A DNA stretch of 64,000 nucleotides from Octopus vulgaris. Taxonomy: Eukaryota. Below the pieces are notes generated by a model, which made no database searches, had not been told where the DNA came from, and saw only the letters and a list, made by a program, of their open reading frames with translations. Positions 1 through 64,000 of the stretch are shown here, piece by piece (position 1 is the first letter of the stretch; every line of letters begins with the position of its first letter). Position numbers and translations under genes: made by a program. Location: contig OX597820.1 in assembly GCA_951406725.2 (NCBI GenBank), forward strand, positions 434,001 through 498,000. Direction: 5' to 3'.

Positions 1-802
1 CAAACTGCTGTCAATTCCCAATTGGAATATCACAGAGTTTGTTAAACGTACTCCTTGTGACATACATTTTCACTTCTCTATTAGCAAGATCCATAGGGGT
101 AGAAGGTAAGCTTTTGACAAGCTCAATCTGTTTCTAGTTATCTGACATTGTCTCTACCATTCAGTACAGCATGAATGTCACAACGCTGTTACTTCATTCT
201 TATAAAATCACCAAAGTTAATCAAACATTGATGTTAATCTCTCATTACAAATGTTAACTATTTAAGGATACATCTACCCTCATTTATCATTGGGGTTTGG
301 TTCCAAACATTGCAGTGATAAATGGATCTTCTCTACACACTTTATAAATGGAGTGAATGGTAGATTCATTGGCACCAAGCTACTGGCTTCCATGTATTTT
401 CTTGCTTGTCTGCTTTTTGCTGTAGAGAATCCACTTGTCTCTATCATTTGTTAGGATCAGCTGCATTTGTATTCCTTTTTGTGTTGTTTTTAGCTTACAG
501 GAGATTTCACTGTAGCAAAATTCACCATAAAACAATAAAATAAACTGCAAAAAATAATTGCATTATTTCATAACAAAATTAAAGTTTTTTTTGTAACTTT
601 TGAACTTTGGTCAAATTAGAAATAGCTTCGGCTCTGCTGTTATTCTGTTGTTCACTGTTTCTCATCTAATACAGTGGGTTTTTTTTTTCCAAACTTGTTA
701 TTCATTATGTTGCTACAATTGGTAAAAAAGTAAAAGATATGGTTATAATTTAATATGTAGAAAAAATAGATTTATATGCTTAAAATATATTTTAATCAAC
801 TG

Positions 803-1599
803 GAAATGACCAGTGACCGAAACCTTTGGAGGTATGCTGTGCGTGAGAAAACCCGGCAAGACCAGTGAGAACAGTCAAAATCAAGATCAAACCAAATTGA
901 GGTTGATCAACATCAGGGCCCCCGTGCAGGTGACACGTAAAAGTACCATCTGTTCGTAGCCGTTTGCCAGCCCTGTCTGGCCCCCGTGTCGGTGGCACAT
1001 AAAAGCACCATCCGTTCGTGTTCGTTGCCAGCCTGGCCTGGCCCCGTGCCGGTGACACGTAAAAGCACCATCCGTTTGTGGCCGTTTGCCAGCTCTGTCT
1101 GGCCCCGTGCCGGTGACACGTAAAAGCACCATCCGTTCGTGGCCGTTTGCCAGCTTTGTCTGGCCCCCGTGCCGGTGACACGTAAAAGCACCATCCATTC
1201 GTGGCCGTTTGCCAGTCCTGTCGGTGACATGTAAAAGCACCATCCGTTTGTGGCCGTTTGCCAGCCCTGTCTGGCCCCCATGTCGGTGACATGTAAAAAC
1301 ACCATCCGTTCGTGTCCGTTGCCAGCCTCGCCTGGCCCCCGTGCCGGTGACACGTAAAAGCACCATCCGTTCGTGGCCGCTTTGCCAGCTCTGTCTGGCA
1401 CCTGTGCGGGTGGCACGTAAAAAGCACCCACTACACTCACGGAGTGGTTGGCATTAGGAAGGGCATCCAGCCGTAGAAACACTGCCAGATCTGACTGGGC
1501 CTGATGAAGCCTTCCAGCTTCACAGACCCCAGTAGAACCGTCCAACCCATGCTAGCATGGAGAACGGACGCTAAATGATGATGATGATGATGATGATGT
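803..1599 (+). mobile_element. RTE-clade LINE 3' fragment with expanded ~58-bp 3'UTR tandem repeat and (GAT)n tail
   Basis: Encodes EMTSDRNLWRYAVREKTRQD, the same C-terminus as the RTE ORFs in this window, followed by ~8-9 repeat units, the terminal stem-loop and the tail. Confidence 0.88.
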
Positions 1600-2185
1600 A
1601 TATAAATATGTTTTAAACATATAAATGTGCTTTCATTTGCTAATGTGTCTGATTTTCCTGCATGTGACATGTCACGTGACCCTAGTTGTATGTACTTATG
1701 ACTTTGATGCTGTCAGTTGCAGCAATGAGTGTTCCAGTTGATCCTCTCAATGGAACAGCCTGCTCATGAAATTAACATGCAAGTGGCTGAGTGCTCCACA
1801 GACATGTATAGGGAGATTTAGCATGACCCACATGATCACCAGGCGACCCTTTGAAATACAAGAACAACTCATTTTTGCCAGCTGAGTGGACTGGGGCAAC
1901 ATGAAATAAAGTGTCTTGCTCAAGGATACAGTGCAGTGCTGGGAATCAAACTCACAGCCTTATGGTTGAGGTCCAAATGCCCCTAGCTGCTGAACCACCT
2001 GCCTTCACATATATGCACACACATGAGAAACTTTATCTGAATTTGTTTGACTTGTATAGAAACAAATGAATTTTTTGTATTATTTTCTCCACGCATTTGC
2101 CTCTCACTGTTGTAAACAATTGCCTAAGAGTGTAGTAAAACCACATTTCAACTTCCTTTGAATAAAATTTAACAATTATACATAG

Positions 2186-2449
2186 ATATAACAACTTCAG
2201 CTCGTCTCCACATGGCTTAGTTTCATGCACATAGTCCATCTTATCAGATGCTAGGAGCAGAATGAGAGAATTTTTGAAAGACATTCAAGATGTTTCTAGA
2301 TAACCCAAACTGACCAATAAATGTCTAACACCTAGAACCTACTTTGAATTTCTCTCAAAAAAGATCTCTCATTCTGCTCCTAGCATCTGATGAGATGGAG
2401 GTGTCCTACAGACCCATGAAACTTCAAGTCATGTGGAGCTTGAGTTATA
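2186..2449. mobile_element. Fold-back (inverted-repeat) element with hammerhead motif in the arms
   Basis: ccatcttatcagatgctaggagcagaatgagaga pairs with tctctcattctgctcctagcatctgatgagatgg. Confidence 0.75.
2383..2434 (+). ncRNA. Putative type I hammerhead ribozyme
   Basis: gcat-CTGATGA-g-atgg...ccat-GAA-ACTTCAAGT-C-atgt: GUC cleavage triplet, stems I-III pair. Confidence 0.6.
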
Positions 2450-4054
2450 CTGCTAACTTCTACTAAATGTGTTGAGTGCTGTTCACTTATATATTATTGA
2501 TACTGGTGGAGGATTTATATAACTTATTCAAGTTTTTAATTTTTTTCTTTGGATATTAATCTAAATGCTCTTCACTCATCTGTGAAATAATAAGAGGAAC
2601 ATGTCATATTTTCTGTGAGATAAACCAAGGCAAACAGGTTTATATCTGTTGCTTTGAGGCAGAAAAACCTAATTTAATTGCTATTTGATATTTTAGCCAC
2701 GAGTCCATTAATGTCACCTAACACCCATTTTGCTTTTTTTCTTAACCTTTCACCCTTTCTAACTAACAACAACTAAGATTGATAAAATAAGTTAATAGCA
2801 ATAAAAAGTTAATTTTTCCTTAGTTTTCAGAATGAGATAAATTGGTAAAAACAATTTCTACTGAACATTATAGAGTAGGGAAAATATTGCAGTTATTTAA
2901 ATAGAGATTACTCCCTGTAACTTATTGGAGTTGAGCTTTTGGCTATGAGTTCTTGTCTTATGATCAAGAGCTTTGTGCTGTTGAAAGAGAGCACTGTTAT
3001 TAAGGGTTAGATGTTTTATTTTGTTGGTTGTTTATGAATAGTAAAACTGGGTAAACTGAGAGGAAAATGGCGTTAGTGGAATTAGTTGCATTGTGTGGTT
3101 GATGCCAGGCCCCTTGCTCCGACTGGCTCCTGTGCTGGTGGCACATAAAAAGCACCATCTGAATGTGGTCGATGCCAGCCCCCTCTGACCCCTGTGCTGA
3201 TAGCACGTAAAAAGCACCCACTGCACTCTTGATGTGGTTGGCATTAGGAAGGGCATCCAGCTGTAGAAACACTGCCAGATCAGATTGGAGCCAAGTGCAG
3301 CCTGCTGGCTTCCCAGACCCCAGTTGAACCGTCCAATCCATGCCAGCATGGAAAACGGACGTTAAATGATGATGATGATGTGTAACTGTAGGAACAAGCA
3401 TGACTCTTGGGTTCAATTCCATATGTGGCACCTTGGGCAAGTGTCTTCTATAGTAGCCTTTGGCTGACCACAGCTTTGTGCATGGATTTGGTGGATGAAA
3501 ACTAGATGTTCCTTGCCAACCTTCACCTTGAAAACAGGTGTGGGTAGGTGAAGAGAAGGGCATCTGTCTGATCCATGCAAGCAAGGGAATTCGGATGGTA
3601 TGATGATGAATTTTGCAAGACTGCATTGGTATGGACATATGATGGAGAAGGGTGAGAATTGGTCAAGTAAATGTGTTTGAATTCAAGTAGTTGGAGCTTA
3701 CTGGAGTAAGATCTGCGAAGAGGTGGGGGAGAATGATTGCAGGATGCTGTGTTGGATTAAACCTCTGTTTTCATGTCAGTATTTAAAAATAAAAAGTATA
3801 AAAATATGTAATTCCCACATTTACATTGTGTGTAGAAATGTAGTTTTATTACAATAAAATGTAGAGTCACAGTGGGCCCTGACTTTGTTGTAGGGTCTTT
3901 TGATGAAACAAAGGGTTTGCAAGTCATTTTGCTATTGCTTGTTGCTGTCTATGAACAAGATCTGTAGCTGAAAGTTGATTTGGGGGTTAATAGGTGCCAT
4001 AAGTGGGTTAGTCCACGTTACTCCATAATCGCTGGTTTCCAGGTTTATCTGGCT

Positions 4055-4126
<72 letters not shown>

Positions 4127-4713
4127 TACATACATACACACAAACACACGCACACTTCCTTGGACTGGATGCCACTCTGCAGTCTGTTGCAGGATTACTC
4201 TTTTTTGCCAGCTGAGTGGACTGGAGTAATGTGAAATGAAGTGTTTTGCTCAAGGACACAGTGCATTGCCTGGTCCAGGAATTGAAACATTAACCATATG
4301 ATAATGAGTCCAGCACCCTAACCACTAAGCCATGCACCTACATGCAGGTGCCATAAGCAGCACCATTTTATTAGATTGCAGTCTTGTGTCTACATCCAGC
4401 TGAGTAAACTTTGAAAAATGTGCTCCATCAGACCAACTTGTTCAAGACATACCACAAGAAAACAAAATATATTTAGGAGGTCTCTTTAAAACACATCAAT
4501 GGATGATTATACAGTTCATCCTCCAGATTTGTGTGTGTTTGCATGTGCTCCAGTTCCTGTTTTTCTGTTTTTACAAGACTTGCCGACATCCTCAATTAGC
4601 TTTTCAGCAAATGAACCGACCGGACCAAGCAAGTTAATACTGCTTTCTCTATGGGTCTTCTCTTTTACTCCAACCATTGGTGTTTTTCTTTTTTTTTCTT
4701 TTGTGTGTTTTAG

Positions 4714-4801
4714 CAATGTATCGAGATGAAGAAGCTAACCCTTCAACATCTTTCTATGCTGGTATAGTGGCAGAAGTGCCAACCAACCGGAACCGTCACA
4801 G
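4714..4801 (+). CDS. SETDB1: SETDB1 exon (Tudor): [30 protein letters not shown]
   Basis: poly-Y/TAG acceptor, GTAAAA donor, YAGIVAE motif. Confidence 0.93.
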
Positions 4802-7800
4802 GTAAAATTAATAGAATTACTTTATTGTTTTGGTTTGCAAGATTCTTGATGTGAACCCATTTGTAGAAACATATTTTGTTGTATGTTGGGAGGGTCATTA
4901 TGCCAATAATAAACACATGCGCTGGTTTAATTTCACTTTAGTTATTTGTTAATTGGTTAACTATTTAACCAATTAAGTAATTAATTGACTCATAGTTTGG
5001 TCAACCAATTAATCAATTAGGTTTGTCTAATTCCTTTCACTGCCATTCACCACCTCTTCAATGACACAATCTCTCTATGCCAAGTCATCTTTAGGTTTGT
5101 ATCTCTGAGTGGAGAGGTTGTGGATAGCAATGAAAGGGCTTAGACAGACCTAATTCAGTGACCAAATTAGTTAACTGGTTAAATAGTCAACCAATTAACA
5201 AATAATGAAGTGAAATAGAACCAGTGTGTGCTTTTATTGTTAGCATAATAATCTTACAAAATACTTAATTTTTGTTTATATTTAACTTAGTTATCAAATA
5301 ATTTGACTGAGATAATTATTTCTCTTTCTTTCTATTCTATGTTTTCAATTTACCTGTTGCTTGATGTGGTTTTCACCAAGGTCTTACCTTCCACCTCTGG
5401 TCTTAGAAAAATCAGACGTAACACTTTGTTCAGCAAATAAAAATCCAAAGCAGGGGAACTGGTGATTGTCTGAAAGTTTTAATTTAATAAAGTTCATGAA
5501 TTTGGGATAATCTTGTAGACTGCAGGAAAGTAAGACTCCTGACATTTTGACCAAAGCACTTCAAGAGAACATCTTACCCAGAATATAGTTAATTGCAACA
5601 CTTTTCCATTTTGTCTGCTGGGATCTTGAGGCAGACTGATGACCCTTTTTAGATGTTTCTTTGCTGTGAAGAAGAGGAAAGATATAAGGATTTAGGTAGA
5701 GCCCTTCATCAAATTTAGAAAACTATTTCATTAAGCATTAAGAGACAAATTGGAGATGATCATGCTATGTAAATCATTGAACGACATTATCAGGAATTTC
5801 ATGGGTGCTTTAAAAAAAGGCTAAGTTTAGAGATGTTTTATGAAGGATACTGATTGCAAATAAAGGTCAGTTTTTGACCCCTTCCTACATCCATCCATTC
5901 ATTTTCTCTGCCTGCCATTCCTGAGAAGGCAGTGGGTGTAAAGTCTCCAAGCACCCCACCCTAAAGAGTCTCATTGGAAGCAACCGTCTTTTCCTGACTG
6001 GATTCCCAAGTGTGACCAATGGAGACTATGGATGTTATCCAAACATTTTGCTGTTGGTTGGCTTTGATTGAAGAATCTTTCTTGAGGTTCTTTCCTGTAA
6101 TATTCTAACCACATGTCCACATTGAAATGTCACAAAATAAAAGAGAAAAAAAAAGCTCACAGATCCAATATAAATACCAGCTTTTGCCCCTCAAAAGCTG
6201 TAATACAAAAAGAACACAATTTAGCAATTTAATTTGGACATCTTTATATTTAATCGTTCTTTTCAAATGTTTGTAGTAGAATTTTGCAATATCTAACAAT
6301 AATACTACCATACATCATGACTACATCCTGTTGATCAGTTTGTATCATTTGATTCCATAGAATATGTCTGTTTGATATAATTTGGGTTGTGCCTCTCTAT
6401 TGTGGATTGGTCAGAACTAAATATTTCTGTTGAGTAACCAAGATACCATTCTTGTAGGGGTGAGGAAATAGGGCTGAAACTAGTATTTATATCTGTAAAT
6501 GGATTGATGGATCAGTGTTTGACTAGGTTGGGGGGGGGGGAAATATAAAATGAACTGTGATAGCCACTTTTTGTGTTTTTTTCCAGGTTCCTGATATTTT
6601 TTGATGATGGCTATGCCCAGTATTGCCTCCCCAAAGAGATACACCGTGTCTATGAACAGAGTAAGTCTTTACTATTTTTCTCCTTTGCAACATGAATCTA
6701 TTGCTCTGTAATAACATTAAAGTCATTAAAATAATTACATAAATTTAAAATCTATTATATAAAATTGGTAGTTTGAAAGGTTGTATTCCAATCAGTGGTA
6801 TGTTTGAATGTGTGTATGTATGTATGTAAGTTTCTATACATGTATGTTAATGATAATGATATTGACAGCCTGGTTATGTCATTAAGGACTCCACCTACCT
6901 AATGGAAGGATATCATCAACACTATTGTTTTCTGTCGTGGAAGGATTCTGACCACCCACAAGTGACCATAAGTGGACTAACTGACACATTGCTATTAAAT
7001 AAAGAACTATCAGCTGTTCATTGTGAGCCGTTAACAGAGTGCTTTTAACCTCGTGCAACAGTAATCGTAGTGCGTCGTGGGAATACTTTCTTTCCACCTG
7101 CTTCGTTAAATTATTTATCCAACACCAGGATATAAAATTTTCTTAGCAAAAGCTCACAGTTTACAATGGTTCAATTGTTAGGCTTTTATATCTTCTGATA
7201 TATAATTCGCCACTGAAAGCAAGAAAGAAATTATTAGATATTTTCTTAGCTTACTCTATTGAATGTAAATCTTCCCATGGATTATCAGAGAAGTGATGGA
7301 TTATCATAAAAAGATAAGCTCTCTTGGAGTTGATCAATGTTCTGTTGAGTAGTCTGTTGATTTAAGAATCTTCTTTCCCTCTCTCAATGTCAGGCAAAAA
7401 TGTTTGGGAAGATATCCATCCTGACTCTCAAGAATTTATCAAGGAATATTTGGCCCAGTATCCAGAAGTAAGTATCTTTAATGAAGTATTTAATTATATT
7501 TAATGAAGTATTACACTTGCCACTTTAGATTGTTTTTGTTTTTTTTCCTGTTTTCTGTTGATTTGCTTCTACCTGAAAACACCTTGAACTCTTATATCTT
7601 TATTAGATATCTTAAACTTATAAATATAAACCCTGCTATCATTGCTCTATGTAGTAGCTCTTTCCTTAAGGATTGTTGGTTATATGAAAAAGCACCCAGG
7701 ACGCTCTGTAAAGTGTTTGGCATTAAGAAGGGCTTCAAGCTGTAGAAACCCTGCCAAAGCAGACATTAGAGCTTGACACAGCCCTGTGACCTGTCTGACC

Positions 7801-9406
7801 ATGTCACACTGTCCAGGCCCAGCAGCATGGAGTATGGACACTGGATGATGAGGACAATGCGGGAAACGATTATTGGTGTAAAGTTTAGATGTAAATCAGC
7901 TAAATGTCAATTCCCTCAGTCATCCTCATCATCGTTTAACGTCTGCTTTCCATGCTGGCATGGGTTGGATGGTTCAACTGGGGTCTGGGAAGCCAATAGG
8001 TTGCACCAACTCCAGTCTTATCTGGTAATGTTTCTACGGCTGGATGCCCTTCCTAACGCCAACCACTCCGTGAGTGTAGTGGGTACTTTTTACGTGCCAC
8101 CGGCACAGGTGCCAGACGGGGCTGGCAATTGGCCATGGTCGGATGGTGCTTTTACGTGCCACCGGCACGGGGGCCAGGCGAGGCTAGCAACGGTCACGAT
8201 CGGATGGTGCTTTGTCGGGGCGGTGCTGGCAACGGCCACGTTCGGATGGTTCGCTTACGTGCCACCGGCACTGGTATCACAGCTACAATTTCCATTGATG
8301 TTTTTCGATTTTGATTCTGACTCTCACTTGCCTCAACAGGTCTTCACAAGTACGGTTTGTGTCCCAAGAAGGAAAGGTATGCATAAGTGGGCTGGCTACG
8401 TCCCAGGTAGAGGCCATGGGTTATGGTCTCACCTGTCCTGCCAGGTCTTCCCATGCACAGCACACTTCCAAAGGTCTCGGTCTCTAGTCATTTCCTCGGT
8501 GAGACCTAAAGTTTGGAGGTCGTGCTTCACCACCTCGTCCCAGGTTTTCCTGGATCTACCTCTTCCACAGGTTCCCTCAACCGCTAGGGTGTTGGCACTT
8601 TTTCACACAACTATCTTCATCCATTCTCGTCACATGACCATACCAGCGCAAACGTCTCTCTTTCACACCACAACTGATGCTTCTTAGGTACAACTTTTCT
8701 CTCAAGGTACTTACACTCTGTCGATTATGAACACTGACATTACACATCCATCGGAGCATACTGACTTCATTTCTTGCGAGCTTACGCATATCCTCAGCAG
8801 TCACGACCCATGTTTCACTGCCATGTAGCATGGCTGTTCGTACACATGCATCATACAGTCTGCCTTTTACTCTGAGCGAGAGGCCTTTTGTCACCAGCAG
8901 GGGTAAGAGCTCTCTGAACTTTGCCCAGGCTATTCTTACTCTAGCAGTTACACTTTCAACACACCCACCCCCGCTACTGACTTGGTCACCTAGGTAACGG
9001 AGCTATCAACTACTTCTAGTTTTTCTCCCTGGAATGTGGTGGAAGTTGGTCTCTGCGCATTTTCAGTGTTTATTGCTCCTGAGCATCTGCCACATACAAA
9101 AACCATTTTCCTAGTTAGCCTTCCTTTGACATTGCTGCACCTCTTATGTGTCCATAGCTTACACTTGGTGCATCTTATAGAGTTTCTACCTATGCCTTTT
9201 CTACAGATCGAGCAGGGCCATCTACCTGAAGGCATTTGTGATTGGTCTACCTTCCTACTTATTAGGACTTTGGTTTTAGCTAGGTTGACTCTAAGGCCCT
9301 TCGATTCTAATCCTTGCTTCCACACCTGAAACGTCTCCTCCAGTTCTGATAGTGACTCAGCAATTAGAGCAAGGTCATAAAAATAAAAATAGTACAACCA
9401 GTAACT

Positions 9407-9439
<33 letters not shown>

Positions 9440-12400
9440 GTAAAGTTGTTGGAGGCCGAAACTAAAGTCTTTTCATGTTCTATTCTTCACAGCGACCAAT
9501 GGTGCAGCTTCAGAAAAACCAAGTTGTCAAAACGGAGTGGATGGGAGAATGGTAAGAATTTTCTCTTTGTTTCTCCTTCTTGATTTGGTTGGCTATTTAT
9601 GGCTTTTGTCTGGTTATTTATTAATCACAATCTGTGTTCTTCATTGCAGGTGGACAGCTAAAGTGGTCGAGGTTGATGCCAGTTTAGTGAAAATGTATTT
9701 TTCTGCTGATAAAAGGACAGAATGGATTTACAGAGGATCAACAAGATTGGAACCGCTCTTTTCAGCTTTGGTTAGTTGCCTAATAACTTTTAAATGTTTT
9801 TTTTAGTGCAGGAAATTAATTATGTATCTGTATGGCATTTTAAAATATGTCAAAAGCTTTAACATCAAGGAATATACATTATAGAAACAGTAGGCCGTGT
9901 CAGTGTTGGACATCATCCGAACTATTTTGTGGTGTAGAAACATGGACATTGATGAAGATTCTGACAAACTATAAGCTTTTGAAATGTGGGTTATTTAGAA
10001 GAATGTTGAGAAAGACATAAAAAGTGCTTAAAGAAGTGCTACAATGAGAAACTGCAAAAAGATCTTTACTCTCAGCTATTAAGAAAAAAGTAAGTTGAAG
10101 TACTTTGGTAACATAGTAAGAGCACAATATATACAAAGACTAAAGGAAAGCTAAATGGCAAATGCTCAAGAGGAAGACCTACAATGGACTAAACTATGGT
10201 GAATGTGTAAGAAAAGGCCCCAAATGCATATCTGATCTTGAACTTGTTGAGAGCAGATGACACCAATTGATGAAGAGGATGATGAGCTGTATTGATAAAA
10301 ACTAAACCAAACTGGATGTATTTTAAGTGCATGGTTTAATACAGAGGTTCGCAAATTTTTTGCCCCCCCCTCATGGCCACATAATACCCTCAGTGCCCCC
10401 ATCCTTATTTTTATGCATAAATAAATATTTTATATTTTACTAATTTATATATACTATGAATCATTTGATATTTAATATATTATATAATTTGTATACAATA
10501 CTATAATATCGCCCTCCCACTGCCCCCTTAAGCACCAATGCTCACCTGGATGTCTCAATGCTCACTGGGCGGGAGTGGGGCAGTAATGCCCACTTTAAGA
10601 ACCTATGGTTTAATATAACACTTCTCTGAGTTTGTGTTTTATTAGACTTAGAAAAATTAGCAAAGCCAAAATAATATACTGCATTGAGTTCAAATTCTGC
10701 CAAGGTTAACTTTGCCTTTCATCCTTTTGGGGGTCGATAAATTAAGTACCTGTTGTATACTAATTGACTGGCCCCCTCTCTAAAAATTTTGGACCTTGTG
10801 CCTAGAGTAGAAAAGAATATTAAAACGAAGGTAGTGAGCTGACAGAAACGTTAGCATGCCAGGCGAAATGCTTAGCGGTATTTTGTCTCTCTTTACGTTC
10901 TGAGTTCAAATTCCGCCAAAGTCAACTTCACCTTTCATCCTTTTGGGGTCGATAAATTAAGTACCAGTTGCGTACTGGGGTTGATCTAATTGACTGGCTC
11001 CCTTCCCCCAAAATTTCTACTCTTGTGCCTAGAGTAGAAAAGAATGTACTGCATTGATTTGGTTTGTGTTTGATCAGAAGGAATTGGTGCCAGCTGGAGC
11101 ACCTTTATGGCTTGGGATAACAAGATTTAAAGTCAAGGGATTACAAGATTTAAAGTCAAGAGATTACAAGATTTAAAATCAAGGGATAACAGGATTTAAA
11201 GTCAAGGGATAACAGGATTTAAAGTCAAGGGATTGATCACAAGATTTAAAGTCAAGGGATAACAAGATTTAAAGTCAAGGGATAACAAGATTTAAAGTCA
11301 AGGGATTACAAGATTTAAAGTCAAGGGATTACAAGATTTAAAATCAAGGGATAACAAGATTTAAAGTCAAGGGATAACAAGATTTAAAGTCAAGGGATAA
11401 CAAGATTTAAAGTCAAGGGATTACAAGATTTAAAATCAAGGGATTACAAGATTTAAAGTCAAGGGATTACAAGATTTAAAGTCAAGGGATTACAAGAGTT
11501 AAAGTCAAGGGATTACAAGATTTAAAATCAAGGGATTACAAGATTTAAAGTCAAGGGATAACAAGATTTAAAGTCAAGGGATTACAAGATTTAAAGTCAA
11601 GGGATTACAAGATTTAAAGTCAAGGGATTACAAGATTTAAAGTCAAGGGATAACAAGATTTAAAGTCAAGGGATAACAAGATTTAAAGTCAAGGGATTAC
11701 AAGATTTAAAGTCAAGGGATTACAAGATTTAAAGGTCTATAAAAGACCTTTGCAAAATATTTTGTCTTCAACAAATCTTGCTTTGTCTTCTGCTACTCGT
11801 TAACCTTTCAATGATTGGTCTAAGAGTTAAAATAGTTTAACTAGAGAGCATTTGTATAATACTCTCCATAGTGAGACATCTATGCTTGTCCCTCTTCAGC
11901 CTCTCAATGCCTGGTATAAAGCTACCTCCTCATCTCAAATACACCCCCCTCCCTTAGTTGCAAGTGCTTCTTTCCTTGCTCTTTTCCTGACTTGCAAGTT
12001 ATTTGGTGGCCTTGCCAGTGGCATGAAAAAAGCACCCAGCACCTGCTGTTAATTGTGTGGTATTAGGAATGGTATCTGTCAGTAGAAACCATGCCAAAGC
12101 TGGCATTGAAGTTCAGTGCAGCCTTGTGGTTCACCGTATCCTGTCAAACTGTCCAACCCATGCCAGCATGGAAAATGGGCATTAAATGATGATGATGATG
12201 ATGATAATCATCATTTAATGTCTGCTTTCCATGCTGGCATGGGTTGGGTGGTTTTACAGGATCTGCTGAGGCACAAAACTATGTCAGGCATAGTGTCTAC
12301 AGTTGGATGAATGAAGTAGAAGAGAGAGACCATGGACATATTACAGTTTGATGGACTAATTTATTTAGTCGAATGAAACCAGAATGAGACTATATAGATA

Positions 12401-15400
12401 GATTTCTTATTTTTGTTGTTTTCTTCTCTTTCTAGGCCCGGGCTGAGACGAACAAGTTGACTGGTTTTAAGAACAAGCGGCAACGCCTTGTAGCTGCTTC
12501 CAGAGGCAACAAACCAGTTGTAGAATATACTCGTGCCCAAACAGTCGAGATTGATGACGAAGACACGCACGTTGCAAGTATGTTCTTTTTAAAGTTGACT
12601 TGCTTCTACTATGATTTTTGACTTCAAATATTTATGAACTTGTTCTTGAGCAAATCTATAGAGGTCAGACAAGTTTGTTTTAATTTTTTTCTCACTTTCA
12701 GATACTCCAGAACCATCTTTTCTTAGCAAAATCCGCTTCCTTTTTGTGGCACTTCTTTTGTGCTATCAGATGCTCCTTTTACACATTGGCTTCTTAGATT
12801 CTTTTATACAATATCCTTGGATATTTCATGGACAATATATTAGTTACTTTCTCATTCAATTATACCTTGGATGTATAAATTAATAGTGGCAGAAGCAGTC
12901 AGTATGAATACCAAAAGATATCTTGATCCCCAACTTAATGTGGATGTTGTGTTAGAACACAAAATGCTGTGTTATTTACCTCAAGAAGATCTCTAATAAG
13001 GACTCATGCTGCATAAAAGCATACATAATTATGTTGTTGGCCGATGAGAATTGTCTTTGTCCACCAAAACTTCCAGATCACCTGATTTCACCCTGCTATG
13101 TGACCAATGTCCAGCAGATGGATGTCGTCAGTGACAGATGTCGAGATAAGAGCTGAATCTCCTGTCAGTGATATATAGAATCTCGGTGTCTATTCTGGCA
13201 ACGGTGCTGCAAATAGCCAGTGGGTTGATTAAAAAATAATTGATGGCGACAGAATCAGTATGAATACCTAAAGATAATCCTGATCTCCAGCTTAGCATGG
13301 AGGTTGTGTTGGGATACAAAATTTGTGTGTTATTTACTTTGAGGGGATCTCTCACAAGGACTTGTGCTGTATAAAAGCATGCTTATTTACATTATTGACA
13401 GATGTGGACCATCTACTATGACCACCAGAACTGCCAGATCATGTGATTTCACTGATTTTATCTCTTCAATGACAGATGTCCAGTAACATCATAGCAGATA
13501 AATCTCCTGCGGACAATATGTAGACTATCAGTGTCTGTTGACACTGGTATCACAAATAGCCAGTGGGTTAAGCAGTATTAATATCAAAAAGTAATCTTCA
13601 TCTCCAACATAACAGGGAGGTTGTGTTACAACACAGAATACTGTATTATTATGTTGGAGATAAAGATTGCCATCTTTGGATGTTTTTCAAATAATCCATT
13701 TAGCTATTTATTTAAGTTTTCAATTTTTTCCTTACAATATCTTTAATATTCTACAATAAATTCTTTCTGTAATATTCTTCATATTTTTCTTGAAATGCTT
13801 TTGAGTTACCTTCATCAAAGCTATCATATTTGCTTCTGCCAGGTAAAATCTCCAGAACCCAACATGGACCTGACCAGAAAAAGAGGTCAGTTGCTAAGAA
13901 AAGCACAACATCTAACAATAACCAAAATGGAACTGGTGCAAACTCTTGGGAAGCACCTTGGCTGAAGATGCAACGGAATCCAAAATCAAGCAGTGCATCA
14001 GCCGAAAAGAAAAGAGGTAAACTTTCCTATATAGTTCCATAGTGCGCTTTAGAGAACTGAGCCCACATCATATCAGGGACATCATTTATTCCATTTCATT
14101 CGCACTCTTGCAAAAGATTTTCTGTTTTAATAAATAATCTGGATAACTGGGACTTTGCCTTGTAAGTTACTTGGTGACCCCACCAGTGCTGGTGCCACAT
14201 AAAACATACCCAGTTACACTCTGTAAAGTATTTGGTGTTGCCAAAGCAAACCTGGGAGCCTGGTGCTGCCCTCTGGCTTGCCAGCTCTTGTCAAACTGTT
14301 CATCCTATGCCAGCATGAAAAACATATAGTATCATCATCATCATCATCATCGTTTAGCGTCCGTTTTCCATGCTAGCATGGGTTGGACGGTTCTACTGGG
14401 GTCTGTGAATCCAGAAGGCTTTCATCAGGCCCAGTCAAATCTGGCAGTGTTTCTACGGCTGGATGCCCTTCCTAACGCCAACCACTCCGAGAGTGTAGTG
14501 GGTGCTTTTTACGTGCCACCCGCACAGGTGCCAGACAGAGCGGCAAACGGCCACGAACGGATGGTGCTTTTTATGTGCCACCGGCACGAGGGCCAGGCGA
14601 GGCTGGCAACGGACACGAAATGGGGCGGTGCTGGCAACGGTCGCGAAACGGAAGGTTCTCTTACATGGCACTGGTAACACATCTGCAATTTCCATTGATC
14701 GATTTCAATTCTGATCCTCACTTGCCTCAACGGGTCTTCACAAGTAGAGTTTCGACATGCCACCGGCACTGGTAACACATCTGCAATTTCCATTGATCGA
14801 TTTCGATTCTGATCCTCACTTGCCTCAACAGGTCTTCACAAGTAGAGTTTTGTGTCCCAAGAAGGGAAGGTATGCATACGTAGGCCGGCTCCATCCCATG
14901 TAGAAGGCCACGGGTTATGGACTCACTTGTCCTGCCGGGTCTTCTTGCGCACAGCACACTTCCAGAGGACTCGGTCGCTAGTCATTTCCTCAGTGAGACC
15001 TAAAGTTCGAAGGTCGCGCTTCACCACCTCGTCCCAGGTTTTCCTGGGTCTGCCTCTTCCACAGGTTCCCTCAACCGCTAGGGTGTGGCACTTTTTCACA
15101 CAACTATCTTCATCCATTCTCGCCACATGACCATACCAGCGCAAACGTCTCTCTTGCACACCACAACTGATGCTTCTTAGGTCCAGCTTTTCTCTCAAGG
15201 TACTTACACTCTGCCGAGTATGAGTACTGACATTACACATCCATCGGAGCATACTGGCTTCATTTCTTGCGAGCTTACGCATATCCTCAGCAGTCACGGC
15301 CCATGTTTCACTGCCATGTAACATGGCTGTTCGTACACACGCATCATACAGTCTGCCTTTCACTCTGTGCGAGAGGCCTTTTGTCACCAGCAGAGGTAAG

Positions 15401-18400
15401 AGCTCTCTGAACTTTGCCCAAGCTATTCTTACTCTAGCAGTTACACTTTCAGCACACCCGCCCCCGCTGCTGACTTGGTCACCTAGGTAACGGAAACTAT
15501 CAACTATTTCTAGTTTTTCTCCTGGAAAGTGATGGAAGTTGGTCTCAGAGCATTTTCAGTGTTTATTGTTCCTGAGCATCTGCCACATACAAAAACCATC
15601 TTCCTAGTTAGCCTTCCTTTGACATTGCTGCACCTCTTATGTGTCCATAGCTTACACTTGGTGCATCTTATAGAGTTTCTACCTACACCTTTTCTACAGA
15701 TCGAGCAGGGCCATCTACCTGAAGGCGTTTGTGATTTGTCTACCTTCCTACTGATTACGACTTTGGTTTTAGCTAGGTTGACTCTGAGGCCCTTCGATTC
15801 TAATCCTTGTTTCCACACCTGAAACTTCTCCTCCAGTTCTGATAGCGACTCAGCAATTAGAGCAAGGTCATCAGCATAGAGGAGCTCCCAAGGGCATCCT
15901 GTCTTGAATTCCTCCGTTATTGCCTGGAGGACTATGATAAATAGGAGGGGGCTGAGTACTGAGCTTTGGTGGACCCCTACCTCTACCCGGAATTCTTCAC
16001 TGTACTCGTTTCCAACCCTCACCCTACTAGCAGCGTCCCTATACATGGCCCGCACAGCTCTCACTAACCATTCATCTATCCCTAGTTTCCTCATTGCCCA
16101 CCAGATAAGGGATCGGGGGACCCTGTCGAAGGCTTTCTCCATGTCAACAAAAGCCAGGTACAGGGGCTTATCTTTGGCTAGATATTTCTCCTGCAGCTGC
16201 CTTACCAGGAATATAGCATCAGTAGTACTTTTCCCTGGCACAAACCCAAACTGCATCTCATCTAAACTAACTCTCTCTCTAATCAGTTGGGCTATGACCC
16301 TCTCCGTAACCTTCATCACCTGATCCAACAGCTTGATACCTCTGTAGTTATTTGTATCTAGGGCGTCACCTTTACTTTTGTAGCAGTTGACTATTATGCT
16401 GCTACATCAGTCATTGGGTATGACTCCTTTGTGTATCACCTGATTAACTATATGGGTGACTAGGCTATAGCCGACACTACCAGACATTTTGAGCATGATG
16501 ATGAAAATAAGGGGATCCTGTTATAGCAACCATGCCAAAAGTGACACTAGAGCCCAGTGCAACCTCTGATCTTGCTGGTTTGTCTCAAACTGGTCAACCC
16601 ATGCCAGCATGGAAAACAGACATCAAATGATGATGATGATGATAGGTTTTATGCATTGAGTTGATTAGGCATCAGTAAGTGTGTGGCTAGAATACTAGAC
16701 AGCTTAGATCACATATTCTTATAACATTACCAACATCATTTAATGTCCACTTTTCCATGCTTTCATGGGTCAGACAGATTGTGTTGAGGCAGATTTTCTA
16801 CAGCTGGATGCCCTTTTTGCTGCTAGTCCTCAACTGTTTCCAAGCAAGGCAATATTTTCCTACAGCTTCTTAACAGCTGGACATGTTTTGCAAAGAAGAC
16901 TGGAAACAAACAACATAGTTTGTATGCTGATGATGCTCATTTACAACCATCGTGTTATGTCTAGACAAGGGTCCGTAATACACACACACACACACATATA
17001 TGACAGGCTTCTTTCAGTTTCTATTTACCAAATTCACTCACAAGGCATTGGTTGGCCAGAGGTTAGAGTAGAAGACATTCACTTAAGGTGCCATGCAGTG
17101 GGACTGAACCTGTGAGCTTAACTGCATAGCCATTTCTGCATCATCATCATCATCGTTTAACGTCCGTTTTCCATGCTAGCATGGGTTGGACGGTTCAACT
17201 GGGGTCTGGGGAGCCAGAAGGCTGCGCCAGGCCCAGTCTGATCTGGCAGTGTTTCTACAGTTGGATGCCCTTCGTAACGCCAACCACTCCATGAGTGTAG
17301 TGGGTGATTTTTACATGCCACCTGCACAGGTGCCAGACGAGGCTGGCAAACGGCCACGATCGGATGGTGCTTTTTACGTGCCACCGACATGGAGGCTAGT
17401 CAGGGCGGTGCTGGCAACGGCCACGTTCAGATGGTTCTCTTACGTGCCATCGGCACTGGTATCACAGCTACAATTTCCATTGATGTTGATCGATTTTGAT
17501 TTTGATTTTCACTTGCCTCAACAGGTCTTCACAAGTACGGTTTGTGTCACAAGAAGGAAAGGTATGCATAAGTGGGCTGGCTACGTCCCAGGTAGAGGCC
17601 ACAGGTTATGGTCTCACTTGTCCTGCCGGGTCTTCCCACGCACAGCACACTTCCAAAGGTCTCGGTCTCTAGTCATTTCCTCGGTGAGACCTAAAGTTCG
17701 AAGGTCGTGCTTCACCACCTCGTCCCAGGTTTTTCTGGGTCTACCTCTTCCACAGGTTCCCTCAACCGCTCGGGTATGGCACTTTTTCACACAACTATCT
17801 TCATCCATTCTCGTCACATGACCATACCAGCGCAAACGTCTCTCTTGCATACCACAACTGATGCTTCTTAGGTCCAGCTTTTCTCTCAAGGTACTTACAC
17901 TCTGTCGAGTATGAACACTGACATTACACATCCATCGGAGCATACTGGCTTCATTTCTTGTGAGCTTACGCATATCCTCAGCAGTCACGGCCCAAGTTTC
18001 ACTGCCATGTAGCATGGCTGTTTGTACACATGCGCCATACAATCTGCCTTTTATTCTGAGCGAGAGGCCTTTTGTCACCAGCAGAGGTACGAGCTCTCTG
18101 AACTTTGCCCTGGCTATTCTTACTCTAGCAGTTAAACTTTCAGCACACCCGACCCCGCTACTGACTTGGTCACCTAGGTAACGGAAGCTATCAACAATTT
18201 CTAGTTTTTCTCCCTGAAATGTGGCGGAAGTTGGTCTCAGAGCATTTTCAGTGTTTATTGCTCCTGAGCATCTGCCACATACAAAAACTATCTTCCCAGG
18301 TAGCCTTCCTTTGACTTTGCTGCACCTCTTATGTGTCCATAGCTTACACTTGGTGCATCTTATAGAGTTTCTACCTATGCCTTTTCTACAGATCGAGCAG

Positions 18401-21400
18401 GGCCATCTACCTGAAGGCGTTTGTGATTTGCCTGCCTTCCTACATATTAGGACTTTGGTTTTAGCTAGGTTGATTTTAAGGCCCTTCAATTCTAATCCTT
18501 ACTTCCACACTTGAAACTTCTCCTCTAGTTGTGATAGTGACTCAGCAATTAGAGCAAGGTCATCAGCATAGAGGAGCTCCCAGGGACATCCTGCCTGGAG
18601 GACTATGATAAATAGAAGGGGGCTGAGGACTGAACCTTGGTGGACCCCTTCCTCTACCCTGAATTCTTTAGTGTACTCGTTGCCAACCCTCACCTTACTT
18701 ACAGCGTCTCTGTACATGGCTTGCACAGCTCTCACTAACCATTCATCCATCCCTAGTTTCCTCAATGGCCACCAGATAAGGGATCGGGGGGCCCTGTCAA
18801 AGACTTTCTCCATGTCAACGAAAGCCAGGTACAGGGGCTTATCTTTGGCTAGGTATTTCTCCTGCAGCTGTCTTACCAGAAATATGGCATCAGTGGTGCT
18901 TTTCTCTGGCACGAAACCAAACTGCATCTCATCCAAGCTGACTCTCTCCCTAATCAGTTGGGCTATGACCCCCTCCGTAACCTTCATTACCTGATCCAAC
19001 TGCTTGATACCTCTGTAATTATTTGTATCTAAAGCGTCACCTTTACCTTTGTAGCAGTTGACTATCATGCTGCTACACCAGTCATTGGGTATGACTCCTT
19101 CGTGTATCACCTGGTTAACTATACCGGTGATTAGGCTATAGCCGACACTACCAGATATTTTGAGCATCTCTGCAGTAATTCCTGATGGGCCTGTGGCTTT
19201 CCCTGTCTTCATGCTTCTAATTGCCTTAACTACTAAGGAACTGTCAACTCGGATAGCTGGTCCCTCTGTTGGGTCGACATTCGGCAGACTCTCTTTATCC
19301 CATTCATTTTCCTTATTTAGCAGCCTCTCATAATGGTGTCTCCAAACCTCTCTTTGCATCCTTATTCACCGCAAGTGAGCCATCATCCATGCGAACACAT
19401 TTCTCTCCTACCACATCATAATTCTCTCTCACACACTGTCTTGCAACACGGAATACCTCAAGTCTTTGGTCCTCACGGCAAAGAACATTGGCAAATTTTT
19501 TCTTATCTGCTTCCTCTTTGGCTAAATAAACCTGTCTCCTAGCTTATCTTTTGGTAGTCTGATACAATTCCCTGCTACCACCATTTTTCCAGTCCTTCCA
19601 AGCCTGTCTCTTTTCTCTAATCTCTAATAGCCCTGTCTACAACATTGTTCCACCACCACGTTATTTTGGGTCAAGAGGGGACTATGCACCAGCCACAGAT
19701 CTGGTCAGTGGCTCTCAGCAGGTTGTCCCTTAGAGACCTCCAGTTGTCTTCTACCCCATGTGAAACTATATCCCCTTCTACTTCGTCAAAGGCTTCAAGT
19801 AATATGTCCTTAAGTCTCTGTCCATTCGCAGGATCTTTAAGCTTCCAGATCCTTCTCCTCCATGTTGGTCGTCTTCTGGTTGTCCTCTTAGTCCTGATCC
19901 TAAAGTCACTAACTACCAGTCTATCAGTCTATGTTGCGGGGTACATTCTTCGCCTGGGAAGGTTTTGGCATTGATAAGCAGCCATCTTTCCCTTTTCCTG
20001 GCAAGGATGTAGTCAATTTGGCTGGTATGTCGGCCCGATCGGTAGGTGACTAGGTGGCTGGTAGGTTTCCTGAAGTTAGTGTTGCAAACCATAAGATCAT
20101 TTGCATCGCAGAACTCCAGCAGCCTGGTTCCCTCCTTGTTGCGGGAACCATAACCATAGCCTCCATGTACACCATGGAAGCCCCCAGTATGTCGTCCAAC
20201 GTGACCATTGAAGTCACCAGCCACAAAGAGAAGGTCTCTGTCGTTCGTCAACGAGGTAGTCTGCAGTAGGGTGTCATAGAATCGGTCTTTCTGTCCATCG
20301 GGTAGCCCCGGCTGAGGGGCATAGGCCGATATAATGGTTGCTAATCCATGATGAAGCACTAATCTAATCTTAAGTATTCTGTCACTTACTCTGATTACCT
20401 CTATTAGCTTTTCTACCCATTTTTCAGCATCTATTTATTTAAAAAAAACAACTTTTTGCCTTTGTGTTTATTGCAGAACAATACCAGACCAGCAGTATTA
20501 GTAGCCACAAACAAGGAAGGGACATGGCAAGTGTCCTCCAAGAGAGATTGGCTGCACAGACAGATGGAGATCTTGGTGAGTTCTTGTTTCTCGTATTGTA
20601 TTAATGTCGTCATTCATGGGCCAAGGGATTATCTTTGTTCTCAGACATATTCTTCTGTGGTCATCCTGCAAAACATTTCACTCCATTTAATTCAAAATCG
20701 AGTAAAATGAAACTGTTTTCTCTTTTCCTTTCTTTGTTCTGTAGTAAAAGAACAAATGGTGAAGGAGGCCATTTATTACTGGCACTGATCATTGGACTGT
20801 GGCCATATTGATGCCTCACCTCAAAGGGTTTGACCCCTAGTCGTTGTCATCATTGTTTAGCGTCTGTTTTCCATGCTGACATGGGTTAGACGGTTTGATT
20901 GAAGTCTGGGAAGCCAGGGGGCTGCACCGGGCTCCAATCTGATCTGGCAGTGTTTCCTCAGCTGGATGCCCTTCCTAACGCTAACCACTCCAAGAGTGTA
21001 GTGGGTGCTTTTTTACAGTCCACCAGTACAGGAGCCAGTCAGGTGGTCCTGGAATGGATGACGTTCAGATAGTGCTTTTTATGTGCCACCGGTACAAGAG
21101 CCAGTCGGGGTACTGGCATTGGCCACATTTGGATGTGGCATCTTTTGCCAACCCCCTAGTAATGGGGATGAACAAACCAACACCATTTGTCAAGTGGAGG
21201 AGGGAGGATTACCCTCCTCCCATCCTCCCAATTGAAGGTTTTTTTGTCTTGACCCATAAAAAGCACCCAGGATTGGACAGGGTACGTATCTGTTATTATT
21301 TTGATTGGTGGCCTTGTCATTTTCTTTGATATATTCTTTTACAGATGAAGATGCCCTTGGGGAGAGAATCGACATTGATAATATTATTTCTCCTCGGAAC

Positions 21401-22698
21401 ATGTTGAGAAAGAAACTCAGTAAGTATTCTTTGCAATATTTTTTTCTTCTTTTTTTTGTCCTTTTTGCTAATTTTTGTTTATCCTTTGTCATGAAGTGGA
21501 GGAACGTGCATTGCTTAGTAGTTAGGGTATTACACTCATGAGATCATAACATCATTATTATAGTAGATTATCTCGGTAACCATGGGAGCTATGAAAATAA
21601 TACAAAGCCCAGCAACACCACCGGATCATTCTACACATCTGTGTAATTTTTCGGGCAATTCCGTCCAGCCGTTTGACCTTGAATCCCAAGACACAAAAGA
21701 ATCGCCCATGTCAAATTTATATGTATAGATATTGGCGTTAGGGAGGGCATCCAGCTGTAGAAACCCTGCCAAACCAGACTTCAGCTTGCCAGTTTCAGTC
21801 AAACTGCATGGAAAGCAGACGCTAAATAATGATGATGATGATTTCGGTAATAGATTCCATTTTGTGTATTTTGTGAGATTTGGATTTTGAGTTGAATCCT
21901 TTTCTTTTTTATTCTTTTTTTAGTTCCACATGAATGTTCTCCTGAATGTGTAAAAGATTGCGAAGACAAAGACTTTCACATCAAATTCCGTGGCCGTAAC
22001 ATGTTGCTTGTTCCTACTTTGTGTGGTTGGGAGAGGTGAGTTGTGTCTTTTATTCTTTTGCTTGTTTCTGGTATTAGACTGCGGCCATGCTGGGGCATAG
22101 TTTTGAAGAATGTTTAGCTGAATGAATCAACCCCGGTATTTATTTTTCATTTTTAATCCTAGTTCTTATTCTATCGGTCTCTTTTGCCGAACTGTTAGGT
22201 TACAGGCATGTAAACACACTGACATTAGTTGTCAAGCAGTGGTAGGGGACAAACACAGACACATCGCGCGCACACTCACATACATACACACACACACACA
22301 CACGCACGTACAACAGGCTTCTTTCAGTTTCTTATTTCTTTACTGCCCACTAGGGGCTACACACAGAGGGGACAAATGGATTAAGTCGATTACATCGACC
22401 CCAGTGTGTAACTGGTACTTATTTAATCGACCCCGAAAGGATGAAAGGCAAAGTTGACCTCGGCGGAATTTGAACTCAGAACGTAGCGGCAGACGAAATA
22501 CCGCTAAGCATTTCGCCTGGCATGCTAACGTTTCTGCCAGCTCGCTGCTTCTTTCAGTTTCTGTCTACCAAATCAACTGACAAAGCTTTGGTTGACCCAA
22601 GGTCATAGTAAAAGACACTTGTCCACGGTGCCACGCAGTTCCTTAAACAGAACCATGTGGTTGGGAAGCAAACTTCTTACCACACAGCCACACCTGCA

Positions 22699-22746
<48 letters not shown>

Positions 22747-25700
22747 TATTGGCCTTGTTAACCCTTTCGTTAACACATTTCTGTTGAAATATAATGCGTT
22801 TGTTTCAGTTAGTTTTGGAAACGAAGAATTTAGTAAAAAAACTTTGTCTTTGTTAAGCTGGTGTTTGGAACCTAAATTGAGATGAAATTTTGATGGAAGA
22901 AGGTTTTAACTTGGATCACTTCAAAATGAGAAGTTTTGAATCCTGGAATCAGAGGTGACCTCAAGTAGACTGGTATTAAGAGGAGTAAACTGGACTCTTT
23001 TGGTCTGCTTGTTCTTAGTCACTTCATTATCAACATCATTAGAAGAATGACATAAGTAAAAAAAAAAAGTCTCTAGATTCTTGTGTTGAAATGTTGTTAG
23101 CAGGACAGTGTGTGACGGAGAGGATTATGTGTTGAGCGAGATGAACATTGAGGGTAGCATTTCATGGTCTGTGACAAGCTTCAACACTTACCCATACACA
23201 AACACATGGTAGGTAGTCCATCGGTGTCCGATAACGACGAAGCCGGTGTTCTCAGCGATGAGAGTATATGTGACTCTGCAGTCGAAAGCTGGAGGCACCT
23301 AGGCGCCCACAGATGTCACAGCAATAGTCTGTTGACTGGACTGAGGCGGATGCTGCTCTGTGACATCTTCCCCTTGCAGCATCAAGGCTCCGTCGCCAGT
23401 CCGCTTTGAAGGCAGCTGCTGCTTGTGAGGTGAAAGACCTCCGCACTAATCTGTCTGTAGCACGTATACAAATCGACACATTTCTATCCATAGACTGAAA
23501 ACTGAAAACAGTTATTGGTAAAGATGTTGGTAATGAGTAAAAGCACGTCTCCTTAAATTGTATTTCTGTGAAGCTGATTGCTTTTGATAGTGTTGTGAAA
23601 AGTTGAGGTGGTTTTAGTTTACTGAATGGCTGATTGCTGTGTATTGTTCTTACTCTATCAATCTGTGGAGATGATGGAAGTTAAAAGCTGATATTTGAAC
23701 TTGGATCAATGAGGTACATGTGGCCTTGTTTATCGCAGATTCATTCATCACTGATCCGGGATAATAGCAAGGTTTGCTCAACTGTGAACCTCGTTACGCT
23801 TATTACGAATTGATCTGTAACAACCAGGTCAGCAACCATTTGATGTACGAATTAATCTTGTGTGAAACTGTTAAATTGATATTGAATATTGTTCTTCTCA
23901 TTTGCTGGCGTTAATACTTGCATTATTATAAATATTGGTAAAGGAGTTTGTGCAACTAAAGTAGATGTTTAATAGTTTCTGATTGAGAAGTGCTTTGCTC
24001 TGTTCAGGTCAGACAACAGTTCGCTTTCATCTGACCGGGAAATTTGATAAAGCTTACACCAGTAATACTATCTTGGCACAATTATATCACTATAATCTTC
24101 CTGTTGATTAATAATAGGAATGGAATTAAATTGAATAGGAATTTTGTCATTAATAAATATCAAGTCTAAAAACTTTGAATAATAAAATATTTTATAGAGC
24201 TTTCAGATTCAATCTCTTTCCTACCAAATTATCCCTATTTCCAGTCAAATATAATCCTTGATTCCATTACCAGGCAAGTGACCAAAGTACGACCCAGTGC
24301 CAAAAGAATAGTGATCTACAGGGGTCCCTGTGCACGACGGATGCGTAATTTGGATGAAGTTGACAAATATTTATTAGCAACTAATTGTAATTTGTCTATT
24401 GATTTATTCACTTTTGATCCCAACCTCCACACCCATACTGAATTTGTACCTATCAAGGTAGGTTTTTTTCTCTTCAGTTTTTGTTCTCTTTTATTTCAAA
24501 ACCATTTCTCAAATTCTTTTCTTCTTTTACCGTTTTTGTTCCGTCACAATGCGGCCATGTTGAGGGTTTAGTTGAACAGGTCAACTCCTGTTACTTATTT
24601 TATTGACTGTTACTAATTTTATCGACCTCAGAAAGAGGAAAAGCAAGTGGGCCTGGTCAGGATTTGAATCTCAAATGTAAACACACACACACATGCGCAC
24701 ATGTGTTTCCTTGGTGAGATAGTGGAGGGGGGGGTCTTGATAAATTGATCTTTTATAAAATTACTATTTTTAAATCTCACTATGAGAGATATTCAGCAAC
24801 AGTACTTTGGAGTAAAGATTCTTTGCCAACATAACATGGCAGTCCTGGTTTAGGACGAATGTTGCTGCAATTTAGCCCCAGGAAACATCATCTCCAGCTG
24901 GCTATACGACGCGATCTGTGTCCTTATATTTTCGAACGAGGGAATCTAGCACCCCCACTCAGCTGCAAACAATATCTGGGTATCACGATTTCTGGATTTT
25001 GGCTAGAGGTTAGAAAATATAAGGACACAGGTCGTATCATATAGCCAGCTGGAGACGATGTCTCCTGGGGCTAAATTACAGCAACATTCATAAACCAGGA
25101 TTGCCATGTTTTGTTGGCAAACAATCTTTGATCTTTTATACGTTTGAATATTTTGTTTCTTTTTCTCCCTGGATCAATATATTGATAATAGATTTCAGGT
25201 TATGTCTGTTTATTAATTGAACACAATTGGCATCAGCACCTTCCCTCTCTTCACGCATAGACTTACACACACTAACAGAGAGAAGGAGAAAAAACATGGA
25301 ATAATCATAAACAGGGCAAATTTAAGCCATTTCTCTGCAGACTGAAAAAATGATGAAGAACCTTAACCTTAATCGATTTTCAAAGAGAGGAAGAGAAAAA
25401 CAAAATGTTTGACGTCAAATTAATCGGCATCAAAGCTGCAATGCTAAGAAAATGGTGCCAATAGGATCAATAGAAAACGGCAAAATCCAATGAAATTCCA
25501 ATGATTTCCTCCAAGGATTATTACCATATTCCATACAATAGAATTATTTATTGTTTTTGTTTCATTGCAGACTTTCTGTGATATCAAAGATATTTCATAT
25601 GGTAAAGAAAATGTTCCAGTGTCTTGTGTGAATGGTATCGACCGGCAGTATCCTGCCTATGTAGAATATTCCACTAAGCGGTATCCTGCCAAAGGAGTAC

Positions 25701-27988
25701 ATCTTAATTTAGACGAGGAATTTTTGATTAGCTGTGATTGTACCGATGGCTGTCGGGTAATGTATCACCTTATGATATTATTTACACAAGTTGTACCAGT
25801 AATATGTAGGGATGCATGTTAGAGTGCTTCTCAACTGTTTTTTACCCATGGGCCTTTTTGATTCCTATTTTATTTTACTTGATACCTGACTGGCTCTTGT
25901 GCTGGTGGCACGTAAAAAGCACCCACTACACTCTTCAGAGTGGTTGGTGTTAGGAAGGGCATCCAGCTGTAGAAACCTTGCCAGATCAGATTGGAGCCTG
26001 TTGCAGCCTCCTGGCTTGCCAGTCCCCAGTCAAACCGTCCAACCCATGCCAGCATGGAAAATGGACGTTAAACAATGATGATGAGGGATGCCGATAACCA
26101 TTTTGAAATTTAAAAAATATCAGGAATTGTATAGGAAAATTGTTAAAATATTTTGTGTATTGTAAAAGTATAACTGGTTTACGTTATTTACATTTGACGG
26201 ATATTTGTCCTCATCTTGTTTGTTGTTAACGCAATGTTTCAGCTGATATCCCCTCAAGCCTTCATCAGGTGTCTTGGGGAATGGGAACCCAGGTTTGAAA
26301 TTTTCCCATGATTCCTGATGAAGGCTGGAGGGTATATCAGTCAGAATGTTTTGTTAACAACAAAGGAATGGGAACCCAGGTTTGAAATTTCCCCAAGACA
26401 CCTGATGATGGCTGGAGGGTATGTCAGCCGAAACATTGTGTAAACAACAAACAAGATGAGGACAAATATCCATCAAATGTAAATAATGTAAATAATTCCT
26501 CATCTCTTAAATATAGAACTGTATAACTGGTTTATTGCACATAGTTTGTAATAACTGAATCTTATGCAGATTCCCAAGAGCCATATGGATCCTGGTTGAG
26601 AATCCCTGTGTTAGAGGATTTGTTAGCAACAAGATTCATTTGATGCTCCGGTATGTTTGACTGGTTACGAAGGGGAGGGGAAAGATGATGCCAGAAACTG
26701 CTGAGAAAGTCAGCTGTTATATCTGGCTCAAAAGAGAGGACAAGTTGTGCAGCGAGAGTGAATATTGAACATGGTAGAAACATTTGACTCAGTCACAACA
26801 AAGTTTGTGCTGTTGCACAGGAGTCTTCTGACCTCCATTGGTGGATGGCAGCTCTGGTGTCATATTGGAAGGGGCTGAAGCACCTACAGTAAACCCTTGA
26901 TCCACTACAAGGATTTAACTCTAAATTTTGTGTAGTTTTGTTTGGTTTTGGTTTGTGTTTACATGCTATTTAGCCCTAGGTTAGCCCTGGTTGAGAAGAT
27001 CTAAATCAAAGTTATTCCAGCTGTGACCACCCATTTTTCTTTCCAAACATGATAGTGGATTTAGGTAGGGGTAAATGGAGGGATATTTAGTTATTTCTAG
27101 CAGGTCAAGCAAACATACAGACCAACCCTTTTTGGTTTGTGTGCTTTTGTTTGTATAGATGTCGTTGGGGTTTGTGTGAAATGTGTTCTGGTTTAGGACA
27201 AATGTTGCTATAATTTAGCCTGAGGAGACATCGTCTCCAGCTGGCTGTACGACACAATCTGTGTCCTTATATTTTCAAACAAGGGAATCTAGCACCCCGA
27301 CTCAGCTGAAAATAATATCTCTGTATTTCGATTTCTGGGTTATTTCCCTTCATCAGCACAGAATAATTGTTCGACTAGAAGTGGCACTACCAAATTCCAG
27401 TTTGAAATTTATAGTTTTCAAAGTGACAACTAGTCACTGATCTATAAAATAGAAAATTACTATTTTTAAATCTCTCAACGAGAAAAAAACTCTATATTTC
27501 AAACAGGAATTTGGCAGTGCCACCTCTAGCTGAACAATTATTCTTTACTGATGAAGAGAAATAACTTGGAAATAGCGATACACAGATATTGTTTTGAGCT
27601 GAGTGGAGGTACTAGATTCCCTTGTTCGAAAATATAAGGATACAGATTGTGTCGTACAGCCAGCTGGAGACGATGTCTCCTGGGGCTAAATTACAGCAAC
27701 ATTTGTCCTAAACCAGGACTGCCATGTTATGCTGGCAAATAAGCTTTACTCCAATGTCTCAGATTGTTCATCTTTTCTCTCCCAGTCTCTTCTCACTCTA
27801 TTGAAGTTTCAATCCTTCAGTCATTGTCTTTTTTTCTCTCTCTCCCTTCAGGACAGAACTAAATGTGCATGTATTCAGATGACAATTGAAGCCACCACAG
27901 CCAGTCCGGGTGGCCATGCAGATGAGAGTGTTGGCTATAAGTATCGACGTTTGAGTGAACCAATTCTAACAGGGTAAGGCACACATAT

Positions 27989-28025
<37 letters not shown>

Positions 28026-28364
28026 CAAATTGTTTTAGATTTTTTACAAACAACTTGCAGATGCTATTGCTACCAGTTGAAAGCTCTGCATACTGGATGC
28101 TGGCAAATTTATGGGGTCACCAGGAGAAAAAATGTGTGCTGTTTCAAGGCCTTCCTCTTGATGGCATCATGCCCCCCCCCCCCCCAATGGGGCTCTGCTT
28201 GCTATAAAGACTGGTTATCAGGTTTTGCTCAGTATTCTCTTTTAAATCAAATCCAGTGGCTTGCTTTCTCCACTGCAGTCTAGATGTCACTCATGATGGT
28301 GTGTGTGTGATCATCATCGTTTAACGTCCGTTTTCCATGCTAGCATGGGTTGGACACTAGCATG

Positions 28365-28402
<38 letters not shown>

Positions 28403-31400
28403 GGGGAAGCTTTATGAAAATAAACAAAAGACGAAGGCAGGTGGAAAACAAACGAACAATTGTATTAGTATGGCGCTCAGGAAATATAAATAAAACAAGT
28501 CTTTAACGTTTCGAGCCTACGCTCTTCAACAGAAAGATACACAGAGAGAGAAAAACACAGAAAGAAGGAGAGAAAAAAATGCGTGCAGTAGCTAACGAAT
28601 CAACATGGCGATCTGATTTCGGCCAGAGGTCAAAGATCAAACATGAGACGCGAGAGCGAAATAAGGGGAGATAATAGGGTTGATAAATGGGTTGAGGGAC
28701 CAGCTAAAAGTGCGTGGGAGGGGTCTGGATGTGTATATGTATAGGGTTGGTGTATGTATTAGTATGTATAAGGGTGTGTGTGTGTGTGTGTGTGTGTATG
28801 AGAGAGTATTAGTGCGTAAGATTGGTCTGGACGTGCGTATGTATGGGGTTGGTGTATGTATTAGTATGTATTAGTATGTATTAGTACGTATTGGTATGTA
28901 TAGGTGTGTGTGTGTGTGTGAGAGAGAGTATAAGTGCGTATGAGGGGTCTGGACGTGTGTATGTATAGGGTTGGTGTAAGTATTAGTATGTACTGGTATG
29001 TATTAGTACGTATTAGTATGTATTAGTTGGTGTGTGTATTAATATGGCACATCATATGTGATGTGATGTGTAAAGTCATGTGGTGTAGTGAGGGGGAGGG
29101 GGAGGAGAGGATGGGGAGAAGGAAGGGGATGAGGGGGATGAAGGAGGAAAGAGGGAGAGGGGGAGAGAGAAGGGGAGAGAGGGAGTGAGGGAGCAGAGGG
29201 AAGGGGAAGAGGGAGGGAGAAAGAGGGAAGAAGGGAAGGGGAGTAGGGGTGAAAGGATGAAGGACTGAAGAAGTAGGGGTCGGGGGAGAAAGGATAGGTG
29301 AGGAGGGGGGAGAGGGGGTTAGATGAGGAGGGGGGAGAGTTGAGACCAAATGGCGTATAAGAGCGAAGAGAGAAGATTAATTCCTGTTCACGGCGCAAAC
29401 GGGAATCCGGATGGCCTCTGTGTAAGGACAAACCGAACACAGATAGGTGTTGCAAGGAGTGACCGGTGGAGCGGAAATGGCGTGAGACTGGTGTGTCGTT
29501 CGCAAGGTGGATGTCACGAAGGTGTTCCGCGAACCGGTCAGCCAAGCGGCGTCCCGTTTGTCCGATGTACAAGGAATTGCAGAGAGAGCAAGAGATGCAA
29601 TAGATAATATTGCTGGAGGTGCAGGTGAAGGAGTGGATGATGGGATAGGGTCGATGGTGGGTGCTAGTGAGGCGGGTGGTGTTGGAGAGGTAAGGGCAAG
29701 TGCGGCAACGTGGGCGGGAAGGATCATTTTATGACTTCATTAAATCAAAAAGTAATTTTATTAGACCAGAGAACAGAAACAAAAGTAGGACTGCAGCTGG
29801 AAGTGCTCAGGTGAGACACTGAGGCGAAAGGAGCTAGAAGGGCTCAGGTGAGACACTGAGGCGAAAGGAGCTAGAAGGGCTCAGGTGAGACACTGAGGCG
29901 AAAGGAGCTAGAAGTGCTCAGGTGAGACACTGAGGCGAAAGGAGCTAGAAGGGCTCGGGTGAGACACTGAGGCGAAAGGAGCTAGAAGGGCTCAGGTGAG
30001 ACACTGAGGCGAAAGGAGCTAGAAGGGCTCAGGTGAGACACTGAGGCGAAAGGAGCTTGAAGGGCTCAGGTGAGACACTGAGGCGAAAGGAGAAATAAAC
30101 TGAAAGGTATAATGAATAAACGCTCCAAAACAACTTTCCCAATCATTCCCAAATTACCAAAAATCGAATCGTTCATCGTTTAACATCCGTTTTCCATGCT
30201 AGCATGGGTTGGATGATTTATCTGAGGACTGGTGAACCAGATGGCTGCACCAAGCTCCAGTCTGATCTGGTAATGTTTCTACAGCTGGATGCCCTTCCTA
30301 ACACCAACCACTCTGAGAGTAGTGGGTGCTTTTTACGTGCCACCGGCATGAAGGCCAGTCAGGCATATAGATATATATGAAAACAATAGGGCACGCAATG
30401 GTTAAACCCAACAGTATACCTACACATAAATAAAAGGTGATAAAACCTAAAAGGGTAATACAAGTGAAATCGAATGAAGAATGTGATAACCAGAAATGTG
30501 AAGCAGATGAAAAGATGTTGCCTTTGGATTTCCCCAATGGATTGTACATCAACGATGTGAAGCAGCATTCTTTGAAACGATTGTAGAGATGGGCTTGAAT
30601 GGACTCTGTTCTGGTTACTTTACACTTTTATATTTATACTCTTGTATTTTTATATATTTATATATTATTTCAGCTCCACTGCCTTAAATATTTAGTCGCC
30701 TTCATGAATTTATTCCATATATATTTTTTATTCATTCAACTTCTCCTATTACCCTTTTAGGTCTTATCACCATATATTTGTGTGTGTATATTTTATACTG
30801 TTGGGTTTAACCATTGGGTGCCCTATTATTTCAATATATATTTATATTTGATTTTTAATAATTTGGGAATGATATAAAGTTGTTTTGACTGATTGGAGCA
30901 CTTATTCATTATACCTTTCAATTTATATGTAAAAGCAGAACTAAGTTATTCTTTAATCTAATGTGTACGTGCGCTGCTCTCTCTCGCCTCTTTCCCTTTT
31001 TACCATTTGGATGCCTTTACAGGAGATTGAACAACAATTAATTGCATGTACATGATGTGTGTGTGTGTGTATTTGTGTATATTTTGCTGAAGTACATCAA
31101 CAAAACATACAAACACTGATGACAAGAACAAAAAAAGGCAAGTACTTTTGAGCAAAAATACCCTTTGTGGTATTTCTCCAACCCAAGTTGTGCAGACAAT
31201 CCCTTATCACTCCCACTACCAACTGGAAACTTGGAATCACAACTGCCATTATGTTACGAAATGTGATGTAAATTTAAGAGAAATATGCAAAAGAAGTTGT
31301 TTGTAAATGCAGTCTTTTATATTTGTTTTTTTGTTGGTTGTTTCAGCATTTATGAATGTAGCAGCCGATGTAAATGTGACTACAGATGTTTCAACAAAGT

Positions 31401-34400
31401 TGCACAGAATGGCCTGCAGTTGCGACTACAAGTGTTCAAAACAGAAAAACGGTAAGAAAAATATTTTGTTGAATTGCAGATCTTTGAACTAGTATGCTGT
31501 GTAATTTGGCCAAGAATATTTTTTTCCTTTGTGCATGTATTTGTAATTAATTATATCGTATTGTGTGTGTGTGTGTGCACATGCATGAAACCAATCACAT
31601 CATCATCATCATCATCGTTTAACCTCCGTTTTCCGCGCTAGCACAGGTTGGACGGTTCAACCGGGGATCTGGGAAGCCAGGAAGCTGCACCAGGCTCCAG
31701 TCTGATCTGGCAGTGTTTCTACAGCTGGATGCCCTTCCTAATGCCAACCACTCCGTGAGTGTAGTGGGTGCTTTTTACGTGCCACCTGCACAGGTGCCAG
31801 GGGAGTCTGGCAGCGGCCCCGATCGGTTGGTGCTTTTAACGTGCCTCCGGCACGGAAGCCAGTCAAGGCGGCACTGGCATCGGCCACGTTCGGATGGTGC
31901 TTTTTACGTGCCACTGGCACGGAAGCCAGTCTAGGCGTGTTTATTTAATATCTCTCTACCCTCCAGGCATCTGGAATCCTGAGTTGAGTGGGTGAAAACT
32001 TGGCCCCCAAACGACAGTTTTGAGTTCATTCCCAGTATTTGGAATCCTTGGGTGAGTGTCATCAACTCTAGCCCCAAGGTGACCAAAGTCTTGTAAGTGG
32101 ATTTGCTTGGTGTTATGAAGGGCATCCAGCTGTAAAAAATCCTACCAAAACAGTCACAGAAGTCTGGTGCAGGCTCCTGTCAAATCGTCCCACCCATGCC
32201 AGCCTGAAAGGCAGACATTAAATTGATGAAACTGAAAAAAGCCCATTGTGTGTGTCCTCATCTTGACATGGTGTGGTTGCTGTAAGCGAGTGTCATTCAT
32301 TTCCATTATTCTGTGAGAATACGTCTGGCTATGGGAAAATGTTACCTGAGTTGGAAACAGGTGAGTGTTGGTGATTGACCAATTTGGAGGTGGGGACAGT
32401 GGTGGCAATAGCTCCGAATAAGAACTGATTTGAAAGGTGGTGACTCATCCAGCACACGTACCAGGCATGGCAAAAGTGAACCTAGGCTCAGAGATGGCTG
32501 TGGGGTTAAGAAGTTTGTTCCCCAACCATGTGACACGAAAATTAGTGTCATGTCATTGTTGATATTTTTTAGCCCCAGGCCAGCCAGCATTGAGCAACTT
32601 TATTATCAAAGGCATTTTACATTATCAAAAGTAACTGTGTGGTTCAGAAGCTTGCTTCCCAACCGTGCGGTCTTGGGTTCAGTCCCACTGTATGGCACCT
32701 TGCGTAAGTGTCTTTTACTGTAGCCCAAGGCTGATGAAAACCTTGTCAGTGGACTTGGTACACAGAGACCGAAAGAAACCATTGTTTGACATCACATGAT
32801 TGTTGTAAACAACTGAGCAGTTCATTTCTGTCTGGTCGTGGGAGATATGTTGCTTAGAAACCGGTAAGAGTTGTTGACAGGAAAGGCATCTGGCCATAGA
32901 AAATATGCCTCAATCCACTTCATCTGACCCATGCAAGCATGGGAAAGTGGACATTAAGTAACAAACTTGTCTCTCCTTTTTTAATATGATAAGGTATAAG
33001 TCAAAGGAGATTTGGATGCTATTTCTAGCAGATCGGATTCTTGTCACTGCCTTGTTATAGTTTCCATGGTGATGGCGTTGATGTGTATTTTTAAGAGAGT
33101 TTTAAATTTAAAATATGACAACACTACTTACCTTTGTTGTGGAATATTTATTACTAGCAGTATCGCCCGGCGTTGCTCGGGTTTGTAAGGGAAATAACTA
33201 TATAAGCATTTTTAGAGAGTTATAGCCAAAAAATAGCAAAAAAATGCATTAAAAATTGAAAAAAAATTAAGGTAAATTTTTTTAAAAATCGTTGACACAT
33301 CGTAGATATTTTTAGAGAGTTACTTGCCTTATATAAAAGCGAAAAAAATGCATTAAAATGGAAAAATATGATGGTAAATTTTTTTAAATCGTAGACTCAT
33401 CGTAGACGCACGCTAATACCCAGAAGGGCTCGATATGAATCACGACTATAAGATACCCGCTTTTGGTTAAACTGCACCGCAAAATGTGGGAGTAGTTAGG
33501 AATCTAAATCGTAGGAGACAGACACACAACTTCACTCTTATATAAAGATGCTTTTTTTTTTTTCAGTCATAGAGTTAGATTTATGAAGGTCTTCAGTAGA
33601 AAATCCTTCGAATTCTGACTCGCTGCTTGATATAATGAAATTTGTATCCATTTTTTGTCAGAATTACAAATTTTGAAAACACAATAGGAACAAATTTCGG
33701 AAAAAAATCTCCCATAATTCACGGAATTAAAATTACACTTCGATTTTTGTACAAAACTGTAGTTGAAGTGTTTACGAAGTATAATACGTGTTTTCACGAA
33801 TGTACTAAAGAGATTTGCTCTGATATTCTCATTTAAATATGAATAGGTAAATTCAGGCGGCTTGGTAACTATATATGTGTCGTCTGTTTATACATAAACA
33901 CTTTCATACTGCAATTATATATACATATATCTATATATAATATTATATAATAAAATATATACAGAGTAAAATAAAAACCAATTTACCTTTTCTGTCCGTC
34001 CGTGTGTCTTTGCAAATGTGTTGGAATGATAAATGAGTTGAGTTTTGGCGCCTTTTTTACTAATAACAAACACACACGTGTTTGTATGTAGTTGTATGTA
34101 GTTGTATATGTATGTGTATGCGTGTGTGTGAGGAATGACACACACACACTCACGCACGCACACATGTACATCAATGCTTTCGGAGTGATATGTTAAAATA
34201 TTGAGTTTTCTCGAATTTTGTCTAAATTGGTGGTAAAATTGAAAGAAATTTTTTATGGCATCACCCACTGAAGTACTCTGAAAAATCTTAGGTAAATTCT
34301 AATTGAAGAAATTGTGTGAGGAGTAAATGGTTATGTATTTATTTGTTTCTGTTTGCTGTGTTTTTTTATTTTTTGAGTAGTGGTTTAAATACTTTCAGTT

Positions 34401-37400
34401 TAGTCTTCCTCAAATCACTCTGTCGCTATTTACTTTCATTTTATTCGTTGCACACTGTGTGTGTGCGTTTGCGTGTGGTGTAAACCAGACTAAGAAAAGC
34501 ATTTGACACACACACCAGAATGTGAGTTTTCTGTAAATTTTGCTTAATTGGAGTTTAAATTTTAAAAACTGGACCTGGCATGACGCGATGCATTCTACTC
34601 TTAAAAATGCCAGGTAAATTGTAATTGAAGAAATCCTATATTGTAGATTTCTATAACTCCCAAAGGGAGGCAGATAAAATCTGCCTTTTATAATAAGAGA
34701 TTATTATTATTGGGCAGCAAGCTGGCAGAATTGTTAGCTTGCTGGGCAAAATGCTGAGCAGTATTTTGTCCATTGCTACATTCTGAGTTCATATTCCGCC
34801 AAAGTCAATTTTGCCTTTCATCCTTTCGGGGTTGATAAAATAAGTACCAGTTGTGTACTGGGGCTGATGTAATTGGCTCATCCCTTCCCCCAAAGCTGCT
34901 GCCCTTGTGGCAAAATTTGAAACCATTATTATTATTATTATTATTATTTGTTTTCAGGGGCTGGGGTCTGCGCTGCTTGGACGATATTCCAACTGGTGGC
35001 TTTATTTGTATTTATGCTGGTCAGTTGTTGACAGAACAAGGAGCCAATGAGGTATGTTTACTTGATCTAAGCATTCACTTGTTACTAGAATATTTCCAAA
35101 CAACATCCTACTATTGTGTTCCTTTCCAAACCAAAATCAATGCAGACAATTTTCATCGTTTCCATACCATTTGGCCTCTGGCTCTGTCACATGAAATTCC
35201 TTTCATGGAAGTTTCATGTTGGTTTATGTTCCAAACATCAGCCAAACAACAACGGATCTTTCACTAAATTCTTCATTGTTTTCAAGATTATTTGAAGCAA
35301 AGGCAATGTATGTCATCAGAAATATTGTAACAAAACGATTAAATAATTCCAAACAGGCGCAGGAGTGGCTGTGTGCTAAGTAGCTTGCTTACCAACCACA
35401 TGGTTCCAGGTTCAGTCCCACTGTGTGGCGCCTTGGGCATGTATCTTCTATAGTCTCAGGCCGACCAAAACCTTGTGAGTGGATTTGGTAGATGGAAACT
35501 GAAAGAAGCCCGTTGTGTGTGTTTGTTTGTCTCCCCTCTCTGACATCGCTTGACAACCGATGCTGGTGTGTTTACGTCCCCCGTAACTTAGCATTTCAGC
35601 AAAAGAGACCGATAGAATAAGTACTAGGCTTACAAAGAATAAGTCCTGGGGTCAATTTGCTGAACTAAAGGTGGTGCTCCAGCATGGCCACAGTCAAATG
35701 ACTGAAAGAAGTAAAAGAGTATATACTTAAAACAAAATAACTGTAAATTTGAAAACAGCAAAGGGTAATCTTTCTCTTGTTATTTGTTTTAGTTATTCGA
35801 CTGTCCCCATGCTGGAGCAGTGCCTTGAAGGGTTTTAGTCAAATAGATCAACCCCAGTATTTATTTTTTCCAAGTCTGGTACTCATATAATCAATCTGTT
35901 TTGCTGAATCACTCAGGAGATGTAATCAAACCAACACCAGTTATCAAGTGGAAAAGTGTAGTTTAAATCCGAAGCATTATATTATGGGACCAGCTTTCGA
36001 GCTTGAGAAATATGCTGACAGAATACTGTTAGGAGGATGTATTACACCCTCTGAGGGTCTTGTGAGTTACTTGGTGATCTGACTGGGGCCAGTGCCATGA
36101 GAAATGCACCCAGTGGTCGGCGTTAGGAAGGTCATTCAGCCATAGAACCCATGCCAAAGTAGACTGTAGAGCTTGGTACAGTCTCTCGGCTCTCACCAGC
36201 TCCTGTCAAACTGTTCGACCTATGCCTGTATGGAAAATGGACATTAAATGATGATTAGTTCACTCCCTTCTCTGCGGCACCAGAGTTTCTATGGTTTGGA
36301 GGAAAGAGAAAATCAGTCACAACAAAAAAAAAAAAAAAGAATTCTTTATAATTGACTCTTAGTATTTACCCTGCTTTGGTATTTTGTAGTGGAATACTTG
36401 TAAACTTTTCTGTTAATAATTCCTCTTTTCCAACTGACCGATTTCGCTGTTGTTCCACTGATCAGGATGGCCAGCAGTATGGGGACGAATACCTTGCAGA
36501 GCTTGACTACATTGAAGTGGTTGAGAAACACAAAGAAGGTTATGAAAGTGAAGTTGTTGATCTTGATGATGCGGAGAGTACCTCCTACTCTTCACTCTCC
36601 TCCAATAGCAGCAGATCTTCAAACACTGCAGATCAGTAAGTAATCTTCATTCTTTATCATCGTACTCCATTGCTGTGTGTGTCTCTCCAGCTGGACTTTC
36701 ACGGACTTTCTTCATGCTATCGTCAGTGGGATTTGAAGCAAATATGTATATTTGAATATGAATTCTCTCCAGGATGTTATTTTTGGAATTTCCTCTCTGC
36801 ACATGGTTTTCTTGTAGCCATTGACTGTCAGCTGTTCAAGGATAACATTATTAACCCTTTAGTATTTAAACCAGCCACATCCAGTTGGAAATATTCCAAA
36901 CTGGCCAGATTCAGCCTCTCACAGCTACCCTAGTCTCATTCTTAAAATATAGTCACCTCATCAAACTCTCAAAGCTACAAGATACTGCATGATTAATTCA
37001 GAACATTATGAATAAATTAGCATACATTTGGCAGAGTTATCTGAATGCTAAAGGGTTCACTACATTGATGTCAGTCTTCAGGGGCTTCCAAAAGTCATGA
37101 GCTGAGGTCCTTCCTCTAGACATGAACAGTTGAGTGAAACAGAAAGCAAGCAACTATGGGCTGTGAAGGCACATGGCTCAGTGGTTAGACCGTCAAACTT
37201 ATGATCATGAGTTTGAATCCCAGACCGGGCTACATGTTGTGTTCTTGAGCAAGACACTTTATTTCACGTTGCTCCTGTTCACTCAGCTGTAGAAATGAGT
37301 TGTCACGCCACTAGTGCCAAGCTGTATCGGCCCCTTTGACTTTCCCTTGGATAACATCAGTGGTGTGGAGAGGGGAGGCCGGTATGCATGGGCGACTGCT

Positions 37401-40400
37401 GGCCTTCCACAAACAACCTTGCCCGGACTTGTGCCTTGGAGGGGAACTTTCTGGGTGCATTCCCATGGTCATTCATGACTGAAGGGCTCTGATGGGCTTG
37501 AGTTAACAAAAACCTCGTATGGGAAATTTAATTGATGGAAATTGTGCTGAAGCTCATTTTGTGGTGTGTTTGTGCATGCTTGCAGTTTCTCTTTCAATCT
37601 TGTCTGCCTTATATCAATAGAAAATGCCAACCTTTTATTAATATAAAATGCAATCAGACCACTTTAAAGACATGAAGTAACAATTAGGACCAATAAACCC
37701 CAGTATACTAGAAACCTTAACCACACAGCTAGCATGATGCTGCTGCAGCTTCCTCTGCTATCAGAGGTATGATATTCACCCATTGTTTCAATTTGGTGCT
37801 TATTTTATCAATCTCTCTTTGTTGGACTACTAAGTTACAGGACAGATACTTGTTTTTAGACTTGTGTAAACATAAACAAAACCATGTCCTTGATGGATTT
37901 CGATGCTCCTTAGAGTGTTAGGCAATCTGAAATTACAGGAGAAAACACTTGGTCCAAGTGTCATGCTGTGGGACTGAACCTAGGACCAGGCGGTTGTGAA
38001 GCAGACTTCCTGACCACACAGCCATACTAACATCAACTCTTGCATATTACTCCCTTGAATCCTAGGCAGCAGGTCTCGGCCACTGCTCCTGGAGCCACAT
38101 GTGCCCTTCAAGCATCCTTCCACTCTCCCTCAACTGCCTTTTATAAATACATTAAACTTTTCTTTAATTGACTTGTTTTACTCTTTTGGTGTGGATCTCC
38201 TAAAAAAAGTCCAGGTTTTGAATCTGACCAAGAACTACTGATCTTAGGATTCATAAGGTCAATTACCCAGTTTCCATGGCATCAATATGACCAAAATCAC
38301 AACCTTCTTCCCTTGAACAGGATGCTAGTCCATTTACAGTTGAGTGGACTGGGCTAATGGATTTTGAAGTTGTTTTCCTTAAGAACACAACTTGCTGCCT
38401 GGTCCTGGAATTCCTCTTGCTGTTCACGGTCATACTGTACATTTCTTTCAAACTCTTCCTCTTGTTTTTCTCTCTTCCTTTCTTATAAACCAATGAGATA
38501 CCATTTCAACTTAGCAGCAACTTTGTGTTCTCTTTGTAGGGATCATTCTGATAAGAAGACAACTGAAAATGGCAGTGAAGAAAAGCTGGGGAAACTCGTG
38601 TTAAAGAGAGAAGCCAACAAAGATAAAGAGTGGTTGGGATTTTCTTTTTCAGTTTTTTTGCATTTCTCTCTTTTTTTCTTCTTTACTAAAATGTTTCCAA
38701 TGATACAACAATGCACTATAATACAAAACAATGGCCTATAATAAACTGTTGTAATTTAACCATCCATAGTTTGATAATATTTTGGAATAAAATTCCTTCC
38801 TCAGATATCCCTAAACTAAATCACAACAGGTACATAACCCATTGTCTGTATTATAGAGCATTGTTGTACCATTCAAAACTTTTTATTCTTTACAAACAAT
38901 GCACAATGCTTCAAGCAAACTACAATACTCTCATAAAATGTAAACCTTTGTACATCTTGTGTACAACAGGCAGAGGTGTGGCTGTGTGGTAAGAAGCTTG
39001 CTTCCCAACCACATGGCTTCAGGTTCAATCCTGCTGCATGGCACCTTGGGCAAGTGTCTTCTACTATAGCTCCAGGCTGGCCAAAGCCATGTGAGTGGAG
39101 TTGTTGATGGAAACTGAAAGAAGCCCATTGTGTGTTACTGTCATGCAAGTGGTTTCCATTTCTAATGACTGGTTATGGAGAAATATTACCTTACTTGGAA
39201 ACAGCATTCAGAAGAGCCTATTTCCTGCGTCCCAACCGCCTCCTGGTCCTAGGTGCAGCCCACAGCATGCTCCTGATGTCTGTGACATATGAAACTTATG
39301 CAAAGTGATAATAGATGACTGTGGGTGTTGACCTCAGAACATATGGAGTCATAACGAAATACCACAAGGTGTTATATTTGTCGCTCTACTGGTTCTGTCA
39401 AATGGTTTAAATATTAATGAAATATAAGGTGGAGGGAGCTGGCAGAAATGTTAGCACACTGGGCAAAATGCTTAGCGGCATTTTGTCTGACTTCAGGATC
39501 TGAGTTCAAATTCCATCAAGGTTGACTTTCCCTTTCATGGTTGATAAAATAAGTACCAGTTGAGTACTGGGGTTGATGGAATCAACTTATCTCCTCCCTT
39601 GAAATAACTGGCTCTTATTTACATTTGACGGATATTTGTCCTCATCTTGTTTGTTGTTAACACAACATTTCGGCTGATATACCCTCCAACCTTCATCAGG
39701 TGTCTTGGAGAAACTTCGAACCTGGGTTCTCATTCCTAAGGTATTTTTTGATGTTATTATTCAGGTCACTGCCTGGAATCAAACTCAGAATCTTGGGTTT
39801 AGTAGCCTGCGCTCTTAACCATATGCCATATGCCCGTGGGCCATAGCGGTTAAGAGCGCAGGCTACCAAACCCAAAATTCTGAGTTTGATTCCAGGCAGT
39901 GACCTGAATAATAACATCAAAAAATACCTTAGGAATGAGAACCCAGGTTCGAAGTTTCTCCAAGACACCTGATGAAGGTTGGAGGGTATATCAGCCGAAA
40001 TGTTGTGTTAACAACAAACAAGATGAGGACAAATATGCGTCTAATGTAAATAATTCCTCATCTCTTAAATATAGAACTGTGCCAATATTTGAAATCAATA
40101 TTAATAAAATATAAAGATTAAAAACATTATTGTTTTTTGTCAACAAATGTGAAATAGAATTTGTGTCTATGTTGTCCTTCATTTCAACATAATTTAGGTT
40201 TAATGAGTTACTTTTAAAATTTAAACCTAATTTATTGTGTAGGTCTGTGAAAATCCAAGGTTCGTCTCAGCGTACTGCTGATTGGGTGGACAGTTTGAAT
40301 AACGAACCAATTGTTATTGATGATGATGAAGATGAGGAAGAGGATAATACACAAACGACCAAGTCTGACTCCTCAGCTCCAACCCCGATTCCAGCCACAA

Positions 40401-43208
40401 AGAGAGGCAACATCTTCACTTTATTAGAAGAGAAGAAAGAACCAACGCCAAATGCTGATGAACTGCCAGATTTGGAAGAAAAGCTTCCTGGTCTTGGTCG
40501 GTTGACATTTTTTATCTCTCTCTCTCTCTCTCTCTCCCTCCCTCTGTTTCTGTCTCTCCCTCTCTCTGTTTCTGTCTCTCCCTCCCTCTGTTTCTGTCTC
40601 TCCCTCTCTCTGTTTCTGTCTTTCTCTCCCAGTTTCCTCATGCATCCAGAGGTGGACTTGGAGTATTTAGAGTTAAAATCAACAGGTTGGATGCTGGGTT
40701 GTCTTAGCAGCATCATAAGCCACTTGGCAAATCAGTGCCCTGGGCTCCAGAGTGTTTATTGACAGCAGACAGATCAGAATTGGGACCCTACTCTTGTGAG
40801 GCCCTGGGTAAACTGCCTAGTATGCCCATACCTTGAGAGATGGTACCAGATGGATGCCAAGTCATGGGTCTTGGGAGAGCTTTGACTCTTGTAATATTGC
40901 TGCTGATATTTCTTGAGGTTTTTGTCTACTGTCCAATATGTAACAGCATCACCATACTTTTATTTCTATTTATAGCTCTTCGCAAATGTACCAGATCTAC
41001 AACAAGGTCCAGATTCAAGAACCTTCCAAACCCAAAAGGTAATTCTTATGAACTTGATATATTTATTTTGACAGACAGGTATTGAGTATTACAGTTTGTG
41101 GAAGAAACACCTCTGTATATTATCCATAAAGCATGTCTATATTTTATACATAATATGTTAACCACCAAATGTACCACTGGTGGTTCATTGCTAACTTCAC
41201 ACAACCATCTTAGGCACCACCAGTGATAAATTTCCGTAATTTGAGGAAATATTTTATCTTATATCTTTGACATGGTTTCATGGATATTTAAATAACACGA
41301 GTGCTAAATATTAAAGTTTAATCCTTGAGCATTTAAGCCAGCCAGATCTGGTCTCTCACACCTACCTTACAATGTCATTCTAAAAATGAAGCTTCAAGAT
41401 AAATGCATAATTAATTTCAAACAATGTGATTGAATAAATCTTACCTCTGACAGAAAAATCTGAAAACTAAAGACTTAATTATGAAATATTGTAAAAATGC
41501 CAAAAAAATTTGCGTTTCCTTGTAATTAAACAGTGTGAAATATGTGGGGCCAGTGGTCAGTTCGAGTAACAAGACATGGCAGTAAACACCCTGTCTGATA
41601 CAGACTTTGATATCATGGATGCTAGTTTTAAGCCTCTCTCTCTCTCTCCACCTCACTTATCTGTCAAAGACTTTCTCAAAGAAAGCAGCAACCGTTACTG
41701 TGTTTTATTTGATTTCCTTTTGTATTCAAAGATGGAAAGAACCCGAGCAAAGAGAGGATTGAAGAAAGGGAGCAACGACCCAGTACTCGTTACTACTTCA
41801 ATGATGGTCAGCTGTGCTATGTGATGGATGCCAAATCAATGGGAAATCTTGGCCGTTTCCTAAATGTTAGTAATTTTTGTTGTTTCTTTCAAACTTACTC
41901 TTTTTTTAAAACTCTTGTGACAAGTCAGGACAGAAATATTTTCATTGATTCTTACTGTTAAACAAACTGCTAGTAACCAGATTCCAAATATTAGTGGACC
42001 GTGGGGAAACTAGTTTTTGGCAAATCGTTCTGTAAGTCCATGCATTCACAACAGTTTCCATTGCCAGTATTTTGAACCAGGACATCATCATTTAACGTCC
42101 GTTTTCCAAGCTGGCATGAATTGGATGGTTTGACTGGAGCTAGTAAGGCTGGGAACTGCACCAGGACCCATTTGTCTGTTTTTGGCATGGTTGCTACAGC
42201 TAGACGCCCTTAACTCGTTCATTACCAACCCGGCTGAAACTGGTTCTGTAGTACAAATGTCTTGTTTTCATAAGTTTTCAATTAAAATCTTCCACCAAAC
42301 CTTAGTTATCATTAAGCTGGTGTTAGGAACATAAATTGTGACTAAGTTATTTTATTAAATTCTTTGTTATATTTAAAATTAATTGAAAAAAATATGGAGC
42401 ATCTCAACAGAAATTTGGTTAAAAAAAGGGTTAAAATATATAATAGAGAAACAATTCTTAATCCTTTTGATACCAACCCAGCTAAAACCGGTTCTGGCTC
42501 TGTAGTACAAATGTCTTGTTTTCAAAAGTTCTGAATGAAAATCTTCCACCAAACCTTAGTCACAATTTATGTTCCTAACACTAGATGAATGATAACTAAG
42601 TTATTTTACTAAATTCTTTGTTATATTTAAAGTAATTGAAAGAAACATAGAGCATCTCAACAGAAATATGGTAACAAAAGGGTTAATGCTGATATATAGT
42701 GTACTGGGTGCTTTTTACGTGGCACTCACACCTTGTTAGTGTATAAGAGCACAGGTAGGGTGGTGCTATTGAAGAGTCTGCCAGGCTCTTTTGCTAACCT
42801 TAAATCATTACAAATATTTGTAGTGATTTACTGTTGTCTTCTTAAAATGTTTTTCATTTTTGTCTTCCAGCACAGTTGTTCTCCAAATGTTTTCGTTCAA
42901 AACGTGTTTGTTGACACACATGACCTGCGGTTCCCCTGGGTGGCATTCTTTGCTGGACAGTAAGTAGATAACTACTTTACTTTTGGAATTCTCTGAAGCT
43001 CTCTGATATGGCTTCCTATTAGAAATCTATGATTGCTTCTTCACTAATTATAAACCTCTGTTTTTTTTTTTTCTTTTTTCCTACCTTCAGGTACATTCGA
43101 GCAGGAACAGAACTGACCTGGGATTATAACTACGAAGTTGGCAGTGTTCCCGGCAAAATCCTTTATTGCTATTGCAGTTCAGCTGAATGTCGAGGTCGGC
43201 TCTTGTAG
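4714..43208 (+). CDS. SETDB1: Histone-lysine N-methyltransferase SETDB1/eggless, 5'-partial, 22 coding exons in window
   Basis: Manually spliced exons give Tudor motifs ([21 protein letters not shown]; [12 protein letters not shown]), MBD ([11 protein letters not shown]), pre-SET ([20 protein letters not shown]), split SET ([32 protein letters not shown]) and post-SET ([13 protein letters not shown]). All junctions are GT-AG and in frame. Confidence 0.97.
4890..5255. mobile_element. Diverged long inverted repeat (MITE/fold-back)
   Basis: ttatttgttaattggttaactatttaacca pairs with tggttaaatagtcaaccaattaacaaataa; arms ~170 bp. Confidence 0.7.
6587..6660 (+). CDS. SETDB1: SETDB1 exon (Tudor): [24 protein letters not shown]
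   Basis: TTCCAG acceptor, GTAAGT donor, FFDDGYA motif. Confidence 0.95.
7394..7467 (+). CDS. SETDB1: SETDB1 exon: [25 protein letters not shown]
   Basis: CAG/GTAAGT junctions, phase matches neighbours. Confidence 0.93.
7920..9378 (-). mobile_element. RTE-clade LINE, 5'-truncated
   Basis: ORFs 8990-9397 and 8577-8894 (RT C-terminal part, PHD finger, YGHV motif) and (CAT)n tail. Confidence 0.93.
9493..9551 (+). CDS. SETDB1: SETDB1 exon (Tudor): [20 protein letters not shown]
   Basis: CAG/GTAAGA junctions, RPMV..KTEW motif. Confidence 0.93.
9650..9770 (+). CDS. SETDB1: SETDB1 exon (Tudor): [40 protein letters not shown]
   Basis: TGCAG/GTTAGT junctions, [10 protein letters not shown] motif. 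Confidence 0.96.
9890..10285 (+). mobile_element. Degenerate RTE/BovB-like LINE 3' fragment
   Basis: Remnant codons for [22 protein letters not shown] with frameshifts. Confidence 0.55.
10342..10607. mobile_element. hAT-type MITE
   Basis: TIRs cagaggttc/gaacctatg and 8-bp TSD gtttaata (10334-10341 and 10608-10615). Confidence 0.7.
10683..11045 (+). mobile_element. Two tandem tRNA-derived SINEs (first is 5'-truncated) with Nin/Deu-like central domain
   Basis: B-box gagttcaaattc followed by gcctttcatcctttggggtcgataaattaagtacc; the same family recurs at about 22385-22545(-), 34712-34948, 39428-39614 and 44177-44378. Confidence 0.75.
11114..11733. repeat. 23-bp minisatellite, ~27 copies (gggat[a/t]acaagatttaaagtcaa)
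   Basis: Direct reading of the tandem units. Confidence 0.95.
12436..12577 (+). CDS. SETDB1: SETDB1 exon: [47 protein letters not shown]
   Basis: poly-Y/TAG acceptor, GTATGT donor, open frame, PVVEYT resembles vertebrate PVVQYT. Confidence 0.85.
12885..13650. repeat. Diverged ~340-360-bp tandem repeat, ~2.2 units
   Basis: cagtatgaatacc..aagat..tc(c/t)tgatc..ca.ctta...gttgtgtt recurs near 12900, 13255 and 13573. Confidence 0.75.
13843..14016 (+). CDS. SETDB1: SETDB1 exon: [23 protein letters not shown]...AEKKR
   Basis: CAG/GTAAAC junctions, phase 1-1, VAKKST motif. Confidence 0.85.
14330..16497 (-). mobile_element. RTE-clade LINE, 5'-truncated, young subfamily
   Basis: RT ORF 15510-16328 ([18 protein letters not shown]) plus ORF 14923-15387, and (CAT)n tail. 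Confidence 0.95.
17140..20430 (-). mobile_element. RTE-clade LINE, long copy with stops and frameshifts
   Basis: APE endonuclease ([15 protein letters not shown]; 19913-20359), RT (18499-19359), C-terminal part (17614-18489) and (CAT)n tail. Confidence 0.95.
20477..20575 (+). CDS. SETDB1: SETDB1 exon: [33 protein letters not shown]
   Basis: TTGCAG/GTGAGT junctions, 99 nt, phase 1-1, open frame. Confidence 0.8.
21345..21419 (+). CDS. SETDB1: SETDB1 exon: [25 protein letters not shown]
   Basis: TTACAG/GTAAGT junctions, 75 nt, phase 1-1. Confidence 0.82.
21924..22035 (+). CDS. SETDB1: SETDB1 exon (start of MBD): [38 protein letters not shown]
   Basis: poly-T TAG/GTGAGT junctions, HxCSxxC and RGxNxLLVP motifs. 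Confidence 0.92.
23200..23491 (-). mobile_element. 3' fragment of a different RTE-type LINE (C-terminal C2H2-like finger)
   Basis: [24 protein letters not shown] resembles the CxxCGR..SxxGLxSH terminus of RTE ORFs. Confidence 0.55.
24274..24457 (+). CDS. SETDB1: SETDB1 exon (MBD): [33 protein letters not shown]...FTFDP...VPIK
   Basis: CAG/GTAGGT junctions, MBD-like Y..PC.R..R and F.FD motifs. Confidence 0.94.
24757..25129. mobile_element. Fold-back element, internally deleted relative of 27188-27754
   Basis: Arms ttgccaacataacatggcagtcctggttta and taaaccaggattgccatgttttgttggcaa; shares sequence with the 27.2-kb element. Confidence 0.78.
25571..25756 (+). CDS. SETDB1: SETDB1 exon (pre-SET): [21 protein letters not shown]...CDCTDGCR
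   Basis: TGCAG/GTAATG junctions, DISYGKE and CDC..GC motifs. Confidence 0.96.
26182..26520. mobile_element. Hammerhead-bearing element: one inverted arm plus two tandem sense arms
   Basis: 14-bp TSD gtataactggttta (26168-26181 and 26521-26534); same family as 39615-40080. Confidence 0.82.
26397..26442 (+). ncRNA. Minimal type I hammerhead motif, stem III decayed
   Basis: gacac-CTGATGA-t-ggctg...cagcc-GAA-ACAT-T-gtgt. Confidence 0.55.
27188..27754. mobile_element. Fold-back element with ~225-bp arms, each with a hammerhead motif
   Basis: Long inverted repeat; motifs at 27321-27361(-) and 27543-27585(+), inferred consensus ctgtg-CTGATGA-..-GAA-ATCGCGAT-A-cacag. Confidence 0.78.
27852..27973 (+). 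CDS. SETDB1: SETDB1 exon (pre-SET): [15 protein letters not shown]...[14 protein letters not shown]
   Basis: TTCAG/GTAAGG junctions, KCAC and GY.Y.RL motifs. Confidence 0.95.
28404..29722 (-). mobile_element. Penelope-like element (Neptune-like), 5'-truncated: GIY-YIG endonuclease plus 3' region
   Basis: Continuous frame [10 protein letters not shown]...[36 protein letters not shown]...[13 protein letters not shown]; hammerhead in the 3' region. Confidence 0.88.
28500..28537 (-). ncRNA. Minimal type I hammerhead motif with variant core CUGUUGA
   Basis: tcttt-CTGTTGA-a-gagc-gtag-gctc-GAA-ACGT-T-aaaga; stems I and II perfect, palindromic stem III. Confidence 0.7.
29800..30092. repeat. 37-bp minisatellite, ~8 copies (ctcaggtgagacactgaggcgaaaggagctagaaggg)
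   Basis: Units start at 29806, 29843, 29880 ... 30065. Confidence 0.95.
30095..30926. mobile_element. Fold-back element, left arm interrupted by an RTE 3' fragment (~30175-30365)
   Basis: tgaaaggtataatgaataa / ttattcattatacctttca and caatggttaaacccaacagtata / tatactgttgggtttaaccattg inverted matches. Confidence 0.75.
31347..31451 (+). CDS. SETDB1: SETDB1 exon (pre-SET/SET): [35 protein letters not shown]
   Basis: TTTCAG/GTAAGA junctions, YEC...CKC and LQVFKT motifs. Confidence 0.96.
33154..34700 (-). mobile_element. Non-autonomous Helitron(s): one 3' end, two candidate 5' ends (33548 and 34700)
   Basis: Minus strand ends in hairpin cccgagcaacgccggg, a short spacer and CTAG followed by T. 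5' ends read A|TCTTTATATA and A|TCTCTTATTATA. Confidence 0.7.
34958..35051 (+). CDS. SETDB1: SETDB1 exon (SET-N): [31 protein letters not shown]
   Basis: TTTCAG/GTATGT junctions, GWG..F.C.YAG motif. Confidence 0.96.
35355..35720 (+). mobile_element. tRNA-derived SINE with CR1-like 3' tail
   Basis: A-box tggctgtgtgctaag, B-box ggttcagtccc, ccttgggca core, tail ggtggtgctccagcatggccacag; related copies near 22545-22700(-), 32635-32780 and 38968-39130. Confidence 0.72.
36466..36635 (+). CDS. SETDB1: SETDB1 exon (SET-N/insert): [30 protein letters not shown]...
   Basis: CAG/GTAAGT junctions, GDEY.A.LD.IE.VE..KEGYES motif. Confidence 0.94.
36855..37055. mobile_element. piggyBac-type MITE
   Basis: TTAA|ccctttagtatt ... 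aatgctaaaggg|TTCA. Confidence 0.65.
37160..37490 (+). mobile_element. tRNA-derived SINE (third family)
   Basis: tggctcagtggttag A-box, gagtttgaatccc B-box, gttcttgagcaagacactttatttc core; reverse copies near 1712-2008 and 4195-4345. Confidence 0.65.
38540..38632 (+). CDS. SETDB1: SETDB1 exon (SET insert): [31 protein letters not shown]
   Basis: TGTAG acceptor, phase 2-2 compatible, purine-rich open frame. Donor (GTTGGG, or GTGGTT 3 nt earlier) is uncertain. Confidence 0.7.
39615..40080. mobile_element. Near-perfect ~440-bp palindrome: two head-to-head tRNA-like-head + hammerhead units
   Basis: Arms 39615-~39820 and ~39848-40053 are reverse complements with few mismatches; inserted into the tail of a SINE. 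Confidence 0.88.
39964..40009 (+). ncRNA. Minimal type I hammerhead motif (mirror copy at 39659-39704, - strand)
   Basis: gacac-CTGATGA-a-ggttg-gagggtatat-cagcc-GAA-ATGT-T-gtgtt. Confidence 0.65.
40243..40496 (+). CDS. SETDB1: SETDB1 exon (acidic SET insert): [34 protein letters not shown]...[12 protein letters not shown]
   Basis: TGTAG acceptor, acidic open frame. Donor is GTCGGT (40497) or GTCTTG (40491), both phase 1. Confidence 0.8.
40976..41038 (+). CDS. SETDB1: SETDB1 exon (SET insert): [21 protein letters not shown]
   Basis: TATAG/GTAATT junctions, 63 nt, phase 1-1. Confidence 0.78.
41732..41865 (+). CDS. SETDB1: SETDB1 exon (SET-C): DGKNPSKER...[28 protein letters not shown]
   Basis: AAG acceptor after poly-Y, GTTAGT donor, DAK..GN.GR.LN motif. 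Confidence 0.93.
42214..42682. mobile_element. Two adjacent piggyBac-type MITE copies (42214-42430 and 42462-42682)
   Basis: Each copy is bounded by TTAA with (c/t)ccttttg.tacc ... ggtaacaaaaggg-like TIRs and a shared internal sequence. Confidence 0.7.
42871..42959 (+). CDS. SETDB1: SETDB1 exon (SET-C): [30 protein letters not shown]
   Basis: TTCCAG/GTAAGT junctions, near-invariant SETDB1 motif. Confidence 0.97.
43091..43208 (+). CDS. SETDB1: SETDB1 last coding exon (SET-C/post-SET): [38 protein letters not shown]
   Basis: TTCAG acceptor, ELTWDY and CxCxxxxC motifs, TAG stop at 43206-43208. Confidence 0.97.
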
Positions 43209-43425
43209 AGTCAAATCTATTTTTAGGACATCAATCTTGGCAATGTTTTTGCCGTATGAACTTTTTGCAGAGTCAGTCACCATTGGTTACATTGAAAGTT
43301 CCATTTTTATGCCAACTGGTATCAACACACACACACACACACACACACACTACTAAAACTAGAATTTGGTCAGAAGAGCCGATTGGATTAACGTTTTGAA
43401 GATCTGCTGCTATTGGTCAATTAAA

Positions 43426-43431
43426 AATAAA
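43426..43431 (+). promoter_or_regulatory. Candidate polyadenylation signal of SETDB1 (further AATAAA near 44120, 44504, 44656)
   Basis: First AATAAA seen downstream of the stop; usage unknown. Confidence 0.35.
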
Positions 43432-45054
43432 CTTCTTCATTTCAATTGATCACATAATCTGCGCTCTGATGGCCTCACCATTTGACTGACCATAGTGCTG
43501 ACAACTCCATGCATTTAAAGACATTTCTTGTGTGGTCAATTTGGAGGAGATTCTTAGGAACTGATTTCAAAAATTCCATTTTGTTTGTAACTGTTGTTAT
43601 TGGGATCCAAGGAAGAGCAATTAGAAAAACCAAAAAAGCTATGACTTTTTATTATAGAAAGAATAGTGCCTCTTATGCTGGTATTTGTACAAGTGTGTGT
43701 GTGTGTGTGTGCATGTACACATTACAGAAACTCCCTTTCCACTATTGGCCACCACCATCAGTCATACCTTGTTTGTTATTTATTTTCTTTTTTGGTTTAT
43801 TTGGCAATGTCTCATTGGAAGCAGGATTTAAGTAAAGACCGTACATGCAAAATTGATAAACTACCACTTTTAGCTGATGTCAACATAATTTGGAAACATT
43901 AACTTTCTAATTTGTTGCTATTTAACCAAAAACCCATTCACATCAGAATCAATGATATTTTACTTTTCTCTTTCACAGACCCAGCATGTTACGATTGGTC
44001 TTTGGAAGTTTTGATCTCTTAACACCCTTATTGGTTATCTTGCCAACTTGGGTGGATAAAAAAAAACAACAAAAAAACCCTTTCATGATCATATAACCAG
44101 AATTTCAGGTAGATTTAAAAATAAAGACTTAGCGTTTTAAACACTAAGAATCTGACCATTATCATCAGAATTCTTAAGGTGGCAGAATTGTTAGCAGCGC
44201 CAGGTGAAATGCTTAGCGGTATTTCGTCTGTTCCGAGTTAAAATTCCGCCAAGGTTGACTTTGCCTTTCATCCTTGATAAATTAAGTACCAGTTATGCAC
44301 TGGGGTCAATGTAATCAACTTATCCCCTCCCCTCCAAAAAAATGTCTGCCCTTGTGGCAAAATTTAAAACCATTATTATCAGAATTCGTATTTCATTTAA
44401 TATCGGGTTTTATATTTTACTGTAGCAAATCAAAATAGACATTTTTTAAAAAATCCAGTTTATCCATTCTACCTTCCCTCCCCCCCTCCACACACAATAC
44501 TGGAATAAACATTCAAATTGCCAGGCTATATTTTTAAACTGACGGATTGCAATTTCTTCCCAAAACCGTGTCTTGCGTATTTGCATCACATTCTTTCATC
44601 ACCCACTTGTCTATGTTCATTGTGCTTTGTTCTTTTATTTGTGTACTTGAATAGAAATAAAATATTTGCCACATGATTTACAGAAGCTTTGACTTCAGGT
44701 TGCCAATTCAAATGTGCAGAAAAGCAGGTCGCACGAATAAGCTTTGTCCTCCAATGACATCCAATTGTTATGCTAAAGTCTTGAGGGCACTGATTATCGT
44801 AGTCTTTAAGAAAGTCTCATGGTGTTCAACAATTTGGTAAAGGCAAGAAATATGTTCTTTTTTCAACTGCAGAAAAGAAAATATAAATATATCATCAAAG
44901 GTAAGATGATTAACAGTTAGTAAATTCTTGATTAGGCACATAATTACTTTTTGCTATGGGGGACAGGTTATGTTATAGGTACTATAATTTTTAGAAGACA
45001 AGCAAAAAAAAAAAATAAAATTATAACAATCAACCAAACAAAACGAAAAACATT

Positions 45055-45319
45055 AAATCAAACCCAAAGGCCTTCTTTCATTACAAGATAGGACCCCTCC
45101 TCCAAACGGATGGCTCCCTCACAGACAGTTCAACTATGATCAGTGAGATGCTGAATGACCAGTTCAAAAGTGTCTTTACCACCCCGTTGGAACACAGACA
45201 AGTGAACGCAACCGAGTGGACTTCTTTGCCACCTCACCTATAACCAGCGAGGCGGTTACAATGGAATGTATTGACTTAGTGAAAATGTCCTACTAGCCAT
45301 AGATGAAGTGGACACAAAC

Positions 45320-45320
<1 letters not shown>
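45055..45320 (+). mobile_element. Old CR1-like LINE internal fragment
   Basis: Reads KSNPKAFF..KIGPLLQTDGSLT..SEMLNDQFKSVFTTP, homologous to KTNPRAFY..RIGPLLEKDGTLT..SEILNEQFKSVFTPP of the 55-56 kb LINE. Confidence 0.7.
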
Positions 45321-47027
<1,707 letters not shown>

Positions 47028-47030
<3 letters not shown>

Positions 47031-48809
47031 ATTGATTGATTGATTGATTGATTCCAGTTCCAGCCTATGAGCTGTGGCCATGCTGGGGCACCGCCATTTG
47101 GTGTTGCTACTTGGTTTTACTTCATGGGGGCTTTCTAGCAACTGCTATTTGGTGCATGAGAGAGTTCGATGCAGCTGCCCTCATCTGCCCCTCCTGCCGT
47201 GAAGTTGGTTCATCTGGGACACCTGACAGGAAGAGATCCAGCTTCATTTTAAAGACATCTGTATCCACCCCATGCAGGTCTCTCAGGTTCTTCGGGAGGA
47301 TATTGAAGAGCTGTGGGCCTCGGAAGCCCAGGCTATCACAGAATCTTGTCCTACATCTTGATGGCAGGTTTGGAGTCCTAGGCACCACGCAGTGGCGCCC
47401 AGTTCTGGCATTTGTGTAACTCTCGATGCCAAAGTTCAGGACACTTCCCTCCAGGATCTTCCAGATGTATATTATGGCATATCTTTCCCGCCTACGCTCC
47501 AGGGAGTATAATTTTAATCTCTTGAGTCTTTCCCAGTAGCTTACATTCTGCATAGAGGCTATCTTCTTTGTGTAGCTTCGTTGGATCGCCTCAAGTTCTG
47601 TGATCAACTTGACACTGGATGGTGACCATAGCTGAGAGCAATAGTCAAAGTGGCTTAGGACAAGTGTCTTCCAGAGGACCATCATGGTTTCTTGTTCTCT
47701 TGTTCTAAAGGTTCTAAGAATCCAGCCAGCCAGCCGTCTACATTTCACTGTCAGTTTAGCAACATGTACATGAAAGGTCGCGTCATCACTCATGTGAATA
47801 CCCAGGTCACGCACTGATTGTGCCTCTGGGATTGCAATCCCTCCGGGTCCAGTGTATTCATTGGGTATTGCATTCAGTTTTGCATGCTGATAGTATAAAG
47901 CTTGAAACTTTCCAGCATTGAACTGCATGCTATTCTTTTCAGCCCACTTGTATATTTCGTCCAGCTCACATTGCAGGTTTTAGTGTCCTCAGGGTTCTGT
48001 ATTGCCTGTGAAACTTTTGTATCATCTGCATAACTTGTGATCGTGGATCTCTGCGTGGCTGAGGGCATGTCTGAGAGGGCCATTATGAACAGTAGTGGTC
48101 CCAAAACAGTGCCCTGTGGAACACCACTCATTATTTGCGTGTTAATGGAAGTGGCCCCATTGGCTACTACCACCTGACTTCTATTCTTCAGAAAGTCGTG
48201 AAGCCATTCTCCTAGTTTTCCAACTATGCCAAGATCACGCAACCTGTGACATATCATTCCGTGATCGACTTTATCGAAGGCCTTTGCGAAGTCGAGATAT
48301 ATGACTTCCACATTTGAGTGGTTGAGCAGTTGTTTCAGCACCCAGTCATAGTGCTGCAGGAGCTGAGTTAAGCAGCTTCTTCCTGGTCGGAAACCATGTT
48401 GGGTGTCAGGCAGCAAGTCATTTTCTTCAAGGAAGGTGATTAGTTTCCTTCTGACTATTCGTTCCATGACCTTGCTGATGTGTGAGGTCAGAGAGATAGG
48501 TCTGTAGTTCTTTGCCTCCGCTCTGCTACCTCCTTTATGAATAGGGCATATTTTACCTTCCTTCAGTCCCCTTGGAAGTTTGCCAGCTGCAAGGAAGCTC
48601 TGAAAGAGGGACTGCAGTGGTCTTGCTAAGACTCTCTTACATACTTTTAGGAGGATTGCCGGGAATCCATCGGGGCCAGTAGCTGAGTCTATTTTCATTT
48701 CATCTATAGCCTTTATTACATCGTCTTCCTTTATCTCGATGTAACTTATCGTCGCCGCCTCTGATTCTATATCTGCAGTGGTAAAGAAGTCAGTTGGATT
48801 GCTGATTTG
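47028..48809 (-). mobile_element. CR1-like LINE, 3' part, ending at the assembly gap
   Basis: RT ORF 47874-48698 (NYRPISLTS, QHGF, DFAKAFD, GVPQG, YADD), frameshifted C-terminal ORF 47122-47928, (ATCA)n tail. Confidence 0.93.
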
Positions 48810-48819
48810 ATGTATGTAT

Positions 48820-48919
48820 NNNNNNNNNNNNNNNNNNNNNNNNNNNNNNNNNNNNNNNNNNNNNNNNNNNNNNNNNNNNNNNNNNNNNNNNNNNNNNNNN
48901 NNNNNNNNNNNNNNNNNNN
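48820..48919. other. Assembly gap (100 N)
   Basis: Run of n. Confidence 1.
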
Positions 48920-49577
48920 AATTAGAGAATGGAGAAACATACTTAAATCAATAAAACATCAACTATCCGATGATACTCAATCCATACTTTTTAATACACC
49001 ATTACATAGGAGTAAAGGCAATATATAAAATGAAATGAGATATACAGTAATAGTAAAAGTAAAAAAGATAAAGAGATATAAGTAAAAAATTACAAATACA
49101 ATATGCAAATAAATCAAAACTGACAGAATGTTTCGGCAGTGAGGACAGTCATACCTCATTTAACCTATAAGCCATAAAGGCAGGTGTAAATTAGGCATTA
49201 ACAAAGATGCCCCACGGCCTCTTCAGAGAATTAAATTAAATTTGTTATAATAGTGAAAAATATTATATAATCATATACATATAAATATAAAAATATAAAA
49301 AAGTAAAATATAAAAACTTATACATCATAATGCTACACTTGTATAATATAATACATATTTGTACAAAAAGGAAGGTAACCAGAACAAAATAAAACAAAAT
49401 ATATAACAGTGTATATATAATATTAATAAGTACCGATATCATACATATTTAGCTAATAGTTTTTTTTATAAAAAAAAAAAAGGGCTAACACATATGGAGA
49501 TGAAAAAAATAATAAATAATTAAATCCGTGGTACAGTTCATAAAATTCTAAAGCTATAAAAGTTAATAAAAATAACT

Positions 49578-49614
<37 letters not shown>

Positions 49615-52600
49615 GTAATAATAATAAAAAATAATAAAAATAGATACAGTTAAGTTATCACCAAGTCCATCCTTCCAAGATCGAAATAACTATGAGTTAA
49701 GAAATGCTGACCACTAGGTAAAGAAAATTTAGATTAATTCGATTGGCTATTGGTTTGAAATTTAAATCACAAAAGAAAATTATACGGTTGGTTAGTCAGG
49801 GAACGCCAATATTCACACACGCATCTACAGATCAATCGCACATACACACATAGTTATATGTATATACATACACTTGTACATATACATAATCATAAGCAAC
49901 AACTAACACTTAGATAAACAAATAGGGAAGCAACCATGCTAACACTAAGTCCTTCAAAATTATAACTGAGCCTCAATAACAAAAAAAGAACCATCCATGC
50001 ATTCTATAAAATATTTAATTAAGATATAAATGTATTTTTAAATATCAGTATGTTACTAATTCAGATAATTATTTCATGGGTAACTTAAAATTTATAACAC
50101 CGGTTTGTTGCAGAGTAAACATACGGTTGTTAGGTTTATCGTAAGTTTGTTATGATTTAAAGTACGCTAAATTATAAAATATAAAATATAAAATATATTA
50201 ATTTAGATATTATAAATAAGTCACTTATTAACTTAATAAATATAGTGCCAAAATATACCAGTTTAGGCAATAAAAAATACAGAGGGGGAAGTATTAATGT
50301 AAACGCTTATGAGAACATCACAGAAATTTTAAATAAATTTTATATTATAAAGACTTAAGCTGAAAAGAGATAAAATAAATAAAAAGGAATAAATACGAAG
50401 GAATAAATACGGTTATACACATAATTATAAAGTACAAACTAGTATATATGTATTCATATATTATTAAAATTAAATAAAAATAAATGATAGATATGTATGT
50501 ATAAAACTACACCAGTATAAGTAAATAAGTAAAGAATAAATAGGTAACAAATTAAATGACTTGATATGTATGTAAACATCCACACTTAAATAGGCAAATA
50601 AATAAATAGATAGAAGACTAGATGCAAATATTGATAATATTACAATAAAATGGGAAATAAATAAAAATAAATAAAGTGAATATATATATTTTATATTGTT
50701 GAAAGTAAATATGTATGGAAGGATAGTTTAAAGTACAGATCCAGAGGACTATAGATATAAATTAAATATATGAGGCTGGTAACAATTATAAAGCAAAATG
50801 CATGTAAATGAGAAAATGAAAAAAATGAAAAAGGTTTATCAGTGAATAACATAAGATACAAATTAAGGTGAGTACAAAAAGACCAAATATATAATAAAAA
50901 CCTTCCAAATCAGCACATACAAAAAACCCATAATCTCAACCTAAACCCACCAAACTCACAAAAGGCTCTCATATATTACATATTATACAATATCATTACA
51001 TTATCCAGAGCTAGGTATCTAACCAAGATATACATATATACTTTGCAATATACTATGCAATATTGGAAAACTTCAAAAATCACACATTACAAGGCAAATA
51101 CCAAAATGAATATGTTATTTTATGTCATATTGCATTTCTCTTAAAAAAAACAAACAAAAACCCACATACAAAAACCAAGAAACCAATAATACTAGACACA
51201 TCCAGTTAGTTATTATACAAATGTAGCTATAAAAATTATAAAATTATGAAATTTATAAATTGTATACTTTAGAATTATAGAAGACCACAGGTATATTTAG
51301 TTAAAGAAGGGAATTAAAAAATTGATAATAGTGGAAGTGCTAAGTTCTATTTGAATCTAGAAAAGGTGAACGGTAGCCTATGAATACAAAAGAAGCTTTT
51401 CTCGTTAATGTTGTTAATAATTTGCCGACCCGCTTTAATAATGAAGAAAATTTCATTAATACATAGAGAGCATTTTTTATTTTTTCCATTATACACAGGT
51501 GCTGAAGTTAGTATTTTCCAGTTTAATCTAAAATCTAAGTTCTTACTTTTAAGTTCCCAAATATATGCACTTAGCCCTGTAGAGTACATTCTATTTTTAT
51601 TCCTAAAAGTATATCTATGATAATTCCATCTTTGTTTTATGCTATTCATAGTTGCCCCGATATACACTCTACTACTCAATTGTGTATCTACAGTGCATTG
51701 GTAAACTACCTCCTTCCTGAGGCATTGATTACCAAATACACATTTATTTTTATTTCTGCAATTACAAAGATTAACAGAATGAGGAAATCTAAGATTGGAC
51801 ACCACCCCTATACTACTATTCACATTATAAGTGTTACAATTGTTATCATCATCCAAACCCAAAATCAACGAATGAGTTAATTCCACATTATCGGCTATAT
51901 TCCTATCACTAGTACTAGTGTTGGTAGTAGTGGTATGATCTATTACATTTATATTATCTCTGACAGGTATGGTGCACTCATTATTAGTAAGGAGGTTGCT
52001 CCCATTTGTTCCAAGAAAATTTCTATTCCTATTATTAATGAAGAGGGGCAAGTTTTCCTGGTCTAAATTCAATTTTCTATCCTTATAGAAGTGGTCCAGT
52101 TTCTTGTTATTAAAAGAGGAGATGATGGTGGCTAGATTATGAGTAATGCTATATCCCACTCTAACAGTACCGTTGTTAATTAAAGGACTAAATTTATTCC
52201 TATCCTTACCAAAATACCTAAAAATAATATTATGCAAAGCTCTCACTATGTTTGTTTTAATCTGCATTGCATACGGGATAATCAACCAAAGAGTATCCTT
52301 ATCAGAATTAGGATTGCCTATAGAATTAATGTTATTTGTAAAAATCCTATTCGTAGACCAACTCATAGGATTACTATTCTTACCACTGTCATTGTTATGT
52401 CTATCTATATCAATATTACCATGGTTATTGCGCAAGTAAACTTTACCATTATCATGTCTACCATAAGTTTTAATTCGTATATTATTATTAATATTACTAC
52501 TACTACTCGTATGTTTAGATCTATTTGAGCTACCGTTCACCTTTCCAAGGTTAACGTCACTTCTACATTTATTATAGGTGTTATCATATATTCTGTTTTT

Positions 52601-53870
52601 ACTATTCTTATGTATATTGTTGATTATCCTAAATCTATTTGTGTTGTTCTTGATAGTTCTACCTCCATTAGGGGTTCCCTTAGGTATAAACCAAATCTTA
52701 CTTTTATATCCTGCCTTAAGTAATGCTGCATTGTATCTATCACAGTGTTTGTTAAAAATTTCCTCGTTTGAGGATAAACTAGAAATTCTTTGACTAATGC
52801 TACGCACTAGTGCATTTTTAATTTGAGGGGGTGATTACTAGAACGGTTAATGTATATTAGGTTAGAATTAGGTTTAATATAGGGTTCATGTAAACCATTA
52901 GTAATGTTACAATTAACATCTAAATAATTAGCAGAATAATTTTCACTTTCAATGATAATGGATAGGCCGAAGCTTTTAAAAAATTTGTTTATTCTTTTTT
53001 TCAGAAGATCTAATCTCCTATTTGATGTATTCCTAACACAAAATAAGGCGTCATCCCTGTATAATCCGCCTTTTAATTCAGGGAATTCCCTACTAAAGTT
53101 ATCTAATAGATACATCCCAACTAGATCAGTCACCTCCGCTGAGTCCGGCGATCCCATTGTGATATCGAACAAGTTGGGTGTGTCCTTTCTAGCCCAAAGT
53201 TTATTATCAAACTCTATTAAAGTTTTCCTGGCTGTTAGTATAACCTTAATCTCCCCATACTTAATTTAGTGTGTTTTCTAGCAAAAATTAAGGACTTATT
53301 TAATATAATAGGGTTAATTGAAGTGTAATAATTCTGTATATCGAATTGTATAAATTTATTTCTATTATAGCTAAAGTTGTTACTGTCACAGACCTTAATG
53401 GCAGAAAACCAATCCAAAGCACCCTGAGTATTCTTCCAAAGGTTTAGTTTGATTTTATTGCGGATGGTGGGTAGATATTTATCTAGAATGAGTTTACTTA
53501 GTCTGCCTAAGTCAGATTTAGTGGGGCAAATTAATCTGACCTGTGTGTTTCCAAGAAAATTCTCTTTATGATCCTTTAGTGTAATTCTCGGTCTGGATGG
53601 GGTGTAGGGTTCCGTTTTTTCTTCTAGGTAGTAGTCAAATATGATTTCTCTGATCTCCAGGTTCAGCTTTCTAAGTGTACTAGAAGGTACTACTTTGTAT
53701 TTCTTGGTTATTTCCTTGTGTAGAAGATCATGATATGCATTAATGTCAATGTTGTAGATGTTGTTAGTTTTGTCAGAATGTGTTAGAATGCCGCTCTTAC
53801 CTTTGAGAGTTCTAATTAAGTCTTTCAATTCTCTTTGGTGCGGGTTATATATATATATACAGTCTCCCAT
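48920..53870 (-). mobile_element. Penelope-like element (Naiad-like) with RT, GIY-YIG and a ~2.4-kb AT-rich 3' region
   Basis: Frameshifted ORFs 53235-53870 (DKT, ITLKDHK, QFDI..YY.SI), 52807-53172 (FDITMGS.DSAEV, GLYRDDAL) and 51347-52807 (CNC..C..C, VVY..VYIGAT, CSLC..E); hammerhead near the 3' end. Confidence 0.9.
49114..49234 (-). ncRNA. Hammerhead motif with ~85-nt branched stem II
   Basis: CTGAAGA-ggc...gcc-GAAAC-attct-GTC; internal hairpins ggcat/atgcc and gagg/cctc; stem I is weak. Confidence 0.6.
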
Positions 53871-54039
53871 ATATTGTCTAGATGTATATATATATAGTGC
53901 TTGTTAGTTTTAATATTTCTTCATAGGTGCTTATATATCGTTTATAGTGTGTTGTTGGTTTATTTTATATATATATATCCTCCATCTGATCCTATATGAA
54001 TTCATTCATTCTATATATATATGGTCTTGGTATATATAG

Positions 54040-54272
<233 letters not shown>

Positions 54273-56989
54273 ATTGATTGATTGATTGATTGATTCCAGT
54301 TCCAGCCTATGAGCTGTGGCCATGCTGGGGCACCGCCATTTGGTGTTGCTACTTGGTTTCACTTCATGGAGGCTTTCTAGCAACTGCTATTTGGTGCATG
54401 AGAGAGTTCGATGCAGCTGCCCTCATCTGCCCCTCCTGCCGTGAAGTTGGTTCATCTGGGACACCTGACAGGAAGAGATCCAGCTTCATTTTAAAGACAT
54501 CTGTATCCACCCCATGCAGGTCTCTCAGGTTCTTCGGGAGGATATTGAAGAGCTGTGGGCCTCGGAAGCCCAGGCTATCACAGAATCTTGTCCTACATCT
54601 TGATGGCAGGTTTGGAGTCCTAGGCACCACGCAGTGCCCAGTTCTGGCATTTGTGTAACTCTCGATGCCAAAGTTCAGGACACTTCCCTCCAGGATCTTC
54701 CAGATGTATATTATGGCATATCTTTCCCGCCTACGCTCCAGGGAGTATAATTTTAATCTCTTGAGTCTTTCCCAGTAGCTTACATTCTGCATAGAGGCTA
54801 TCTTCTTTGTGTAGCTTCGTTGGATCGCCTCAAGTTCTGTGATCAACTTGACACTGGATGGTGACCATAGCTGAGAGCAATAGTCAAAGTGGCTTAGGAC
54901 AAGTGTCTTCCAGAGGACCATCATGGTTTCTTGTTCTCTTGTTCTAAAGGTTCTAAGAATCCAGCCAGCCAGCCGTCTACATTTCACTGTCAGTTTAGCA
55001 ACATGTACATGAAAGGTCGCGTCATCACTCATGTGAATACCCAGGTCACGCACTGATTGTGCCTCTGGGATTGCAATCCCTCCGGGTCCAGTGTATTCAT
55101 TGGGTATTGCATTCAGTTTTGCATGCTGATAGTATAAAGCTTGAAACTTTCCAGCATTGAACTGCATGCTATTCTTTTCAGCCCACTTGTATATTTCGTC
55201 CAGCTCACATTGCAGGTTTTAGTGTCCTCAGGGTTCTGTATTGCCTGTGAAACTTTTGTATCATCTGCATAACTTGTGATCGTGGATCTCTGCGTGGCTG
55301 AGGGCATGTCTGAGAGGGCCATTATGAACAGTAGTGGTCCCAAAACAGTGCCCTGTGGAACACCACTCATTATTTGCGTGTTAATGGAAGTGGCCCCATT
55401 GGCTACTACCACCTGACTTCTATTCTTCAGAAAGTCGTGAAGCCATTCTCCTAGTTTTCCAACTATGCCAAGATCACGCAACCTGTGACATATCATTCCG
55501 TGATCGACTTTATCGAAGGCCTTTGCGAAGTCGAGATATATGACTTCCACATTTGAGTGGTTGAGCAGTTGTTTCAGCACCCAGTCATAGTGCTGCAGGA
55601 GCTGAGTTAAGCAGCTTCTTCCTGGTCGGAAACCATGTTGGGTGTCAGGCAGCAAGTCATTTTCTTCAAGGAAGGTGATTAGTTTCCTTCTGACTATTCG
55701 TTCCATGACCTTGCTGATGTGTGAGGTCAGAGAGATAGGTCTGTAGTTCTTTGCCTCCGCTCTGCTACCTCCTTTATGAATAGGGCATATTTTACCTTCC
55801 TTCAGTCCCCTTGGAAGTTTGCCAGCTGCAAGGAAGCTCTGAAAGAGGGACTGCAGTGGTCTTGCTAAGACTCTCTTACATACTTTTAGGAGGATTGCCG
55901 GGAATCCATCGGGGCCAGTAGCTGAGTCTATTTTCATTTCATCTATAGCCTTTATTACATCGTCTTCCTTTATCTCGATGTAACTTATCGTCGCCGCCTC
56001 TGATTCTATATCTGCAGTGGTAAAGAAGTCAGTTGGATTGCTGATTTGGAAATGCCCAAGGGGTGGAGTGAAAACACTCTTGAATTGTTCATTCAGTATT
56101 TCACTTACCCTCATTGGTTTTCCTGTGAGTGTGCCATCCTTTTCAAGGAGTGGCCCTATCCTACAGTGCACTGTAGCCGTTTCTTTGGCATACCTGTAGA
56201 AAGCTCTGGGGTTAGTTTTTATGTTGTCTATAGCCCAGGCTTCTTTGTCTGCTCTTTCCTTCTCATGGGAAAGTTGCAGACAATTTTCAATTTCCAACAG
56301 TTTTATTTTCAGGCGGGACTTTTCACTACTTTCAATTTGTTTGTTTAGGCGATTTGAAATTTTTGTACGCCGTCTCATTAAAATTTTCCTCTCTCTGGGG
56401 ATTTTGTTCTTGTGTACAGTGGCCTTTCTCTCTGGGACACATTTGTAGCATATGGCTTGCATTACAGACATGAATTGTTGAAGTATCATGTCGATGTCCG
56501 GCGAGGAGAGACATTCAGGCCAGTTTTGTTTGAGGATCTCTTTTCAATTTGTTTCCAGTTTGCCTTATTGAAGTTCAAGCTGGAAAGATTCTGAGGGTTT
56601 CTTGTAGGCTGCATGTCCGTGCTCTCTTTTGGCCCGTACATGGTCAGCTCTACCATGTTGTGATCCGAGAGTAGTGTCGGTGTCACTTTCACATTATGGA
56701 TGAGATCCATATTATTTGTGAAGCAGAGATCCAGTGTGTTACCTGCTCTGGTTGGTTGCAGTATTACTTGCTCCATGTACAGGGTGTTGGTGAGGTTCAG
56801 GAGGGACCTCGCCTGTCCACGTTCACATCTTGTCATTCCTGGGAGAGAAAGGCCCTCGGGCCATCTGACATTCGGTAGATTGAAGTCTCCCATGAGAAGT
56901 ACACTTATGTGTTGTTCTAATGTGGTTAGAACTTCTTCATTTTTAAAAGGCAGTCCTCGAACTTGCCCATATGACTTGGGGCATCTGGA

Positions 56990-56990
<1 letters not shown>
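54273..56990 (-). mobile_element. CR1-like LINE, 5'-truncated within the APE domain
   Basis: ORFs 56486-56893 (GDFNLP, TLDL, SDH), 55113-56489 (RT) and 54364-55167; (ATCA)n tail; both ends abut (TA)n. Confidence 0.94.
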
Positions 56991-57503
<513 letters not shown>

Positions 57504-58721
57504 GCTCGTTATCTAGGTGACCAAGTCAGTAGTGGGGGTGGGTGCGCTGAGAGTGTAACTGCTAGAATAAGAATAGCTCTGGCAAAGTTAGGAGCTCTAT
57601 TTCTCTGCTGGTGACTAAAGGCCTCTCGCTCAGAGAAGTGGGGCAGATCTGTATGATGCATGTATTCGAACTGCCATGCCACATGGCAGAAACATGGGCC
57701 GTGACTGCTGAGGCATGTGCGTAAGCCATGAGGAATGAAGCCAGTATGTTCGATGGATGCAATGTCAGTGTACTTACTCGACAGAGTGTTAGTTCCCTAA
57801 GAGAAATGTTGTACCTAAGAAGCATCAGTTGTTGCGTGCAAGAGAGACGATTGCGATGGTATGGTCATGTGGCTAAGAATGATGAAGATAGGTGTGGGAA
57901 AGTGCCAATCCCTAGCAGTTGAGGGAACCCGTGGAAGAGGTAGACCCAGGAAAACCTGGGACGAGGTGGTGAAGCACGACCTTCGAACGTTAGGTCTCAC
58001 CATGGAAATGACCAGAGACCGAGACCTATGGAAGTATACTGTGCGTGAGAAGACCCGGCAAGACTAGTGAAGCCATAACCCGTGGCCCCTACCTGGGACG
58101 TAGTCAGTCCGCCTGAGCATACCTTCCTGCTTGTGACACTTGTGAAGACCTGTTGAGGCAAATCAAATCAAAGTCAAATCGAATCAAGTCAAACCAAATC
58201 AAAATAGATGAACATCAATGGAATATGTATCCTTGTGGTACCAGTGCCGGTGGCACATAAGAAAACCATCTGAACGGGACCGTAGCCAGTACCGCAAACA
58301 CCGTCCGTGCGTGGCACGTCTGTCCGAGCCTCGTCTGCCACCTGTGTCGGTGGCACATAAAAACACCATCCGAGCGTGGCCGTCTGCCAGCCTCGTCTGG
58401 CACCTGTGTCGGTGGCACATAAAAAACACCATGCGAGCGTGGCCGTCTGCCAGCCTCGTCTGGCACCTGTGTCGGTGGCACATAAAAACACCATCCGAGC
58501 GTGGCCGTTCGCCAGCCTCGTCTGGCACCTGTGTCGGTGGCACATAAAATCACCCACTACACTCTCGGAGTGGTTGGCGTTAGGAAGGGCATCCAGCTGT
58601 AGAAACACTGCCAGATCTGACTGGCCTGGTGCAGCCTTCGGGCTCCCCAGACCCCAGTTGAACTGTCCAACGCATGCTAGCATGGAAAGCGGACGTTAAA
58701 CGACGATGATGATGATGATGA
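57504..58721 (+). mobile_element. RTE-clade LINE 3' part with many indels
   Basis: [29 protein letters not shown] remnants, 3'UTR repeats and (GAT)n tail. Confidence 0.9.
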
Positions 58722-58722
58722 A

Positions 58723-58865
<143 letters not shown>

Positions 58866-58984
58866 TATATATATATATATACTTTCGTCTGGCACCTGTG
58901 TCGGTGGCACATAAAAAATCGTCCAACCCATGCTAGCATGGGAAAGCGGACGTTAAACGATGATGATGATTATGATATAAATAA

Positions 58985-59008
<24 letters not shown>

Positions 59009-59016
<8 letters not shown>

Positions 59017-60156
59017 TATTATTGAGGGTACTACTATTAGTAGATACCAACATGCTAAGAGGGACCAATGCGGTCAAAACTACTAAAAATAAAAACAAAA
59101 TTTTACCGAATGCAAAACTTCAAAACACATCATTTTAAAAAGAATTCAGTTACATATCACATGTGATTTCGCATTTAATGCAGAATATGCATTTCATGTT
59201 CGTCAGTAAACTCAAGAAATTTAAGAAAAAACATAACATTACAAACTCGATAGCCAACCGTAGAATTGGTCGTAGCTTGTACGAATGTTTATCCTTACAT
59301 ATCTATGAAAATGGCGGGCTTTTTCGCAATGCATTTCGGTAACAAATTGCCTAGCCGGAATAAAAAATTCAGTATTGAACTATTCCGGTGAAAAATATAA
59401 ATTAACAATTGAGGATAAAATCTTTAAAAGAAATTATCAGTAGTCAGAGTGAAAAACCTCCGTAAGAGAAAAAATCCGTAAATTCTTCCTCTTTGAAAAT
59501 ATTCATTTATATTATATTGAGGGTACTACTATTCGTAGATACAAACACGCTAAGAGGGACCAATGCGGTCAAAACTACTAAGATTACGGATTTTTTTTTC
59601 TCTTACGAGGTTTTTCACGCTGACTACTGATAATTTCTTTTAAAGATTTTATCCTCAATTGTTAATTTATATTTTTCACCGGAATAGTTCTAATCACTGA
59701 ATTTTTATTCCGACTAGAAAACGATTTGTTACCGAAATGCATTGCGAAAAGCCCGCCATTTTCATAGATATGTAAGGATAAACATTCTGTGACAAGCTAC
59801 GGCGAATTCTACGGTTGGCTATCGAGTTTGTGAATGTTATGTTTTTTTCTTATATTTCTTGAGTTTGTTGCACTGACGAACATGAAATGCATATCCTGCA
59901 TTAAATGCGAAATCACATGTGATATGTAACTGAATTTTAAAATGATGTGTTTTGTAAGTTTTTGCATTCGGTAAAATTTTGTTTATTTTTAGTAGTTTTG
60001 ACCACATAGCGTGTTGGTATCTACGAATAGTAGTACCCTCAATATAATATAAATGAATATTTTCAAAGAGGAAGAATTTACGGATTATTTCTCTTATGAG
60101 GTTTTTCACGCTGACTACTGATAATTTCCTTAAAGATTTTATCCTCAATTGTTAAT
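59009..60156. mobile_element. Inverted pair of ~495-bp hammerhead-containing units, each terminally redundant, flanked by (TA)n
   Basis: attgagggta at 59021 and 59516; orientation switch at ~59583; ttacggat at 59584 and 60078. Confidence 0.85.
59867..59930 (+). ncRNA. Type I hammerhead ribozyme (mirror copy at ~59149-59210, - strand)
   Basis: gttgca-CTGACGA-a-cat-gaa-atgca-tatcc-tgcat-taa-atg-c-GAA-ATCACATGTGAT-A-tgtaac. Confidence 0.78.
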
Positions 60157-60224
60157 ATATATATATATATATATAAATAAATATATATATATATATATAA
60201 ATATATATATATAAATAAATATAT

Positions 60225-60302
<78 letters not shown>

Positions 60303-60405
60303 ATATATATGTGTATATGTATATATATATGTATATATATATGTGTGTATATATATGTGTGTATATATATATATATATGTGTATTTATATATATATATGT
60401 AAATA

Positions 60406-63400
60406 TCATCATCATCATCATCATCGTTTAGCGTCCGTTTTCCATGCTAGCATGGGTTGGACGGTTCTACTGGGGTCTGTGAAGCCAGAAGGCTTCATCA
60501 GGCCCAGTCAAATCTGGCAGTGTTTCTACGGCTGGATGCCCTTCCTAACGCCAACCACTCCGTGAGTGTAGTGGGTGCTTTTTACGTGCCACCGCACAGG
60601 TGCCAGACAGAGCTGGCAAACGGTCACGAACGGATGGTGCTTTTTATGTGCCACCGGCACAAGGGCCAGGCGAGGCTGGCAACGGACACGAAACGGGGCG
60701 GTGCTGGCAACGGTCGCGAAACGGAAGGTTCTCTTACATGCCACCGGCACTGGTAACACATCTGCAATTTCCATTGATCGATTTCCATTCTGATCCTCAC
60801 TTGCCTCAATGGGTCTTCACAAGTAGAGTTTCGACATGCCACCGGCACTGGTAACACATCTGCAATTTCCATTGATCAATTTCGATTCTGATCCTCACTT
60901 GCCTCAACAGGTCTTCACAAGTAGAGTTTTGTGTCCCAAGAAGGGAAGGTATGCATACGTAGGCTGGCTCCATCCCAAGTAGAAGGCCACGGGTTATCGA
61001 CTCACTTGTCCTGCCGGGTCTTCTCGCGCACAGCACACTTCCAGAGGACTCGGTCTCTAGTCATTTCCTCAGTGAGACCTAAAGTTCGAAGGTCGTGCTT
61101 CACCACCTCGTCCCAGGTTTTCCTGGGTCTGCCTCTTCCACAGGTTCCCTCAACCGCTAGGGTGTGGCACTTTTTCACACAACTATCTTCATCCATTCTC
61201 GCCACATGACCATACCAGCGCAATCGTCTCTCTTGCACACCACCACTGATGCTTCTTAGGTCCAGCTTTTCTCTCAAGGTACTTACACTCTGTCGATTAT
61301 GAACACTGACATTACACATCCATCGGAGTATACTGGCTTCATTTCTTGCGAGCTTACGCATATCCTCAGCAGTCACGACCCATGTTTCACTGCCATGTAG
61401 CATGGCTGTTCGTACACACGCATCATACAGTCTGCCTTTCACTCTGTGCGAGAGGCCTTTTGTCACCAGCAGGGGTAAGAGCTCTCTGAACTTTGCCCAA
61501 GCTATTCTTACTCTAGCAGTTACACTTTCAGCACACCCGCCCCCGCTGCTGACTTGGTCACCTAGGTAACGGAAACTATCAACTATTTCTAGTTTTTCTC
61601 CCTGGAAAGTGACGGAAGTTGGTCTCAGAGCATTTTCAGTGTTTATTGTTCCTGAGCATCTGCCACATACAAAAACCATCTTCCTAGTTAGCCTTCCTTT
61701 GACATTGCTGCACCTCTTATGTGTCCATAGCTTACACTTGGTGCATCTTATAGAGTTTCTACCTACACCTTTTCTACAGATCGAGCAGGGCCATCTACCT
61801 GAAGGCGTTTGTGATTTGTCTACCTTCCTACTGATTACGACTTTGGTTTTAGCTAGATTGACTCTGAGGCCCTTCGATTCTAATCCTTGTTTCCACACCT
61901 GAAACTTCTCCTCCAGTTCTGATAGCGACTCAGCAATTAGAGCAAGGTCATCAGCATAGAGGAGCTCCCAAGGGCATCCTGTCTTGAATTCCTCCGTTAT
62001 TGCCTGGAGGACTATGATAAATAGGAGGGGGCTGAGTACTGAGCCTTGGTGGACCCCTACCTCTACCCGGAATTCTTCACTGTACTCGTTTCCAACCCTT
62101 GTACAGCTCTCACTAACCATTCATCTATCCCTAGTTTCCTCATTGCCCACCAGATAAGGGATCGGGGGACCCTGTCGAAGGCTTTCTCCATGTCAACAAA
62201 AGCCAGGCACAGGGGCTTATCTTTGGCTAGGTATTTCTCCTGCAGCTGCCTTACCAGGAATATAGCATCAGTAGTACTTTTCCCTGGCACAAACCCAAAC
62301 TGCATCTCATCTAAACTAACTCTCTCTCTAATTAGTTGGGCTATGACCCTCTCCGTAACCTTCATCACCTGATCCAACAGCTTGATACCTCTGTAATTAT
62401 TTGTATCTAGGGCGTCACCTTTACCTTTGTAGCAGTTGACAATTATGCTGCTACACCAGTCATTGGGTATGACTCCTTTGTGTATCACCTGATTAACTAT
62501 ATGGGTGACTAGGCTATAGCCGACACTACCAGACATTTTGAGCATCTCTGCAGTGATTCCTGATGGGCCTGGGGCTTTTCCTGTCTTCATGCTTCTAATT
62601 GCCTTAGCTACCACGGAACTATCAACTCGGATAGCTGGTCCCACTGTTGGGTCAACATTCGGCAGACTCTCTTTATCCCATTCATTTTCTTTATTCAGCA
62701 AACTTTCATAGTGGCATCTCCAAGCCTCTCTCTTTGCATCCTCATTTAGCGCAAGTGAACCATCTTCCATGCGAACACACTTCTCTCCTACCACATCATG
62801 ATTCTCTCTCACACACTGTCTTGCAACGCGAAACACCTCCAGTCTTTGGTCCTCACGGCGCAGAACATTGGCAAATTTTTTCTTATCTGCTTCCCCTCTG
62901 GCTAAATAAACCTGTCTCTTAGCTTCTCTTTTGGCAGTCTGATACAATTCCCTGCTACCCCCATTTTTCCAGACCTTCCAAGCCTGTCTCTTTTCTCTAA
63001 TAGCCCTGTCTACAATATTGTTCCACCACCACGTTATTCTAGGTCGAGAGGGGACTTTGCACCAGCCACAGATCTGGTCAGTGGCTCTTAGCAGGTTGTC
63101 CCTTAGAAACGTCCAGCTGTCTTCTACCCCCTGTGATGCTCTATCCCCTTCTACTTCGTCAGAGGCTTCAAGTAACATGTCTCTAAATCTCTGTCCATTT
63201 GCAGGATCTTTAAGCTTCCAGATCCTTCTTCTCCATATTGGTCGTCTTCTGGTTGTCCTCCTAGTCCTGATCCTAAAGTCACTAACTACCAGTCTATGTT
63301 GTGGGGTACATTCTTCACCTGGGAAGGTTTTGGCATTTATAAGCAGCCATCTCTCCCTTTGCCTTGCAAGGATGTAGTCAATTTGGCTGGTATGTTGGCC

Positions 63401-64000
63401 CGATCGGTAAGTGACTAGGTGGCTGGTAGGTTTCCTGAAGTTAGTGTTGCAAATCATAAGATTATTTGCATCGCAGAACTCCAGCAGCCTGGTTCCCTCC
63501 TCGTTTCGGGAGCCATAGCCATAGCCTCCATGTACGCCATGGAAGCCCCCAGCATGTCGTCCAACGTGACCATTGAAGTCACCAGCCACAAAGATAAGGT
63601 CTCTGTCGTTCGTCAACGAGGTAGTCTGCAGTAGAGTGTCATAGAATCGGTCTTTCTGTCCATCGGGTAGCCCCGACTGAAAAGCATAGGCTGATATAAT
63701 GGTTGCTAAACTATGATGAAGCACTAATCTAATCTTAAGTATTCTGTCACATACTCTGATTACCTCAATTACTTTATCTACCCATTTCTCAGCGATAAGT
63801 ATACCCACGCCACCAACCCCGTCAGTGTTCCCTGCCCAGAAAATCTTGTACCTGCGTTCCTTGCCTGTGAGGAACCTAGCTGATCCTCCTCTCCACCTTA
63901 TTTCTTGCATGCAACATATATCCACACATCTCCGTTCAAGCATCTCGACTATCTCACCAGACCTACTTTTCAGAGTGCCAACGTTGAGGGTGCCAACCCT
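60406..64000 (-). mobile_element. RTE-clade LINE, near full-length ORF (APE-RT-PHD), 5' end beyond window
   Basis: ORFs 62063-63943 and 61002-62120 are separated by one ~31-bp deletion at ~62100 relative to the 16.0-kb copy; (CAT)n tail. Confidence 0.96.

Follow-up and report, generated by a model that had tools for sequence, protein, structure and literature searches.

Introduction

The closest described relatives of the element analysed here are the non-LTR retrozymes of animals and the PLEs, for which the papers cited are represented by their available portions. Circular retrozyme RNAs have been described in coral, mussel and axolotl together with a proposal that PLEs mobilise them (Cervera and de la Pena 2020, PMC7229834), circular templates having been proposed already in earlier work (Cervera 2014, PMC4209133), in which the short-looped or palindromic stem III of other animal hammerheads is associated with dimer cleavage (PMC4209133). 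The retrozymes of Xenopus are linked to pLTRs, and only one of nine Xenopus elements cleaved (Li et al. 2026, 10.64898/2026.07.22.740005). PLE insertions are described as carrying a copy in inverted orientation and a tail of 30-40 bp that is often confined to one end (Arkhipova et al. 2013, PMC3846280; Craig et al. 2021, PMC8557442). A lizard PLE cuts and extends both strands in vitro and starts at two internal sites (Frangieh et al. 2024, PMC11167929), with no difference in start site seen between the strands and with no need for hammerhead cleavage in vitro (PMC11167929). Two questions are left open in the accessible text of these accounts (PMC8557442, PMC7229834, PMC11167929), namely by what route PLE insertions become tandem and inverted, and what enzyme mobilises the retrozymes of animals.

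In this study we explore an element of Octopus vulgaris that is 497 nt long and present in hundreds of young copies, and which provides statistics that long PLEs do not give: a one-end-each rule, arms of the same lineage and variants common to repeats. With it, both open questions are reduced to two components, a short RNA in linear or circular form and an intact protein of 960 aa, and its insertions are an unusually clean, testable read-out of PLE integration. By its sequence features the element is classed as a retrozyme, more exactly as a real, young, PLE-type non-LTR retrozyme that appears to work like a miniature PLE. The class itself is already known; its novelty lies in ends that pair strictly one of each kind, in the length of the tail, and in signs within the genome that a monomer was read more than once.

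Like metazoan non-LTR retrozymes as described in the available parts of PMC7229834 and Li et al. 2026, the element has a short, low-GC, non-coding unit with one type I hammerhead, a palindromic helix III, head-to-tail repeats and a predicted self-paired circle, and shares its genome with PLEs; its weak stem II base recalls axolotl HHR_Amex2 (PMC7229834). Unlike these retrozymes, its copies are dispersed, mostly 5'-truncated and at most 2.44 units long, with no satellite arrays, and the unit measures 497 bp as against the 150-450 bp first described for metazoan retrozymes (PMC7229834). Two fixed 3' ends, inverted arms and (TA)n targeting were not found described for retrozymes in the same portions of PMC7229834 and Li et al. 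2026. Unlike the Xenopus retrozymes, the unit has no matching pLTR in the two young PLE families compared.

The likeness to PLE insertions, as far as the available text of PMC3846280, PMC8557442 and PMC11167929 describes them, extends to 5' truncation, partial tandems, a head-to-head inverted copy, a tail at one end, an AT-rich target and two internal starts. In contrast to them, the unit has no ORF, its tail is ~110 nt long (174 nt in the Hydra family of the same genome) rather than 30-40 nt, and the one-tail rule is strict (81/81), where for PLEs the accessible descriptions have 'optional' or 'often'. The non-autonomous PLEs of Chlamys, such as MRC1 (PMC8557442), are likewise non-coding, form pLTRs and occur as head-to-tail multicopy insertions; unlike the present unit, they share 3' sequence with their partners, and most Chlamys elements are without a hammerhead (PMC8557442, available portion). 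A search of the literature, in which few subscription papers were covered, found no report of the unit family, of a strict one-end-each count or of such ends in a retrozyme.

Anatomy of the locus

The window, that is, the whole stretch of 64,000 nucleotides analysed, corresponds to C7:434001-498000 of a 2.8-Gb genome. The locus consists of two diverging arms of one repeat, flanked by (TA)n tracts on either side. Unit positions are numbered from the base after the hammerhead cut on a 497-bp consensus built from 30 loci. The features are as follows.

58978..59008, no strand: left (TA)n target flank
59009..59581, minus strand: left arm, unit 68 to 497 and 1 to 144 (1.15 units, 77 nt redundancy), 3' end at site B against (TA)n, 97% identical to the family consensus
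59149..59212, minus strand: hammerhead of the left arm, with its cut predicted between 59155 and 59154; stem I is 5 bp short here and complete in the C12 copy
59401..59416, minus strand: site A, internal read-through copy in the left arm
59582..59583, no strand: head-to-head junction of two 5'-truncated arms, 2 extra bases; identical junction at C12:46.27 Mb
59584..60162, plus strand: right arm, unit 168 to 497 and 1 to 253 (1.17 units, ~79-86 nt redundancy), 3' end at site A against (TA)n, element-specific to ~60156
59867..59930, plus strand: right type I hammerhead, CUGACGA core at 59873, 6-bp stem I, 12-nt palindrome in stem III, AUA site, predicted cut after 59924
60035..60054, plus strand: site B, internal read-through copy in the right arm
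60055-60156, plus strand: ~110-nt tail between B and A, right arm
60157..60400, no strand: right (TA)n target flank

The original prediction, made from the letters of the window, had proposed a ~495-bp unit with arms exceeding unit length. Both arms do exceed one unit, the repeat spacing being 495 in the left arm and 490-491 in the right, against a family consensus of 497. Terminal redundancy is present as predicted but is larger, at 77 rather than 65-70 nt on the left and ~79-86 rather than ~75 nt on the right, and what had been taken for the left 'start', near attgagggta, is really the 3' end of that arm. The absence of a credible ORF is confirmed: at a GC fraction of 0.32 (32%), the longest Met-started ORF of the unit is 39 aa in sense and 49 aa in antisense. 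An ORF for RT plus GIY-YIG is absent from the unit, which is therefore not an autonomous PLE.

The same locus occurs on C12 with an identical junction and both hammerheads intact; the window differs from it mostly by scattered indels, and the right arm is 93% identical to the consensus in the window and 98% in the C12 copy. Of the two, the copy in the window probably carries more noise. The duplication between window 54042-60406 and C12:46.26-46.28 Mb takes in ~6-7 kb plus neighbouring blocks in rearranged order, at 95-99% identity; the window version is rich in indels, has a 100-N gap at 48820, and could be misplaced or unpolished. Two RTE-like LINE 3' ends (window 57501-58881 and 60244-64000) converge on the TA tract of the element, the right one with its endonuclease, RT and PHD-like finger spread across a frameshift.

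The predicted hammerhead ribozyme

Core, stems and NUH site of a type I hammerhead are present in the unit, and the stem II closing pair is non-canonical. For the right-arm ribozyme, the 6-bp stem I, 12-nt palindrome, AUA site and predicted cut after 59924 stand as originally read, but the closing pair of stem II is A.C instead of G-C. This pair is fixed in the subfamily to which the window copy belongs, the A occurring in 176 of 177 arm copies. Rfam returned no match at the gathering threshold and no hammerhead match at E<=10. A degenerate motif search of the genome recovered 870 related hammerheads, and three further subfamilies (88%, 75% and ~69%) have kept the hammerhead and the same two end sites, with A+B in their inverted pairs.

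When 16 hammerhead motifs were aligned, 94% of cells were paired, as against 20-42% in slid controls, with two-sided changes in three stem II pairs and one-sided changes in stem I. Judged from these aligned sequences, the helices covary across the four subfamilies, the 16 motifs coming from related sequences and the number of covarying pairs being no higher than in shuffles (425/500). All four bases occur at position 7 of the aligned motifs, and the closing pair of stem II is G-C in six, G-U in two and unpaired in eight. Since stem III is either a palindrome or closed by a 1-2-nt loop, the RNA would probably be cut as a dimer. Core positions vary less than the rest (9/1973 vs 1211/90652 elsewhere), many of the copies having been picked on part of the core. 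Folded alone, the hammerhead was not recovered as the minimum-energy structure (z -0.6 to 0.5). Stem I has a predicted probability of 0.2. Self-cleavage of the unit RNA is a prediction from motif and pairing.

Unrelated hammerhead-like motifs were encountered in random repeat-rich loci (L228:850, plus strand; L228:4034, L220:6230 and L206:45, minus strand), which suggests additional retrozyme or PLE families in the genome.

Two fixed ends and their strict pairing

A 22-nt stretch of the hammerhead core has 152 exact matches in the genome, and a 25-mer close to site B, just before position 144, has 694, a difference that amounts to a 5'-truncation gradient; reversed controls gave 0. A set of 198 loci, picked by similarity to either arm or by these two motifs (the first 100 matches listed for each), was mapped and resolved into 157 insertions, a total that is really ~160 in that three single-arm loci (L018, L023, L187) were over-merged by end signature, pair counts being unaffected. 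Four loci of the 88% subfamily (L234, L235, L238, L239) share one junction, 187/290, and are not independent; three lie within 0.2 Mb of C1 and one is distant, so that either duplication with flanks or re-mobilisation as a unit would account for them.

Mapping of starts and ends, as the original prediction had proposed, showed that only the 5' ends are scattered along the unit. Read in hammerhead sense, 237 of 250 outer 3' ends fall at one of two sites 110 nt apart, site B (range 136-152, mostly 141-144) or site A (236-256, mostly 253, the last specific base being ~246), and TA-rich DNA adjoins 223 of 238 A/B ends. Two arms are present in 93 of the 157 insertions, every one of them head-to-head and none tail-to-tail. 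In all 81 pairs with both ends at these sites the combination is A+B, with neither AA nor BB (0 each; p=4e-25 vs independence), while 12 further two-armed insertions have one end off the sites. Single arms end at A in 30 cases, at B in 33 and elsewhere in one. Sampling by the site-B motif only (60 insertions) likewise gave A+B in 30/30 pairs, with four more pairs off-site.

These counts bear directly on the ground from which a circular template had originally been argued, namely that the two arms are different circular permutations. Permutation no longer serves this purpose: the arms differ because there are two priming sites with fixed 3' ends and because 5' truncation is random, as in PLEs, and the original comparison had set the fixed 3' end of one arm against the random 5' truncation of the other. 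Fixed termini common to all copies, which the original prediction had named as speaking against it, were observed on the 3' side alone.

The two arms of an insertion also agree with one another. Across 27 informative pairs, subfamily-diagnostic positions concur in 108/109 cases, as against ~63/121 with shuffled partners, the sole disagreement coming from the noisy arm of the window; activity of one subfamily at a time could equally produce such concordance. A common start position (within 3 nt) is found in 10 of 81 pairs (permutation mean 1.8), within the same unit for six of them and with an offset of one unit for four. Such pairs fit an enzyme that catches up with the end of the other cDNA and then jumps onto it; both kinds could come from one geometry on a circle, and a linear dimer could also give both. 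In 65 of the 81 pairs the A arm runs past B, so that both cDNAs overlap on the template.

In sum of its anatomy, the insertion displays 5' truncation, a partial tandem, an inverted 5' copy and a one-sided tail, as PLEs do, and targets the microsatellite (TA)n as do Hydra, Neptune and Naiad, target-site duplications being unreadable within such flanks. At two loci (L169, L278) the junctions are complex: around unit 15-45 the template was switched several times over short distances, and the start of the hammerhead core is present three times, which points to repeated stalling at the ribozyme.

Why the ends lie at A and B

A third stretch of the unit, 348-352, is as TA-like as A and B and was never found as an end. 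In the predicted circular fold, A and B rank 3rd-18th of 497 positions for unpairedness (top 4%), and 348-352 ranks 393rd and is predicted to be paired. TA microhomology alone was rejected as the cause of the ends, the equal site 348-352 being unused. Pairing of B with A, which are exact 9-nt reverse complements and pair when a 140-nt piece is folded alone, was dropped as well, its probability in the whole circle being 0.

A monomer probably read more than once

The original reading of a retrozyme-like element, with copies exceeding the unit and a likely circular or tandem template, is supported. The cut site is crossed by 159 of 237 arms; in this sample, which is enriched for long arms, 83 are longer than one unit and the longest reaches 2.44 units. 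In the site-B sample 17 of 94 arms exceed one unit, and the arms of the window contain one hammerhead each. Searching the whole genome for pairs of hammerheads spaced by one unit identified at least 26 arms, a lower bound in that the search missed L087, none of them adjacent and none longer than 2.18 units; arrays beyond 2.44 units were found neither in this search nor among the mapped arms.

Within an arm, diagnostic positions of successive repeats agree in 91/93 cases. Twelve rare variants (in <=3 insertions) are present in both repeats, distributed over 10 of 26 tandem arms, and 81 differences are confined to one repeat. In a larger set the corresponding numbers are 18 and 139, shuffled partners sharing 0.4. 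This pattern would be expected if a single monomer had been read repeatedly and the copies had then aged; gene conversion, polishing or an unassembled array could produce it too. Stops at exactly one full turn are in no clear excess (13/88; neighbours 3/91 to 10/64). The predicted sense circle has a folding energy of -114.6 kcal/mol, with 64% of bases paired and z -3.9 against 40 shuffles.

Contigs from three public runs guessed to be RNA and from one run of unknown kind cover the unit and join its end to its start, none of the public runs holding the unit being on record as RNA. In run X2 a single 526-nt contig closes the unit on itself, breaks at site A and has a haplotype matching no sampled copy; as a weak hint, this fits a cycle with exit at A, and tandem DNA would look alike.

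Taken together, we regard a monomer template read more than once as well favoured, and a covalently circular one as favoured to a lesser degree; the argument for circularity rests on read-through of the cut site, on the absence of long arrays and on the variants common to repeats.

Other readings of the same data

The alternative with the strongest claim invokes the same two-site priming on linear RNA, either a tandem transcript that stays uncut (made from two-hammerhead copies or from an array missing in the assembly) or a cleaved monomer in which stem I keeps the two ends together, so that the enzyme jumps from the 5' to the 3' end. With closing pairs as weak as A.C or U.U, transcripts would tend to stay uncut, unprocessed RNA is the main substrate of the lizard PLE according to the available text of PMC11167929, and genome assembly is able to collapse arrays. 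Unit 1-20, the interval that directly follows the cut, also collects more stops than the background of ~5% (20/210, p=0.007 uncorrected), but unit 321-340, another of the 25 intervals compared, has equally many (16/142), so that the excess at the cut site is not special. Moreover, with no array beyond 2.44 units, linear inheritance would shorten the copies at each round, yet there are four subfamilies, and no recurring difference separates first from second repeats. The nicked-monomer version and the circle look alike in genomic data. On balance we find linear RNA unlikely, if still to be taken seriously.

Considerably less probable is an origin of the inverted arm by self-priming, in which one cDNA or an antisense template folds back on itself, as suggested for rotifer Penelope (PMC3846280, available portion). 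It would agree with the 10 of 81 junctions that are perfect or near-perfect palindromes and with the short overlaps of 1-6 nt that are common at arm junctions. In 62 of 81 pairs, however, more than 15 nt separate the two starts, for some arms the starts differ by one unit, and fold-back provides no reason for the second arm always ending at the other site. The antisense strand (-82.5 vs -90.8+-6.2 for shuffled sense) folds no better than shuffles, whereas the sense circle does.

Similarly, we give very little credence to the unit being a mere pseudo-LTR of a longer coding PLE with the arms as its truncated ends, a possibility that had been named as damaging to the original reading: the insertion anatomy is indeed that of PLEs, and Xenopus retrozymes match pLTRs in the accessible part of Li et al. 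2026 (10.64898/2026.07.22.740005), but at the loci examined each of the 83 arms exceeding one unit continues into a further unit and never into coding DNA, and the PLE fragments detected by tblastn near unit copies are, in the four inspected, separate insertions beyond TA runs. Remote ancestry of the unit from a pLTR may nevertheless apply. An inversion created by a chimeric or folded-back read, the other such possibility, is the least credible of all: the copy in the window has many indels and is flanked by inverted repeats at 84-88%, yet the identical junction is cleanly assembled on C12, the arms differ in permutation, which a fold-back read cannot produce, two arms are present in 93 of 157 insertions, and the flanks belong to a repeat found elsewhere in the window at 85-88%.

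A proposed scheme for integration

We therefore return to two-site priming, and consider it likely that the insertion was made by a PLE-type RT priming from both strands of the cut (TA)n on a probably circular monomer RNA; for PLE-driven integration with two-site priming, taken by itself, our confidence is high. A genomic copy with two hammerheads would be transcribed, cut, probably as a dimer, and ligated into a 497-nt circle, which a PLE protein, most likely of the young Hydra-clade family, would bind while nicking both (TA)n strands. One DNA end would then prime at B and the other at A, both predicted to be single-stranded AU-rich loops. Each cDNA would extend over a random distance, sometimes for more than one round, displacing the other, and a template jump or short microhomology would connect the two cDNA 3' ends into head-to-head arms; alternatively, capture of a single cDNA would give single arms of either type.

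In twin priming by LINE-1 both DNA ends prime on one RNA, yielding diverging arms; one primer is at the poly(A) tail and the other is random, and the arms barely overlap. Unlike the L1 case, both sites are fixed and internal here, and 65 of 81 A arms overlap the template of the B arm.

More tentatively, PLEs at large might integrate by obligatory asymmetric twin priming, with one complex and one RNA (here the 497-nt circle) using two fixed sites, such that tail, inverted pLTR and partial tandem come from one step, and the element might be the first animal circular RNA to record rolling reverse transcription by a Hydra-clade enzyme; we would call this broader view conceivable rather than probable. 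If true, it would constitute genomic evidence of circular RNA as a transposition template in animals.

Candidate partners among the PLEs

Two young PLE families were compared with the unit, and with neither of these two was there alignable homology (score 79.5 vs shuffled 76+-7). The link between the unit and a PLE partner is inferred, since neither family aligns with it.

The Hydra-clade family (L382), assigned by its motifs as given in section 11 of Craig et al. 2021 (PMC8557442, available portion), has an intact 960-aa ORF with DKT, the CxCx5C linker, CxxC and CxH near the end, a hammerhead and a (TA)n target; RWK reads RWR. There are 19,838 candidate matches, most of the 150 scored being at 96-100% identity. 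Its hammerhead lies 492 nt before the long end, the two ends are 174 nt apart, and inverted insertions in which both ends could be read combine short and long in 6/6 cases (16 stretches). The unit thus resembles it in the (TA)n target, the 3'-region hammerhead, the two distant 3' ends, the short-plus-long pairing and extreme youth. In contrast to the unit, the Hydra-clade PLE is a 5.6-kb coding element whose minimal hammerhead has a long stem II, and only a short pyrimidine-then-ATTT end motif is common to both. The family shows a 5.6-kb tandem period and a 2.4-2.6-kb AT-rich 3' region, and a 5'-truncated, frameshifted copy with asparagine-rich inserts, not detected by Pfam, lies at window 49800-54040 on the minus strand.

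The Neptune-type family encodes 781 aa with RVT_1 and GIY-YIG, is young, targets (TA)n, and has a ~35-nt tail and an end motif resembling A; one short-plus-long inverted case was seen among 30 loci, and a scan of the family for a hammerhead was negative. In this family (L219-L226) an upstream, overlapping frame, 333-479 aa long, matches nothing in Pfam, and the 3' region contains a repeat array. It is kept as the second candidate partner, the Hydra-clade family being the better behavioural match and, in our estimate, slightly favoured as the mobilising partner.

Fragments of a third, GC-rich PLE family with a C-terminal GIY-YIG, ~27-35% identical to the Neptune-type protein, lie in TA runs at window 29042-29728 (minus strand) and at three other loci (L153, L160, L271).
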